Source: Gloeobacterales cyanobacterium (GTDB lineage: Bacteria; Cyanobacteriota; Cyanobacteriia; Gloeobacterales; PMM-0068). Taken from it: a stretch of 64,000 bases of DNA. The notes under the pieces are model-generated. The model made no database searches and had not been told where the DNA came from. It saw only the letters and a program-made list of their open reading frames with translations. Below, in pieces: positions 1 through 64,000 of the stretch. The position numbers were made by a program, and so were the translations under genes. Within the stretch, counting starts at the first letter, position 1, and each line of letters opens with the position of its first letter. Location of the stretch: positions 54,161-118,160 of the forward strand of contig JBBRSB010000012.1 in NCBI GenBank assembly GCA_038245785.1, in the 5' to 3' direction.

Positions 1-25
1 CCAGTGCGAGTTTTACTTCCGCTAC

Positions 26-59
26 TCCATAGAGGCGCAATATCTCGCGCCTCTATGGA
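26..59. repeat. 13-bp perfect hairpin (REP-like short palindrome or terminator) just after infB
   Basis: TCCATAGAGGCGC (26-38) / GCGCCTCTATGGA (47-59), 8-nt loop, 4 bp past the infB stop. Confidence 0.65.
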
Positions 60-63
60 AGGG

Positions 64-2922
64 TTATAGGTTACGCTTTTGGGTAACCATTCTATAGACT
101 TCGATCAAGTCGCCTTCTCTCCAGTCACTAAAGGCCGTTCGGATACCGCACTCAAAGCCAGCATTGACTTCTTTAACATCCTCTTGGAAGCGTCTGAGCG
201 AATCTAGATAGCCTTCATAGACCACTTCTTTGCCCCGACGGACGCGGATATTACTATTGCGGCTAATCTTGCCTTCCTTGACCATGCAGCCTGCTACAGC
301 GCCTTTGGCAATGGAGATAATCTGGCGCACTTCAGCTACGCCTAGAGATTCCTCTACCATCTCAGGTTCTAGCTTTCCGGCCATGGCATCGCGCACATCC
401 TCGAGGAGCTTGTAAATCACGTCATATTCCTGAATAGTGACGTGGGAACGCTCTGCTGCAACCCTTGCCGAAGTACCCAGTGTGGTGTTGAAGCCGAGAA
501 TAATCGCTCCTGAAGCCGCTGCAAGGTCAACGTCCGCTTCGGAAACATCACCAGCGGCCGAAAGTAGGATTTTGAGCTGGACTTGATCTTGGGGTAACTG
601 GCCCAAAGAGCCAAGAATTGCCTCGACAGAACCCTGCATGTCGCCTTTGACGATCAGGTTCAGTTCTTTGAGGTCTCCTTCCTTCGCCTGCGAAGAAAGC
701 ATTCCCAGCGTAACCCGACTGGTCGCCATAGCCTGGGCCAAACGGTTTTCCCGTTGCCCCAGAGCCCGCTTTTCAGCTTCTAGTCGAGCTTCTCGCTCAT
801 CGGCATAGACGGCCAGTTCATCGCCAACGCCCGGTACATCGGAGAATCCTAAGACTTTTACAGGCATGGAAGGGCCTGCACTCTCTACGATGCCACCGCG
901 ATCATCAAATAAGGCGCGCACCTTACCGTAGACAGAGCCCACGACAAAGGGATCACCAACGCGGAGGGTTCCGTTTTGGACCAAGATAGTCGCCACCGGA
1001 CCTTGGGCTTTGTCCAGGTTTGCTTCAATCACCGTTCCTTTAGCCCGACGGTCTGGGTTGGCTGAAAGTTCTTGAACATCCGCTACCAGCACGATCATTT
1101 CAAGCAATTTATCCAGATTGAGCTGAGATTTGGCTGAGACGGGAACCATGACGGTATCTCCACCCCATTCTTCCGCTAGCAATCCTTGCTCAGAAAGTTC
1201 CTGCTTGACTCGGTCTTGGTTCGCTTCAGGTTTATCGATTTTGTTGATGGCAACAATCATCGGTACCCCAGCGGCCCGCGCGTGGGAAATAGCTTCCTTC
1301 GTTTGAGGCATCACACCGTCATCAGCCGCCACCACCAGGATAGTGATATCGGTGACTTTGGCTCCCCGAGCGCGCATGGCAGTGAAGGCTTCGTGACCAG
1401 GGGTGTCCAGGAAAACGATTTGGCGGGGTTGACCTTCTACTTCAACATCGATGTGGTAAGCGCCAATGTGCTGGGTAATACCTCCAGCCTCGCCTTGGGC
1501 TACTTTGGTCCGACGGATAGCGTCTAGCAGGGAGGTCTTTCCGTGGTCGACGTGGCCCATGATCGTGACGACTGGAGGACGGATCACCAAGTGATCCAGA
1601 TCTTCTACATCCAACATTTCGGTTTTCTTGGCCGCTGCTTCACGCTCGGCAAATTCCACCTCGTAGCCAAGCTGTGTGGCGACCAGCTCAGCGGTCTCCA
1701 TGTCCAAGGTCTGGTTGATGGTAACGGGGATGCCCTTGAGGAAGAGGACCTTAATCACTTCGGTGTTGGAGACCTTCATCAGTTCGGCCAAATCTTTAAC
1801 GGTCAGGTTTCCACCCAAGGTAATGCTGGTTGGCTTTGCCTCTTCTACCGGTCTACGGTCTCGACGGCGCTGACTTGCTGAGCTAGAACCTCGTTTCTTG
1901 GTAGTAGTGAATCGAGTGGCCGCAACAGGAGCCGGTGCGTTTGGATTAGCCTTGGCCGTAGGTCGAGAAATTGGACGCGCCAGTAAAGACTGCTCGTTCA
2001 AAGCCTTGGCGGCTTCTAGCTCTACGGCATCGTCATCTTCCCCAACAACCTTCGCCTTTAAGCGCTTAGGTGGTTTAGGTGCCTTGGCAGGAGATGCTCC
2101 CGCTTTCCCACGACGCTCGGATTCAGTTTCCTCAGCGACAGCCGACAGCCGACGGATAGGCGGCAGGGGCTCTTCAGCCGATTTGATAATTCTGGGGACC
2201 TTCACCGCGCCAGTTTGGGGTTGAGGTGCCTCAACTTTGACTGGACTGATTGGAGTCGGGGCTGTTGGAGCCTTGGGAGCCACGGGCGCTTGTGGAGCGG
2301 TAGGAATTTGTGGCGACGCTGGAACTCGTGCAGCAATTGTCGGTGCGGGGGTCGTGGGGGCAGCAGGAGGAGCTACAGGAGCAGGAGTGATTGGTGTCTG
2401 AGGAGCTACGGGAACCACGGGAGCACGGGGAGGCTCAACCGATGGCACTTCTACTTCTTTTTTGGCTGCTGGCTGCACTGGCAGAGGAACCGCAGTGCTA
2501 ATACTGCTACCACGCTCCGGAGCGCTGGGTTCATTAGCCACTTGGCGCGCTGTCGGTGGGGAAACAGATGCTATCGGTTGAGGCGGTTCCACCACTTCTA
2601 GCGGAGCGACGGGAGGTTGTGCCGGACGAGTGGGAAGGCCAACAATTACATTGCGCTTGATAGAGACAATTTGCGGTGCTTTTGGCTTTGCCACTCCGGC
2701 TATCCCTGCTTTTTGCGGTGGTATACCTGCTGCCCCTTGTGGTTTTTGGGCAGTTCTGCGGCCACTCACGATAACCTGTTTGATGCGTTCTACATCTTCA
2801 TGGCTAATCGTGCTGCTATGACTTTTATAGACAATCTTGAGCGCATCGCAGATAGCCAAGATATCTTTGCTGTCGCGGTTGAGCTCGCGTGCTAAGTCGT
2901 AAATTCGTTTTTTTTCGTTCAT
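64..2922 (-). CDS. infB: Translation initiation factor IF-2
   Basis: [16 protein letters not shown] and NKID G-domain motifs; IF2_N start (RIYDLAREL); Pro/Ala-rich linker; nusA operon context. Confidence 0.99.
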
Positions 2923-2960
2923 GAACTGTCCTCGACGTACTTCCCCTTACTACCTGCGTT

Positions 2961-3281
2961 TCAATGAATGCTGTTTATGTCTGCCCCCGACCTCTGTACT
3001 GTCTCTTGGAAAAAGGAAGAGTCGGTGCAGGGATGATGTTGAGCCTGTTCCCAGAGGGCTTTGAGGATGTCAGGAGGGACTGGAGCTTTTAAAGCTTTAG
3101 CCAATCGCCCTTTACGCTCTACCCCTTTTAGGCAGTCTACTCTAGGACAGAGATATACGGAACGCCCCATACCTCCACCCAATTGTACTGTTTGGCTGGG
3201 CCATGACCGCACCACCTTCAAAAAAGAAGATTTGTGCTCAACCTTGCGACAGCTCAAGCAACGACGATAATTTTTCTTCAA
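2961..3281 (-). CDS. ylxR: YlxR/DUF448 family RNA-binding protein
   Basis: RRCLSCR and GRSVYLC motifs; between nusA and infB; TTG start. Confidence 0.93.
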   Translation of the reverse strand: MKKNYRRCLSCRKVEHKSSFLKVVRSWPSQTVQLGGGMGRSVYLCPRVDCLKGVERKGRLAKALKAPVPPDILKALWEQAQHHPCTDSSFFQETVQRSGADINSIH

Positions 3282-3286
3282 GTAGG

Positions 3287-4435
3287 TTACTGTGTCTCCG
3301 CTTGATAATACTCAGAAGCTTTTTTGATATCTATTTTCCATCCTGTTAGGCGGGCGGCTAACCGTACATTTTGCCCCTCTTTGCCGATCGCTAGAGAGAG
3401 CTGATCGTCTGGTACTACGACATGGGCCTGACGGGCTTCTGGATCGACCAAACGGACTTCTGCCACTCTAGCAGGAGAGAGCGCATTCGCAATGTAGGTT
3501 GCCGGATCCGGAGACCAGCGAACTACGTCAATTTTCTCCCCTCTGAGTTCGTTGACTACTGCTTGAATACGGGATCCTCTAGCTCCAATACAGGCCCCCA
3601 CAGGGTCCACATCGCGCTCCAAAGTATCTACTGCTATTTTAGTGCGTGGACCAACGGTGCGGGTAGGGGGGTTTGCCTCACGGGCTACAGCAACAATCCG
3701 CACCACTTCGTCTTCGATTTCTGGGACTTCGTTGGCGAAGAGATAGACCACCAGACCAGCATCTGCGCGGGAAACGGAAAGCTGGGGACCGCGACGGGAA
3801 CCTTCCCAAACTTTTTTCAAGAAGACCTTGATCACCGAGCCAATCCGGTAGGGCTCGTTGGGCAGTTGCTCATTCTTTGGAAGTTCAGCTTCCACTTCTG
3901 GACGACCAAAACCAGAGCTGACACTGACAATTACAGAGCGGTTTTCAAAGCGAGTGACACGGCCTTGTAAGACTGTATTTTCTTGATCCCGAAACTCTTC
4001 TTGAATGAGCTGACGGGAATAGTCCCTCAATTTTTGATTAAGGACTTGTTTGGTCTGAATCGCTGCCATGCGACCAAATTCTTGTTTGTCAGGGGTGACA
4101 TCTACCAGGACCTGATAGCCTGGCTCTGCCCCAGGATCTACCTCTAGAACTTCTTCTAAAGCAATCTCATGGTCTGTATTTTCTACTTCTTCGACAATCG
4201 TTTTTGTGGCCAGTACGCGAAAGCCTTGGTTTTCTAGATCTAGATCCACATCAAAATTTAGAAAATATTCATCGTCGAAAATGGCATCTTTTTCTTTGTA
4301 GGTCTTGCGAAAACGTTCATAGCCTTTCTGTAGGGCTTCACGCAAAGCATCGGAAACAGCACTTTTAGGTAAATTTCGTTCGCGGCTGATGCCATCAATC
4401 AGTTCGTTGATTCCAGGGAGGGGGATCAGGGACAT
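3287..4435 (-). CDS. nusA: Transcription termination/antitermination factor NusA
   Basis: FGRMAAIQTKQ, S1 and KH domains (GACIGARGSRI, LAIGKEGQNVRLA); likely ATG at 4435 after GGAGG. Confidence 0.98.
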   Translation of the reverse strand: MSLIPLPGINELIDGISRERNLPKSAVSDALREALQKGYERFRKTYKEKDAIFDDEYFLNFDVDLDLENQGFRVLATKTIVEEVENTDHEIALEEVLEVDPGAEPGYQVLVDVTPDKQEFGRMAAIQTKQVLNQKLRDYSRQLIQEEFRDQENTVLQGRVTRFENRSVIVSVSSGFGRPEVEAELPKNEQLPNEPYRIGSVIKVFLKKVWEGSRRGPQLSVSRADAGLVVYLFANEVPEIEDEVVRIVAVAREANPPTRTVGPRTKIAVDTLERDVDPVGACIGARGSRIQAVVNELRGEKIDVVRWSPDPATYIANALSPARVAEVRLVDPEARQAHVVVPDDQLSLAIGKEGQNVRLAARLTGWKIDIKKASEYYQAETQ

Positions 4436-4471
4436 AGGGTCCTCCAATTATGTAGTTGTCTTGTTGTTTCA

Positions 4472-4954
4472 CTAACGGGTGAGCAGTACTTGAGTGACTT
4501 GGGCGCGCGGTAAGGTTACCTTACGGCCTTGGATCATTACGATCACTGCATCCTCAGTTCGTTCCAGTAGTTTTCCATTCCACTCACTTTTGTCCTTAAT
4601 CGGAGGACTTACCTGAATGGCTACGGAAAAACCCCGAAACACCTGAAATTCACGGTCAGTAGTCAGGTTGCGGTCTGCACCAGGGCTGGACACTTCCAGA
4701 ACATAGGCTTCTGGAAGAAGATGTTCTGCCCCATCCAGTATCGGTTCTATCGCTCTACTAACCCGCTCACAATCGGCTAGTCCCGTATCTTGCTGAGGGT
4801 TGCGGATATCGATCCGAAGGATGGGTGGACTGTGGTGGGTTTGGTGCTGTAGACCGACTAGCTCCAAGCTTAGAGCAGCAACGGTGGGTTCGAGAAGCTG
4901 CCAAAGGGCTTGGACGTAGGGAGGTAGGTCTGCAGAACCGGAGGAAGTAGCCAT
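4472..4954 (-). CDS. rimP: Ribosome maturation factor RimP
   Basis: DCERVSR and YVLEVSSPG motifs; first gene of the nusA operon. Confidence 0.96.
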   Translation of the reverse strand: MATSSGSADLPPYVQALWQLLEPTVAALSLELVGLQHQTHHSPPILRIDIRNPQQDTGLADCERVSRAIEPILDGAEHLLPEAYVLEVSSPGADRNLTTDREFQVFRGFSVAIQVSPPIKDKSEWNGKLLERTEDAVIVMIQGRKVTLPRAQVTQVLLTR

Positions 4955-4977
4955 AAAATAAGGTGGGTTTCCCCACC
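4955..4977 (-). promoter_or_regulatory. rimP leader hairpin (GNRA tetraloop, U-rich tail)
   Basis: Minus strand GGTGGG-GAAA-CCCACC then TTATTTT directly before the rimP ATG. Confidence 0.7.
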
Positions 4978-5065
4978 CCGTAGCAGCCCTTTAGAGGGCT
5001 GTAAAGAGCTATGAACCGAGTTTACCTTGAAAAAGGGTGATTTCCCAAGGCTTGAGGTTTATCGT

Positions 5066-6001
5066 TTATTCAGTAGCTGAGACTTCAGCCAACGCCGCTT
5101 CCGTTTGAGCTAGCTGTTCGGCTTCCATCTTTTCACGATAGCGAGCTGCCCGCTCTTCGGCATTGGCAAAAACCGCTTCTTGGTCTTGGACCATCTCACC
5201 AGGGGTTTCTTCCAGCTGCTTGGTAGAAAGGCTAATGCGTCCCCGCTCAGCATCTAGATCGATAACCATAACTTTGATTTCCTGACCGACGGTAAAGACG
5301 GAATGAGGGGTCTCAATATGGTCATGGGAAATTTCAGAGATGTGTAGCAGTCCAGAAACGCCACCGATATCTATAAAGGCACCGTAGGGCTTGATCCCAC
5401 GGACACGACCAATAACGACTTGACCTTGCTCCAGACGGTTCATCCGCTTCTCAACCAGCGCACGACGATGAGAGAGCACAAGGCGGTTGCGCTCTTCGTC
5501 CACTTCTAAGAATTTCAGAGGCAATTCCTGATCAATCAGGTCTTCCTTTGGTTCCTTGGTGCTCAAGTGTGAACCAGGGATAAATCCTCTCAGTCCTTCG
5601 ATGCGGACCAAGGCTCCACCACGGTTAACTGCGAAAATCTTGGCGCGGACGGTGGAATCTTCCGATTGGAGTTTCCGAACACGCTCCCAAGCTTTCATGT
5701 ACTCAATGCGACGGATAGAGAGGGTTAGCTGACCCTCTTCGTTCTCATCAGAAAGAATAAAAAATTCTCGGGCCTCGCCCTCTTCCATCACTTTGCGGGG
5801 ATCATCCACCCGGTTGATGGACATTTCTTGTACGGGGAGATAGGCAGCTGTCTTAGCTCCAATATCGATCAGGGCTCCACCCGGCTCTAAGCTAAATACG
5901 GTGCCTTCTACAATGTCGCCAGGGCTAAATGTGTAGTCATACTGGGGAAGTAACTTCTCAAAGTCTTCGCGAGTAAATCCAATGTCTGTGGCTTGAGCCA
6001 A
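5066..6001 (-). CDS. rpsA: 30S ribosomal protein S1 (cyanobacterial three-S1-domain type)
   Basis: Three S1 repeats (GALIDIG, GALVRIEGLRGFIPGSH, GAFIDIGGVSGLLHISEISH); TTG start after AGGAGG. Confidence 0.97.
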   Translation of the reverse strand: MAQATDIGFTREDFEKLLPQYDYTFSPGDIVEGTVFSLEPGGALIDIGAKTAAYLPVQEMSINRVDDPRKVMEEGEAREFFILSDENEEGQLTLSIRRIEYMKAWERVRKLQSEDSTVRAKIFAVNRGGALVRIEGLRGFIPGSHLSTKEPKEDLIDQELPLKFLEVDEERNRLVLSHRRALVEKRMNRLEQGQVVIGRVRGIKPYGAFIDIGGVSGLLHISEISHDHIETPHSVFTVGQEIKVMVIDLDAERGRISLSTKQLEETPGEMVQDQEAVFANAEERAARYREKMEAEQLAQTEAALAEVSATE

Positions 6002-6173
6002 GGTTTCCTCCTAAGGGAGTCTCATTACTAGGGGTTTACGTTGCGCCAAAATTCAGAGGCACAGCCTAACAAATATAGAACATGTTGAGCCCTCTTGGAA
6101 AGAGAAGCGGTCTTAAGGATAGGTCTAAGCAAAGACATGCCTTCTTCTTAGCTATCAAAGATTTACTGGATTT

Positions 6174-6686
6174 TCACTTGGTTTTCTTGAAGGTGGATGT
6201 CTGTCCAGGTTGGGCTTGAGCATAGGGAATGGCGTGTCCTCCAGACAAAGCCTTCAAATTGGTATCAAAAATCTTGCTGGTCTGTTCACCAATCAAGTTG
6301 CCTAAGATTTTCCCATTCGCATCGATAAAAACGTAGTGGGGAATTCCGCTAACTTGATAGCGTTCTGCCTCTGGAACCCATTTTTCATTATCAACATTCA
6401 GGGCCACAAAATTAACTTTGCTCCGGTATTTTTCTTCCATTGCCGCTATAGTCGGCGCCATGCTGTTGCATGAGGTGCACCATTCAGCGTAAAACTCCAC
6501 TAAGCTCGGCTTACCGTTAGTCTGTGCTTGTTCTAAAGGAATAGCTCGCTCTGCCACCTTCGCAGCAGTGAGTGTTTGAGCATCATTGCGGGTGGCGAAA
6601 AAGAGCCCGGCACTTACCGCTGCTGCAGCCAACGCCAGGGAGATATTCCGAATCTTATTGTCCGTGTTAGGAGAACTCTGGGTCAT
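6174..6686 (-). CDS. txlA: Membrane-anchored thioredoxin-like protein (TxlA/HCF164 family)
   Basis: N-terminal TM helix; EFYAEWCTSC CxxC motif; LNVDNEKW and GIPH motifs. Confidence 0.85.
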   Translation of the reverse strand: MTQSSPNTDNKIRNISLALAAAAVSAGLFFATRNDAQTLTAAKVAERAIPLEQAQTNGKPSLVEFYAEWCTSCNSMAPTIAAMEEKYRSKVNFVALNVDNEKWVPEAERYQVSGIPHYVFIDANGKILGNLIGEQTSKIFDTNLKALSGGHAIPYAQAQPGQTSTFKKTK

Positions 6687-6736
6687 AGATGCTGCAAAAA
6701 GGAATATGTCCTAGTGTAAGCATTTCCTTTCCCTAC

Positions 6737-6764
6737 TACCCCCTCCCTAGGGGGATGGGATAAT
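6737..6764. promoter_or_regulatory. Putative CsoR operator 1, overlapping a -10-like GATAAT
   Basis: TACCCCCTCCCTAGGGGGATGGGATAAT: C-tract/G-tract pseudo-palindrome upstream of csoR. Confidence 0.65.
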
Positions 6765-6793
6765 ATAGAGCTATAAATCCATTCCAAAAATTT

Positions 6794-7057
6794 ATGCTTT
6801 CTGAAGTAAAGAAGAACACGCTTCGACGTTTGGCTACCATTCGTGGGCATTTAGATGCTGTGACTAGAATGGTGGATGAAGAACAGTACTGCATTGATAT
6901 TTTGCATCAGATAAGGGCGATTGAAGCTTCTCTGGAGAATGCCAAGCAGGTCATGGTAGAAGGGCATCTCAAGACTTGTTTTACCCATGCCCTTGCAGAG
7001 GGAGCAGGGGAAAAAGCGATCGATGAGCTGATGAAAGTCCTAAAGAGTAATCGTTAA
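6794..7057 (+). CDS. csoR: CsoR/RcnR family metal-sensing repressor (Cu(I)-type x-C-H-C signature)
   Basis: RRLATIRGHLDAV, YCIDILHQ, GHLKTC; directly upstream of a Cu ATPase. Confidence 0.9.
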   Translation: MLSEVKKNTLRRLATIRGHLDAVTRMVDEEQYCIDILHQIRAIEASLENAKQVMVEGHLKTCFTHALAEGAGEKAIDELMKVLKSNR

Positions 7058-7074
7058 TTCTGATTGTGATCAAT

Positions 7075-7097
7075 ATCCCCCCCCTAGGGGAGGGGAT
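7075..7097. promoter_or_regulatory. Putative CsoR operator 2
   Basis: ATCCCCCCCCTAGGGGAGGGGAT near-palindrome with the same CCCTAGGGG core as operator 1, between csoR and the ATPase. Confidence 0.65.
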
Positions 7098-7123
7098 GCT
7101 AGACGTCCCAAAGCGAGGTCAAG

Positions 7124-9649
7124 ATGAAGACGGTTCGGAAGTTCCAAATAGAAGGTATGAAGTGCCAGGGATGCGTCAGTGCTGTTCAGGGCGGGATCTC
7201 AGCGCTACCTGGAGTGGAAGTCGCTCAGGTCAATCTAGATCAAAAAATGCTGACGGTGCAGGCTGCTCCCAGTCTCACGAATCAGGCTATAAGCGCCAAA
7301 GTTACCGAACTGGGTTTTGAAGCTTCTCCCCTATCTTCCTTAGATGATTCAGATGCTGCGGATGAAGATTCGGAAGACCATCCTAGCCAGCCCTCAAGAC
7401 CTGATACTGCTATTTTCCCGGTTTCTGAGCGGCTGACTTTTTCGATTCAAGGGATGAGCTGCACAGCTTGTGCTCAAAATATCGAACGGGGAGTTTCCCA
7501 ACTCCCAGGGGTATCTCGTGCAGAGGTAAACTTTGCCACCGAACAGATGACGGTCTATCTCGAGGCGCTCGCTGCTGACCTTGTATCCTCAGTCGTCCAA
7601 AAAGTTCAGGATTTGGGTTATCAAGCGGCTCCTCAGATTTCCGAGGTTCAGACCGTTTCTGAGGAAAAGGAATCAGAAGAAGCCCAACAATCTAAGCAAT
7701 CATTTTGGTGGTTGCTCTACAGCGCGATATTGACAGTCCCAATTGTGCTCTTGATGTTTGGGATGTCTGCAGAGCTGTCAGTCATGACTGCTGGGATGCA
7801 AGGGAATCTTGGGATTTCCTGGCAAATGGGACTATCTTTCACTTTGACCACACTTCTACAGTTCACGGCTGGTTGGACATTTTATCGGGGGGCTTATAAA
7901 GCGCTGCGTAACGGCTATGCCAACATGGATGTGCTCGTTGCCCTGGGCATTACTGCAGCCTATGGCTGGAGCGTAGGAGCCACCTTTTTCTATCCTGGCC
8001 CGGTGTTCTACGAAACCGCCGCCATGCTGATCACGTTTATCCGGGCCGGTAAGTGGCTAGAAGCACGGGCCAAAGGTCGGGCCAACCGTGCCCTGCGTTC
8101 GCTCCTGCATCTACAAGCGCAACGGGCTCAGATTTTGACGACTACGGGAGAAGTATTGGATATTCCTGCCTCGGAAGTGCAGGTGGGAGCGCGGGTGCTT
8201 GTGCGCTCTGGAGGACAGATTCCCGTAGATGGAATAGTCACAGAAGGTCAATCAACGGTGGATGAATCGATGCTGACTGGGGAATCTCTACCTGCCGTTA
8301 AAAATGTCCAGGACTCGGTTACAGCGGGGACGATCAACCAAGGAGGACGCCTGGTAATCGAAGCTACCCGCGTCGGTGGTGATACCGTCCTGCAACAGAT
8401 TGTGCGTTTGGTTCAAGAAGCGCAATCTGATAAGGCCCCGATTCAGAAACTGGTGGACCAGGTGAGTAATGTGTTCGTGCCCTTGGTCTTGTTGGTGGCT
8501 TTGCTGACTTTTAGTATTTGGTATTTTTGGGCGGGGGCGACCCTCTTCTTTGCGTTGAGCCAGACGATCGCCGTACTCGTGATCGCCTGTCCTTGCGCGC
8601 TTGGACTGGCGACGCCTACGGCCTTGGTAGTCGGTTCTGGCATGGGATTAGAGCGGGGGATTCTCTTTAAGAAAATCTCTAGTCTGGAATCTTTGGCTGA
8701 CTTGGATTGCGTCATCCTGGATAAGACGGGGACCCTGACGGAAGGAAAGTTTCAGGTTACGGATTTAATAACTGAACAAGCGGTAGACGAACTCTTGCAG
8801 ACTGCGGCGACTCTTGAACAGTACAGTAGCCATCCTTTAGCCCGTTCGATTATGCAGAAGGCTCAAGGGCTGGCGCTCGATCCTGTGGAGGACTTTGCCG
8901 AAATCCAAGGCCAGGGCTGTTCTGGTCAGATCAACGGAGAACCTCACTACGTCGGTCGCCAAGATTTCATCGAAGCGCAAGGAATTTCAACGCCCCCTTG
9001 GCTAGCGCGTTACCAAGCGCTGACTGCAGCCGGAAAAACTGTAATTTTCGTGGCCCGAGGACGAGAAATCCTGGGTCTGATCGCGCTAGCAGATCAGATT
9101 AAACCGCAGGCCGCTGAAGCCGTCCGTCGCTTAAGCAATCTGGGCCTGAAGGTGGTAATGCTGACCGGCGATAACAAGTCGGTGGCTCAATCGGTGGCCA
9201 AAGCTCTCGCTATTACTGAATTCCAGGCTGAGGTGCTGCCCGCAGAAAAGCTGCAATGGGTCAAACATTACCAAGCTCAGGGTCTAAAAACGGTCATGGT
9301 CGGGGATGGTATCAATGACAGCCCAGCCTTGGCCCAGGCGGATCTGGGCATGGCTATCGGTTCCGGCACTGATGTAGCCAAAGAAACCGGAGATATCATT
9401 CTTACTAGAAGCAACCCGTTGGATGTAGAACGGGCGATCCGGCTAGGACGTGCGACGTTATCTAAAGTGAAACAAAATCTGTTCTGGGCGTTTTTCTACA
9501 ACGTGGTCGGCATTCCGATCGCGGCAGGCGTCTTTTACCTGCCGCTTGGATTAACGCTCAAACCAGAATTGGCTGGACTCGCCATGGCTTTGAGTTCCAT
9601 CACTGTGGTAAGCAATGCGCTGTTACTCCGCCGGGCCTCGTTTGATTAG
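7124..9649 (+). CDS. copA: Cu(I)-translocating P1B-1 ATPase
   Basis: Two HMA domains (GMKCQGC, GMSCTAC), [32 protein letters not shown]. Confidence 0.95.
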
Positions 9650-9664
9650 ATAGGACTCACACTT

Positions 9665-10255
9665 TCACCGTCCTTCAGGCATTCCATAGACTGAAGTGGG
9701 TGCATAAATGGGTCCGCCCATCGGATTTCCAGAATAGTTGTCGGTTTTGATAATGTAGGCTCTGAGATCGTTGAGGTCGATGTACTGGTCAGCAGCATTG
9801 CGTAGTTCCCGAGCAATCATGCCATCGGTGGCTACAACCGTGACGCGGGTGTTGCGAGAGCGCAGAAGTTCTACCGCCCGTTCAAAATCGCCATCGCCAC
9901 TAAAAAGAATCACATGGTCATACATGTCCACGGTATTGAACATATCGATCACGATTTCTACATCTAAGTTCGCTTTCTGACTGGTCCGACCCGAATCTTG
10001 GTCCGTAAACTGCTTGGTCATTTTGGTGCGTACGGTATAACCAATATTGATTAAAGCATCCAGGAAACCTCTTTTATCTCCTGTATGTTCAACTCCTTGA
10101 TACCAAAAAGCATTGACTAAAATTTCTCCTTGGTCAGAGAAGTATTCAAGAATTTTTCTAGGGTCAAAAAACCAGCCATTCTTTTGCTGGGCGTAATACA
10201 TATTGTTCCCATCGATAAAGATAGAGAAGCGTTCTTGCTGTGCATAACGGGACAT
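9665..10255 (-). CDS. NYN domain LabA/DUF88 family protein
   Basis: IFIDGNN, KANLDVEIVIDM, SGDGDF motifs. Confidence 0.92.
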   Translation of the reverse strand: MSRYAQQERFSIFIDGNNMYYAQQKNGWFFDPRKILEYFSDQGEILVNAFWYQGVEHTGDKRGFLDALINIGYTVRTKMTKQFTDQDSGRTSQKANLDVEIVIDMFNTVDMYDHVILFSGDGDFERAVELLRSRNTRVTVVATDGMIARELRNAADQYIDLNDLRAYIIKTDNYSGNPMGGPIYAPTSVYGMPEGR

Positions 10256-10301
10256 GAAATAACCTCGGGATGATAAGGAGATGTGATTTATTTATTGAGC
10301 A

Positions 10302-11213
10302 TTAGCGGACATTAACAGTTTCAACGTTCTTATGGATGGGGTCACCTATCGGAAGGAGTGGAAAATTTAGATCAGCTCTTTGCTGGGCATAGACTTTAGC
10401 CACAAGGCAAGCTAAAGCTCGGACTCTGCGGATGTAACGAGTGCGTTCTGTAACTGCAATTACTCCGCGCGCGTCTAATAAATTGAAGGTGTGGGAGCAT
10501 TTGAGTACGTAATCGAAAGCGGGTAAAACAATTCCTTCTTGGATGATGCGTCCCGCTTCCTGTTCATAACGATTAAAAAGTTCAAACAGAAATTGAGGGT
10601 CAGATTTCTCAAAGTTGTAGGTACTATGTTCCACCTCTGCCTGATGGTAGACCTGTCCATAGGAAACTTGGTCATTCCACTTCAGGTCATAGATAGAATC
10701 AACGCCCTGCAGATACATCGCTAGCCGTTCAAGGCCATAGGTGATTTCTACAGAAACAGGTTTGCAATCCAGGCCACCACACTGTTGGAAATAGGTGAAT
10801 TGGGTAACTTCCATGCCATCAAGCCAAACTTCCCAGCCGACGCCCCAGGCTCCGAGCGTAGGGGATTCCCAGTTGTCTTCTACAAAGCGGATATCGTGCT
10901 CTTTAATTTGGACGCCCAAAGCTTCTAACGAGTGGAGATAGGTATCTTGGATACCATCCGGAGAAGGTTTCAGGAGGACTTGATACTGGAAGTAATGCTG
11001 GAGGCGGTTAGGATTTTCGCCATAGCGACCATCGGTAGGTCTACGCGAAGGTTCTACATAGGCTACTTTCCAGGGCTCTGGTCCAATCGCCCGCAAAAAA
11101 GTGTGGGGATTCATTGTTCCAGCCCCTTTTTCCGTGTCATAGGGTTGGGCGATTAAACACTCCTGATCGGCCCAAAATTGATTTAATGTGCTGATAATCT
11201 TCTGGAAATTCAT
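10302..11213 (-). CDS. glyQ: Glycine--tRNA ligase alpha subunit
   Basis: [35 protein letters not shown]. Confidence 0.99.
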
Positions 11214-11402
11214 AGAAGCTAGACTAGGTACGGTTAATCGTGGTTATAAGGGTAAAGGTGTACATATTAGATGTAGCCTAGTATACCTTTATTCCAGAAT
11301 GACACATCTCAGCGCTGAATGTAGGCATACGAAATAAATTAAATCTTTGGTGCATTCAGACAGAACAAAACGCGCTTGATACAGGGGCCAGTACACTGTT
11401 AG

Positions 11403-12311
11403 ATGCTGCTGCAATTCATACTCCTACTACCTATGACAACTGAGACTACTGAAACTCAAGCCCCTCATCTCAGACGTTTACCCGATTGGGTCCGTCGGTC
11501 TATTGGTACTGCCTCTCAAGTGTCAACGGTTCAAAAGATTATCCGAGAACGAGGAATCCATACTATCTGCGAGGAAGGGCGCTGTCCTAATCGCGCAGAA
11601 TGCTATAGCCAGAAGACGGCGACGTTTCTCCTTATGGGCCCAGTGTGTACGCGGGCATGTGCCTTTTGTCAGGTAACTTCAGGCAAAGCTCTCCCTCTTG
11701 ACCCCCAAGAACCAGAGAAAGTTGCAGAGTCGATACAACTCTTAGGACTTGATTATGTCGTTTTGACTTCTGTGGCCCGCGATGATCTACCGGACCAAGG
11801 GGCAGGATGGTTCTGTCAGACGATGACGGCCATTCGAAAGTGTACCCCACACGTTCAAATTGAAGTTTTAACGCCTGATTTTCGGGCCGACTTGGCTTGC
11901 CTGCAGAAGATCGTGGAAGCGAAACCCGTCTGTTTTAATCACAATATTGAAACGGTCCGCAGGCTCTCTCGGCATGTGCGCCGAGGGGCCACCTATGAGC
12001 GCACCTTGTCCGTATTGCGCCAGGTGAAAACTTTAGATGCTCAGATGCCAACCAAATCAGGTCTGATGCTCGGCCATGGAGAAACGGAAACAGAGATCAT
12101 CGAGACCCTGCAAGATTTACGCTCTGTGGGCTGTGACCGCTTGACGCTGGGCCAATATCTGCAGCCTTCCCAAGACCATTTGCCCGTTCAAAAATATTGG
12201 ACTCCAGAAGAGTTTGACTATTTGGGAAACGTTGCCCGTGATTTGGGCTTTGCCCAGGTGCGTTCTGGTCCTTTGGTGCGCAGTTCCTACCATGCTTCAG
12301 AGATGGTTTAG
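11403..12311 (+). CDS. lipA: Lipoyl synthase
   Basis: [26 protein letters not shown]; start may be 11433. Confidence 0.98.
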
Positions 12312-12312
12312 C

Positions 12313-14046
12313 TTAGCCCACCGATTGCATTTGTCGTTCATAGAGCTGACGATACAGCCCGGAACCAATAGCCATCAATTCTTGATGATTGCCAGCTTCC
12401 CTTATGTCACCCTGTTCAATAACAAGAATTCGGTCTGCCTGACGAATCGTAGAGAGGCGATGGGCAACAACCAGAACGGTTCTTCCTTGCATCAATCGGT
12501 TCAAAGCTTCCTGGACCAGGGCTTCTGACTCAGTATCCAAGGCACTGGTTGCTTCATCCAGAATCAAGATTCTTGGATCGAGCAGAACGGCACGGGCAAT
12601 AGCAATGCGTTGACGCTGGCCTCCAGATAGATTCGTTCCCCGTTCCCCCAACATCGTCTGGTACCCTTTGGGCAAGGCAGCAACGAACGAATGGGCATTG
12701 GCAATCCTGGCGGCCTTTTCCACTTCTTCCATATCGAAGCTATCTTGACCATAGGCAATATTCTCAGCTACGGTGCCGGAGAAAAGGACCGTTTCCTGAG
12801 GAACAATGCCGATTTGACGCCGCAGGCTCCCAAAAGTTACATCCCGTACATCGGTACCGTCTATAAGTACTTTTCCCGATTGGGGGTCGTAGAAACGGGG
12901 GACTAAGCCGACCAAAGAAGATTTCCCGGAACCAGAAGGTCCAACTAAGGCAACGACCTCGCCAGGATGGACGGTAAAACTGACGCCTTTCAAAACAGGC
13001 TGGCTAACCTTATAGCCAAAAAAGACCTTTTCAAACTCAACTTTTCCTTCCACTACAGGCAGCGCTACGGCATCCGATTTTTCTACGAGAACAGGCTTTA
13101 CGGCCAGTAGCTCAAAAAGACGGTCTGCAGAGGATTCTGCCTGCTTCAGTTCGTTAAAATTGGCGGTACTAATAGAAATTGGGTCGATTAGGAGCACAAT
13201 CCCTGTTGCAAAGCTCAGGAATTGCGCAGGGCTCATATTGCCTTTACCAATCTGCCAAGTGCCAAAACCAATCACGGATAAAACAGCGGTGACTAGAAGT
13301 ACAGCGATTACAGGGTACTGAACGGCCTTGATATATTCTGCCTGGAAGCGGGCAGCCTGATTTTCCTGTGATAAACGCTTAAAACGGCGAATTTCATATT
13401 CTTCGGAGGCAAAGCCTCGGATCACCCGAATCCCTGAAAAAATTTCTGTAAGTAAACCGGCCAGATCTGAGGAAAGGTCTTGACCCTGACGGGAGAAGCT
13501 TTGTAGTTTCGAACCAAACCATCCTAGGGAAAGAGCCAGCAGCGGGGCGACCAGAAAAGTAAGGGCCGTAAGGACCCAATTGAGATAGAGAAGATAGCCT
13601 AGGACAAAAACAACGGTAAAGATACTGGGCACAAACTGGTTGAAAAACTTGCGGACCACTTCGGCCAAACGGTCCACATCTTGGGTCAGCTTATAGGCCA
13701 AATCCCCAGACTTCTTTTCGTTGAAATAGGACAAGTCTAAACTTTGGAGATGGGCAAAAAGATCGATGCGCAGATCCGTGACCGCTTGCAGACTGGCCTT
13801 CGCCATTAGGGAATCTTGACCGTACTGAAAGACCCCTCGAACAACAAAAACAACGATAGCGGTAATAAAGACTTGAGATAGCCCTCCCAAGTTTCCTTTA
13901 CTAACCGGTTCAGTCAAACTTCCAGCAAGCTGGGCAAGGAGGGGCATGGAGCTAACAAAACCAACCAGGCAGACTGTCGCGCTTAGAAAAACCCACCGTT
14001 GGGGTAGAAGATAGGGGATGAGCTTACGGTAGCTGGATTTAAGCAC
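12313..14046 (-). CDS. ABC exporter, fused TMD-NBD (MsbA-like)
   Basis: N-terminal TM domain; GPSGSGKS, LSGGQRQR, DEATSALD. Confidence 0.93.
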   Translation of the reverse strand: MLKSSYRKLIPYLLPQRWVFLSATVCLVGFVSSMPLLAQLAGSLTEPVSKGNLGGLSQVFITAIVVFVVRGVFQYGQDSLMAKASLQAVTDLRIDLFAHLQSLDLSYFNEKKSGDLAYKLTQDVDRLAEVVRKFFNQFVPSIFTVVFVLGYLLYLNWVLTALTFLVAPLLALSLGWFGSKLQSFSRQGQDLSSDLAGLLTEIFSGIRVIRGFASEEYEIRRFKRLSQENQAARFQAEYIKAVQYPVIAVLLVTAVLSVIGFGTWQIGKGNMSPAQFLSFATGIVLLIDPISISTANFNELKQAESSADRLFELLAVKPVLVEKSDAVALPVVEGKVEFEKVFFGYKVSQPVLKGVSFTVHPGEVVALVGPSGSGKSSLVGLVPRFYDPQSGKVLIDGTDVRDVTFGSLRRQIGIVPQETVLFSGTVAENIAYGQDSFDMEEVEKAARIANAHSFVAALPKGYQTMLGERGTNLSGGQRQRIAIARAVLLDPRILILDEATSALDTESEALVQEALNRLMQGRTVLVVAHRLSTIRQADRILVIEQGDIREAGNHQELMAIGSGLYRQLYERQMQSVG

Positions 14047-14093
14047 TACAACTCAATAGAAGTCAAACATCATTTTATCCAGTTCGCTGCATA

Positions 14094-15029
14094 TTATTCG
14101 CTATTTCGCTTTTGTTGTGCGCTTTTCACCAGAGCTGCGACCACAGAAACGACGGAATTTGCCAACGCTTCCAGGTCATAACCGCCTTCTAAACCAAGCA
14201 TCACCTGGGGCGTAATCTGCAAACAGCGCTCGGTGAGGGTGCCAAAATCTTCCGGTTCCAGCGCCATATTCGCTAGGGGATCCGCCCGATTGGCATCAAA
14301 TCCAGCACTAACAATTAATAGCTGTGGCTGGAATTGTTCTAGAAAGGGACGAATTTCTTGGTCAAAGGCGGTTAAATACTCCAGCTTGCCGCTGTGGGGC
14401 GGTAAGGGAATATTGAGGACGTTTTGATGGGCTCCTTCTTCATTTCGGTGCCCGGTCCCTGGGTAGTTCCCTAACTCGTGGATGGAGCAATAGGCGATCC
14501 TTGGGTCCTGCTCCACAATGGACTGGGTGCCATTGCCATGATGTACATCCCAATCAAAAATAGCAACTCTAGATAATCCTTTGACCCTAAGCGCATACTG
14601 GGCGGCCAAGGCCGCATTCGAAAATAGACAAAACCCCATGCCGCGATGATTTTCAGCATGGTGTCCTGGAGGACGCGCCAGCACAAAAGTAGGTGTGTGC
14701 TGGTCTACCACTTGATCTATGCCGACCAACCAGCCTCCGGCACTGAGCAGGGCCACTTCATAACTGGCCGGACCGACGTAGGTATCAGCATCCAAACGCC
14801 CCCCGCCCCGTTGCGCTAGCGCGTGAATGAATTCGACATAGCTTGGAGCATGGACCCAGGCCAATTCTTCTGGCGTAGCCATCCGGGGAGGGAGCCATTG
14901 CAGTTGGTCGTGGAACGGGGCTTCTTTGAGATATTGCGCACAGATAGCCACCCGTTGAGGTTGCTCAGGATGGCCTGCACCCATGTCATGTTCTAAAAAT
15001 TTTGGGCTGTAAACGACGGTGATGCTCAT
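14094..15029 (-). CDS. Histone deacetylase family (class II-like) amidohydrolase
   Basis: HPE, RPPGHHA, GFC, DWDVHHGNGT, SAGFD, LEGGY. Confidence 0.95.
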   Translation of the reverse strand: MSITVVYSPKFLEHDMGAGHPEQPQRVAICAQYLKEAPFHDQLQWLPPRMATPEELAWVHAPSYVEFIHALAQRGGGRLDADTYVGPASYEVALLSAGGWLVGIDQVVDQHTPTFVLARPPGHHAENHRGMGFCLFSNAALAAQYALRVKGLSRVAIFDWDVHHGNGTQSIVEQDPRIAYCSIHELGNYPGTGHRNEEGAHQNVLNIPLPPHSGKLEYLTAFDQEIRPFLEQFQPQLLIVSAGFDANRADPLANMALEPEDFGTLTERCLQITPQVMLGLEGGYDLEALANSVVSVVAALVKSAQQKRNSE

Positions 15030-15106
15030 GATGCTTTCTATTCTGAAACAAAGGCTAGGAGAGCGGACAACTGTGGTACAACAAAGGGGACATTACATAC
15101 ATAAAC

Positions 15107-15544
15107 ATGGCGATGTTTGAAACGATTCTGCTCCCTGTGGATGGTTCTCCCGAAAGTGAGCGTGCTGTCCCTTTTGCCATAGATGTAGCCCAGAAGTACC
15201 AAAGCAAAATTCTACTGGTTTCGGTGATCGATATTCCGACGGTTGTGCCTGGAGAACTCTCTGATGAACAGCAGCAGCAATTCACAGAAGCTAAAACCAA
15301 GGTGGAAGCCAGGGCTCAGGGTTTTATCGATAGTGCCCGTCAGACTCTGGAAGCGGAATCTATCCCTGTGGAAGGACGTATTGAAGAAGGCAAAGCCGCT
15401 TTTATCATTTGTGATGTGGCCGATGAAGTGGATGCCGGATTAATTGTGATGGGTACCCGTGGCCTCGGCTTGATTGAAGGCGAAAAGAGCGTCAGCGACC
15501 AAGTGATCAACCTCGCGCCCTGTCCGGTCCTTGTTGTTCCCTAA
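15107..15544 (+). CDS. Universal stress protein
   Basis: ILLPVDGS, IVMGTRG, SVSDQV, PCPVLVV. Confidence 0.95.
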   Translation: MAMFETILLPVDGSPESERAVPFAIDVAQKYQSKILLVSVIDIPTVVPGELSDEQQQQFTEAKTKVEARAQGFIDSARQTLEAESIPVEGRIEEGKAAFIICDVADEVDAGLIVMGTRGLGLIEGEKSVSDQVINLAPCPVLVVP

Positions 15545-15562
15545 TGAGACCGTAAAAAGACA

Positions 15563-16642
15563 GTGAGAAGACGGTCTTTGCTGTTTAGCTTCCTGACTTT
15601 GGGAGCTTGTGCTGGTCAGGAGCCCGTAGATTTGACGGTAGAGACTCTGGCCCAGGCTTGGCCTACGGGTGAAACAGAGCGATTCAAAGCTCGGACAGGA
15701 ATCAGGGTCCAACCTTGGCTCAAAGGCCGACCAGACGAAATTTTTAAAGAACTGAAGACGCAATTCGAGCCCCCACCTGCCAAGCAGGATGACGTCTGGA
15801 GGCAGCTCACGGATGCATTTTTCCCACCTTCTGCACCTGCTACTCCTGCGGGCGTCTATCTCTTAGGAGATGCTTGGCTGCAACAGGCAATTCCTTATTT
15901 ACAACCCTTAGACCCTAAACGCTTAAAGCGCCTATCCAGTCTGGCTCCCAAGTGGCAACAGTGGGGCTGGCACGAAGGCAAATGCTACGGCATCCCCTAT
16001 CGCATGGGCACGGCGATGGTCGCCCACAATCGCCAGCACGCTAAGCCGATAAAGAGCTGGGAAGCTCTATGGCAGGGACCTGCGAGAAAAATAACGGTAC
16101 CCGATAGTCCGAGAGAAGTCTTTGCCATTGCGCTTAAGCGTCTAGGCTACTCCCTGAATAGTCCAAACCCTCAGCATTGGCAGGATGCTTTTAAACTGCT
16201 TCAAACCCTACAGCCGAAATTACTAACCTACAGCTCTGATTATTTACCAATTCTTCTCACCGAAGATAGTTGGGTGGCAGTCGGTTGGTCGTCAGACCTT
16301 TATAGTGCGGCCCAGGATAATCCTGAAATAGGCGTAACGATTCCTGAGGAAGGAACCAGTCTCTGGGCTGATTTTTGGGTATTACCCCGCAAAGCTTCCG
16401 CTGATTCGTTCTATCGCTTAGCGGACTATCTCTTAGAACCAGAAGTTCTAGGACGTTTGAGCAATCAGTTCTCGGTGCTCAATCCTTATCCCGATAGCTA
16501 CACCCAAATTTCTGCTGAACTACACCAAGACCCGCTAGTTTTTCCGCCCATTCTTGACCGCTGCGAACTGATTCAGCCTTTATCTCCAGTATTGGAACAT
16601 TTGGTCCAAGACCTCTGGAAGGCGCTGAGGACAAGTGCATGA
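15563..16642 (+). CDS. Extracellular solute-binding protein (PotD-like)
   Basis: N-terminal RR plus LGAC signal; YGIPYRMG, DSPRE, PEEGTSLWAD. Confidence 0.85.
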   Translation: MRRRSLLFSFLTLGACAGQEPVDLTVETLAQAWPTGETERFKARTGIRVQPWLKGRPDEIFKELKTQFEPPPAKQDDVWRQLTDAFFPPSAPATPAGVYLLGDAWLQQAIPYLQPLDPKRLKRLSSLAPKWQQWGWHEGKCYGIPYRMGTAMVAHNRQHAKPIKSWEALWQGPARKITVPDSPREVFAIALKRLGYSLNSPNPQHWQDAFKLLQTLQPKLLTYSSDYLPILLTEDSWVAVGWSSDLYSAAQDNPEIGVTIPEEGTSLWADFWVLPRKASADSFYRLADYLLEPEVLGRLSNQFSVLNPYPDSYTQISAELHQDPLVFPPILDRCELIQPLSPVLEHLVQDLWKALRTSA

Positions 16643-17513
16643 AGGCTCTAGAAAGCTATTGAACGATGAACAGTTAATAGCTGACAGGTTATATTGGGGT
16701 CACCTTGCACCGCCTAGACCTATGTATCAGCCGATTGCTCCTCTTTCTCCAAAAGATACCCTTCCTACCATGTATGATTTGCCCAGTGAGGAAGTGGGAC
16801 AATCTGGTTTGCCTGACGAATTTCATGTTTTACAGCCGCAGCTCTTGTCAGCGACTTTTATTCCAAGTACTTATCCTTTAGAGCAGGTATTCACGGCTAG
16901 CGACCTAAATCTTTACTACGATCCGAGACATTTGCTTTGGTACAAACGGCCTGACTGGTTTGCTGTGGTGGGAGTACCTAGTCTTTATGAGGGCCAAGAA
17001 TTACGCCAGAGTTATGTTCTATGGCAAGAAGGCGTAGATCCCTTAGTTGTAGTGGAATTTCTGTCACCAGGAACTGAAGATGAGGATCTAGGCCGTTTAT
17101 CGGTAAAAACGCCTGGCCAACCTCCATTTAAGTGGGAGGTTTATGAACGTATTATCCGAGTTCCTTACTATGTTGTTTTTAACAGTGAAACAAATCAAGT
17201 GCGGGTTTTTGAACTGGTAGGGACCCGCTACCGAGAAATGGAATTGTCAGAACCTCGCCTATGGATAGAGGAACTAGGACTAGGACTGGGCTTATGGCAA
17301 GGTTTTTGGTTGAAGCAAGATCGCTTGTGGTTGCGCTGGTATGACCATGAAGGGAATTGGGTTCTCACCCCTGAGGAAAGAGAGAAGCAATTCGCCGAAC
17401 AAGCAGTCCAGCAGACAGAACAGGCTCAGCAAAGAGCCATGCAAGCTGAGCAAAGAGCTGAAGTTTTAGCTCAACGTCTACGAGAGTTAGGCGTCAATCC
17501 TGACGATTTGTAA
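16635..17513 (+). CDS. Uma2/DUF820 family PD-(D/E)xK endonuclease
   Basis: LPTMYDLPSE, RPDWF, VVEFLSPGT, KWEVYE, C-terminal LRELGVNPD; probable start 16722. Confidence 0.93.
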   Translation: MHEGSRKLLNDEQLIADRLYWGHLAPPRPMYQPIAPLSPKDTLPTMYDLPSEEVGQSGLPDEFHVLQPQLLSATFIPSTYPLEQVFTASDLNLYYDPRHLLWYKRPDWFAVVGVPSLYEGQELRQSYVLWQEGVDPLVVVEFLSPGTEDEDLGRLSVKTPGQPPFKWEVYERIIRVPYYVVFNSETNQVRVFELVGTRYREMELSEPRLWIEELGLGLGLWQGFWLKQDRLWLRWYDHEGNWVLTPEEREKQFAEQAVQQTEQAQQRAMQAEQRAEVLAQRLRELGVNPDDL

Positions 17514-17542
17514 CAGCGCAGCCAGAGTATGCACTTTAGTTG

Positions 17543-17704
17543 TTAGCTATCTTTTTTCTCCTCTGGAGATGGCGGCTGGGGTGGATTTGGTTTAGGTCGA
17601 GACGGTAGTGGGTGAGCGTTAGAAGGTGGGATATAGCCATCATCGGAAAGAGTAAAGTTCTCTGGCTTAGATGGTTTTTGAGTATCCTTTTTTTGCTCTG
17701 TCAT
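17543..17704 (-). CDS. Small Pro-rich hypothetical protein (53 aa, not in the ORF track)
   Basis: MTEQKKDTQKPSKPENFTLSDDGYIPPSNAHPLPSRPKPNPPQPPSPEEKKDS; AAGGA upstream; TAA lies inside AGCTAAC. Confidence 0.5.
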   Translation of the reverse strand: MTEQKKDTQKPSKPENFTLSDDGYIPPSNAHPLPSRPKPNPPQPPSPEEKKDS

Positions 17705-17722
17705 GAGTTTCCTTGTGTAGTT

Positions 17723-18328
17723 TTAGGGTACAGACGATTGCTGAGTTTTACTTCTCTGGTCAGTTTTTTTGCCATCAATCTTAGGTTTTGAGGTTGAAGG
17801 ATTATCAACTGCGCTTGGTTGCTGAGGTAGGTTGCTGTATGAAAAATAACATAGAAAGCCTATTCCTATAATTACTAAGAAGAGGGAAACAAAGCTGAAT
17901 ATTAACGTGGCATAAGAATAGTAGTTTGTTGAATTAAATTTTTTTACCTTATTATCCGCATGGGCATTATCAGATTGTTCATTCACGACTGCTTGATTTG
18001 TACGAATTGCATAATCATTGTCTAATATCTTGATTTGCTTTCCCACAGATGCTTGACTTGTACGAATAGCGATTAGTCCACAGAGCAGAGCTATAGCAAT
18101 ACAGATCCAAGAGTTACGTATTAAATACATCGTATTGGGCATAGGATGTGGTGCAATCTTTTCAAGGAATGTTACAGATAAAGCAAGACCTCCTCCTGCA
18201 AGAGTTAATAGCCATTTTTCAAAGCGTTCACTAATATTGAGTGCGGCACCAATGAGGATTTCTCTTTCTGAGAGCTAGAATTCATGCCTTAACTTGTTGT
18301 CCTCATCCTGAGCTAATTCTTCTGACAC
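17723..18328 (-). pseudogene. Low-GC membrane protein gene with an in-frame amber at codon 18
   Basis: GTG 18328 gives MSEELAQDEDNKLRHEF*LSEREILIGAALNISERFEKWLLTLAGGGLALSVTFLEKI..., in frame with ORF 17723..18142; TAG at 18275-18277. Confidence 0.75.
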
Positions 18329-18425
18329 TTAAGCAAAACCGTGAAACTACCTAAGTAAGGTTAGCAAGTCCCTATAAGGTATGATTGTTCTATGAGCGTA
18401 AAACGCACTCAGAATAAGTCAAGAA

Positions 18426-19046
18426 CTATTGCGCTGCAACGATATCTACTTTCGGTGCTGGCTCTGGCACTTCCGATAAGTCCACCGTTCCGGCAAGCGC
18501 TTCTTTAAATCTGTAGTAAATCAAAGTCGTGGTTTCTGCATCTTCTAGGGCGCGATGCTGTGTCGGTTGGGGAACGGATAAGCCTAAAGCTAAGTGGCTT
18601 AGACTTCTTCTGCGCCAGTGAGGAAGCACATAGGGCGCTAAGTCTACAGTGCAAACGGTGGGCAACTGCAGAAAAGTGGGCTGTTCCATCAGACAAATTT
18701 CGTAGGAATGGCGCACGATCGCTAAATCGTTACTCAAGCCATGACCAACGAGGACTTTCGCCGATGCCGCAAAATGACTAAATCCTGTAAGCACGCCCCG
18801 CAGCTTAGGGGCATCAACCAAATCATCTTGCTTCAGCCCCGTTAGTTTAGTAACCATCGGGTTGAGCCTGCCGCGATAGCGGACTAAAGAGCTATAGCGG
18901 CCTAAAACTTCGCCATGAGCTACGAGTACAGCACCAATTTCAATCAAGGCATGGGGAGAGCCCCAACCACTTCCTTCCACATCCAAAACCAGCATGGGTT
19001 CTAGGGATAGAGCATGGTTCAGTTTGGGTGGGAGGGAGAGGTTCAT
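18426..19046 (-). CDS. DEDDh 3'-5' exonuclease (DnaQ-like)
   Basis: LDVEGSG, IEIGAV, VGH, HRALEDA. Confidence 0.9.
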   Translation of the reverse strand: MNLSLPPKLNHALSLEPMLVLDVEGSGWGSPHALIEIGAVLVAHGEVLGRYSSLVRYRGRLNPMVTKLTGLKQDDLVDAPKLRGVLTGFSHFAASAKVLVGHGLSNDLAIVRHSYEICLMEQPTFLQLPTVCTVDLAPYVLPHWRRRSLSHLALGLSVPQPTQHRALEDAETTTLIYYRFKEALAGTVDLSEVPEPAPKVDIVAAQ

Positions 19047-19060
19047 AGGTTATTCATAAG

Positions 19061-22000
19061 TTAGGCAATCATAGATTGATCGTTATCTAGCGATGCATTT
19101 TCTTCTCCCAACAGCTGGAATTTAGAAAAAATCTGCGCCCGCTCTTTTACAGAACGTTCAGCGATGAAGCGGAGATCGAGCATCGGAGGGAATATAAAAT
19201 TAGCATCGGTTTCCTCTTCAAAATCATCTCCAAAACTAGCCTCCGTCACGTAGCTACCATCATTCACGTAGTTCGGCTGGAAGTTATAGAGCTTGTACAT
19301 TACATTACGGCGTATTTGCTCTAACATCTCCAGAAACATCTGGTAGCCTTCATTTTTGTACTCGACTAAGGGGTCTTTCTGTCCATAACCTCTTAGACCA
19401 ATTGCCTCACGGAGCGCCTCCATTTGCTGTAGATGTTCCCGCCACATTGAGTCCATTTCTTGAAGGATGAACTGTCGTTCGTAGTAGCGCATCAAGTCTG
19501 GCATATCCGGCTGGCTAGAGTTGATCAAAGCTTCTTTCGCTTCGTAGGCAATCAACGACTGGCGCTTAATTTCCTCCGTTAACTCCACCAAATTCAGGTC
19601 TTTCAACTGCTCCGGCTTAAGACCAGCTAGAAGAGGAATTACCTTCTGGGCAGCTTCAAGCAAGGCTGCTAGGTTCCACTCTTCCGGTGGAATTTCTGGA
19701 TTGATATAGGCATTGACGACTTCTTCCATCGTTTCTTCGATGTAACCTATTACGACGGCACGGGTATCCCCGCCTTCTAGAGCATTGCGGCGCTGAGCAT
19801 AAATCGCCTTGCGCTGGTTGTTCATAACCTCGTCGTATTCAAAGACCTGTTTGCGGGTGTCGTAGAAATACGTCTCTACTTTGCGCTGTGCATTCTCCAA
19901 GGTCTTGGTCAGCATCTTGGATTCGATGGGCATATCCTCTTCCACTCGGAAGGCATCCATCATCCCGGAAACACGGTCTCCTCCAAAAATGCGCAGCAGA
20001 TTGTCTTGCAAAGAAAGATAAAAACGCGTAGAGCCGGGGTCGCCCTGACGACCGGCCCGTCCTCGCAATTGATTATCCACCCGACGAGACTCATGGCGCT
20101 CGGTTCCAACCACATGCAATCCGCCCAGTTCTACGACTTCGTCATGCTCCTGTTCGGTGTAGTTTTTGTACTCGGCATAGATCTTATTAAAGGCTTCGCG
20201 TAGCTTGGCAACAATCGGGTCTTGGGTGGGAGCTTTTTCAGAAGCAATGGAGATTAATTCTTCCACTTCCAAGAAAGACCGGGTGCGTGCGCCCAATTGC
20301 TCCGTGGCAAAATTCACGGATTCCTTGAGGAGCTGCTTAGCTTCCTGAGAAATTTCGCAGGGATAGAGGCTGATGGCTTGGGCAGTAGCGGCCCCGCCCG
20401 CAAATCCTTGGGCTGGATTTCTGCGGGTCAAAGGAGCTAAGGGGTCATTCTCTTCTTCTGGGTTACGCAAAGCAGGCATCAGGTCTTCGCGGACTTTCAG
20501 ACGAGCCATATACTCAGGATTTCCGCCCAAAAGGATGTCCGTTCCTCTTCCGGCCATGTTGGTGGCAATAGTCACCGCACCCCGACGGCCCGCCTGGGCG
20601 ACAATTTCTGATTCTCGCTCCACGTTTTCCGGTTTGGCATTGAGCAGGTTATGACCGATGGCACGTTCCTTCAAAAGACCCGCCAGAACTTCTGATTTCT
20701 CAACGGAAGTGGTCCCGACCAGGATCGGCCGTCCTTGCTTATGAATCTCTTCTACCTCATCGGCCACCGCTTGCCACTTGCCCAGTTCGGCTTTGTAGAC
20801 GCGGTCCGATAAGTCCGTACGGATGACGGAACGATTGGTCGGGACAGGGGTAACTTCTAGGCTATAAATCTTGCCAAGTTCAGCTTCTTCAGTAAGAGCC
20901 GTTCCGGTCATCCCCGCCAATTTGGGATAGAGCAGGAAGAAGTTTTGGTAGGTAATCGAAGCTAGGGTCTGGGTTTCGTTTTGAATCGTCGTGTCTTCTT
21001 TGGCTTCAATCGCTTGATGGAGGCCATCAGACCAGCGACGTCCGGGCATAACCCGCCCGGTAAATTCATCAACGATCACAACTTCGTCATTGCGAACGAT
21101 GTACTGCACATCGTTGATAAAAAGTTCTTTCGCCTTGATCGCGTTGAAGACATAGTGGGCCCAGGGATCTTTCGGGTCAAAGAGGTCCGTGACGTCCAAA
21201 AGCTGCTCGGCAGTTTCATACCCGTTATCGGTCAAGGTTGCGTTACGGGCTTTCTCATCTACTTCGTAGTGATCATTTTTCTTGAGCTGCTCGGCAATGG
21301 CTGCTGCTTTCTGGTATTTCTGCGCAGGCTTAGCCACTTGCCCAGAGATAATCAAGGGCGTCCGTGCTTCGTCAATCAAGATGGAATCGACTTCGTCAAT
21401 AACGCAGTAGTTAAATAGGCGCTGGACTACTTCTTCCAATGAAGTAGCCATATTGTCCCGAAGGTAGTCAAACCCCAGTTCTGAGTTGGTAGCGTAGGTG
21501 ATGTCGCAGGCATAGTTGCGCTGGCGTTCCTGGGGACTCATTTCGTTTTGAATAAGCCCAACTTTGAGCCCAAGGAAGCGGTGGACCTGTCCCATCCACT
21601 CGGAGTCCCGACGGGCCAGGTAGTCGTTCACTGTAACAATGTGTACCCCTTGTCCTGTAAGGCCATTGAGATAGGCAGGCAGGGTGGAAACCAAGGTTTT
21701 CCCTTCACCCGTCTTCATCTCAGCGATTTGGCCCCGATGCAGGATGATCCCTCCCAGCATTTGCACATCGTAATGGCGCATACCTAGAACCCGCTGGGCT
21801 GCCTCACGCACCACAGCAAAAGCTTCTGGAAGAATAGGCTCTAGAGCTGCGTCTAGAAGCTTGCGACGGTCTTTGATCTCCATTGCCGCAAGATTCTGTC
21901 CGGCAATGGCTTGACTGACCTGTTCTTGGAACTGAGCTGTTTTGCCTCGGAGTTCTTCGTCACTTAGACGCTTGATTTCCCCTTCTAGACTGTTAATTCG

Positions 22001-22075
22001 GTCCAGAATGGGTTGGTACTGCTTTACCTTGCGCTTCTGGGGGTCTCCGAGAACTTTGCCTAGAAAATTCAACAT
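19061..22075 (-). CDS. secA: Preprotein translocase ATPase SecA
   Basis: [45 protein letters not shown]; probable ATG at 22075. Confidence 0.99.
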
Positions 22076-22204
22076 AAGGATAATGCACACACACTAAGGG
22101 GGTTTTCAAATTTTAACATCTGGGGGATGCCGAATACAGCAAGGGAAATCTTGAATAATGCGGCTAGCAGGCTCAGGAAAAGCATTCCAGCCTTGCTATA
22201 CCCA

Positions 22205-22493
22205 GAGGCTATTTCCAGCACTCATCTGTCCGTAGGCTGCTGGTCGAAGGCTTGATTCAAGGCTGTCTAAATATAGAGTACCCAGCGACTGTCCCCAAGT
22301 GACACGTGGGAGACGGAAGATTTTATTCCGCATGCGTAATTTAGGTGCCTGGGGAACCTACCTAAAAATCGTTCAATTGACATATGCGCAATCATCACTT
22401 AGGAAGACTGGGAAGTGTTACACAACACGGCAAAGCAAGCATGAAGGCCTTTCGTCAGTGGGTAAGGGCACAGATTTAATGCCGCTCAGCCTT
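22205..22493 (+). ncRNA. Candidate rod-like structured RNA, possibly 6S RNA
   Basis: Nested long-range pairings with several G-U pairs around a central bubble; see findings. Confidence 0.5.
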
Positions 22494-22529
22494 TAGCTTG
22501 ATAAGCTAGACAGGCGCATTGGAAAGGCT

Positions 22530-23615
22530 ATGGGTAGTATTTTTGGACATCTATTTCGGGTTTCTACTTTTGGAGAGTCTCACGGTGGCGAGGTGGGGGC
22601 GATTGTCGAGGGCTGTCCACCCCGCCTGGAAATATCAGAAGCCGATATTCAGGTGGAGCTAGATCGGCGCAAACCCGGTCAGAGCCGGATTACAACCCCA
22701 CGTAAAGAAGCTGATGAAGTGCGGATTACTTCTGGGGTCTTTGAAGGGAAAACCTTGGGTACGCCACTTCATCTGGTCGTTACCAACAAAGATGCTCGCG
22801 GCCAAGACTACCGGGAGATGGAAACTACCTACCGCCCTTCCCACGCTGACTATACCTATCAGGCGAAGTATGGCATTCGCAACTGGCAGGGCGGGGGACG
22901 TGCTTCTGCCCGCGAGACGATCGGTCGGGTAGCGGCGGGAGCGATTGCCAAAAAGTACCTCAGACAGTTTTATGGCGTAGAAATTCTCGCCTATGTCCGT
23001 CAGGTCTGGCACTTGGAGGCTGAGATTGACCCCAATCGAGTGACTCTAGAAGCGATTGAAAGTAATATCGTCCGTTGCCCAGACCCTCAAAAGGCTGAGG
23101 AGATGATTGCTCTAGTAGAAAAAATGCGCGATGAAGGCGACTCTCTCGGGGGGGTAGTGGAATGTGTCTGCCGCAATGTGCCCATCGGTTTAGGCGATCC
23201 GGTATTTGACAAACTGGAAGCTGATTTAGCGAAAGGGATGATGAGTTTGCCTGCCAGTAAAGGTTTTGAGATAGGTTCTGGATTTGGCGGTGTCTTATTG
23301 ACGGGTTCTGAGCATAATGACCCCTATACGTTTGATGAACAGGGCCGTGTGCATACGGAAAGTAACCGCTCAGGGGGCATTCAGGGCGGTATTTCCAACG
23401 GAGAACCAATTCTGTTTCGGGTAGCCTTTAAACCGACGGCGACGATTCGTAAAGAGCAGAAGACGGTGACGGTAGATGGTCAGGAAGCGCTGTTAGCGGC
23501 GAAGGGCCGTCATGACCCCTGCGTGCTGCCCCGAGCCGTGCCGATGATAGAAGCGATGGCGGCTATCATTCTTATGGACCATGCCCTTCGTCAGCAAGCC
23601 CTTTCTCCTCGATAG
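22530..23615 (+). CDS. aroC: Chorismate synthase
   Basis: [29 protein letters not shown]. Confidence 0.99.
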
Positions 23616-23619
23616 CTCT

Positions 23620-24309
23620 ATGCAAAAACGATTGATTCGGCCAGTGAATGCTTTGACGAACGCAACCTATAAGCCTCGGATCAAAATTTGTGGACTGACC
23701 CAACCTGATCAAGCCTCAGCTATCGCCCAGATGGGCGTTCATGCCCTAGGGTTTATTGGGGTTCCTCAGTCTCCTAGATTTGTTACGCCTAGTCAGCTGG
23801 CAGCGATTGTCAAAGATCTACCTCCTTTCACAGAGCGGATTGTTGTCCTAGCAGACCCTACCGATGAAGAGATTGAGCAATACGCTCTACTCGCCCGAGT
23901 CAGTATGATCCAGCTGCACGGGACTGAGTCTCCTGAACGATGTGCACAGATCCAGATACGTTTTCCCTGGCTCCGGCTGATTAAGGCTTTTCGAATTCGC
24001 AGTACAGACGATCTAGCTCAAACAGAAGCTTACTCTGCGGTCGTTGACAGCTATCTCTTAGATGCCTATCATCCTGAGCAATTAGGCGGGACTGGACAAA
24101 CCCTTGACTGGGAAGAGCTTGTGGCGTATGGGCCAAGCAGGCCATGGATTTTAGCAGGAGGGCTGACCTCGGATAATATTCATCTTGCCTTGAGCCGCCT
24201 GAGTCCCCACGCCATTGATCTGTCCAGCGGAGTAGAAGATAGCCCTGGTCAAAAAAATCTAGAGAGCGTACGCCATTTAATACGATCGATAGAGCCAATA
24301 TTCGACTAA
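23620..24309 (+). CDS. trpF: Phosphoribosylanthranilate isomerase
   Basis: KICGLT, QLHGTES, GGTG, LAGGL, DLSSGVE; start uncertain (ORF track gives 23581). Confidence 0.95.
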   Translation: MQKRLIRPVNALTNATYKPRIKICGLTQPDQASAIAQMGVHALGFIGVPQSPRFVTPSQLAAIVKDLPPFTERIVVLADPTDEEIEQYALLARVSMIQLHGTESPERCAQIQIRFPWLRLIKAFRIRSTDDLAQTEAYSAVVDSYLLDAYHPEQLGGTGQTLDWEELVAYGPSRPWILAGGLTSDNIHLALSRLSPHAIDLSSGVEDSPGQKNLESVRHLIRSIEPIFD

Positions 24310-24370
24310 GTCGGTTACGAAGCTTAGAAATCCGACGAATATATAGAGGCAGTTAAGGAGCCGCTCAGCG

Positions 24371-25951
24371 ATGGTTAATATCATCCGGCAGCCGTGCGAT
24401 GAGGGTGTCATCCGCGCTGCACCGCTTCACATTCCTTGTACCAGAGACCTGAGGCCATGGGTGCTCGCCGCGACAATTCTCGGCTCCAGTATGGCGATGA
24501 TTGACGGTAGCGCAGTGAACGTTGCACTTCCTATGATGCAAGCGCAACTGAAGGCAACGGCAACTCAAGTGCAATGGGTGGTGGAATCCTACGCGTTATT
24601 TCTGGCTGCTTTAATCCTCACAGGGGGAGCACTGGGTGATAGCTTTGGACGGCGGCGTATCTTTGCCGCAGGGGTGGCACTCTTTTCCCTGGCATCCTTA
24701 GGGTGTGGGCTGGCCCAAGACATTAATCAACTGATTCTGGCACGAGCTATCCAAGGGATAGGAGGAGCATTTTTAGTCCCAGGAAGTCTAGCCCTGATCA
24801 GTGCCTCGTTTGACAAGGAACAGCGGGGACAGGCGATTGGCACATGGTCAGGCTTTACCGCCATCACCTCAGCGCTTGGTCCCGTCCTAGGTGGCTGGTT
24901 AGTAGAGCAAGCATCCTGGCGTTGGATCTTTTTTCTGAATCTGCCTTTAGCTCTAGTGGTCTTAGGAATTGCATTCTGGCGCGTCCCGGAAAGCCGTGGG
25001 GAAGCAGGGGAGGATGGACTGGATTGGCAGGGGGCGCTCCTAGCCACAATCGGGTTAGGCAGTCTGGTCTATGGATTACTCGAAGCCTCCCGCTTAAGCT
25101 TGACCCATCCATTCGTTCTTACCGCCTTAGGTGTAGGTGTCCTGGCACTGATTACATTTCTGCGAGTGGAAGCACGTCAGCGCGCTCCGATGATGCCCCT
25201 AGATTTGTTTCATTCAAAAACGTTCAGTGGTGCAAATTTACTCACCCTGTTTTTGTACGCTGCCTTGGGCGGGGTGTTATTCTTTTTTCCGTTTAACCTG
25301 ATTCAGGTTCAAGGTTACTCAAGCACCGCCGCAGGTGCTGCTCTTCTGCCCCTCATTCTGTTGATGTTTCTGCTCTCTCGCTGGTCCGGTGGATTGGTCA
25401 AACGTTATGGTGCAAAACGCCCTTTGATTGTGGGTTCTAGCATCGCTGCTATAGGATTTGCTCTGTTTGCAGTACCGAGTATTGGCGGTAGCTACTGGAC
25501 CACCTTCTTTCCAGCAGTCAGCGTGTTAGGACTTGGTATGGCCATTAGCGTTGCCCCTCTGACCACAACGGTGATGGGAGCAGTAAAGGTACAGCAGGCG
25601 GGTATTGCTTCTGGCATCAATAATGCGGTGGCACGAACGGCGGGACTGTTGGCGATCGCTGTCTTTGGCCTTATTGTTTTTTATTCTTTTAATGCTGGGC
25701 TTGATACTCGTCTCATACAGCTACAAATTCCAGCTAAAGTTCAACAACTGTTACTTCCCCAACGAATCAAACTGGCTGGAGCAGAAATCCCAGCTGGACT
25801 TAGTGAACCGATTCGGATGGCGCTCAAGCAGGCAATTGCAGAATCCTTCGTAAGCAGTTTCCGCTTGATTATGCTGATTGCCTCTGCACTGGCCATTGCT
25901 AGTGCATTTGTCGCTGCTCTAATGATTGAGCCACAGAACAGCGACGCCTAA
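24371..25951 (+). CDS. MFS transporter, DHA2/EmrB-like
   Basis: MFS motif A (GALGDSFGRR), WRWIFFLNLP, many TM helices. Confidence 0.92.
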   Translation: MVNIIRQPCDEGVIRAAPLHIPCTRDLRPWVLAATILGSSMAMIDGSAVNVALPMMQAQLKATATQVQWVVESYALFLAALILTGGALGDSFGRRRIFAAGVALFSLASLGCGLAQDINQLILARAIQGIGGAFLVPGSLALISASFDKEQRGQAIGTWSGFTAITSALGPVLGGWLVEQASWRWIFFLNLPLALVVLGIAFWRVPESRGEAGEDGLDWQGALLATIGLGSLVYGLLEASRLSLTHPFVLTALGVGVLALITFLRVEARQRAPMMPLDLFHSKTFSGANLLTLFLYAALGGVLFFFPFNLIQVQGYSSTAAGAALLPLILLMFLLSRWSGGLVKRYGAKRPLIVGSSIAAIGFALFAVPSIGGSYWTTFFPAVSVLGLGMAISVAPLTTTVMGAVKVQQAGIASGINNAVARTAGLLAIAVFGLIVFYSFNAGLDTRLIQLQIPAKVQQLLLPQRIKLAGAEIPAGLSEPIRMALKQAIAESFVSSFRLIMLIASALAIASAFVAALMIEPQNSDA

Positions 25952-25998
25952 GATGTCAGTTCAGGGCGGCCCTGAGCTGGAGGGAACAACAAAATCTT

Positions 25999-26072
25999 TG
26001 GAGCGAGCAGCGGGAATCGAACCCGCATCTTTAGCTTGGAAGGCTAAGGTTTTACCACTAAACCATGCTCGC
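25999..26072 (-). tRNA. tRNA-Gly (TCC), CCA encoded
   Basis: GCGAGCATGGTTTAGTGGTAAAACCTTAGCCTTCCAAGCTAAAGATGCGGGTTCGATTCCCGCTGCTCGCTCCA. Confidence 0.97.
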
Positions 26073-26578
26073 TTGGCCAGATTTCCAATTTACCATGCTC
26101 GTGCAGCTCCTGGAACCCCAAGGAAAGAAGGAAAACTTCTACGTACCAGGTCACGTAGCAATACAGGACTCTTAATTTAACTCAAGGCGAGTAAGCAAAT
26201 ACTGAATAAATCTTAGGTGATCAACTTCATCAAATCTACATAATATAATTCGAGAAGTATGAATCAGGAGGAGTACGAAATGTAGTCTTGATAACTAATT
26301 GATATAGACAAAGGGAGTCGGTGAAAATGAGGACTTGTAATCGGGAGCAACATAAAGGAAAAGCGTAAAACTACGGATTTGAAAGAGTCAGGACGAACCT
26401 AAGGTCACTTATGTCTAAGATAAATCGCTAAATAGTTGCTTTTAGCTTTATAGCCTGATTATTAAAAATCTAGGTTTACTATCTTTCGAATACCGTAAAG
26501 CTAGTATAAACTTTCAATAGGGGGAAATTTGTGAGGTTATGCCACACTCAATTTCTTTCATCAATCTACGTTCTTATT

Positions 26579-26628
26579 TATGGCAGGTTCAATTCTCTTA
26601 TGGCAGGTTCGCGTTCTTCTATGGCAGG
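26579..26628 (+). repeat. Three direct repeats of TATGGCAGG spaced 20 and 21 bp
   Basis: Copies at 26579, 26599 and 26620. Confidence 0.8.
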
Positions 26629-26845
26629 AATTACGTCTGATCAGTTGGACCGCATCAGTACCTTTACCCATAAGGACCGCTTGCGGGCACTTGTGATCAT
26701 CAACCAATTCTTCTGGGAAAATTTGACACGGACGTACCGCAACAGCGCGGATCTGATAACTCTGAATGGGGAACAGGCTCAGTTGCTGATCAAGAACCTT
26801 GAAGCGCAGTGGAACAACGAAGAGTTTGCCAGTCGCCAGCTCTAA
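26600..26845 (+). CDS. Hypothetical protein
   Basis: Open frame 26531..26845 with in-frame ATGs at 26600 and 26621; no recognised motif. Confidence 0.45.
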   Translation: MAGSRSSMAGITSDQLDRISTFTHKDRLRALVIINQFFWENLTRTYRNSADLITLNGEQAQLLIKNLEAQWNNEEFASRQL

Positions 26846-26929
26846 GTAACCACTGAATAAGATGTTCTCTAGGCTCTTAGGGTACCTTGGCATGTCAAGA
26901 TAAACATGATTGCTCTTTAGATTAAACCC

Positions 26930-27199
26930 ATGTACATCATCGAAATTACCCTCAGGGGCAACCCCTTGAGCCTCTCTGTCCAGCGTAAAGAAAAAGCAGG
27001 GGCTCATGAGCTGTATCAAATGGTCTCAACGGCTATGAAGACGGGGCTTCCTCAGCTTCTAGAACTCACCTGCGAACGTTCAGTGGAGAAGAAAATGGCG
27101 GTCTTGAGCAGTGAAGTTTCTGCGGTCCAAGTATCTGAAAAATCTGCTTCTGGAGTAGATGGAACAGCGCGACCTGGATTCTTTGCTACGAATGACTAA
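26930..27199 (+). CDS. Conserved cyanobacterial small protein (UPF0367-like)
   Basis: IEITLRGNPLSLSVQRKE, LELTCE, AVLSSEVSAVQ; precedes a CbiO-like ATPase. Confidence 0.8.
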   Translation: MYIIEITLRGNPLSLSVQRKEKAGAHELYQMVSTAMKTGLPQLLELTCERSVEKKMAVLSSEVSAVQVSEKSASGVDGTARPGFFATND

Positions 27200-27203
27200 T
27201 TAG

Positions 27204-27890
27204 GTGGAAAACGCCCCATCAGCCCTAGTCATACAAGACCTATATTTCCAATGGCCCCAAGCCTCAGTCTCACTCTTCCAAGAGTTCTCTCTGACTGTTC
27301 CTCGGGGCCAGTTTTGGATGTTTTTGGGTAATAACGGCTCGGGTAAATCCACGCTTTTCCGACTGATTGCCGGCCTATTGAAGCCTTTGGCAGGGACTAT
27401 TCACTATCATCCTCCCTTAGGATATGTTTTCCAAAATCCAGACCATCAACTGGTTATGCCTTCGGTAGAGATGGATGTCGCTTTCGGTTTAGCGGATGAG
27501 GGATTAACGACCAAGCAAATCCAAGAACGGGTGGCAGAAGCTTTAGATTCTGTAGGGCTTCTAGATTTGAGCCGCAGACCAATCTACGCTCTTTCCGGTG
27601 GACAGAAGCAGCGCGTAGCGATTGCCGGAGCTTTGGCACGTCACAGTGAGCTATTACTTCTGGACGAACCCACCGCCCTCTTGGACCCAGAGAACCAACA
27701 GGAATTAGTACAGCAGGTACGACGCCTGGTAAAAGAAAAAGGAATCACCGCCCTCTGGATTACCCATCGATTGGAAGAGTTGGCCTCATCCGACTATGGC
27801 ATCGTCTTAGAAGAAGGAAAGCTTGTGGAGCAGGGCATGGGTGATTCTCTTCTCCAACGTTACAGCCTAAGCACCTTAGAATCCCTATAG
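27204..27890 (+). CDS. ECF/CbiO-like ABC ATP-binding protein
   Basis: GNNGSGKS, VFQNPDHQ, LSGGQKQR, LDEPTALLD. Confidence 0.92.
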   Translation: MENAPSALVIQDLYFQWPQASVSLFQEFSLTVPRGQFWMFLGNNGSGKSTLFRLIAGLLKPLAGTIHYHPPLGYVFQNPDHQLVMPSVEMDVAFGLADEGLTTKQIQERVAEALDSVGLLDLSRRPIYALSGGQKQRVAIAGALARHSELLLLDEPTALLDPENQQELVQQVRRLVKEKGITALWITHRLEELASSDYGIVLEEGKLVEQGMGDSLLQRYSLSTLESL

Positions 27891-27922
27891 ACCTACGGCC
27901 ACGATGACTGATTAGGGTCCGC

Positions 27923-29140
27923 TCAATTTTTCATCAGTGCCCATGCCAAAAACCGCTCCGTATAGTAGAGCGCAACCTGATTGCTCACTCCTGCAAACAC
28001 TTCATCAAAGGCATGGTCAGCCCAAGGAATTTCAATAAAGGCGGCTTGATTTCCTTTTGCTCTTAGGAGATTACCAAGCCCCTGCCCAAATTTTGCCTGC
28101 ACGATATGGTCGTGTCCCCCATAAATCAAAAGCGTCGGGGGCAGCGATCTCGTGACATATTCGGCAGGAGAAGCTTGACGGTAAAGCGCACCGAGTTCCT
28201 TTGGAGTGCCACCGAGAAAAGCTTTGAGTACTGCCCGAGAATCTATCGGATCTGGTTGAGGCAGGTCATAGTAGCCTGCGGTCAAATCAACCGGACCATA
28301 ATAGTCAACAACGGCCCGAAACGGTCTTGCTTTCGACCTATTAGGCTCATAGGCAGCCAGTAGCGCCAGATGGGCTCCAGCAGACCGTCCCATTATGGCT
28401 AGCCGATGGCGGTCTGTTTCATACTCGTCTGCGTGCTTCTGGATAAACTGTAAGGCTGAACGCACATCCTGGATCTGAGCTGGAAATTTATACTGAGGTG
28501 CATGACGATAGTCGATGGCCCAAACAACGTAGCCCCGTGCTGCCAAATAGCGATTAAATTCGGCATTCTGCGATGGCGCACCACGCTGCCACGCTCCCCC
28601 ATAAATCACCACTACGCCGGGATAAACTCCAGGTTCGGGTGGTTGATAAAGATCGATGGTCAAGGGCACGCTATCCGGCTTTGCAAAGGGAATGCCAGCG
28701 GTGTAGCGCACAGGCTGCCCAGGAACTCCACGAAACAGATCGGCCAAAGAAAAGGGCTGGGAGCGCATCTGAGCGCGCACAGGGGCGGGAACCCGATCGA
28801 GATAATTAGCACCTAGAGCCTGAGATAAAGCAGTTTCTGCCTGTTGAGTCACCGCTAGGAGCTGACTCAGGGGCCATGCGCTCATCACTAAACTAATGAC
28901 ACTCAAAATCAAAGCTGTTCGACCCGGCCCATTGGGACGATACCCCACAGCAGCAATGAATAGGATGATGAAATTACCAACAATCAGCCACGGACTAATT
29001 TCGGGTGCACCCACACTCAGAGGTAATAGAGAAAAGATGGGTGCTGGAATGAAAATCCAAGCGCTAAAAAATATTCCCACAGTGCCTAAAAGCAACGATA
29101 CAAGCCGATAGAGCCAAAACCAATGGAGTCTCATCAACAA
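27923..29140 (-). CDS. Membrane-anchored alpha/beta hydrolase (esterase/lipase)
   Basis: N-terminal TM helices; YGGAW, GRSAG nucleophile elbow, DHAFD. Confidence 0.92.
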   Translation of the reverse strand: MLMRLHWFWLYRLVSLLLGTVGIFFSAWIFIPAPIFSLLPLSVGAPEISPWLIVGNFIILFIAAVGYRPNGPGRTALILSVISLVMSAWPLSQLLAVTQQAETALSQALGANYLDRVPAPVRAQMRSQPFSLADLFRGVPGQPVRYTAGIPFAKPDSVPLTIDLYQPPEPGVYPGVVVIYGGAWQRGAPSQNAEFNRYLAARGYVVWAIDYRHAPQYKFPAQIQDVRSALQFIQKHADEYETDRHRLAIMGRSAGAHLALLAAYEPNRSKARPFRAVVDYYGPVDLTAGYYDLPQPDPIDSRAVLKAFLGGTPKELGALYRQASPAEYVTRSLPPTLLIYGGHDHIVQAKFGQGLGNLLRAKGNQAAFIEIPWADHAFDEVFAGVSNQVALYYTERFLAWALMKN

Positions 29141-29287
29141 ATCTTTTTCTCACTCGGAGTTCTTTGAGAGGCAAGTTATACGGTTTTATCACAAACAGGC
29201 TTGGAGGGCAGGAAAGATAGACCTTGAGTAAAATGTAGTTACAATAGCCATTAAATAAAACCACATTTAAGAACTTTGAAATCTCAC

Positions 29288-29569
29288 ATGTCAGCCACCC
29301 CTGCCACAAGGGTCGGTGTGCGCGATCTCAAAGCGCAATTATCGCACTACCTCAAACGCGCCGCCAATGGTGAGCGCTTCCTGGTCACATCGCATCAGAA
29401 AGTGGTGGCAGAGCTTAATCCTGCGTCTTCCACCGAAGCTGCTGACGGTATCCCTGATTTGCCGTGGCTCACTAAGCCTACCAAACCGCTGAAGTTGCCG
29501 CGCTTAGAAGACTTGATGCCGCTCTAAGGTGAAGGCCCAACCTTAAGCGAGATGTTCAAGAGCTACTGA
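29288..29569 (+). pseudogene. Phd/YefM family antitoxin with premature TAA; no toxin adjacent
   Basis: VGVRDLKAQLSHYLKRAANGE; the frame continues past TAA 29525-29527 as GEGPTLSEMFKSY*. Confidence 0.75.
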
Positions 29570-29593
29570 ACTTAAACATAATGAGATCTTGTT

Positions 29594-29875
29594 ATGCAAC
29601 ATGTGCTGATTATTCATGAAGTGGAGGATTATGAAGCCTGGAAAAAGATATTCGATGCTGCTGCTGATATAAGAAAAGAAGCTGGGGAGCGCTCCTATCA
29701 GATTTTAAAGTATGAGCATGAACCCAACAAAATTGTTCATTTCTCAGCATGGACCTATATAGGGAATGCAAGAGCATTTTTTGAGTCGCCAGAACTGGTT
29801 AAAATTAGAGAAAAAGCAGGAGTTAAGGCTCCTGAATTTATATATCTAGACCTATTAGAGTCAGGAATATTATAA
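29594..29875 (+). CDS. ABM-like dimeric alpha/beta barrel small protein
   Basis: HEVEDYEAWKKIFD...REKAGV...PEF; AT-rich. Confidence 0.8.
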   Translation: MQHVLIIHEVEDYEAWKKIFDAAADIRKEAGERSYQILKYEHEPNKIVHFSAWTYIGNARAFFESPELVKIREKAGVKAPEFIYLDLLESGIL

Positions 29876-29878
29876 AAC

Positions 29879-30784
29879 CTAAGATTGAATCTCTTTAAGC
29901 CATTCTAAATAACGCTTACTCAAATGATGGGCGGCAGGATAAATGGAATTGGGACTCAAGAAGTGAGAGAACTCAAAGGTAATCAATTTATCTACTTGGG
30001 ATGCTCGGGCTGCTTCTAGTTTGAATCTCAATTTAGGCCAGCCAATGGGAGGAAACTTGATCGGCATGTCTCGGTCAAAAGTTTCAACATTGGACCAGCA
30101 CTTTAAACCATACTTTCGGGCCAGATTGCTATTAACGCGCAGATAATCAGGCAGCTCATCATAATGCACCTGACCATCTTGAAAAGCGACTATATCAACC
30201 AAGCCTTGAATCCGACTAAAGACTTCTTCCCACTCCTTTTCGTGTTCTTCTAAGGTAATGGCATCTTCAAATTGTTTGGTGCCTCGAACATAGGGGGAAA
30301 TGAGGATCGGTAAGTTTTTTAGACTTCTTAGATGTTGAGCTAATTGCTCATAGACGCGCATCACCCCTTCATCAAAGGTATTAATTTCATGGGAGATATA
30401 CCATCCTTGAAAAGCTTTGTGATGTCCATAGCGTTCCCAGACTTCATCTACTAGAGCAAGATTGAGGTCTACTTCTTTTTGGTACTGCCCCGAATGCCAG
30501 AATTCCCCAGAGTCATAGGTGCCAAAGTAGAAAGCCATCCCATATTGCTCGGACAAATTTAGAAATAGCTCAACCAAATCCTCTTGCACGAGGAGAATCT
30601 TATTTGCTTTAGCCAATACTTTCGAGGGAAACGTCGCTTTGTCTTGGTAGCCAACCCGAATCAGGATAACCGTATCAATTCCAGCCGTTTGCATCGCCTG
30701 AAAATCCTGCTCCCACTCCTGCGCACTCCAATTGGCAGCAGGAATATCGTGGCTAATTTCATCTAAAAAGGTTCCGGTGATCAT
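29879..30784 (-). CDS. DUF4434 family (glycoside hydrolase-like TIM barrel)
   Basis: ITGTFLDEISHDIP, GWYISHE, AFQDG, NVETFDRD. Confidence 0.82.
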   Translation of the reverse strand: MITGTFLDEISHDIPAANWSAQEWEQDFQAMQTAGIDTVILIRVGYQDKATFPSKVLAKANKILLVQEDLVELFLNLSEQYGMAFYFGTYDSGEFWHSGQYQKEVDLNLALVDEVWERYGHHKAFQGWYISHEINTFDEGVMRVYEQLAQHLRSLKNLPILISPYVRGTKQFEDAITLEEHEKEWEEVFSRIQGLVDIVAFQDGQVHYDELPDYLRVNSNLARKYGLKCWSNVETFDRDMPIKFPPIGWPKLRFKLEAARASQVDKLITFEFSHFLSPNSIYPAAHHLSKRYLEWLKEIQS

Positions 30785-30789
30785 AGGTG

Positions 30790-31614
30790 TTAGGCGTTCT
30801 GACGAATGGGTCCTTCCGTGAGGCCAGCAAAGAATTGCTTCACAAACGGATTATCAGTAGTGTCAATTTCATCGGTTTTACCCATCCATTGAACTTTACC
30901 TTCGTAGAGCAAGACTACACGGTCGGCAGAACGGCGGATAGTACTTTCTTGGTGCGTAACGATGAGGTAAGACTCACAGGTGCGTTCTCGCCATAAGCCC
31001 CTGATTACATCTTCTATCCGAGTCGAAGCGATTGGGTCGAGTCCTGCCGTCGGTTCATCGTAAAGAAGAATTTGGGGTTGGTCATCGGGATCATTGGGGT
31101 CTTCCATAATGGCACGGGCAAAACTCACTCGTGTCCGCATCCCTCCAGAAAGTTCTGCTGGGAAGAGTTGCTCGGTGCCTGCCAGACCGACTAGAGCTAG
31201 TTTTTCTTTGACCAGTTCTCGTACACGTTCTCTGGATAGTTTGGAGTGCTGATACAGAATAAAGCCAACATTCTCATCCACGTTTAAAGAGTCAAAGAGA
31301 GCGGCCTGTTGGAAAACCATGCCAATTTGGAAAGGCATTGAGTCTCCATTGGCCAAATTCCCTGCTATCACTTGGCCCCCAACGCGCACGGTCCCTTCAT
31401 CGGGGGCTAAGAGCCCGCAAATGATTCGCAGAATCGTGGATTTACCCGTACCGGAAGGACCAACAAGGGCTACGGCTTCGCCCGAGTAAATGTCTAGGTC
31501 TATGCCATCGAGGATCACTTTGTCGCCAAAGCGCTTTTTCAACCCCCTGATTTCAATAATCGGGCGGTTCGGATCACAGTTTTCTTTGGGAGGAGAGGTA
31601 GAAGGAGCAACCAT
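30790..31614 (-). CDS. ABC ATP-binding protein, MlaF/TGD3-like
   Basis: GPSGTGKS, FQQAALFDSL, ELSGGM, YDEPTAGLDPI. Confidence 0.92.
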   Translation of the reverse strand: MVAPSTSPPKENCDPNRPIIEIRGLKKRFGDKVILDGIDLDIYSGEAVALVGPSGTGKSTILRIICGLLAPDEGTVRVGGQVIAGNLANGDSMPFQIGMVFQQAALFDSLNVDENVGFILYQHSKLSRERVRELVKEKLALVGLAGTEQLFPAELSGGMRTRVSFARAIMEDPNDPDDQPQILLYDEPTAGLDPIASTRIEDVIRGLWRERTCESYLIVTHQESTIRRSADRVVLLYEGKVQWMGKTDEIDTTDNPFVKQFFAGLTEGPIRQNA

Positions 31615-31663
31615 AGTCTTACTTTAACGGCACAAAAGAAATCATGGCGAGGATGCGCAAAAA

Positions 31664-32272
31664 TCAACTCGTACGATCAGCCTCGGTCAGTCTCCTGATT
31701 GTCGCTAGACGATCTTCCCCTTGCCATAACCCACTGCCTATGCCAACTGCACTCGCACCTGCTCTTAGGTAATCATGGGCATTCTGAAAACCTACTCCCC
31801 CACAGGCAAAAAGGGGAATTTCAGGAAACACTTGCTTCAGCGAACGTACATACTCTGGGCCACCTAGATGAGCCGGAAAGAGTTTTACAAAATCTGTCCC
31901 CAGATGCCAAGCCTGGATAATTTCTGTGGGCGTATAGGCTCCTGCACAGGCCAAGATACCCGCCTCTTGCGCACAGCGGACTAAGGCAGCATCCGTATGG
32001 GGAGAAACCAGAAATTGAGCGCCTGCCGCCACGGCTTTTTGTGCTTCCACTAGAGAACGCACCGTGCCTGCGCCCAGCGTACAGGTCGGAGAATAACTTG
32101 GGAGGTCACGGATAAGTTCACGGATCACATCTCCAAAGTCTGGAACTGTACAGGTGATTTCAAGCCATTGAATGCCCCCCAATAAGCACAGTCTTGCTCG
32201 CGCTAAGGCTGTTTCTGAATCAGGAGCGCGTACGACAGCGACCACACGAGCTTCTCTAAAATTTCTATTCAC
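31664..32272 (-). CDS. eda: KDPG/KHG aldolase
   Basis: AVVRA, EIT, GAGTV, FLVSP, TPTE, VKLFPA, GG. Confidence 0.92.
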   Translation of the reverse strand: MNRNFREARVVAVVRAPDSETALARARLCLLGGIQWLEITCTVPDFGDVIRELIRDLPSYSPTCTLGAGTVRSLVEAQKAVAAGAQFLVSPHTDAALVRCAQEAGILACAGAYTPTEIIQAWHLGTDFVKLFPAHLGGPEYVRSLKQVFPEIPLFACGGVGFQNAHDYLRAGASAVGIGSGLWQGEDRLATIRRLTEADRTS

Positions 32273-32285
32273 TTCTGTAATATTC

Positions 32286-32299
32286 CCGTAATATTACGG
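32286..32299. promoter_or_regulatory. Perfect 14-bp palindrome upstream of eda
   Basis: CCGTAATATTACGG, with a second GTAATATT copy at 32277. Confidence 0.4.
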
Positions 32300-32497
32300 C
32301 GGTAAGTAGAACCAAAGAACCATAGTCCTTTTCCACAGCGATGGGGTTTACTAATTTTTCTAAGGTTTTCAAGCGCTACACCTTGTGTTTCGCAAATCCG
32401 TTGTTATTCTAGTTCAGAAGACCTACTAGGATATGGGTTAGCAATCGTTCACACTCTTTTCAAGAGGTCTTCGAGCGCTTCTGCGCATTCATATTAG

Positions 32498-34582
32498 TTG
32501 TTGGAATCGCCCATGCAGGCTCTCACTTTCGCCCTCCCCCTCGATTTTTATCAAATTCTCAATGTGCCGCACAACGCCCATGTGCGGCAGGTAGAGCAGG
32601 CTTTTTCAGACCGTAAGGAACAACATCCCCGTGCGGATTTCTCTGAAGCGGTCAAACAAGAACGGCAAAACCTGATTCTTCGAGCCTACGAAACCTTGAA
32701 GGACCCAGAGGAACGGAGCCAGTACGACCAAAATTTGGCAGTATCCACAGCAAAACTTCAACTAGAGCATCATCAGCTTGTGGCAGGTCTGATTCTACTG
32801 CTAGAAAGTGGTGAGGCTCCAGAAGTACTCTCTTCGATTCGCTCTTTTCAGCCCAGCTTTTCCAGCGGCGCTGGTTCTTCCTTCTCGGAGCAAGATTTTG
32901 CGCTGCTTGCTATCCTTGCTCATAAAGAACTAGCCCAAGAGTTGCGATTGAGAGGTCAGTTGGAAGCGGCGGCGGCAGAACTAGAAGCCGTTTCTGTCCG
33001 CCTCCAGGACTCGGGTAAATTTCTCTCTTTGCAAAAAGAACTGAATCAGTGGCTTCTCCATATCCGGCCGGAGCGCGTGCTCACCTTGCTAAAAAGTGAG
33101 AATCCTGAATCTAGAACTTTAGGAATTACCCTTTTTCAGCAATGGTTAGAGGAACGTGAGGGTATAGAAGGGAATGGTTCGGATGGCTCTGGCTTGGACC
33201 GTAATGGCCTCTTTCAGTTTCTTGAGACCGTGCTACCGCTCTTAGATGGCGATGAGCAGCTCCAGATTTTTGCTATCGAAGCAGAGCGTCCTTCGGTCGC
33301 AGCAGCCTATCTCGCAGCCCAAGCGCTCCTTGCTCAAGGCTACGCTGCGGGGGATCCTCATGCGGTGCGTAGAGCGAGAGGCTATTTCATCCGTCTCAAT
33401 CAACGCCGAGATGTTCATATCGAGTTGGCGGTGTGCGCTTTGCTGCTAGGTCAAGCAGAAGAAGCAGAAAGAGCGCTCGTACACAGTAAAGAAACAGGCA
33501 TCCTTGATATCATTAAGCAGCGTTCTGCAGGTTCTCCCGATCTCTTACCAGGTCTTTGTCAGTATGCGGAAGAATGGCTAGGGACGTTGACCCGCCAGAT
33601 TCGGAACCTCAAGAGTCCAGATGAAAAAGAAGCACGTTCGTTAAAAGCTTACTTCGCTCATTCAGGAGTACAAACTTACTTGGAAAATCTATCTGGTGAT
33701 GAGAACGGACAAAAAGAGGGTGATGCGCTCAATCCTCTTTATTTAGAGCAAGGTCGTTCACCCTCAAAAGCCCCCCTGAGGGACAATCTCGTCGTAGCTC
33801 AGCGGACAAGGTTGAATACTCCACCGCAGAAGAAGACTGGAACACGTCCACCGGAAAATGGAAGACGTAGACGCAGAGGCTCCTCAGTTAGCCCTGATGC
33901 GGTCAGAAAACTGGGCTGGGCAGCAGCCGTAATGACGGTTGTAGTCTGCGGCAGCTTTATTGCCTATCGGAACAGTGTTATTAATAAAGCGGCTCCAGAT
34001 ACCGTTGCCGTTGCACCTGTAGCTGTACAACAGCCTCCAGTGACGAATACCGCTGCTCCACAACCCGTTACGCCACCAGCAGCAGCAATTGACAATGGAG
34101 TAGGGACTCCCCCTGCGACACAGGCGGTTGAAACAACTACCCCTCCTCCGGCGGCGACAACCACCGCAGCAGCGTCCACTACCACAACACCCGCCACCGC
34201 CGATAAAGTGACGCCTGAAGTAGCTGGTCAGCTCATCACCAATTGGCAGAAACGCAAGGCTGAGGCTTTAGGCTCTGGACGTAAGTTTGCTGGTCTTGCG
34301 GAAGTTTTAGCAGAACCGGAATTGTCTCGATGGAAAAGCCGAGCCCAAGGAATGCCTGGAAAGGCCCAATGGAACTACACGCTCAAGGATCTTAAAGTCT
34401 CTAAGGTCACCCCCAAAGGCCCCACAAAAGTAGATGTAACGGCTGAAGTATCTGAAAATGCGGAATTTTTGGTCGGAGGCAAGAAGAACGAAGCCCGCTC
34501 CTACAACAAACCCTATACAGCAACGTATACGTTAGTCCGGCAGAATGACCAATGGAAAATTATCCAGATGAAGGTCCTTTAG
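32498..34582 (+). CDS. ftn2: Cell division protein Ftn2/ZipN (ARC6 family)
   Basis: N-terminal J-like domain (PLDFYQIL), DLLPGLC, TM helix, C-terminal IMS/DUF4101-like domain. Confidence 0.88.
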   Translation: MLESPMQALTFALPLDFYQILNVPHNAHVRQVEQAFSDRKEQHPRADFSEAVKQERQNLILRAYETLKDPEERSQYDQNLAVSTAKLQLEHHQLVAGLILLLESGEAPEVLSSIRSFQPSFSSGAGSSFSEQDFALLAILAHKELAQELRLRGQLEAAAAELEAVSVRLQDSGKFLSLQKELNQWLLHIRPERVLTLLKSENPESRTLGITLFQQWLEEREGIEGNGSDGSGLDRNGLFQFLETVLPLLDGDEQLQIFAIEAERPSVAAAYLAAQALLAQGYAAGDPHAVRRARGYFIRLNQRRDVHIELAVCALLLGQAEEAERALVHSKETGILDIIKQRSAGSPDLLPGLCQYAEEWLGTLTRQIRNLKSPDEKEARSLKAYFAHSGVQTYLENLSGDENGQKEGDALNPLYLEQGRSPSKAPLRDNLVVAQRTRLNTPPQKKTGTRPPENGRRRRRGSSVSPDAVRKLGWAAAVMTVVVCGSFIAYRNSVINKAAPDTVAVAPVAVQQPPVTNTAAPQPVTPPAAAIDNGVGTPPATQAVETTTPPPAATTTAAASTTTTPATADKVTPEVAGQLITNWQKRKAEALGSGRKFAGLAEVLAEPELSRWKSRAQGMPGKAQWNYTLKDLKVSKVTPKGPTKVDVTAEVSENAEFLVGGKKNEARSYNKPYTATYTLVRQNDQWKIIQMKVL

Positions 34583-34611
34583 TTCCAACAAAACAGAGTT
34601 AGGGCCTGCTT

Positions 34612-35325
34612 ATGGCAGTACAACTTGATAAAGTCGTACCCTTTGGCCGCTCCCTTATGGAATATAAACTCATGTTCCAGCTCTCCTCTCAAGATATGGA
34701 ACGGGAGATCTTGGATATCGCGGGAGGTCCTGCTAGCTTTAATGCCGAGATGTCTCAGCTCGGTTATACCGTTATCTCGATTGATCCCGTTTATGCATTC
34801 ACGGGTCAAGAGATTCAAAAACGATTTGATGCGTGTGTAGACAACATCATTGAACAAGTTAAGTCAAGTCCCGATGATTGGATCTGGAATTATCACAAAT
34901 CTGCTGACGATCTGCGCAGTAATCGAGAGAAGGCTCTAGCGCTTTTTCTTTCCGATTATGAAAAAGGAAAAGCTGAATATCGTTATCTCGCGGGAGAACT
35001 GCCTGATCTGCCAACAGACAAAAAGTACGATTTAGTTCTATGCTCACACTTCTTATTTCTCTATTCAAAACAGCTCAGCTATGATTTCCATCAACAGGCT
35101 ATTTTGAAATTATTAGAACATTCGAATGAACTTAGGATTTTTCCCTTGCTAACCCTAGAGTTACAGCGCTCACCCCATCTGGATTTGATACGGGAAGAAT
35201 TGAATCAACAAGGCTACACCTCGGAAATAATCAAAGTAGACTATGAAATCCAACGGGGTGGAAATGAGATGCTGAAGATTCAAGGGCCCTCACCCCGGCC
35301 CTCTCCCGCAGGAGAGGGAGTCTAG
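34612..35325 (+). CDS. Putative SAM-dependent methyltransferase
   Basis: ILDIAGGPASF, DLVLCSHFLFLYS, ELRIFPL; 3' end runs through a REP-like repeat. Confidence 0.85.
   Translation: MAVQLDKVVPFGRSLMEYKLMFQLSSQDMEREILDIAGGPASFNAEMSQLGYTVISIDPVYAFTGQEIQKRFDACVDNIIEQVKSSPDDWIWNYHKSADDLRSNREKALALFLSDYEKGKAEYRYLAGELPDLPTDKKYDLVLCSHFLFLYSKQLSYDFHQQAILKLLEHSNELRIFPLLTLELQRSPHLDLIREELNQQGYTSEIIKVDYEIQRGGNEMLKIQGPSPRPSPAGEGV
35287..35321 (+). repeat. REP-like palindromic repeat (left copy)
   Basis: CCCTCACCCCGGCCCTCTCC-CGCA-GGAGAGGGAGT. Confidence 0.85.
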
Positions 35326-35371
35326 ATAATTCTGGGTATTCTTTGGGTGGGGCTATCTGGCAACCATTCAG

Positions 35372-35749
35372 ATGGATGAGGAGATTGCTAGGTTATTCGG
35401 TTGTAGGCGACAAATTCCACGAGTATTGCTGCAACGTGCGCGTGAACTCAGAGACCGACAAACTTCAGCCGAAACAGTGCTTTGGGAGTGTTTGCGAGAC
35501 CGCAGTTTGCTGGATGCCAAGTTTCGTCGACAGCACAATATAGGACGATACATTGCTGATTTTTACTGCCATGCATCTCTTTTAGTGGTTGAGGTGGATG
35601 GAGAAATTCATGATCTCCAACAGGCCAAGGACGCAGAACGTGATGCTTGGATGCAGTCCCATGGCCTGATTGTTCTCCGATTCAAGAATCACCAAGTTTT
35701 TGAGGATCTTGAGGAAGTATTGAACACGATTGCAGCGCACCTTATGTGA
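35372..35749 (+). CDS. DUF559 (Vsr-like) endonuclease
   Basis: ARELR, TSAETVLW, KFRRQH, YIADFYC, EVDG..H, D..RD. Confidence 0.93.
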   Translation: MDEEIARLFGCRRQIPRVLLQRARELRDRQTSAETVLWECLRDRSLLDAKFRRQHNIGRYIADFYCHASLLVVEVDGEIHDLQQAKDAERDAWMQSHGLIVLRFKNHQVFEDLEEVLNTIAAHLM

Positions 35750-35752
35750 AAA

Positions 35753-35793
35753 ACTCCCCTTCTCCTATGGGAGAAGGGGCCGGGGGATGAGGG
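35753..35793 (-). repeat. REP-like palindromic repeat (right copy, inverted)
   Basis: Reverse complement CCCTCATCCCCCGGCCCCTTCTCC-CATA-GGAGAAGGGGAGT matches the left copy. Confidence 0.85.
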
Positions 35794-35805
35794 TAAAATA
35801 GCGAA

Positions 35806-36654
35806 ATGTCACACACTATCAATCTTCTCCTCACCGCTGATGTCATGGGTCGTCCTGGCCGTAGACTATTGGCGGCGCTGGTTCCCCAATTACGTAGGCA
35901 CTATGACCTCCATGGGGTGTTCATTAATGGAGAGAACGTTGCTCACGGTTTCGGTATGGGGCTCAAGCAATACAAAGAACTTTGTGATGCAGGTGTTGAT
36001 GGCTTTTCTATGGGTAACCACGTTTGGGACCAAAGAGAACTTATAGAGTTTATTGACCAAGTGCCGAATATTATCCGGCCAGCCAACTTTCCTCCCGGTA
36101 CACCTGGGAAAGGGGCTGCGGTTGTAGATTGTCAGAATAGTGCTGGACAGATTGCTTCTGTTGGCATGGTCAACATCATGGGTCGAGTGTTTATGCAGGC
36201 CCTGGATTGTCCTTTCCAAGTTGTGGACCGAGAAGTCAGTGCTCTTAAAGTTGAAACTCCGGTTATTTGGGTAGATGTTCATGCAGAGGCAAGTAGTGAG
36301 AAACAAGCCATGGGTTGGTATCTGGCGGGTCAGGTAACTGCCGTAACCGGTTCTCATAGCCATGTGCAAACTGCTGATGAACGGATTTTGCCCGGTGGCA
36401 CTGCCTTCATTACCGATATTGGTCTGACCGGACCAATGGATGGAGTGATTGGAATGGAAAAAGAAGGAGCTATTTATCGCATGGTAAAGCAAATGCCTGC
36501 CCGTCTGAATGTATTGGAAACAGGAGCAGTACAGTTTTGTGGGTTGCTCCTCGAAGTGGACCCGGAAACAGGGAAAACGCTTGCTCTAGAAAGGCTTCAG
36601 TATCGTTATGAAACGATTGAAGAAGCGGAATCGAGCTGCTTATTCCCTAGTTAA
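35806..36654 (+). CDS. ymdB: YmdB/TIGR00282 family metallophosphoesterase
   Basis: DVMGRPG, NGEN, GNHVWD, RPANFP, DVHAEASSEK, GSHSHVQTAD. Confidence 0.93.
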   Translation: MSHTINLLLTADVMGRPGRRLLAALVPQLRRHYDLHGVFINGENVAHGFGMGLKQYKELCDAGVDGFSMGNHVWDQRELIEFIDQVPNIIRPANFPPGTPGKGAAVVDCQNSAGQIASVGMVNIMGRVFMQALDCPFQVVDREVSALKVETPVIWVDVHAEASSEKQAMGWYLAGQVTAVTGSHSHVQTADERILPGGTAFITDIGLTGPMDGVIGMEKEGAIYRMVKQMPARLNVLETGAVQFCGLLLEVDPETGKTLALERLQYRYETIEEAESSCLFPS

Positions 36655-37128
36655 ATTTCGTTCATCCATAGTTTGTAGAATTTCTTGAGCAACGGGAGCG
36701 TTCCCTGAGGCCATTCCTAAAGCTTTTGCAAAGGCTTCTCGTGCTTTGTCCTTCTCTGCCAGGTCATCCAGAATCAAGGCAAGATTATATTGAGCTTTGA
36801 AATGGTCCGGCTTGATTGCCAGGGTTTTACGGAAGGCATCACGGGCTTCTGATTTTTTGCCTGCTTCAGACATTAAGAGACCCATATTGTAATAGAGCGA
36901 AGCATTCTGCTTACTGAGTTTCTTTTCGCTATCGAGTTTAGCCGCTGTTCCATACGTGGTGATCGCAGATGATCTATAACCACTGTCGGCCAGGGTATTT
37001 GCTTCATGCATCATGTCTGCAATCCGGTCTGCCCATGCGGGCGTAGATAGACTCACCATACCGGCGAGCGCGAGACTCCCTACTGTTAAGAGATCTTGTT
37101 GAAAAAGTTTCATGTTCTTACTCTTCAC
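36640..37128 (-). CDS. Secreted TPR protein
   Basis: Signal peptide ending AWA; two TPR-like motifs (YYNMG, QYNLA). Confidence 0.85.
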   Translation of the reverse strand: MKSKNMKLFQQDLLTVGSLALAGMVSLSTPAWADRIADMMHEANTLADSGYRSSAITTYGTAAKLDSEKKLSKQNASLYYNMGLLMSEAGKKSEARDAFRKTLAIKPDHFKAQYNLALILDDLAEKDKAREAFAKALGMASGNAPVAQEILQTMDERNLTRE

Positions 37129-37180
37129 ACTCCATCACTTCTTGACGCCATTCAGATGTCCCTCTGTTCCTGATCTAAGA

Positions 37181-38563
37181 CTAGGATAGGCGTTGAAGGG
37201 TCACGGTTGCGGCTTGCGTGATCAGAGGTCCTAAAGTTTTTCCCACTACCCCTAAATGTTTCTCCGCTAAGAAACGGGCTCGTCCTGCATAAATGGCTGT
37301 GCGCAGTTTAACCTGTGAATGGTCTGCCTTATAAGTCAGGACATTGTGCCCAGCCCGCTTCCATTCGGGCCGTCCATCCGCTTCTGTTTCGGTGAGTTTG
37401 CCTTCTGAAACTACGCGGTCAAAGAGGGCAGTTCCCGGCAAAGGATAGGTAATAGTGAAACTCAAATAATCCAAGGGCAGGGTTGGGATGAAACGCAGCG
37501 TATCTAACATTTCTGAGGTTGTTTCGCCAGGATAACCAATTTGGAAAAAGGCTGCCGGTTTTATACCGACTTGTTGGGCGGCATGGATGGCGTTATGGAC
37601 TTTTTCTGGGGTGAATTTTTTGCCCATCTGTTTTAAGACGCGCATCGAACCAGATTCTACCCCAAAGAATATCCGGTCGCAGCCTGCTTCTGCCATTTTG
37701 GTAAACACTTTAGGATTGACATCCACTCGGCCTAGACAATCCCATTTAAATTTCAGTCCACGGGCCAAAATTTCATCGCAGATTTTCAAGGAGCGCTGCC
37801 AATTGAGCATGAAAATATCATCGGCAAACCAGACACGGTCGTAGCCATCGGCCAAGGCTTGTTCAATGTCCGTCATTACTTGCTCTACCGTGTGCTCCCG
37901 ATAGGTAGCACCAAAGATCGGCTGGTCACAGTATTCACAGCCATAGGGACAGCCCCGTGCCGTGAATACTGTGGTTTGCTTATAGCCAAAGTGTTTTTCC
38001 CAATAAGGCAGATAGCCCTGATGGTCAAATTGAGTGCGGTCCGGCATCGGCACCTGTTCAAGGAGGTCTTTAGCCATGAGCGGCAAGCGGGGATTTTGAA
38101 CTATTTTTCCCTGCTCGTCTTTATAGCAAAGGCTTTCCAGGTCGTTACAGGCTTGGTTAGCGTGGAGACGTCCTAGCAGTTTTTCCCAGACCAGTTCTCC
38201 TTCTCCCTGCATCACAAAATCAAAGAGGGGCAAGAAAAGCTTGGGATTGCCAGAAGGCATTGGGCCGCCAGCGATTAAGGGAACAGAATTTCCCAGTTTC
38301 TCCCGCAGCTGCTGACTTATGTATTCCGCATCTTCCCGCATGGTCACCATGCAATAGACGCCAATCGCTTTCGGATTTTCCCGAATCGCCTCTTCCACCG
38401 CCCAATCGGTTCCCTTGAAGGTACAGTCCAAAAGTCGGACGGTGAAACCTTTGCTCTGGAGATAGCTAGCGATAAAGCCTTGGCCTAAGGGCGGAAAGAG
38501 CCAGAGATTGCGCCGGGGATTCTCTCGGTGGACATAGGGATAAATTAGAACAAGGTCAGCCAT
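37181..38563 (-). CDS. Cobalamin-binding radical SAM protein
   Basis: N-terminal B12-binding domain (PPLG, GGP); ARGCPYGCEYC; GVESGS; PLPGT. Confidence 0.93.
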   Translation of the reverse strand: MADLVLIYPYVHRENPRRNLWLFPPLGQGFIASYLQSKGFTVRLLDCTFKGTDWAVEEAIRENPKAIGVYCMVTMREDAEYISQQLREKLGNSVPLIAGGPMPSGNPKLFLPLFDFVMQGEGELVWEKLLGRLHANQACNDLESLCYKDEQGKIVQNPRLPLMAKDLLEQVPMPDRTQFDHQGYLPYWEKHFGYKQTTVFTARGCPYGCEYCDQPIFGATYREHTVEQVMTDIEQALADGYDRVWFADDIFMLNWQRSLKICDEILARGLKFKWDCLGRVDVNPKVFTKMAEAGCDRIFFGVESGSMRVLKQMGKKFTPEKVHNAIHAAQQVGIKPAAFFQIGYPGETTSEMLDTLRFIPTLPLDYLSFTITYPLPGTALFDRVVSEGKLTETEADGRPEWKRAGHNVLTYKADHSQVKLRTAIYAGRARFLAEKHLGVVGKTLGPLITQAATVTLQRLS

Positions 38564-38664
38564 GACTTCATGCTTTGGGATCGCCCTCTAGCGTAGCAAC
38601 GGAAGCCTATCTTGCTCTATTCTCATCCACTGGACTTAACAAGTCCTTTCGTTTACGAACCCAC

Positions 38665-41600
38665 TCAGTGCCCTTTGGAAGAACTTTCCATCCCTAACTG
38701 AGGACTTGTTTTCTTGAATTTTTTGGATTGGCGTTCTCGAATGGACTCACGGATACTGCCAATAACGATGTAGAGCACGGGTACAATGAATAGACTCAAG
38801 AAGGTAGAAACAATCATGCCTCCGAGGATTGAGGTACCCAGGGATTGACGAGCTGCAGCTCCGGCTCCTGTTGCAATAGCCAGGGGAAGAATCCCAAAGA
38901 TAAAGGCAAGCGAGGTCATTAGGATCGGACGCAGCCGTTCTTCAGCAGACTTGATTGCTGCATCTGTGATGGAGAGTCCCTTGTCTCTCAACTGATTGGC
39001 AAACTCTACAATCAAGATCGCATTCTTACTAGCTAGTCCAATAAGCATGACTAGACCAATCTGACCGTAAACATCATTAGGTAGACCGCGTAGTAACTGT
39101 GCGCTCAAAGCTCCTAAAACGGCCAAAGGCACAGCCAGGATGATAATCAGAGGGTCTATAAAACTTTCATATTGAGCCGCCAGGACTAGAAAGACGAAAA
39201 CCAATCCCAGCCCAAAAAGTAGAGAGGCCTGACCACCCGACTTAATTTCTTCTAGAGAAAGACCTGTCCAGGAATATTCAATTCCTTGGGGCAGTGTCTC
39301 CTGGGCGAGCTTTTCAATCGCTTGAATAGCCTGTCCAGAGCTAGAGCCTGGTGCCGCTGAACCGGTTATCTGAGCAGAACGGAATAGGTTGTAGTGGGTA
39401 ATAATCTGAGGAGCCGTTGTCGGCTTCACTGTCACTAGATTACTTAAGGGAATCATCTGGTTTTGATTGGACCGCACATACAAAAGACGAATATCCCGTG
39501 GATTAGAGCGGAACTGCTGGTCTGCTTGAACAATGACCCGATAGTTACGTTCAAACAGATTAAAGTCATTCACATAGGACGAACCTAAATAAATTTGCAA
39601 GGTGCTAAAGACATCTTGTAAATTTACTTGCAGCGCCAGGGCTCGATTGCGGTTTACCTCAATTAGTATCTGTGGTGAGTTGATCGCAAAGGGTGTATTA
39701 ACGCGGAATAATCCAGGATCTGTACTTGCTTTTTGAACTATCCCATTAGCAGCGGTAGACAACTCTTGTAATCCACTGTTTCCCTTGTCTTGAAGCTGGA
39801 AATCGAATCCACCCAAACTGCTACCAACATTAATCGTGGGCGGATTGGCAGCAAAGATAGTGGCTCCTGGAATTCGTGAAAATGAACCCATGGCTTGACC
39901 AATAATCTCTTCTACAGACCGCTCGCGTTCAGACCAGGGCTTTAGCGTAGTAAAAATGATCCCCTTATTCGGGCCATTGCCTGTAAAGCTAAATCCACTA
40001 ACAGCAAAGGTCGCCGTAGCTTCTGGGAGTTTCCGCAGGTCTTGTTCTGCCTGCCGCAAAATATCGCTGGTATACTCCAGGGAAACTCCCTCAGGCGCTT
40101 GAACCAAGGTGATGAAGTAGCCCTGGTCTTCATCAGGAACAAAGCCAGTAGGCGCTATCCGAAATAGGACATAGGTCAAGCCTAGGGCAACGGCAAAGCC
40201 CGCTATAACGAAGCCTTTAAAGCGATTTAGCCAACCTAGCGAACGATGGTAACCCGCACGTGTTTTGTCAATTCCTCCGTTGATTGCGTTGAAAAAACGG
40301 TTTTGAGGCCGCTGCTCTTGGCGCAGAAGCAGTGCGGACAACGCGGGCGTCAGGGTTAAGGCATTAAAAGTCGAAAGGGCAATTGAAAAGGCAATCGTGA
40401 GGGCGAACTGTTGATACAGCCGCCCCGTTACTCCAGGAAAAAAGGCTACCGGGATGAACACAGCCATTAGCACCAGAGAAGTTGCTAAGACTGCCCCCGT
40501 CACTTCTGCCATCGCTTCTACGGCTGCCTGACGGGGACTGATGCCCTTTTCTTCAATCGAACGGGTAATATTCTCAACCACCACAATCGCATCATCTACG
40601 ACGAGACCCGTTGCCAGAATCAGGCCAAACAGTGTCAAGCTATTAATCGAAAATCCAAAAACTTTAATGAAGGCAAAGGTTCCAATGAGAGAAACAGGAA
40701 TGGTAATTGCTGGAATCAGCGTCGCGCGCCAATCCTGCAAGAACAGGAAGATGACTAAGACGACCAGGCCAACTGCTAGTACAAGAGTAATTATCACCTC
40801 TCGGATCGACTCTTCTACGGCCAGCGTGGTGTCGAACGCCACCTTATACTTCATCCCTGGTGGAAATTTTTTGCTTAACTCCGCAAGCGCGGTCTGGGCT
40901 TCTCTAGATACCTCTAAAGCATTGCTGCCGGTGAGTTGAGAAACCCCCAGGCCCACGCCTTCCTGACCACTGAAGCGCAGACCGGATGAGTAATCTTGGG
41001 CTCCCAGTTCAACACGCCCTACATCTCTTAACTTGATCAGAGCTCCATCAGTGCCTGTCTTGAGCACGATATCGGCAAATTCTTTTTCGCTCTTGAGTCG
41101 GCTCACGGCCTGTAGGTTGATTTGAAATTGTTGACCTTTAGGAGCGGGTGATTGTCCAATTTGTCCGGCCCCCACCTGTATGTTCTGCTGCTGGAGGGCA
41201 CTGACGACATCCTGAGCCGTTAACCCACGACTGGCCAAACGATTAGGGTCTAGCCATAAGCGCATCGCATACTTGCGTTCACCAAAGATTTGTACGTTGC
41301 CAACTCCAGGTAAACGCTTAAGCGGGTCCACTAAATACAAGTCTGCATAGTTACTCAAGAACGCTGGACTGTATTTATTGTTATCAGAATAGAGACCGAT
41401 AGCCAGGACAAACCCTGCGGTGGAACCCTTACTAACTTTGACCCCTGTTTGCCTTACTTCGGCAGGTAATTGTGATTGCACCACGGAAATTCGATTCTGC
41501 ACATCCACCGCTGCAATATCTTTATTTCTGCCTTGCTCAAAGGTGGCGGTAATAGAACTGGTTCCACTGCTGCTGCTCGAAGAAATATATTGCATGCCCT

Positions 41601-41820
41601 CTACACCGTTGATCTCCCGTTCCAGCAGGGAAGTGACGGAAGTTTCCACCGTTTCGGCACTGGCTCCAGGGTAGGTTGCATCCACCTGAACAGTGGGCGG
41701 AGTAATGTCGGGGTAATATTCAATCGGCAGAGACGGTATGCTCACCGCCCCCACAAGAATGAGGATCAGGGAGCAGACAGTAGCAAAAATAGGTCGCTTG
41801 ATGAAGAAATTAACAAACAT
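38665..41820 (-). CDS. RND efflux permease (AcrB/HAE1 family)
   Basis: FIKRPIFA, GLVVDDAIVVVEN, KNAILIVEFA, RLRPILMTS. Confidence 0.97.
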   Translation of the reverse strand: MFVNFFIKRPIFATVCSLILILVGAVSIPSLPIEYYPDITPPTVQVDATYPGASAETVETSVTSLLEREINGVEGMQYISSSSSSGTSSITATFEQGRNKDIAAVDVQNRISVVQSQLPAEVRQTGVKVSKGSTAGFVLAIGLYSDNNKYSPAFLSNYADLYLVDPLKRLPGVGNVQIFGERKYAMRLWLDPNRLASRGLTAQDVVSALQQQNIQVGAGQIGQSPAPKGQQFQINLQAVSRLKSEKEFADIVLKTGTDGALIKLRDVGRVELGAQDYSSGLRFSGQEGVGLGVSQLTGSNALEVSREAQTALAELSKKFPPGMKYKVAFDTTLAVEESIREVIITLVLAVGLVVLVIFLFLQDWRATLIPAITIPVSLIGTFAFIKVFGFSINSLTLFGLILATGLVVDDAIVVVENITRSIEEKGISPRQAAVEAMAEVTGAVLATSLVLMAVFIPVAFFPGVTGRLYQQFALTIAFSIALSTFNALTLTPALSALLLRQEQRPQNRFFNAINGGIDKTRAGYHRSLGWLNRFKGFVIAGFAVALGLTYVLFRIAPTGFVPDEDQGYFITLVQAPEGVSLEYTSDILRQAEQDLRKLPEATATFAVSGFSFTGNGPNKGIIFTTLKPWSERERSVEEIIGQAMGSFSRIPGATIFAANPPTINVGSSLGGFDFQLQDKGNSGLQELSTAANGIVQKASTDPGLFRVNTPFAINSPQILIEVNRNRALALQVNLQDVFSTLQIYLGSSYVNDFNLFERNYRVIVQADQQFRSNPRDIRLLYVRSNQNQMIPLSNLVTVKPTTAPQIITHYNLFRSAQITGSAAPGSSSGQAIQAIEKLAQETLPQGIEYSWTGLSLEEIKSGGQASLLFGLGLVFVFLVLAAQYESFIDPLIIILAVPLAVLGALSAQLLRGLPNDVYGQIGLVMLIGLASKNAILIVEFANQLRDKGLSITDAAIKSAEERLRPILMTSLAFIFGILPLAIATGAGAAARQSLGTSILGGMIVSTFLSLFIVPVLYIVIGSIRESIRERQSKKFKKTSPQLGMESSSKGH

Positions 41821-41905
41821 AGCTTTGGGGAGTAAGGAGGGAACGAGTCGTAGGTCGTGAGCATGGGCTAATCAAACATACGGGCATCGGTCTGAGGAAC
41901 CAGGA

Positions 41906-43174
41906 TCATCGTTGGGGCACTGATGAAATAGGAGGCGTTTCTTTTGGTGACTCGGCCGCAATCGGAACGCCATCCGATAGCTTGAGAATTCCTGAGACAA
42001 CAATTTTTTCGCCAGGTTTGAGGCCCTGTAGCACTTGATAGCTATTGCCTTGGATATCGCCCAGTTTGATTGGCTTTTGACGGGCTACCAGCTTGGAGGA
42101 TTGCTCCTCAGCAACAAAAACAAAATCTTGTCCAGCTACCCGAGAGATCGCTGCCGTTGGGACTAATACACCAGGACGTCTATTCCAAACCACACTCGCT
42201 TGTACCAGCTGGTCAGCCCGTAAGCGGTCTGCCGTATTCGGAAAGAGGGCCTTAATCAGGATTAATTGCGTCTGGTTGATACTAGGCGCTATGAAAAATA
42301 CTCGGCTATCACCAATAGCCTTACCTTGTGGGTCTAGCAATTTCACCGACATCCCCTGGCGCAATTCAGAAGCTCTTTCCGCAGGAACCGATAGATTCAC
42401 CTCTAAGGGATGGTTTTGGGTAACCGTCGTCAGTTGTGTAGAAGATGTGACGTAATCTCCCACCTTCACAGGAATATCTCCGACCGTACCAGCGAAAGGA
42501 GCCGTAATTCCGTAGTACTGAAGCTGGACTGTTTGCTCTTTTATATTGGCCCGAGCTTGCTGGACAGCTCTTTCAGATTTAGAAATCAAAGCCTTCTGGG
42601 CATTAATCTTGGCATCTTGAGCATAGAGACTTGCCCCAGCTGCATCTAAACTATTGCGGTACTGGTCCAAATTTTGCTGACTAACCGCCCCGTCTCTGCG
42701 AAGTTCGACATAACGATCGTATTGCTGCTGCTGAAACTTCAAATTCGAAAGGTTAGATCGACGGTCAGCCTGTAGAGAAACAAGTGTTGCTCTTGCGCTT
42801 TCTAAGTCTGCTTGATTGGACTCAGAGGCAGCGACCAAACTACTGACTGTTGCCTGCTGCTTCGCTGCGTTCACCTGGATTAAGGGTGTTCCTGCAGCAA
42901 CCTTCGCCCCTGGCCGGACTAAAATTTTGGCTACCTGACCATCGACTTGGGGCTGGAGCGTGACAGATTTCCTGGACTTTAGCGTTGCAATATACTCAGA
43001 GGTGTTATCAATGCTGCCCGATTCAACGGTAGCAATCTTCACCGGAACGGCTTGCGACCCACCCGGTCCACCCATCATGGCTGTCGGACCACTGCGCCCA
43101 CAGGCTACAGTGAACATCAAAATAAAAGTAGTCAAAAATAGTTGGCTTAACGGTGTCTTTACGCTCATGGTCAC
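41906..43174 (-). CDS. RND efflux periplasmic adaptor (MFP)
   Basis: Lipobox-like VAC; PQVDG; coiled coil; APFAGTV; upstream of the RND permease. Confidence 0.95.
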   Translation of the reverse strand: MTMSVKTPLSQLFLTTFILMFTVACGRSGPTAMMGGPGGSQAVPVKIATVESGSIDNTSEYIATLKSRKSVTLQPQVDGQVAKILVRPGAKVAAGTPLIQVNAAKQQATVSSLVAASESNQADLESARATLVSLQADRRSNLSNLKFQQQQYDRYVELRRDGAVSQQNLDQYRNSLDAAGASLYAQDAKINAQKALISKSERAVQQARANIKEQTVQLQYYGITAPFAGTVGDIPVKVGDYVTSSTQLTTVTQNHPLEVNLSVPAERASELRQGMSVKLLDPQGKAIGDSRVFFIAPSINQTQLILIKALFPNTADRLRADQLVQASVVWNRRPGVLVPTAAISRVAGQDFVFVAEEQSSKLVARQKPIKLGDIQGNSYQVLQGLKPGEKIVVSGILKLSDGVPIAAESPKETPPISSVPQR

Positions 43175-43396
43175 AAGCCTCTGGGAGAGAACTATGTAGC
43201 ATGTAGACAGTCAAGAGTGTGCATTAGAGAATCAACAGACTCACCTGCACTATACCCCTCACCGTTCTCCGATTATACCTATCAATTCAATATTGTAAAT
43301 GCCCGTACTATATGCACCCGTAATTTCTCATCATTCCTGAGATATACCTAACCATTCCTCTATGGATAGGGCTTACCCAGTATGGTCTTGGACCCA

Positions 43397-44290
43397 TTAG
43401 GTTAAATCGAGCACTAAGCGGGCAGCCCCGACGGTTCCAGCCTCAGAGCCTAATTGGGCCGTGAGGAGCTGAAAGCCTTCACGGCAGGGAAAGAGTACCC
43501 TTTTCTCCACTTCTTCCAGGGCTTTTGGGAAAAAGTAGGCGCTACTGGCGGCTACCCCACCCCCTATAACTACTGCTTCAGGAGTCAAGGCATAGAGCAA
43601 TGAAGTCAAACCCACGCCTAAGTCTGTACCGATGCGCTCCCACCAAGCAAGCGCTTCAGGGTCTCCCGCCTCTGCTTTTTCACCCAGAACTTTAGGGTCC
43701 ATTCCTGTTCTGCGATGAATAGCGGTTGCGGAAACATATTGCTCCAAGCATCCCCGGCTCCCACAGTTACAGGGATGCCCTTCTTCATTAATGCAAATAT
43801 GACCCAGTTCAGCACCGGCTCCCCGGTGCCCAACGAAGAGGCGACCATTGAGAATGATCGTTCCACCGACTCCCGTGCCCAAGGTCAACACCAAAAGATC
43901 TTGAAATCCTCTGCCAGCGCCTAGCCACGCTTCTCCCAAACCTGCACAGTTCGCATCATTTCCTAAAACCACTGTGCGACCTGTGCGTTTTTCCATCCAT
44001 TCAGCTAGAGGCACTTCATGCCAGTTACTGAGATTAATGGCCGTACGGGCAATTCTAGCTGTCGGGTCTACTACCCCAGGAACGCCAATCCCTACAGGTA
44101 ACGTGCCACCAGGATCTAACTTTTCAGTCGTAAGTATTAACGCTTCTATTACTGCTTCTGGTGTGGCAGGAGAAGGTGTGGGCACTGTTACCTGGGCTTG
44201 GGGTGTGGCTTCTGCTTGATTGGGAGAAACGCTGAACTTACCAGCCTTGATGGCGGTACCCCCCAAATCTATTCCGAGGACTTCGCTCAT
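43397..44290 (-). CDS. ROK family sugar kinase (glucokinase-like)
   Basis: GIDLGGT, NDANCA, TLGTGVGG, ELGH, CNCGSRGCLE; probable ATG at 44290. Confidence 0.93.
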   Translation of the reverse strand: MSEVLGIDLGGTAIKAGKFSVSPNQAEATPQAQVTVPTPSPATPEAVIEALILTTEKLDPGGTLPVGIGVPGVVDPTARIARTAINLSNWHEVPLAEWMEKRTGRTVVLGNDANCAGLGEAWLGAGRGFQDLLVLTLGTGVGGTIILNGRLFVGHRGAGAELGHICINEEGHPCNCGSRGCLEQYVSATAIHRRTGMDPKVLGEKAEAGDPEALAWWERIGTDLGVGLTSLLYALTPEAVVIGGGVAASSAYFFPKALEEVEKRVLFPCREGFQLLTAQLGSEAGTVGAARLVLDLT

Positions 44291-44308
44291 AGCTTCCTTA
44301 GACAAAAA

Positions 44309-44356
44309 TGGCGGAGAGGGTGGGATTCGTAGCTTGCGCCCGAAGGGTACCCACGG
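44309..44356 (-). repeat. Duplicated 3' end of tRNA-Ser with a short insertion in the T-loop
   Basis: TGGCGGAGAGGGTGGGATTCG + 19 nt + ACCCACGG versus tRNA 44388-44417. Confidence 0.9.
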
Positions 44357-44387
44357 TGAGTAGCTTCATAGGACCCTAAATCAAAAG

Positions 44388-44475
44388 TGGCGGAGAGGGT
44401 GGGATTCGAACCCACGGATAGTTTCCCATCAACAGTTTTCAAGACTGTCTCCTTAAACCGCTCGGACACCTCTCC
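44388..44475 (-). tRNA. tRNA-Ser (TGA), CCA encoded
   Basis: GGAGAGGTGTCCGAGCGGTTTAAGGAGACAGTCTTGAAAACTGTTGATGGGAAACTATCCGTGGGTTCGAATCCCACCCTCTCCGCCA; long variable arm. Confidence 0.97.
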
Positions 44476-44569
44476 CCGCTTCAACCCGTAACGCAACGAA
44501 TGCGCTCTTATGAGTGTATCACTCCGCTATTCTGCCTATAACTTCTCCCTTCAAGATCCCTTTATTAAT

Positions 44570-45981
44570 ACTCGCGAAAGACCCTATCCGCATTCCTTCG
44601 ACAAGCCCCTCGATGTGGCTCGGGGACCGCTCAGGAACCATGCGGTAGGGATGGACCGAGTCCTGGTAGGATAGCGCGGGGCGTTAGCCTCAATACTAGA
44701 ATATTTTAGGGAAACAAGAATCTTATGATTAAGCGATGATTGTCCTAGAATTCAAGCTCAAAGGCCGTTCTGAGCAGTTTCAAATCATTGACGAAATGAT
44801 TAAAACTGCTCAATTCGTCCGCAACAAGGCTTTGCGATTCTGGATGGATAATCATGGAGTCAAGCCCTACGACCTCAACAAATACTGCAAAGTCTTGGCC
44901 GATAACCCTGAGTTCCCTTGGGCCAAAATGCTCAATTCCTAAGCTCGCCAGGCCAGTGCAGAACGTGCAGCCTTCGCCATCCAACGATTCTTCGCGAATT
45001 GCAAAGCTAAGAAATCAGGAAAGAAAGGCTACCCCAAGTTTCAAAAGAATAACCGCTCGGTGGAATACAAAACCACGGGCTGGAAACTCTCTAAAGATAG
45101 GCGCTTCCTGACGCTCATAGATACCTTCGATGCTGGCAAGTTTAAGCTCATTGGCAGTCGTGACCTGAACTTTTACCAAGTGGCTGAGATTAAACGTCTA
45201 AGAGTGGTCCGTCGTGCTGATGGTTACTACGTCCAGTTCTGTGTAGCGGCAGAGCGCACTGTAGAGCTAACACCCACAGGTAAGATGCTGGGTATAGATA
45301 TGGGATTGGAGTCTTTCTATACCGATTCACAAGGTGAGAAGGTAGAGAATCCACGCTTTCTCAAGAGAGCCGAACAAAGTTTAAAACGATTACAGCGGAG
45401 GGTATCGAAGAAACAGAAAGGCTCTAAGAATCGAATCAAGGCGATTAAACGTTTAGCCCGGAAGCACTTGAAAGTATCTAGACAGCGTAAAGACCATGCG
45501 GTTAAGGCTGCACGGGCGCTAATCCTATCTAGCGATGTGGTGGTCTACGAGAAACTGCAAGTGCGTAACATGGTCAGGAATCACTGCTTGGCCAAATCAA
45601 TTAGTGATGTTAGTTGGAGCATATTCACCGGATGGGTGGACTATTTAGGGAAAGTATTTGGCAGAATCACGATAGCGGTGGACCCTGCTTATACTTCTCA
45701 GGAATGTCCTAAGTGTCATGCATTAGTGAAGAAGTCGCTCTCTACCCGTACCCATGTTTGTAGATGTGGATGCGTGATGGATAGAGATGAGGCTGCAGCG
45801 CTTAATATTCTGCAAAAAGGAATCCATTCCCCCTTGTGGGGATTGAAAACGTACCCAGGGGCACTGGGGAACGCAACGCTTATGGAGAGTTTAGCCGCTA
45901 CTGGATTAAGTGCAAGCTTAAGTCAACAAGCTATCTCGTAGAAGTAAGAATCCCCATCCGCCTTGCGGTGGGGAGTGTCAA
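44570..45981 (+). mobile_element. IS200/IS605 family element (tnpB only, IS1341-like)
   Basis: Related subterminal hairpins CCCTATCCGC..GCGGTAGGG (44582-44650) and CCCCATCCGC-CTT-GCGGTGGGG (45952-45973); right end TCAA at 45978-45981; left boundary approximate. Confidence 0.85.
44736..45941 (+). pseudogene. tnpB: RNA-guided endonuclease TnpB with one in-frame stop
   Basis: Single frame with TAA at 44940-44942 (LNS*ARQASAERA); RuvC motifs GIDMG, VYEKL and DRD; CPKC..CRC zinc finger. Confidence 0.9.
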
Positions 45982-46001
45982 TCTGGACTAATCTGTAAGG
46001 T

Positions 46002-46436
46002 ATGAACCAAGTACAAAACACTATTCATTCCCAGGATGTATTGCATATCCGCACGACGGGAAAATCCCTCCACAACATCACGGCGACCGTAGAAGCGTTT
46101 GTGGCGCAATCTGGAATACGCACGGGACTATGCACTTTATTTGTCTGTCATTCTTCAGCCAGTTTAGTGATTCAGGAGAATGCTGATCCCAGAGTGCTCA
46201 AAGATTTAGAGTCTTTTTTGTCAGACTTAGTCCCTGAAGACCGACCCTATATCCATAACGATGAAGGCTCGGATGATATGCCTGCCCATATTCGTACCGC
46301 CCTCACCCACACTTCTGAAAATATCCCCATTCGCAATGGACGCTTGGTTCTGGGCGTTTGGCAGGGAATTTATCTCTGGGAACATCGGGCACAAGGACGT
46401 TCCCGCGAGGTGGTAGTCCATATCTCTGGAGCCTGA
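46002..46436 (+). CDS. yjbQ: YjbQ/UPF0047 family protein
   Basis: HSSASL, ENADP, H..EG.DDMPAH, LGVWQGIYLWEHR. Confidence 0.93.
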   Translation: MNQVQNTIHSQDVLHIRTTGKSLHNITATVEAFVAQSGIRTGLCTLFVCHSSASLVIQENADPRVLKDLESFLSDLVPEDRPYIHNDEGSDDMPAHIRTALTHTSENIPIRNGRLVLGVWQGIYLWEHRAQGRSREVVVHISGA

Positions 46437-46474
46437 GCGGATTAAGATAGAGTGCTACGACATTTGAGCGAGCC

Positions 46475-47833
46475 GTGCTTTCGTCCACTCGGTCCACTAT
46501 TAAGCCTGCCACAGTAACACGGGTACTTCCGGAGTCTATCGCCGAAGAATTGGGATTTGAGCCGGGAGATCGTTTAATTTCGATCAATGGCACGGCTCCC
46601 CGTGATTTGATTGATTACCAATTTCTCTGTGCCGATGATGTTTTGACCTTAGAGGTAGAAGACGCTGAGGGTGCCCGTCATCAGGTGGAACTAGAGAAAG
46701 AGTATGACGAAGATCTAGGCCTGGAATTCGATTCAGCACTTTTTGATGGTCTAATCCAATGTAACAACGGCTGTTCTTTTTGCTTCATTGACCAGCAACC
46801 AGAAGGATTGAGAGGAACGCTTTATCTCAAAGATGATGACTATCGCTTGAGTTTCCTTTATGGTTCCTATCTGACCCTGACCAATCTCCCACCCCAAGAA
46901 TTCGAACGTATTGCTCAGATGCGCTTGTCTCCGCTCTATGTATCTGTCCATGCGACAGAGCCAGACCTGAGAGCCAAACTGTTAAAAAATCCACGGGGAC
47001 GGCTGTTACTGGAACAGTTGGCCTGGTTTAAGAAGCATGGTTTAGAGATCCATGCTCAGATTGTGCTTTGCCCTGGATTGAATGATGGCGAACAATTAGA
47101 CCGAACGCTGACAGATTTAGCTTCGTTCTATCCAACCGTACGCTCGGCTGCCGTGGTCCCGATTGGTCTTACGCAATATCGTCCCGCCGATGATGATATG
47201 GTCTCTGTGACCCGCGCCAAAGCGGAAGAAATCATTGAGCAAGTGCTTCCGTACCAAAAACGCTATAAAAAACAGCTCGGTACTTCTTTCTCCTGGCTTT
47301 CGGATGAATGGTTTTTGTTGGCAGGTCGTCCTTTGCCTCCAAAGAAACACTACGAAGACTTTCCCCAATTAGGCAATGGCGTTGGTTCTCTACGTAAGTT
47401 TGTACACGAGTTCCAAACTGCCAGCGCTGCTCTACCAAAATTGATTTCTGAAAAACGTCGCTACACCTGGGTGGTCGGCAGTGCAGTCAAAGAAGCTTTT
47501 GCACCGATTGCAGAACGATTTAATCAAGTCGAAGGATTAACCGTTTCTCTCACAGCCATTCCCAGCTTATTCTGGGGCCAACAAGTGAGTGTCACTGGTC
47601 TTTTGACAGGTCAAGATATTCTTCAAGGACTCGCAGGCCGTGACTTAGGAGATGCCCTTTTATTGCCAGCGCTAACCCTAAAAGATGGCAGAGAATTTCT
47701 TGATAGCGTAACTGTAGATTTTCTGGCTCAAAGTTTAGGAATTCCTGTTCTCGTAGTTCCTTCTTCCGCTCAGGCACTAGTCGAAAGCGTTAATATGCCC
47801 TTGCCAGTTAGAGTAGAAGTCTCTTATTTGTAG
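46475..47833 (+). CDS. PDZ/DUF512 Fe-S radical SAM-like protein (TIGR03279 family)
   Basis: N-terminal PDZ-like domain, CNNGCSFCFIDQ, KDDDYRLSFL, NGVG. Confidence 0.92.
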   Translation: MLSSTRSTIKPATVTRVLPESIAEELGFEPGDRLISINGTAPRDLIDYQFLCADDVLTLEVEDAEGARHQVELEKEYDEDLGLEFDSALFDGLIQCNNGCSFCFIDQQPEGLRGTLYLKDDDYRLSFLYGSYLTLTNLPPQEFERIAQMRLSPLYVSVHATEPDLRAKLLKNPRGRLLLEQLAWFKKHGLEIHAQIVLCPGLNDGEQLDRTLTDLASFYPTVRSAAVVPIGLTQYRPADDDMVSVTRAKAEEIIEQVLPYQKRYKKQLGTSFSWLSDEWFLLAGRPLPPKKHYEDFPQLGNGVGSLRKFVHEFQTASAALPKLISEKRRYTWVVGSAVKEAFAPIAERFNQVEGLTVSLTAIPSLFWGQQVSVTGLLTGQDILQGLAGRDLGDALLLPALTLKDGREFLDSVTVDFLAQSLGIPVLVVPSSAQALVESVNMPLPVRVEVSYL

Positions 47834-47944
47834 TCTCAACGATACCAAAAATGCTCAAGTAAAAATGAGTCATCAACCTTTCAATAGTTCACGTGAAAAA
47901 TTGTGGTAGTGCGTGAAACTGCTCATGATAAAAACTACTATCTT

Positions 47945-48004
47945 ATCTAATATTGAAAATCGGCGGCTCCGCTAATGCGGAGCCGCTAGATTGACTTGTT
48001 ATAC
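47945..48004 (-). other. Degenerate integron attC site
   Basis: GTATAAC-AAGTC-AATCTAGC-GGCTCCGC ATTA GCGGAGCC-GCCGATT-TTCAAT-ATTAGAT: canonical box spacing, R' core G changed to A; 1 bp after the stop of the 48006 gene. Confidence 0.75.
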
Positions 48005-48005
48005 A

Positions 48006-49061
48006 TCAGTTTATCCAGATAGATAAATTCGCAAACTCGCCGACCATGCGCTTGATATTGGCATGACCAATCGCAATCCCAACGCTGGTAAGTGTGAAGT
48101 TCTTCATCGCAGATTCTGACCATGTTGCAAAGAGGCCAGACATGTAGGGTCTAATTTCGACGCACTTATCTTTGATTTCTATGTCACTCATTTTCCCAAC
48201 ATCAAACAGGGCAATGATTTTGGCACGATCCTCAGTTGAAATGGCATGTTCCTCAAATGCCTTGTCTAATAGTTCTTTGCTATTGGCGCAGACCTGAAAT
48301 TTGGATGGGTCATTAAGGCACGGAATGAAGAATCTCGGATCGCTTCCTATAGAGACCCCCATCTCCGTAATGTCTTTTTCCTCAAACCCCTTTAAGAACT
48401 GTCCCTGATAGGTTGTGCCCAATAGGGACTCAAGGCTTCTTTCTCCAAGCCCAATTGCTCCACTACCGGAAAACTCAAGATGTTGATAGCAGGCTATATT
48501 CTTTACGACTTTTGAAGTAAACGGAGCGACATAATTGTCAAGGTAATCGGCAAGCATCTGATGATTGCCAACATCGAAATTCTGAGTGTACTTGAACAGA
48601 AATATCAAAGCCAAGACAGCAAGCTGACTGTCAGTTAACTTGGGTGCTGTGTTTAGAGACTCGTTGAGGACAATTTGTAAAATGTCGCGCTGTTCTTGCT
48701 TGCTTCTATCAACCAAAAGATCAACAAGAATGTCTCCAAGTTCCTTATCGCCATTTCTGGCGTGTTCTTTTTGGACTGTAAAGAGCGCATACTGAAAATC
48801 TGGATCGTCCGATTTCTCAAACCCCAATGGGTTTTCTTGCTGAAGCTTGGACAGGAATTTCTCTGTGATTTCCTCAGCTCTGGCTTTGGCTGTTTCTTTT
48901 GCAACTCCCGCAAGTTCATAAAAGTTCGCTTTAAAGACATCAAGGGCAACATCTCGAACTTCAGCGTAAGTTAATCCATTCTTTGTGATTGTGATATTGC
49001 CAGCTACCTGGATTGCAGTGCTGCCCTCGGCGACGTTTTGTTTTTGGTCTTTATTTAGCAT
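48006..49061 (-). CDS. LPO_1073/Vpar_1526-like hypothetical protein (cassette gene)
   Basis: AIQVAGNI, VRDVALDVFKANF, DPDFQY, LTSVGIAIGHAN; family recognised from memory; ATG at 49061. Confidence 0.7.
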   Translation of the reverse strand: MLNKDQKQNVAEGSTAIQVAGNITITKNGLTYAEVRDVALDVFKANFYELAGVAKETAKARAEEITEKFLSKLQQENPLGFEKSDDPDFQYALFTVQKEHARNGDKELGDILVDLLVDRSKQEQRDILQIVLNESLNTAPKLTDSQLAVLALIFLFKYTQNFDVGNHQMLADYLDNYVAPFTSKVVKNIACYQHLEFSGSGAIGLGERSLESLLGTTYQGQFLKGFEEKDITEMGVSIGSDPRFFIPCLNDPSKFQVCANSKELLDKAFEEHAISTEDRAKIIALFDVGKMSDIEIKDKCVEIRPYMSGLFATWSESAMKNFTLTSVGIAIGHANIKRMVGEFANLSIWIN

Positions 49062-49302
49062 TTTTGTCACCGCTAATGTCTCCGATACTCACGTCTCCGC
49101 CAGCCTGTACGCCTATGGAAGATTTTGAAACGGACTGGTACTGTTGCGCTCGCCGTGCACTGCGTTTCTCAACGACAAACAATGACACTAACACCGAAAT
49201 TGAGCTTAAAACCGCAAGGGCTGGCTCGAAACCTGGGTCCGAAACGACCCAAGCAATTGAACCTATCAAGGCGATAACAGCGAAGAACTTTATGTAGGAC
49301 AT
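49051..49302 (-). CDS. Small two-TM hypothetical protein (cassette gene)
   Basis: AGGAGG RBS preceded by GTTAGGC (49324-49318); overlaps the start of the next gene. Confidence 0.75.
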   Translation of the reverse strand: MSYIKFFAVIALIGSIAWVVSDPGFEPALAVLSSISVLVSLFVVEKRSARRAQQYQSVSKSSIGVQAGGDVSIGDISGDKNAK

Positions 49303-49490
49303 ACCCTACCTCCTGATGCCTAACTCTTATTAGCAAGAGAAAATCTGCTTAATCACCTGTACAGCATACTAGACAGATAAGCTCTCCGTATTGTTTACAG
49401 GAGGCGATTTCGCTATGAGAAGACAAGCAATGGCTGATAAACCTTTGCTACACCGAGGAGGGTGACCTAACGTTACACGTATAATTGACT

Positions 49491-49649
49491 CAAACTACAG
49501 AACTTGATGCTCTCATCACTAAAACTCGCATTAGGATTGAAAAATTCCAAGAATATCGACGATTCTCCAAGGGAAAGGCTGCACCAGCGTTCATCACTGA
49601 AGCCGTCGCAGGCAAAATGGATATTAACAACTTAGAACAGGAGACGTGA
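49491..49649 (+). pseudogene. 3' remnant of a type I R-M specificity subunit (HsdS) with a 24-nt insertion
   Basis: QTTELDALITKTRIRIEKFQEYRR[FSKGKAAP]AFITEAVAGKMDI resembles the HsdS C-terminal IDALI..EYR.ALI..AVTGKID motif. Confidence 0.7.
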
Positions 49650-49652
49650 ACA

Positions 49653-49895
49653 ATGGCACAACTAATCCTCAGCGACATCGATCCCACTATTTTAGAACAG
49701 CTAAAAGTCCGCGCCGTCAATCATCAACGTTCCATAGAAGAAGAATTGAAGGCGATCTTGCAAGAGGTAATTGAAACTGAGCAGATTGCTAAAATGAACG
49801 CTTTTAGAGAACAGGCCGCACAGATGCGACAAGCCTTATCTGGTCGGGTTCATACCGATAGTGCAGCACTGGTGCGAGAGGATCGCGACCGATGA
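49653..49895 (+). CDS. FitA-like ribbon-helix-helix antitoxin
   Basis: MAQLIL.DID..LKVRA..HQRSIEEE; DSAALVREDRDR tail; overlaps the PIN gene. Confidence 0.88.
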   Translation: MAQLILSDIDPTILEQLKVRAVNHQRSIEEELKAILQEVIETEQIAKMNAFREQAAQMRQALSGRVHTDSAALVREDRDR

Positions 49896-50326
49896 TGCAT
49901 TATGTTGTTGACGTTTGCGTTGCCGTAAAGTGGTTTGTGCCAGAAATATTGAGCCAGGAAGCAGCAAGATTGCTCAGCGGCAGCTATAGTTTGCTAGCAC
50001 CCGATTATCTACTAGCAGAGGCAGGTAATGTCTTTTGGAAGAAAATTCGTTTCAATGAAATCAGCCTACACGAAGGGCAGCAAGCTTTAACTGCAATCCA
50101 AAATTCGCCGATGCAATTAGTAGACTCAAAACCCTTGCTTCGGGGTGCTTTTGACTTAGCGAATCAGTCAGGTCGAAGTATTTATGATTGTTTCTATTTA
50201 GCATTAGCAATTCGCGAGAACTGTCAGATGGTAACCTCTGATGAAAAGTTTTTTAATGCCATGAGAAATACAGCTTGGGCTACATCACTTTGCTGGGTAG
50301 AAGATTTACTAGAGGAAACCCCATGA
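49892..50326 (+). CDS. PIN domain VapC toxin
   Basis: VVDVCVAVKWF, E, IYDCFYLALA, TSD acidic residues intact. Confidence 0.9.
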   Translation: MMHYVVDVCVAVKWFVPEILSQEAARLLSGSYSLLAPDYLLAEAGNVFWKKIRFNEISLHEGQQALTAIQNSPMQLVDSKPLLRGAFDLANQSGRSIYDCFYLALAIRENCQMVTSDEKFFNAMRNTAWATSLCWVEDLLEETP

Positions 50327-50556
50327 ATATCATTAAACCCTCAAAAGATAACGAACATCAGTTTGTCGATCTGCCCCAAAACTATCAGATTGAGGGGGAA
50401 GAAGCCTATATCAAAAAAGTCGGTAATGTCATCCTCCTGATTCCCAAAGACAACCCCTGGCAAATCCTATTCAGCAGTCTAGAATTACTCTCCGATGATT
50501 TTATGGAACAGCGAGAACAGCCATCCCAGCCAGAACGGGAGGCATTGTTTGAATGA
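50323..50556 (+). CDS. VapB-like (AbrB/MazE) antitoxin; downstream toxin reduced to a short stub
   Basis: LP..YQIEGEEAYIKKVGNVILLIP...DDFMEQREQP; overlapping ATG 50553 gives only MRFLL before diverging from a PIN start. Confidence 0.8.
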   Translation: MNIIKPSKDNEHQFVDLPQNYQIEGEEAYIKKVGNVILLIPKDNPWQILFSSLELLSDDFMEQREQPSQPEREALFE

Positions 50557-50688
50557 GGTTTCTGCTGGGCTATATAGCGAGAGGAAGTGCGGTGAAAGGT
50601 GATTAATAATTTGGGGAATAAGGTAATAAAAGTCTTTAGTATCAGCTAATGTGAACCAGAGAGAGTGCATCGATTACTGGAGGAAATA

Positions 50689-50931
50689 ATGCGTAAAGAA
50701 ACGATTCAATACACGTCGCCACTAGATGCACTAATCGCAGTTGCAAAGCGGTTGAGTGTTTACGAAAGTAAGCAACGGATAGACTCAGAGGAGTTTTTTG
50801 ACCAATATAGTCGGGGACAGCTCTCAGATGATGTCGTATTCGTCGAATGGGCCAATGATTACAACCATTATCTCGCTCTACGCCGAGACCTAGAGAAAAA
50901 GTTGCAAGTCATGAGTTCGCTCGATAGTTAG
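50689..50931 (+). CDS. TumA-like antitoxin, copy 1 (orphan)
   Basis: 68/73 aa identical to the 53555 copy; no toxin downstream; family name from memory. Confidence 0.7.
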   Translation: MRKETIQYTSPLDALIAVAKRLSVYESKQRIDSEEFFDQYSRGQLSDDVVFVEWANDYNHYLALRRDLEKKLQVMSSLDS

Positions 50932-50987
50932 CCTTAATGGGTGAGGTCAATGTTAGGAAGTAGAAAGCTTTAGGTTTATTGATTTGT

Positions 50988-51413
50988 CTATTCGGGTGGA
51001 TGTTCATTCATGATTGTGAGAACTCGACGCATATTAATTACGCCCTCACGGTTGGTTTGAAGAAGGTCGGTCGTAGCGCGTCCAGATGGTGTAATCCCTA
51101 GCATCTTTGTCGCATCTGCATTCCAAGTAAAATGCTCATCCCAGTTCATTTGCCGAGGATGGAAAAGTGGAACGACTTGGTTTGTCACTGGGTCTAAGGC
51201 TTCAATTTTGGTGTATTTGTAGTTGTTGCAGGTTTGGCAGGAGAGCGCAAGATTTTCTGCTGTTGTTTTACCATTTCGGCTAACGGGTTGGATGTGGTCC
51301 ATTACAAATGGATCGACCGCATATTTTGCCTGACTATGGCAATATTCACACATTCCACAGGCGCGATCGAAGACAAGTTGCCTCAATGCAATGGGAATGT
51401 ACTCACTAGACAT
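50988..51413 (-). CDS. HNH endonuclease
   Basis: CEYC, DHIQP, NLALSCQTCNNYK, LFHPR. Confidence 0.92.
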   Translation of the reverse strand: MSSEYIPIALRQLVFDRACGMCEYCHSQAKYAVDPFVMDHIQPVSRNGKTTAENLALSCQTCNNYKYTKIEALDPVTNQVVPLFHPRQMNWDEHFTWNADATKMLGITPSGRATTDLLQTNREGVINMRRVLTIMNEHPPE

Positions 51414-51780
51414 AGTTTACAGGCTGGATGCCGAGGGTTTCCATGAGCTGTTGGAGGGAAACTTCGCGTAGTTGGGCAAGGTTGGCGAGAGCTTCAAGGC
51501 GTTGAGCACCGAGTTGTTCGATTTGGTTGCTAAGTTGGATGAGGGTGTCATATTCAAGGTCGGTGAGATTTTCGGCTTCGCGTTTGGCACGGAGGACTTG
51601 GTATTGGGCACGGAGTTCTGGGGGAATGCCTTGGTTGATTTTGTCGAGAAGTTGGGCTTCTTCTGCAGGAAGGACATGGGCTTTGCGTTGGGTACGCAGG
51701 ACAACAACCTGCTGAAGCAATCGCTCGAGGTCAGTTCCGTCGAGTTGATTAGCGGCCTTGATGAGTTCGTCGAGGCTCAT
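51406..51780 (-). CDS. HNH-associated small protein (putative antitoxin)
   Basis: EAQLLDKINQGIP..RLEALANLAQLR; overlaps the HNH start. Confidence 0.75.
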   Translation of the reverse strand: MSLDELIKAANQLDGTDLERLLQQVVVLRTQRKAHVLPAEEAQLLDKINQGIPPELRAQYQVLRAKREAENLTDLEYDTLIQLSNQIEQLGAQRLEALANLAQLREVSLQQLMETLGIQPVNYV

Positions 51781-51884
51781 GGGGACTTGGTGAGTTACGG
51801 TCGTTTCTCCATTATCTCATTTTGCGGACTAACTATTTATTAGGTTGCAAAACGGTTGTTCGACTTCGGTGTATTCAGACATGT

Positions 51885-52142
51885 TTACTGAAGTCGCTCA
51901 AAGTCAGTATCTTCCCCAACGTTGGGGATTTGGATTAATGCGTCTGCGAGCGGTGGAGGAGTCGCGGCTTTATTGGCTGTCTGCGGCGCATCGTCTCCTA
52001 CTTGGATGGGGCAACCATCTTGCCAGAGCACTGCATATTGTCCGAGACGCTTCTTTCTGTCGAGATCCTTGGCTACAGCATCTCGCAATGCCTTAAGCAT
52101 AGCGATGGACTCTGGTGAAGGTGGAACAGACTTAACGATCAT
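51885..52142 (-). CDS. Small partner of the zeta-like ATPase
   Basis: [26 protein letters not shown] overlap with the ATPase stop. Confidence 0.7.
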
Positions 52143-52717
52143 GGCGTGACCTCCTTTAAGGTGATGAGATGTTGGTGATGGGTGATATTCACAATGTTAA
52201 GGAGTTCGCCCTGTTGTTCAAACACCAACTCTGGCAGTGCGTTGTTGTTCATAAAACAGCGGCAGATATCCACTTCTATGCTGAAAATATCTAACAGATT
52301 GGTGAGGCTGCGGGCAAAACGCCGATTGATATCTTCTATTGGTATATTATGCCCGCCATGGGCAACACGTTCGGCTACTCGCAGACGAGACATCTCTAGG
52401 CTAGGCAGGGCCAAATAGATCAGCTCTACTCGCCAGCCTTTGGCGCGCAAACGGCGCACGAGTTTGAGATAGCTGCGCCCTGCGAGGGTGGTCTCAAACG
52501 CAAAGTCTTCTGTTTGCTGGATACAGGTCTCGATTTCTCTGAGAAACAGGCGGCTGGCAGTCAATAAGTCACGATCGGTGTCCAGCGGAGATAATCCAGC
52601 AGCAATCAGGTCGGCATTAACAAAACGTTTACACTTCGCCACCTGCGGCAAATATTCCAACGCGAAGGTAGTTTTGCCCGCGCCATTGGGGCCAGCAATA
52701 ATCCAGCAGGTAGGCAT
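52139..52717 (-). CDS. Zeta-toxin-like P-loop ATPase
   Basis: [29 protein letters not shown]. Confidence 0.88.
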
Positions 52718-52794
52718 TAGGTTGTTTCCTTTTCGGATTCATTAATGATTTGCCAGTTTTGGGCTGGCAACTGCCGTAAAAACAGCTGTTCGAC

Positions 52795-52905
52795 TTCGGC
52801 TAACGGGTTGGATATGGTCAATGACAAATGGGTCGACCGCATATTTTGATTGGCTATGGCAATATTCACACATTAATGAGTTCGTCAAGGCTCATGGGTA
52901 CTTGG
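52795..52905 (-). pseudogene. Internally deleted second copy of the 50988-51780 operon
   Basis: 52795-52874 matches 51275-51354; 52876-52905 matches 51761-51790. Confidence 0.85.
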
Positions 52906-52996
52906 GGAGAGGAATTAAGATTGTTTTTACTATAAACACGCTTATCGGGCTTTCATCATGACCCTTAAATTCTCACTTTGCAGGTTAACTCTCAAG

Positions 52997-53173
52997 ATAC
53001 AAGACAGACAGCCTTTCCGTATTGTTTGCAGGAGGCGATTCCGCTAAGAGAGACAAGCAATGGTTTATCCACCTCTGCTATACCGAAGAGGGCGACCTAA
53101 AGTTGGACTTAGATGAATTCCAACGTAGTAAATTGCAAGAAATTTTCCGTCTGAGTGCCTATAAGAAATCTTA
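52997..53173 (+). pseudogene. 3' remnant of an unknown gene; second decayed copy at about 49366-49470
   Basis: YKTDSLSVLFAGGDSAKRDKQWFIHLCYTEEGDLKLDLDEFQRSKLQEIFRLSAYKKS*; the copies differ at several synonymous third positions. Confidence 0.65.
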
Positions 53174-53211
53174 GAGGCGGTAGCTATGACTAACCAACCA
53201 GAGGTAGAGCC

Positions 53212-53463
53212 ATGAAACAGCTGAGGCGAATTACCTTGAATCCTGAAGTTATGGGCGGTAAACCCTGCATCCGAGGGCTGCGAGTTACTGTCGGCATGAT
53301 GGTTGGTCTACTTGCTTCGGGTCACTCTATCGAAGACATCCCCAATGCCTATCCATATCTGGAACGAGAAGATGTCTATGAGGCCCTGTCCTACGCTGCT
53401 TGGAGAGCTTATGAAACATTGAAGTTCCTTGTACATTGGCATAGAAGTCTCTTGGGTTTCTAG
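53212..53463 (+). CDS. DUF433 family antitoxin (3' end probably frameshifted; usual partner absent)
   Basis: RITLNPEVMGGKPCIRGLRVTV, YPYL, EALSYAA; an IEVP tail appears in a shifted frame. Confidence 0.88.
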   Translation: MKQLRRITLNPEVMGGKPCIRGLRVTVGMMVGLLASGHSIEDIPNAYPYLEREDVYEALSYAAWRAYETLKFLVHWHRSLLGF

Positions 53464-53554
53464 TTAGGGGCAGAGTTTGGGAGATGAAATAATAAAAGTC
53501 TTTAGTATCAGCTAATGTGAACTAGGGATAAGGTATCGATTGCTGGAGGAAATA

Positions 53555-53785
53555 ATGCGTAAACAAACGATTCAATACACGTCGCCCCTAGATGCACTAA
53601 TCGCGGTTGCAAAGCGGTTGAGTGTTTACGAAAGTAAGCAACAGATGGACTCAGAGGAGTTTTTTGACCAATATAGTCGGGGACAACTCTCAGATGATGT
53701 CGTATTCGTTGAATGGGCTAATGATTATCGCCATTATCTCGCTCTGCGTCGAGATCTAGAGAAAAGTCTGCAAGATGTTGCATGA
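53555..53785 (+). CDS. TumA-like antitoxin, copy 2
   Basis: GGAGG RBS; overlaps a DUF6516-like gene. Confidence 0.7.
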   Translation: MRKQTIQYTSPLDALIAVAKRLSVYESKQQMDSEEFFDQYSRGQLSDDVVFVEWANDYRHYLALRRDLEKSLQDVA

Positions 53786-54029
53786 GGCTCTAGCAGGCTA
53801 TCTTGATAGAGTTGAACGAGCAATCCTCCGTTGCAGCGATATCTATGTAGAGCATTACATCGAAGAGATTTTGACACCGGAGCGAGTGATTCTTCGAATT
53901 CGTATCCGCTTTGCTCGGCGATGCTTACTTGAAATTAATGAAGCGGTTGTGGTGTTAGAAAATAGGCTTTTACCACTCGATTATCGCTATCACTGTCAGG
54001 ACCAACAAAATCGTTTAGTTTTCCGCTGC
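53775..54029 (+). pseudogene. DUF6516/TumE-like toxin truncated after RLVFR
   Basis: LEINEAV..DYRYHCQD..NRLVFR, then unrelated sequence; the expected YD..PH..PHHKH motif is missing. Confidence 0.7.
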
Positions 54030-54407
54030 ATTTTTGCCTATGCGTTCCATGATGACTGTGGCAACAATGTTGCTAGTTGGCAAGAAAGCATGAACGACCG
54101 GAACGCTTACCTCATCTGTGATCTACGGTGCAGATGTCTCCGAAACGGCTACAATTCCATCATTCGGTTCGTCGTGGAAAACCTTGAACGTGGCGCGGAC
54201 GCCGCGTACCCCAAAAATCCCAGTGGTTGGTGCCATTAGAGGACCAACGGACTTCATTCGCTCATCCGATGCGAGCAATTTGCCGCAATCTTGCGTAACG
54301 ATTCTATAGATTGGGTTGTGTTGAAGCAGTCTCGCTATGCAAGCCGACCTAATAGGCGAACCAAGAAGAAATACCCGGATTGGCGGCCGAGTATTTTTGG
54401 GATACAC
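54015..54407 (-). pseudogene. C-terminal alpha/beta hydrolase fragment with an internal TAG
   Basis: RPPIRVFLLGSP...NDGIVAVSETSAP*ITDEVSVPVVHAF; TAG at 54123-54125. Confidence 0.6.
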
Positions 54408-54434
54408 ATCATACTCTAACGCTGCAACGATAAA

Positions 54435-54463
54435 GATTCTCTTGCAGAGAGGCTATGCCAACG
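54435..54463. repeat. Short dispersed repeat related to 49561-49589
   Basis: GATTCTCTTGCAGAGAGGCTATGCCAACG versus GATTCTCCAAGGGAAAGGCTGCACCAGCG (19/29 identical). Confidence 0.6.
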
Positions 54464-54486
54464 GGTCGAGGCTTTCCCCTAATGTC

Positions 54487-54819
54487 TCACTGATGTGGAA
54501 GAAAGCCTGTGACCTTGGATTTGAGAAGCCTCACGAGTGATGGATCCATAAACTTGTAGTTGTCTGGGATGTTGAGGCAGACTACTCGCGTATGAGACAG
54601 ATATTCCTTGTAGCGTGTAGAGAGTTTTTCTTTGTGTACTCGCTCCATGACGAAGATGATGTCTGCCCATGCGACCAACTCAGGAGTTAGCGGGTTTTCA
54701 GCGTCGTGGTTGAGACCAGCAGAGGTACACTCAATTCCTGGAGTCTCGGCAAATATCTGCTCTGCCGTTGGGCTTCGCCACTTGTTTTGACTGCATACAA
54801 ATAGAACCTTTGTTGTCAT
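54487..54819 (-). CDS. Low-molecular-weight protein tyrosine phosphatase family (cassette gene)
   Basis: LFVCSQNKWRSPTAE (Cx5R), SAG, WADIIFVME, LNIPD; ATG 8 bp after GTTAGGT. Confidence 0.9.
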   Translation of the reverse strand: MTTKVLFVCSQNKWRSPTAEQIFAETPGIECTSAGLNHDAENPLTPELVAWADIIFVMERVHKEKLSTRYKEYLSHTRVVCLNIPDNYKFMDPSLVRLLKSKVTGFLPHQ

Positions 54820-54827
54820 AGGTCAAG

Positions 54828-54897
54828 ACCTAACATTTGCCATAGGCAGTGGCTAAGACAAAGCTTTTTGGCTCTCTGATTGATGGAAGGGTTAGTG
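54828..54897 (-). other. Integron attC site (70 bp)
   Basis: CACTAAC-CCTTC-CATCAATC-30 nt-GCCTATG-GCAAAT-GTTAGGT; the TAA of the upstream frame lies inside R''. Confidence 0.8.
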
Positions 54898-55100
54898 GGC
54901 ATTCTGCAGCCAGCGGGTGGCTTCAGATCGGATAGTGAGGTTCAGTTCTGACCAAGCCTCCGCACCATATCTTCCATTGAATGAGATGTCATTCGGACCT
55001 TCCTTCAAATCGTTGGCTTCCCAATGAAGCCCAACGAGAATCTCAATATGGTGAGAATCTCCAAGATATTTCTTGGCTGGAGTGTGAAAGTCATAGTTAC
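54892..55100 (-). pseudogene. 5'-truncated cassette ORF ending in the attC R'' box
   Basis: Open frame ...NYDFHTPAKKYLGDSHHIEILVGLHWEANDLKEGPNDISFNGRYGAEAWSELNLTIRSEATRWLQNAH* with no start of its own; 5' boundary approximate. Confidence 0.6.
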
Positions 55101-55202
55101 TAGGTGTTCGTAGCTATCTCCCCAAGTGTGACATCCTGGGAGAGCAGGTACAGAACGACACCAGACATCATCATCCTGCCAGATAATAGCTTTAATTTTC
55201 AT
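55095..55202 (-). pseudogene. HicB family antitoxin, 5' half only
   Basis: MKIKAIIWQDDDVWCRSVPALPGCHTWGDSYEHL then fused to unrelated DNA; 3' boundary approximate. Confidence 0.75.
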
Positions 55203-55250
55203 GATCCCTACTCTCCTGTGCTCTATACATTTTAGGTCAAGCCGTTACGT

Positions 55251-55502
55251 CTAACTGATGAGCTTGTCATATTCCACATGAGTGCCAATCCACACCCATG
55301 AAATACCATCTTTGACTTCAACTCCCAATGCTCTGTAGCCTTTCCCAACCCGTACTAACCAGTATTGCCCAATTTTTTTGAAGTGTAGGGATGGATGTGA
55401 TGGGTCTTTCTTTAAAAATTCATAATTTTGGTCGGCGACTCTCTGAACTGACTCTGGCAAAGCGTTATAGCATTTCCAAAATCGCTGTGTTTTGTAGTGC
55501 GT
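55251..55502 (-). pseudogene. ParE/RelE-like toxin, start codon ATG changed to ACG
   Basis: (ACG)HYKTQRFWKCYNALPESVQ..DPSHPSLHFKK..WIGTHVEYDKL; expected TAATG overlap reads TAACG. Confidence 0.75.
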
Positions 55503-55702
55503 TAGAGCGCACGGCAGTTGCCCGCTTCAAATTCTGCCAGAGCTTATTGGGCAAGAAAATCAAGTTTCCCTGCCTCCATATCTTTCTCGAGTTGCTCATC
55601 CCACCGCTGCTCGTCTAAATCCAAAACCCAATCTGCAAGCTGAGTTAACTCTTGAGGTGAAAGTTTGAGAATCGCGGCTTCAATCTGTTCAACTGATGAC
55701 AT
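55502..55702 (-). pseudogene. Cognate antitoxin with a nonsense codon
   Basis: MSSVEQIEAAILKLSPQEL..WDEQLEKDMEAGKLDFLAQ*ALAEFEAGNCRAL*; TAA at 55544-55546. Confidence 0.75.
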
Positions 55703-55720
55703 TACGTAATGAAGGTTGTT

Positions 55721-55942
<222 letters not shown>

Positions 55943-56007
55943 TTATTAAACTCACTAGAGGTTGGTTCGCTGTGTAAACACAAGTTTAAACCAACTCAAA
56001 TCTGCAT

Positions 56008-56092
56008 CTGAACCGCCCCCTAAATCCCCCAATTCTGGGGGACTTTGAGTGTAGAACCCCCCAAAGTTGGGTAGCAGAGGGGCGAAATTCAG
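56008..56092. repeat. Composite GC-rich palindromic repeat (cyanobacterial REP/BIME-like)
   Basis: CTGAA..CGCCCC / GGGGCG..TTCAG outer arms; inner TCCCCCAATTCTGGGGGA and CCCAAAGTTGGG hairpins. Confidence 0.75.
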
Positions 56093-56143
56093 CGACATCA
56101 AATTTATTCCTAGGTTTTGATATACCGTAGAGTAGTTGATGGA

Positions 56144-56914
56144 TTATGACTCGTTCCGCTTTCGCCGTAACACAAAGCCATCTTTCCGCTTAAATACATA
56201 ACTCCCATCCTTTTTCAAGATAGCGATAAAGCCGTCGTTAATCCCGATTAGGAACCCCTCATGAATTGTTTTTCCTTTTTCATCGATAATAAAAGAACAA
56301 TTATTCCACTTTGACTTTTCATCGATGTGGCACCCTTTTTCAAGGAACAATTTGATTTGTTCAGTAGCAGTAAATTGCCCTTTGGCATAAGGCCACAACG
56401 AAAGCAAAGCCCAGAGAAGGGCTACCGTTATTAACCCGGTTGCGAGAACTACAAAGGAGTACCAAGTTATGAAGACGATGCCGATTGACTTGGTGAAATC
56501 CCCGAAAACGATCTCTTTAACCTTCTCAAACTGCTTATTTGCAGAGGGCTTAGTTGTTTTTTGCATGGCTTTTTGAAGGCCATACAGGACTCCAACAGTC
56601 AGAACGAAACAAGTTACTACCCAGAAAACATTGGGTGAGCTAGTGAGCCTATTTGGCCCTTCCCCTACAACTTTTGCAATTTCCCATAGAAAAAAACTGA
56701 AGACTTGATACGAATATACGTAAACCATTTGTATGGAAATAGATAAGCCACCGCTATCAACACCAAATGCACTCATATATCCATCATAGTATGCGAAGCC
56801 GAAGAGGTAAGCAATCGGAGCAAGAACAGCAATTATAGCAACCAATAATGCTACAACTCCGGAAATCATCTTAACGTAATTATCAGCAGTCTTGGGGATG
56901 TCATCAGTAGGCAT
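56144..56914 (-). CDS. Low-GC multi-TM hypothetical protein
   Basis: 256 aa, about 4 hydrophobic segments, AT-rich. Confidence 0.75.
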   Translation of the reverse strand: MPTDDIPKTADNYVKMISGVVALLVAIIAVLAPIAYLFGFAYYDGYMSAFGVDSGGLSISIQMVYVYSYQVFSFFLWEIAKVVGEGPNRLTSSPNVFWVVTCFVLTVGVLYGLQKAMQKTTKPSANKQFEKVKEIVFGDFTKSIGIVFITWYSFVVLATGLITVALLWALLSLWPYAKGQFTATEQIKLFLEKGCHIDEKSKWNNCSFIIDEKGKTIHEGFLIGINDGFIAILKKDGSYVFKRKDGFVLRRKRNES

Positions 56915-57120
56915 ATTTATCTACCAAACTAATATTTAAAAGGATTGCACGGCACACTTTTAGACAGGATTGTATAGGCAACCACTGAAGAATTTATTTG
57001 GACAAGCACATTAGGAATTCTGCATGGTAACTAGGAGTTGCAGCCAATGAGCTCTTTCCCCAATAATCAAGCCGAAGTTTACCACTGTCATACATATAGT
57101 AGTAGACTACATGGAGTCAT

Positions 57121-58335
57121 TTGTCCACAAAGGCTATGTTAGATTTCCTAAAAGTCGCTCAACAGATGCGGGGCATCGGTCGTTCTCTCTCCGACGAATC
57201 GAAATCATCCCAACGGCGCTCAGAACGAGCCAAAGAATTGTTGGAGACCTTGGCTCAAAATCAGGATGAAACCGTGGAGCGGATTCTGCCGCAACTGGCG
57301 AAAATCACCTTTAGAGTGGCAGAGCCTGTAGAAGATTTAGTGGTGGATGGACAGTGGGGTCGAGCTATTGCTCCGATTGCCAGAAATCACACCGTATTTG
57401 CAAGTGATGGATCGCAGATTAATCCCAGTCATCATGAAATTGCTTACTGCTACTTGATTAATGTCGGTCGGGTCTGTCTCCACTATGGAACTGGACTGCG
57501 CCCCACGCTGGATAGCTTTCCCGAAGTTTATTACAAAGAAGAAGACCTCTATAGTTCCTTTCAGTGGGGATTAAGCGTAGAAGATTGGTTAACGATTCGG
57601 AGAGCGAGAGCGGAAGCAGTAGGACTGACGAACCTCGTGCTGAAACATCAACCCCAGGAAGGTACCCCCTCCGTTGCGATGGTAGACGGCTCGCTGGTCC
57701 ACTGGAATGTAGAACAAGCCTATACGCCCTACCATCCAGAATTACTGCAACCGCTCTTGGAAGCCTGGGATGGTTTACGAAAGGCCAAGATTCCTCTGTG
57801 TGGCTATATAAGCTCCTCTCGAAGTTCTGACGTAGTGAACTTTGTTCGGGTTCAAGCCTGCTCCCACGAGACGCCGGACTGTGAACGTCATTGCGCCCAG
57901 CAACCTCCCCGCTTGACCCCCTGCGGCAATGGTTTATTCCCAATGACGGACTGCAAATTATGGGAAAAGTTACTCCAACCCGGTGAACGTTCGGCAATGT
58001 GGCGCAGTACTGCTCGCATCACAGACCTTTACGGTCCCCATCAGGTCTATTTCTGCTATTTGCATGTCGGTTCAGAAGTGGCACGGGTAGAGTTTCCCCA
58101 ATGGGTGGCTCTCGACCCTGTACTGCTAGACCAAACCTTGGGCGCTTGTCTCTCGCAGGTAGAACGAGGCTATGGCTATCCCGTCGCTCTGGCTGAGTCT
58201 CATAACCAAGCCGTGGTTCGCGGCGCCGACCGAGCCAGATTCTTCTCTCTCCTGGAAGAAGAGTTGGTTAGAGCTGGTTTGGCCGATGTGCGGGTATCTC
58301 ACAAAGAAAATCGCAAACGGGGCAGCATTGCTTAA
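57121..58335 (+). CDS. NurA domain nuclease
   Basis: ASDGSQ, MVDGSL, GYGYPVALAESHNQAVV. Confidence 0.9.
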   Translation: MSTKAMLDFLKVAQQMRGIGRSLSDESKSSQRRSERAKELLETLAQNQDETVERILPQLAKITFRVAEPVEDLVVDGQWGRAIAPIARNHTVFASDGSQINPSHHEIAYCYLINVGRVCLHYGTGLRPTLDSFPEVYYKEEDLYSSFQWGLSVEDWLTIRRARAEAVGLTNLVLKHQPQEGTPSVAMVDGSLVHWNVEQAYTPYHPELLQPLLEAWDGLRKAKIPLCGYISSSRSSDVVNFVRVQACSHETPDCERHCAQQPPRLTPCGNGLFPMTDCKLWEKLLQPGERSAMWRSTARITDLYGPHQVYFCYLHVGSEVARVEFPQWVALDPVLLDQTLGACLSQVERGYGYPVALAESHNQAVVRGADRARFFSLLEEELVRAGLADVRVSHKENRKRGSIA

Positions 58336-58492
58336 GAATTGACCTTATAACGCTGAAACCAGTCAAAGAAGAATTTGGATTCAGATACAAACAGTAAGCC
58401 CGAGCTACATCGACTGTCTGATTTGGCTGAAATGGTCAGGGGTGGTTAGAGTGTGATCAGGCCTACTGTTTCGATAAGGGTTGTTATAAGTC

Positions 58493-59386
58493 ATGACACC
58501 AAGGGTGTCGATTTCACTTCTCCTCAGTGGATTTTTTCTCCTCTTGCCTGGGATCGCCTTGGCTCAAACCACGGGCGACCTAAATGGTGATGGGAAGGTG
58601 GATACAGCGGACGTCACGATTTTAGAGGAGTATTTGAAAGGTTCTCGGCTCTTGGTGGACCAAGAGGTGAGTCAGGCTGATGTCAATCAAGACCGAAAAG
58701 TAGATAGCAAAGACTTGGAAGCCCTACGGCAACGATTGGGACTTGTGGCCTCTGATTCCTCTGGGCCTACACAAACGAATCAACCCAATCAGCGGGGCAA
58801 TAGGGATCAATCTCCTTCACCTGAGGCATCCAAAGAGGGGAAGACTTCCACCTTCCAGTTAGGCATTTCCGAAGCTGTACCTGAGTGGGTACGGGGAGAA
58901 TGGCGATTTCTCTCTACCGTGGTGGAGGAACGTGGTTTCAATAGTATGGGCCTAACCCACAATGAACAAATTACCCTTCCTGGCGACCTCTCTGGACAAT
59001 ATCAAGCCTATAGCGACGAAACCGGAGAGCGCTTAGAACGCTTGTGCTGGCAGGTTCTAGAGTCAGATACCAAACACTTTGTCTTCACGGAGCAATTGCG
59101 ATTTCAAAGTAATAGTGCCCTCATCCGCTCTACGGCAACTGTGAACAGACTAGAGCCGGACCAAGCGCAGATTAGAGTTCGTGTAGAGGTCCTCGATCCA
59201 GGACGTGCGGGAGAAAGCCAGGGAGTACTGGGAGGGCTATTGGGCGCACTCTTCGGAGGCGGAAGAAGCAGTAGTCCAAGCCGCGCTGGAGACTATTACG
59301 TTCGCAGCGCAACGATGAACCGGACGCCAGGGACGGAGCAAAGACGTCTGCCCAATGTGGACTTAAGCCGTCTACGGTGTAGCTGA
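58493..59386 (+). CDS. Secreted dockerin-domain protein
   Basis: Signal peptide ending ALA; GDLNGDGKVDTADV..ADVNQDRKVDSKDL duplicated Ca-binding loops. Confidence 0.85.
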   Translation: MTPRVSISLLLSGFFLLLPGIALAQTTGDLNGDGKVDTADVTILEEYLKGSRLLVDQEVSQADVNQDRKVDSKDLEALRQRLGLVASDSSGPTQTNQPNQRGNRDQSPSPEASKEGKTSTFQLGISEAVPEWVRGEWRFLSTVVEERGFNSMGLTHNEQITLPGDLSGQYQAYSDETGERLERLCWQVLESDTKHFVFTEQLRFQSNSALIRSTATVNRLEPDQAQIRVRVEVLDPGRAGESQGVLGGLLGALFGGGRSSSPSRAGDYYVRSATMNRTPGTEQRRLPNVDLSRLRCS

Positions 59387-59414
59387 GTAGTTTGGGAGGA
59401 GTGGGGAAGGGACT

Positions 59415-60356
59415 CTAACTTCGTAAAATCGGTACACGTTCCAGTGCTGCTCGGTCCCAGTTCCCTAAATTTGCAGCGGCCTCATAGGTGCTTTGGATAA
59501 AGGCGAGGAGGACTGCATCTGGATTATCAGCCTGCCGCATTACCTCGTACGGCAGCATAAACTCGCCCATTTGCGAACTGTAAAAAGCCTCTTTTGGCTG
59601 GACAGGATAATCTTGGAACTCCTCTGGTGCAGGGTAAGCGTAGGAGTAAAAGACAGGATCAGCCATGACATTACCGGGCCAAAACCCACAGCTGCTTACC
59701 TCATGCGAGTATGCTTCACGTGTCACCCAATCCGCCATATTCGGAACGCCACCCGGATGCTCTGGAGCGCTACGCCCAGAGAAGCGAGTCACTGCCAGGT
59801 CAAAGCTGCCCCAGAAGAAGTGTACAGGACTACTTTTACCGATAAACTGCGCGCGAAATTCTGTCATCACCCGGTCTGTTTGCAAAAGAATGCGCCAGAA
59901 TCGCTGGGCATATTCTGGATCATAGGCAGTATGTTTGTGGTCTTGCTCGAAGGGAATAGCATTTTCTACTTCCTGCGGCATGGTCCAAATCTGAACTTCG
60001 ATGCCGATTTCGCGCAAGGTGCCCATCACCTCCTGGTAAAAGTCTGCTACAGAGCGGGGGACCAGCGCAATCTGTCGGACAGTGCCATCACTCGTTTCAA
60101 TGTGCAAGTGATGCGAAAGAAAGTCAAAGCTAATTTGAAAGCTGCGTGTTTTGTAAGGGATAGAAGAGGTTGTTAATCCACGGGACGTCACATACAGCGT
60201 AGACTGCCACCAGTGATTGAGTTTGGGAGATAGTGCAAGCCTGATTTTACCGATGATCTGAGTCCACATGTGCAGTGTGGCATACGTATCTTGCCATGCC
60301 GCAAAGGACAGGCTTGGCCAAGTGATATCGGTGGATGTTTCGGAAACAGAAGTCAT
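59415..60356 (-). CDS. DUF5996 family protein
   Basis: TLHMWTQIIGKIRL, PVHFFWGSFDLAVTRFSG, SCGFWPG; probable ATG at 60356. Confidence 0.85.
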   Translation of the reverse strand: MTSVSETSTDITWPSLSFAAWQDTYATLHMWTQIIGKIRLALSPKLNHWWQSTLYVTSRGLTTSSIPYKTRSFQISFDFLSHHLHIETSDGTVRQIALVPRSVADFYQEVMGTLREIGIEVQIWTMPQEVENAIPFEQDHKHTAYDPEYAQRFWRILLQTDRVMTEFRAQFIGKSSPVHFFWGSFDLAVTRFSGRSAPEHPGGVPNMADWVTREAYSHEVSSCGFWPGNVMADPVFYSYAYPAPEEFQDYPVQPKEAFYSSQMGEFMLPYEVMRQADNPDAVLLAFIQSTYEAAANLGNWDRAALERVPILRS

Positions 60357-60797
60357 GAGCGAAATCTCTATTGGGGAAAGAGGCGCACGGGGCAGAGCAG
60401 GAGCAATAACGAACGACTTAACCACTCCTTTACCAAGTCATTTGCAATCTAACAGCGTATCTGACTAGCCATTATCACTTGAATCGTAATGTCGAACATG
60501 ACTAATTTCACGGGTGGAATTTTACGCCCAGAAGTTTAACGAATAGATACTACCAATCATGAGGAGCAGTCACTTGCTTTTTCTTCATCCCCCTATAGAC
60601 ATAAATATGGTGTTATTCCTAATACAACATCTTCAACTTTTCTATAGATAGAAGGACTATAAGGGCTATATAGATATTTACTATCATCTAGTCCCTTTTC
60701 AATCCTTAAAAATTTTGTTTATAAAACTGACTCCACAGAATTTCTCGAACACCCTGGCTGTAGACACCAATGACTGAAATATAGCAAACAGATAGAG

Positions 60798-62255
60798 GTG
60801 GCCATGGATTTTCTGTCTAATACAGTCGTGCTTTCCCGCATGCAATTTGCCTTGACGGCCATATTTCATATGCTTTGGCCTGTCCTAACGACGGGTATGG
60901 GAATTTATCTGGTTATTGTCGAAGGGATGTGGCTAAAAACGCGCAATCCTGTCTATTATCACCACGCTCGTTTTTGGGCCAAGCTCTATGTCCTCAACTT
61001 TGGCATTGGCGTAGCCTCAGGGATTCCGATGGAGTTTCAGTTTGGAACCAACTGGGCTCCTTTCTCTGAAGCCACAGGAGACTTTTTTGGCAGCATTCTA
61101 GGATTTGAGAGTGCTATGGCCTTCATGCTGGAAGCGGGCTTCTTGGGCATCATGTTGTTTGGTTGGGGGCGGGTCCATCCCTACATTCACTATTTGGCCA
61201 CAATCATGGTCGCCTTTGGAGCGAACTTATCGACCTTCTGGATTTTGGTGGCCAATTCCTGGCTCCAGAGTCCAACCGGTGGATCTATGGTCAATGGCAA
61301 ATTCATAGTTAGTGACTACTTTCAGGCGATCTTGAATCCTTTCATGCTGAACAGCGTGCTCCATATGTTCTTTGCCACCCTGGAGACTTCGCTCTTTGTG
61401 ATTGGGGGCATCAGTGCCTGGTACATTCTCAAGCGTCGGAACGTAGCCTTCTTCTCCAAATCGCTGAAAATTGCTTTAGCGACTGCGATTGTGGTTGCGC
61501 CTTTGCAGATTTGGATTGGCCATTTGAGCGGTGAACAAGTGTGGCACTATCAACCGACCAAACTAGCTGCGATGGAAGCCCAATGGGAATCGATTCCCGC
61601 TGGGAAGCCTGCGTCTTGGAGCATCGTAGCCTTGCCCAATGACAAAGCCCAAAAGAATGACTGGGAACTCTCCGTCCCCAATGCCTTGGGCTACATTCTA
61701 GAATTCAAACCAGAACTCTCTAGACCCTTACGGGGCCTTAAGGAATGGAAACGTGAAGACCGACCGCACTTAGTCACCCTGGTTTTTTACTCTTTTCGGA
61801 CAATGGTCGGCATTGGTTTCTTCTTCGCTGGGTTGATGTTATTCAGCGTTCTTCAGTGGCTCAGAGGAAAACTTTCCCCCGAGAATATAAGTGAGCAACG
61901 TTGGCTCTTGCGGGCTTGGATTCTGGCTGCCCCTTTGGGCTATATCGCGGTTGAATCCGGATGGATTGTCCGCTGCGTTGGTAGACAGCCATGGTCCGTC
62001 TATGGGCTAATCCGGACGGCTGATTCCGCCTCGAATGTGCCTGCAAGCAATGTCCTTACTTCCTTGCTGCTCTTTGCAGGAGTCTATAGCTTTTTACTCT
62101 TTTGCACCTTGTTTTTTGGCAATCGTATTTTGCGCAAAGGACCGAATCTAGACCTTCCTGTCCCAAGCTTGGAAAATCAACCAGCGGTGGAAGTTGAGCT
62201 CGCAGAGCATATTCCCGATAGGCGACCTGTAGAAACACAGTCAGAACAACAATAG
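60798..62255 (+). CDS. cydA: Cytochrome bd ubiquinol oxidase subunit I
   Basis: SRMQFA..FH, EFQFGTNW, QPTKLAAME, GRQPW; start 60798 or 60804. Confidence 0.98.
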   Translation: MAMDFLSNTVVLSRMQFALTAIFHMLWPVLTTGMGIYLVIVEGMWLKTRNPVYYHHARFWAKLYVLNFGIGVASGIPMEFQFGTNWAPFSEATGDFFGSILGFESAMAFMLEAGFLGIMLFGWGRVHPYIHYLATIMVAFGANLSTFWILVANSWLQSPTGGSMVNGKFIVSDYFQAILNPFMLNSVLHMFFATLETSLFVIGGISAWYILKRRNVAFFSKSLKIALATAIVVAPLQIWIGHLSGEQVWHYQPTKLAAMEAQWESIPAGKPASWSIVALPNDKAQKNDWELSVPNALGYILEFKPELSRPLRGLKEWKREDRPHLVTLVFYSFRTMVGIGFFFAGLMLFSVLQWLRGKLSPENISEQRWLLRAWILAAPLGYIAVESGWIVRCVGRQPWSVYGLIRTADSASNVPASNVLTSLLLFAGVYSFLLFCTLFFGNRILRKGPNLDLPVPSLENQPAVEVELAEHIPDRRPVETQSEQQ

Positions 62256-62263
62256 GAGATGCT

Positions 62264-63277
62264 ATGGAAGCGTTAGGAAATTTCCTGCCTCAGGTATGGT
62301 TTGCAATCTTGGCACTCTTCCTCTTTCTCTATGTCATGCTGGATGGCTTTGACTTAGGGGTAGGAATTTTATCGTTGACCACTTCCAATGAGGAACGTCG
62401 GGGCATCTTAATGACCAGCCTAAGCAATGTTTGGGATGCGAATGAGACCTGGCTCGTTCTGATGGGAGGGGCTCTTTTCGGAGCTTTCCCCCTGGCCTAT
62501 GCCACTATTTTGAATGCCCTGTACATCCCAATCTTCGCGATGATTTTTGGGCTAGTCTTTCGGGCCGTAGCTTTTGAATTTCGCGAACATTCTGAACAAA
62601 AGCTCTTCTGGAATGTGGCCTTTGGAGCTGGGAGCTTTTTAGCAGCACTCGGCCAAGGGTTTGCCCTTGGTAGCGTACTGACAGGAATTTCTGTTGATAA
62701 AGCAGGTCATTTTATCGGGACGACCTGGGACTGGTTCAACTGGCATTCGGTACTGGTCGCTTTAACGTTGATTCAAGGCTATGTATTGATTGGCTCGACC
62801 TATCTGATTTGGAAAACAGATGGGGAACTTCAAACTACACACTATCGAACGGCCAAAATTGCGGCCCTGACTACTTTGATTGGAGCGATCTTAATTACCA
62901 TTACAACGCCTGTACTTTCTGAAAATGCCAGAACTCGTTTGTTTCACCAACCAGAAATTTATATCTTTGCCCTGATTCCTATCCTGGGCGTGTTGTTGAT
63001 TTGGCAACTTTTCAAAAGCCTTAACCGTGAAGAAGAAAGGAAGCCCTTTATCTGGACTATTCTTCTTTTCTTGCTCACCTTTATTGGGTTAGCCTTAGTC
63101 GTCTTTCCTTATGTTATCCCTCCACAAATCACGATCTATCAGGCTGCGGCTTCACCGAGCGCCCTGGTCTTTATGCTTATCTTTATTGGTTTCCTGATCC
63201 CGATTATGCTGTTCTACAACATCTACCAATATGTTGTTTTCCGGGGCAAGGTGACAGGTGGTCACTACGATGGATAG
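62264..63277 (+). CDS. cydB: Cytochrome bd ubiquinol oxidase subunit II
   Basis: LDGFDLGVG, WDANETWLV, FRAVAFEFR. Confidence 0.98.
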   Translation: MEALGNFLPQVWFAILALFLFLYVMLDGFDLGVGILSLTTSNEERRGILMTSLSNVWDANETWLVLMGGALFGAFPLAYATILNALYIPIFAMIFGLVFRAVAFEFREHSEQKLFWNVAFGAGSFLAALGQGFALGSVLTGISVDKAGHFIGTTWDWFNWHSVLVALTLIQGYVLIGSTYLIWKTDGELQTTHYRTAKIAALTTLIGAILITITTPVLSENARTRLFHQPEIYIFALIPILGVLLIWQLFKSLNREEERKPFIWTILLFLLTFIGLALVVFPYVIPPQITIYQAAASPSALVFMLIFIGFLIPIMLFYNIYQYVVFRGKVTGGHYDG

Positions 63278-63303
63278 AGCCTTAATCGTTAGATAATCCT
63301 GAC

Positions 63304-64000
63304 TTAATCATGGCTAGCAACCAGGGCAACCTCTTTTTGCAATGCATACACTTGTCGTCCTACTGCTTCAGCAATCGGTTTCAAACTATGTACCAAACGC
63401 ACCATATCTTTCAGGGCAAGGGCTTGACGTGCATCAGAAACCGATTTCTCTGGCTCCGGATGGCATTCAATCAGCAGCCCATCGGCTCCACAGGCAATGG
63501 CGGCACGGGATAGATCTGCAATCAGCTCTCGCTTTCCGGCAGCATGGCTGGGATCTGCAAGAATCGGTAGATGGGTAATTTGCCTCAGTGCAGCTACGGC
63601 TCCTAAATCCAGTACATTGCGGGTATAGGGATCGAAACTGCGAATGCCTCGCTCACAGAGCACCACATTTGGATTGCCAAAGCTGACGATGTACTCCGCC
63701 GCCATCACGAATTCTTCAATCGTAGAAGCAAGCCCGCGCTTTAGGAGCACGGGCTTATCAACTTGACCTAGGGCTTTGAGGAGGTCGAAATTTTGCATAT
63801 TGCGACTGCCTACCTGAAGCATATCGGCATGAGCAGCAACAGTTTCAATCTGAGCAATAGCCATGACCTCTGTGACGACAGGCAAGCCGTAGCGTTGCCG
63901 GATGCTAGCAAGAATCTCTAGTCCTGCTAAACCAAGTCCTTGAAAGGCATAGGGCGAAGTCCGTGGTTTATACACACCACCCCGCAATGCTTGTACGGTC
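63304..64000 (-). CDS. aroF: DAHP synthase (type I-beta), 5' part outside the window
   Basis: [33 protein letters not shown]. Confidence 0.95.

Follow-up and report, generated by a model that had tools for sequence, protein, structure and literature searches.

A probable decaying integron array with orphan attI platforms and no integrase of its own beside nurA in a Gloeobacterales cyanobacterium

Analysis of a 64-kb stretch of DNA from a Gloeobacterales cyanobacterium (hereafter the window) points to a decaying integron array that lacks an integrase of its own, holds two or three tandem attI sites and probably received its cassettes from an IntI encoded elsewhere. Homology to attI, attC sites, cassette boundaries at G/TT, an intact intI on contig C2 and the splitting of one attI site (attI B) are the observed parts of this reading. 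The features of the locus are as follows.

46475..47833, plus strand: TIGR03279 radical SAM gene, left flank (679 bits, above cut-off)
47945..48004, minus strand: attC1, 3' end of the two-gene cassette; folds into a strong hairpin, with A in place of the crossover G
48006..49070, minus strand: cassette gene 2, 354 aa, LPO_1073/Vpar_1526 family (NF045477, E 5e-97)
49051..49302, minus strand: cassette gene 1, 83 aa, N-terminal half hydrophobic; overlaps gene 2
49318..49474, minus strand: orphan attI platform C, G/TT at 49324/49323
49653..50556, plus strand: FitA/PIN toxin-antitoxin (TA) pair and a lone vapB, on the opposite strand; no att sites seen
50689..50931, plus strand: tumA copy 1, within a 299-nt repeat 90% identical to 53476-53774
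50988..51780, minus strand: HNH nuclease gene with its partner upstream, likely a TA pair; begins some 50 nt past the attI core and has no attC behind it
51829..51844, minus strand: attI core matching the consensus, CCTAAT-AAATA-GTTAG; forms the right-hand part of split attI B
51885..52717, minus strand: zeta-like AAA protein and partner, likely a TA pair, inside the insert splitting attI B
52795..52989, minus strand: broken second copy of the HNH pair; leader starts at G/TT (52989)
52984..53001, minus strand: IS110 left-end scar, 18 nt, in an attI repeat half-site
53002..53104, minus strand: attI platform B, left-hand part of the split site; aligns to platform C over 109 nt at 83% identity
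53212..54027, plus strand: DUF433 gene, tumA copy 2 and truncated tumE
54487..54819, minus strand: low-molecular-weight phosphatase cassette, own attC undetectable
54828..54897, minus strand: attC2, decayed; R' G intact
54892..55098, minus strand: about 66 codons left from the 3' end of the cassette gene to which attC2 belonged, truncated by the hicB fragment
55092..55942, minus strand: hicB fragment, ParE-like gene and two small TA-type ORFs
56144..56914, minus strand: 256-aa membrane-type ORF, probable cassette; starts a few bases after platform A
56921..57048, minus strand: platform A, likely a third, decayed attI, adjoining nurA; both congeners have a clear platform there
57121..58335, plus strand: nurA, right flank (PF09376, E 2e-43)

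We defined an attC site as an R''-L''...L'-R' arrangement with RYYYAAC and GTTRRRY boxes and a length of 57-141 bp. Box spacing and lengths of attC1 (60 bp; R'' GTATAAC, 5-nt spacer, L''/L', R' ATTAGAT) and attC2 (70 bp; R'' CACTAAC ... R' GTTAGGT) fit this definition, the departures from consensus being the first base of R' in attC1 (A) and of R'' in attC2 (C). With covariance model R1, trained on nine attC sites elsewhere in the genome and none from the window, attC2 ranked first (23 bits, E 0.0066) and attC1 second (18.7 bits, E 0.06) among the eight matches in the 64 kb, both at exact coordinates, and the third-best match scored 10.4 bits. The covariance-model check proposed in the preliminary description thus confirmed the two sites that it had placed here, both of them damaged. 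Genome-wide, with 150 of 509 candidates scored, attC2 had an E-value of 0.51 and attC1 was absent among the 28 matches listed. The same model missed a 117-nt attC on contig C9 that was found by eye and folding (z -3.8), and gave the attC of L040 only E 0.89 (fold z -0.9). The attC1 hairpin is far stronger than those of shuffled sequences (z -5.8 and -6.8; 0/200), and attC2 folds no better than its shuffles (z -0.2 and +0.6).

attC2 belongs to an attC family whose intact member, on contig C52, matches aac(6')-Ib regions (76% over 64 nt); the suggested likeness to the aacA4 site therefore holds for the family, but attC2 itself gave no such match. Against plasmids attC2 had three weak matches, of which the Acaryochloris one was rejected as an attC, being a short direct repeat. 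The proposed C-to-T decay of the R' regions is only weakly testable: against an intact family member, itself a non-ancestral reference, the arms show about 10 differences, and six of these are C:G to T:A. Ordinary drift explains such changes, because transitions among strain differences across the region run about equally in both directions.

From 49324 to 47952 runs a cassette with a G/TT start, its ORFs and an attC end, as had been claimed, and its boundaries are conserved elsewhere. The G of GTTAGGC at 49324 lies 22 nt upstream of the ATG of gene 1. The unit is found in other contexts: the gene pair is conserved in L040 and L041, and in L040, which comes from another cyanobacterium, the cassette likewise lies behind an orphan attI (38 bits). 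A copy in a cyanobacterial MAG other than the present one is 82% identical at the DNA level over 1299 nt, with a different attC. Runs X2 and X4 supply a third upstream context; in runs X2-X4 the two-gene cassette, FitAB and the 256-aa ORF are mostly uncovered, which is no evidence by itself. The gene 2 protein has more than 100 relatives at 70% or above, the named ones spread across several phyla, none was found in viral contigs or plasmids, and none of 400 sampled cyanobacterial genomes had one at E 1e-60. These comparisons support the earlier view that the cassettes are likely of foreign origin.

The suggestion that the cassette carries defence genes found no support. PADLOC gave no match, and the confident structure model of the gene 2 protein (pLDDT 91.9) had no Foldseek match at E 0.001 in PDB or viral libraries, its best Z (7.9) falling among helical bundles. 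Abi_alpha was matched by 1 of 141 gene 2 relatives at E 0.007, and this link was discarded as unsupported, the profile comparison with one Abi_alpha protein giving a probability of 0.3%. A DUF2806 match at 0.75 is a lead only, and a literature search with the LPO_1073/Vpar_1526 names returned one proteomics listing. Between 49250 and 49700 no sigma-70 promoter or terminator pattern was seen.

The absence of intI from the window, already remarked upon, was borne out (no TIGR02249 match on contig C12), and a search of the genome found one intact copy, on C2, which scores 480 bits against a cut-off of 265, has no stops and retains the catalytic motifs. On homology, GTTAGGC at 49324 is the end of an attI platform related to the one adjacent to this intI, and no stray site. 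Platform C, whose L-to-R spacer is one base short, aligns to the platforms of C2 (intI-adjacent), C3 and C30; it was found in the window at E 2.2e-11 by an HMM built from 11 non-window attI copies. Models made without close kin score it weakly: it was the top window match of model R2 (E 0.026) and had E 1.5 with an HMM built from other genomes only. Platforms B and C, in tandem and with the same GTT-like starting boundary, both show homology to the intI-adjacent platform, with an L box and a GTT behind which a cassette lies. The attI core of B has four matches genome-wide, the other three at attI platforms, and none in the reversed genome; in a contig of run X2 this core is joined to 53005, and in the window a 1.2-kb insert bearing the IS110 end scar separates the halves. 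Platform A was missed by the attI HMM; in pairwise comparison the shuffle counts were 1/1000 against the C3 copy and 70/1000 against G001.

At E 0.01 this genome holds 33 attI-like loci, a count that takes in the training copies and is spread over 25 contigs; the reversed genome has none. An ORF of at least 60 aa starts within 150 nt downstream of 22 of 27 attI sites (505 of 1000 random positions), and attC matches were obtained at just 5 of 20 further attI loci (E 0.5). Among nine intI loci in seven other cyanobacterial genomes, the region upstream of intI consists of tandem repeats of about 40 nt, then an L box, a spacer and GTT. Both congeners carry an attI platform beside nurA (E 4e-15 and 7e-14) followed by different downstream DNA, and no intI was found in either draft; their contigs end before TIGR03279, so that the platform is linked there to the nurA side only.

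The leader of the broken HNH copy starts at GTT within the IS110 scar (52989) and therefore came after the IS. In the C9 paralogue of this pair the leader likewise starts at G/TT, there after an attC. The HNH pair is the only TA module with a cassette-type G/TT 5' end, the others being free of att sites, and no attC follows any TA module in the window. In the non-coding end of the IS110 element a guide-like 9-mer co-varies with the left flank of each copy (C7 vs C9 and C52) and a 6-mer matches the right flank; a relative in genome G005 has other guides and other sites. The element thus fits predicted bridge-RNA targeting, with putative left and right guides matching the insertion flanks around a CT core. 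Around attC2, two details of the preliminary description were verified: the phosphatase ATG lies 8 bp past the site, and the TAA stop of a 5'-truncated ORF, for which no relatives were found, falls inside its R''. The two closest phosphatase relatives have attC on both sides. No family match was obtained for the 256-aa ORF. Possible attC remnants after this ORF and after the phosphatase (54414-54470) were considered and judged unconvincing.

A plausible course of events would begin with a platform beside nurA, inherited within the genus, whose intI was lost early. An IntI acting in trans would have inserted cassettes into the attI sites and into secondary GTT sites, an IS110 targeting the attI repeats would have led to the split of attI B, and resident TA modules and deletions would then have filled the array and broken it up. 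With the crossover G gone from attC1 and a short spacer in platform C, the two-gene cassette would by now likely be locked in place.

The main alternative is that one or more complete integrons stood here, loaded all cassettes in cis and then lost intI by deletion, with no service in trans. That CALINs can arise through loss of the integrase is recognised in the available text of PMC4889954 and PMC8618304, every att site in the window is decayed, C8 carries a frameshifted intI, and many orphan attI are simply relics of whole integrons, because a 5' intI remnant survives at about 11 of the 35 sites tested. The remnant ends vary in position, and excision of intI at a fixed secondary site was accordingly rejected. 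However, no intI remnant adjoins any of the three attI sites in the window, and the tandem platforms B and C, so similar and with one boundary, are hard to reconcile with this account. So is the cyanobacterial genome G020 (single contig), where four intI-less attI copies are 99% identical over about 480 nt, a stretch that takes in an ORF other than intI, and diverge exactly at G/TT into arrays with 3, 1, 1 and 1 attC cassettes: these copies descend from one intI-less unit yet carry different cassettes, a difference that could stem from homologous exchange between identical copies. We regard the purely relic origin as unlikely, though the most serious competitor.

Considerably less probable is insertion by IntI at ordinary genome sites (attG) of a TA-rich hotspot, leaving two separate single-attC elements. 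Recombination of attC with attG is efficient in the portion of 10.1101/2022.09.11.507474 at hand, the two attC are 6.8 kb apart, and the leader at 52989 starts at an attG-like GTT within the IS end; that event may indeed be of this type. For the two-gene cassette the proposal is largely refuted by attI homology, the 49324 junction being the end of a 150-nt attI homologue and the cassette lying at an attI in L040 too. Nor does it explain the attI copies, because attI recombines into genome sites at no significant rate (same source). The notion that hairpins arisen by chance among decayed TA genes merely look like attC, to which the poor folding of attC2 and the weak genome-wide E-values might lend colour, has a negligible chance of being right and is refuted by the exact-coordinate top matches of model R1, the cassette boundaries conserved in other genomes and the attI homology.

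Taking the array served in trans as the preferred reading, we tentatively extend it, as a proposition about as apt to fail as to hold, to a distributed integron in many cyanobacteria, in which one IntI would serve tens of integrase-less attI. Platforms would multiply by IS-linked copying and by riding in arrays after insertion at upstream attI repeats, the IS110 bridge RNA would be programmed against these repeats, and the present locus would be a stacked, ageing example. If true, some CALINs/SALINs would originate at dedicated orphan attI, and not through insertion at random or the mere loss of an integrase. Searching with the attI motif of cyanobacteria finds capture sites missed by attC-based tools; attI could not be searched for in most integrons according to the available text of PMC4889954. 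Natural landing pads under one integrase, with an RNA-guided IS110 aimed at them, might find use in cyanobacterial engineering. The locus itself is decayed.

The locus is a variant of CALIN/SALIN, with attI. It shares with these elements cassettes with attC and no intI nearby, and differs in that their definitions, as given in the parts of PMC4889954 and 10.1101/2022.09.11.507474 at our disposal, ignore attI, whereas here cassettes lie at recognisable attI platforms, several in tandem. The preliminary description was right about attC sites with no integrase nearby, but the locus is more than a plain attC cluster at a random hotspot, since it holds attI platforms and the genome encodes an intact intI. 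At least two attC without a nearby intI, as for a CALIN, are present, and the adjacent intI of a complete integron is absent; the two attC are further apart than the default 4-kb clustering distance, and a distance of 10 kb would join them. Half of all CALINs occur in genomes encoding IntI (same two sources), and mobilisation of CALINs in trans is stated in the accessible part of 10.1101/2025.06.18.660453. The sedentary integrons of Xanthomonas described there likewise have a platform that is passed on vertically beside a constant neighbouring gene, often with the integrase lost, eroded intI and conserved CALIN positions; multiplied attI are not described in that part of the source. With attI1 of class 1 integrons and delta-attI cassettes the platforms share the L box, spacer, GTTRRRY R box and upstream direct repeats, and attI fragments inside arrays can recombine; as far as the text of PMC12901181 available to us goes, the cyanobacterial platforms differ in having more and longer repeats, in being chromosomal at tens of loci and in heading cassettes instead of closing them. 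Finally, the IS110 element resembles the IS1111-attC group and IS110 bridge-RNA elements in its CT core and in guides of the non-coding end that match an integron site, but its target is the attI repeat and not attC (PMC11187229 and PMC11208160, in the portions available).

The att sites and the cassettes of the locus are real. Both attC sites lie where the preliminary description had placed them, at 47945-48004 (minus strand; attC1, which closes a two-gene cassette) and at 54828-54897 (minus strand; attC2, before a phosphatase gene), and the sequence confirmed that the cassette starts at 49324, that 8 bp separate attC2 from the phosphatase gene and that a stop codon falls within the R'' box of attC2. 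A covariance model trained on nine attC sites from other contigs of the same genome ranked attC2 first (E 0.0066) and attC1 second (E 0.06) in the 64-kb window, both with these coordinates, but its signal was weak genome-wide, where attC2 reached E 0.51 and attC1 was not among the matches listed. The hairpin of attC1 is strong, but its crossover G has changed to A; attC2 keeps the crossover G and folds no better than shuffled sequence.

The cassettes themselves are genuine. The two-gene unit shares 82% DNA identity over 1299 nt with a copy in another cyanobacterial MAG (L040), located between dndE and HNH genes, which has GTT at its start and a different, also decayed, attC at its end; no intI was found near it within 6.2 kb of sequence. 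At L040:836-2335 an orphan attI precedes the cassette, and the neighbourhood is one of phosphorothioation (dndE). The attC of this copy has A at the crossover G position, as in attC1, hinting that locking of the two-gene cassette may be recurrent. The gene pair also occurs in Caballeronia (L041), there without att sites. The large cassette protein belongs to the LPO_1073/Vpar_1526 family and is widespread across metagenomes, yet a sample of 400 cyanobacterial genomes gave 0 matches to it. For the phosphatase, attC matches were present at 5 of 80 homologue loci and absent at the remaining 75, and the two closest homologues (77% and 75%) have attC on either side. The suggestion of possible defence genes was not borne out, as the two-gene cassette gave no match to any defence family and no fold match; a defence role is an expectation from neighbouring genes only, not a result.

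Upstream of intI in other cyanobacteria, the DNA consists of tandem repeats of about 40 nt that end in L box, spacer and GTT. This attI is the feature that the preliminary description overlooked. Three HMMs identified 33 attI-like loci on 25 contigs of the genome (training copies counted) and none in the reversed genome. Platforms in the window are as follows.

attI-type platforms B and C
49318-49474, minus strand: platform C, found with an HMM of 11 copies from outside the window (E 2.2e-11)
53002-53104, minus strand: left half of platform B, which is split; 83% identity to platform C
51829-51844, minus strand: core of platform B, one of four exact-pattern matches genome-wide, the other three being at attI platforms

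Platform C, whose spacer is one base short, reached only E 1.5 with an HMM built on other genomes, and a mixed model gave it E 0.026. On a contig from an independent study, a putative orthologue, 51843 is joined to 53005 via 39 letters that read as attI repeat. A clear platform stands beside nurA in both related genomes of the same genus; platform A, beside nurA in the window, is only probable. It matched a copy on contig C3 better than 999 of 1000 shuffles and the genome G001 better than only 930 of 1000, and the attI HMM did not detect it.

An intI 5' remnant is kept at about 11 of the 35 attI sites tested in the source genome (one further score, on C52, was judged spurious) and attC matches occur at only 5 of 20 further attI loci, counts that speak against a uniform account. 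At C52:2213-2413 an attC continues straight into attI repeat; a terminal attI core and a further gene come next. This arrangement suggests that insertion at upstream attI repeats may be one route to stacked platforms.

The attI repeats are also a probable target of an IS110-family element. A full copy on C7 (C7:26195-27487) is inserted in an attI repeat, and 7/7 IS110 ends were found in attI repeat half-sites (4 left, 3 right).

IS110 ends in attI repeat half-sites
C2:147
C53:12453
C9:131263
C52:134
window 52984-53001: left end, an 18-nt scar

Guide-like motifs in the left end match the flanks and co-vary with them, a pattern that the bridge-RNA model predicts (PMC11208160); a relative in genome G005 (81%) has other guides and other sites. 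IS1111 elements aimed at attC are already known (PMC11187229); the target here is the attI repeat.

Describing the locus as integrase-less holds for the window, which has no intI, but an intI search found that the genome does encode IntI (C2:301-1266; 321 aa, 480 bits, cut-off 265). A broken copy lies on C8, with intI 5' fragments at other places. IntI exceeded the cut-off in 12 of 31 genomes searched, the source genome counted. Textbook attC arrays are present on C25, C38, C40, C52, C81 and C213; the small contigs C81 and C213 hold pieces of a sedentary-type array with eight near-identical attC sites, without link to intI in the present assembly. At C2:1-300 the attI of the intact intI is interrupted by IS110 at the contig end, and C52:1-3740 starts with the other IS110 end, followed by the attI remainder and four attC matches, so that C2 or C53, joined to C52, may form a complete integron. 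Another region headed by attI also lies at the end of a contig (C9:126800-131396); there, paralogous HNH pairs follow a 117-nt attC, which the covariance model did not detect.

Toxin-antitoxin (TA) modules occupy the gaps. They are present in both orientations and comprise FitA/PIN, vapB, two tumA, a truncated tumE and an HNH pair, as well as a zeta-like pair, DUF433, a hicB fragment and ParE-like genes. Among these modules only the HNH pair has a cassette-type start, and no attC could be detected after any of them. HNH-pair starts follow the attI core, the GTT at 52989 and the 117-nt attC on C9. Several of the TA genes have paralogues elsewhere in the genome, with 85-90% identity in the case of vapB and the HNH pair. 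TumA/TumE match the PADLOC candidate PDC-M44, but tumE is broken. Flanking the zeta-like pair are two short stubs (51840-51883 and 52717-52800) with a putative likeness to the beginning of a type I restriction subunit. Elsewhere in the window, 44736-45941 holds a tnpB of IS200/IS605 type in two frames, missing there in both related genomes, and 55970-56100, just after a 256-aa ORF, is one of dozens of genome copies of a dispersed repeat of about 110 nt.

Beyond this genome, the mixed attI model matched in 17 of 31 genomes (E 0.001), and in 10 of 24 after removal of the seven that gave training sites. The most telling case is G020, a single-contig cyanobacterial genome with four attI copies distant from intI and almost identical to the intI-adjacent attI.

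Integrase-less attI units of G020 (L160-L163, L172-L175; 99% identical)
C1:259839
C1:780211
C1:1342222
C1:1944886

The units have about 480 nt in common, including a 151-aa ORF without Pfam family match where intI would be, and diverge at G/TT, each with different attC cassettes. Elements near them are presumably IS1-type. The four copies derive from one integrase-less unit, so the cassettes changed after copying. Homologous exchange is a possible source of the differing cassettes; most simply, the change would reflect IntI acting in trans.

Searches of the openly accessible literature listed no report of multiplied orphan attI in cyanobacteria or of an attI-targeting IS110. In its mode of operation the locus would compare to a CALIN or SALIN to which the integrase is supplied in trans (PMC4889954, 10.1101/2022.09.11.507474, 10.1101/2025.06.18.660453, PMC8618304, 10.1101/2022.02.06.479319) and recalls delta-attI cassettes (PMC12901181).
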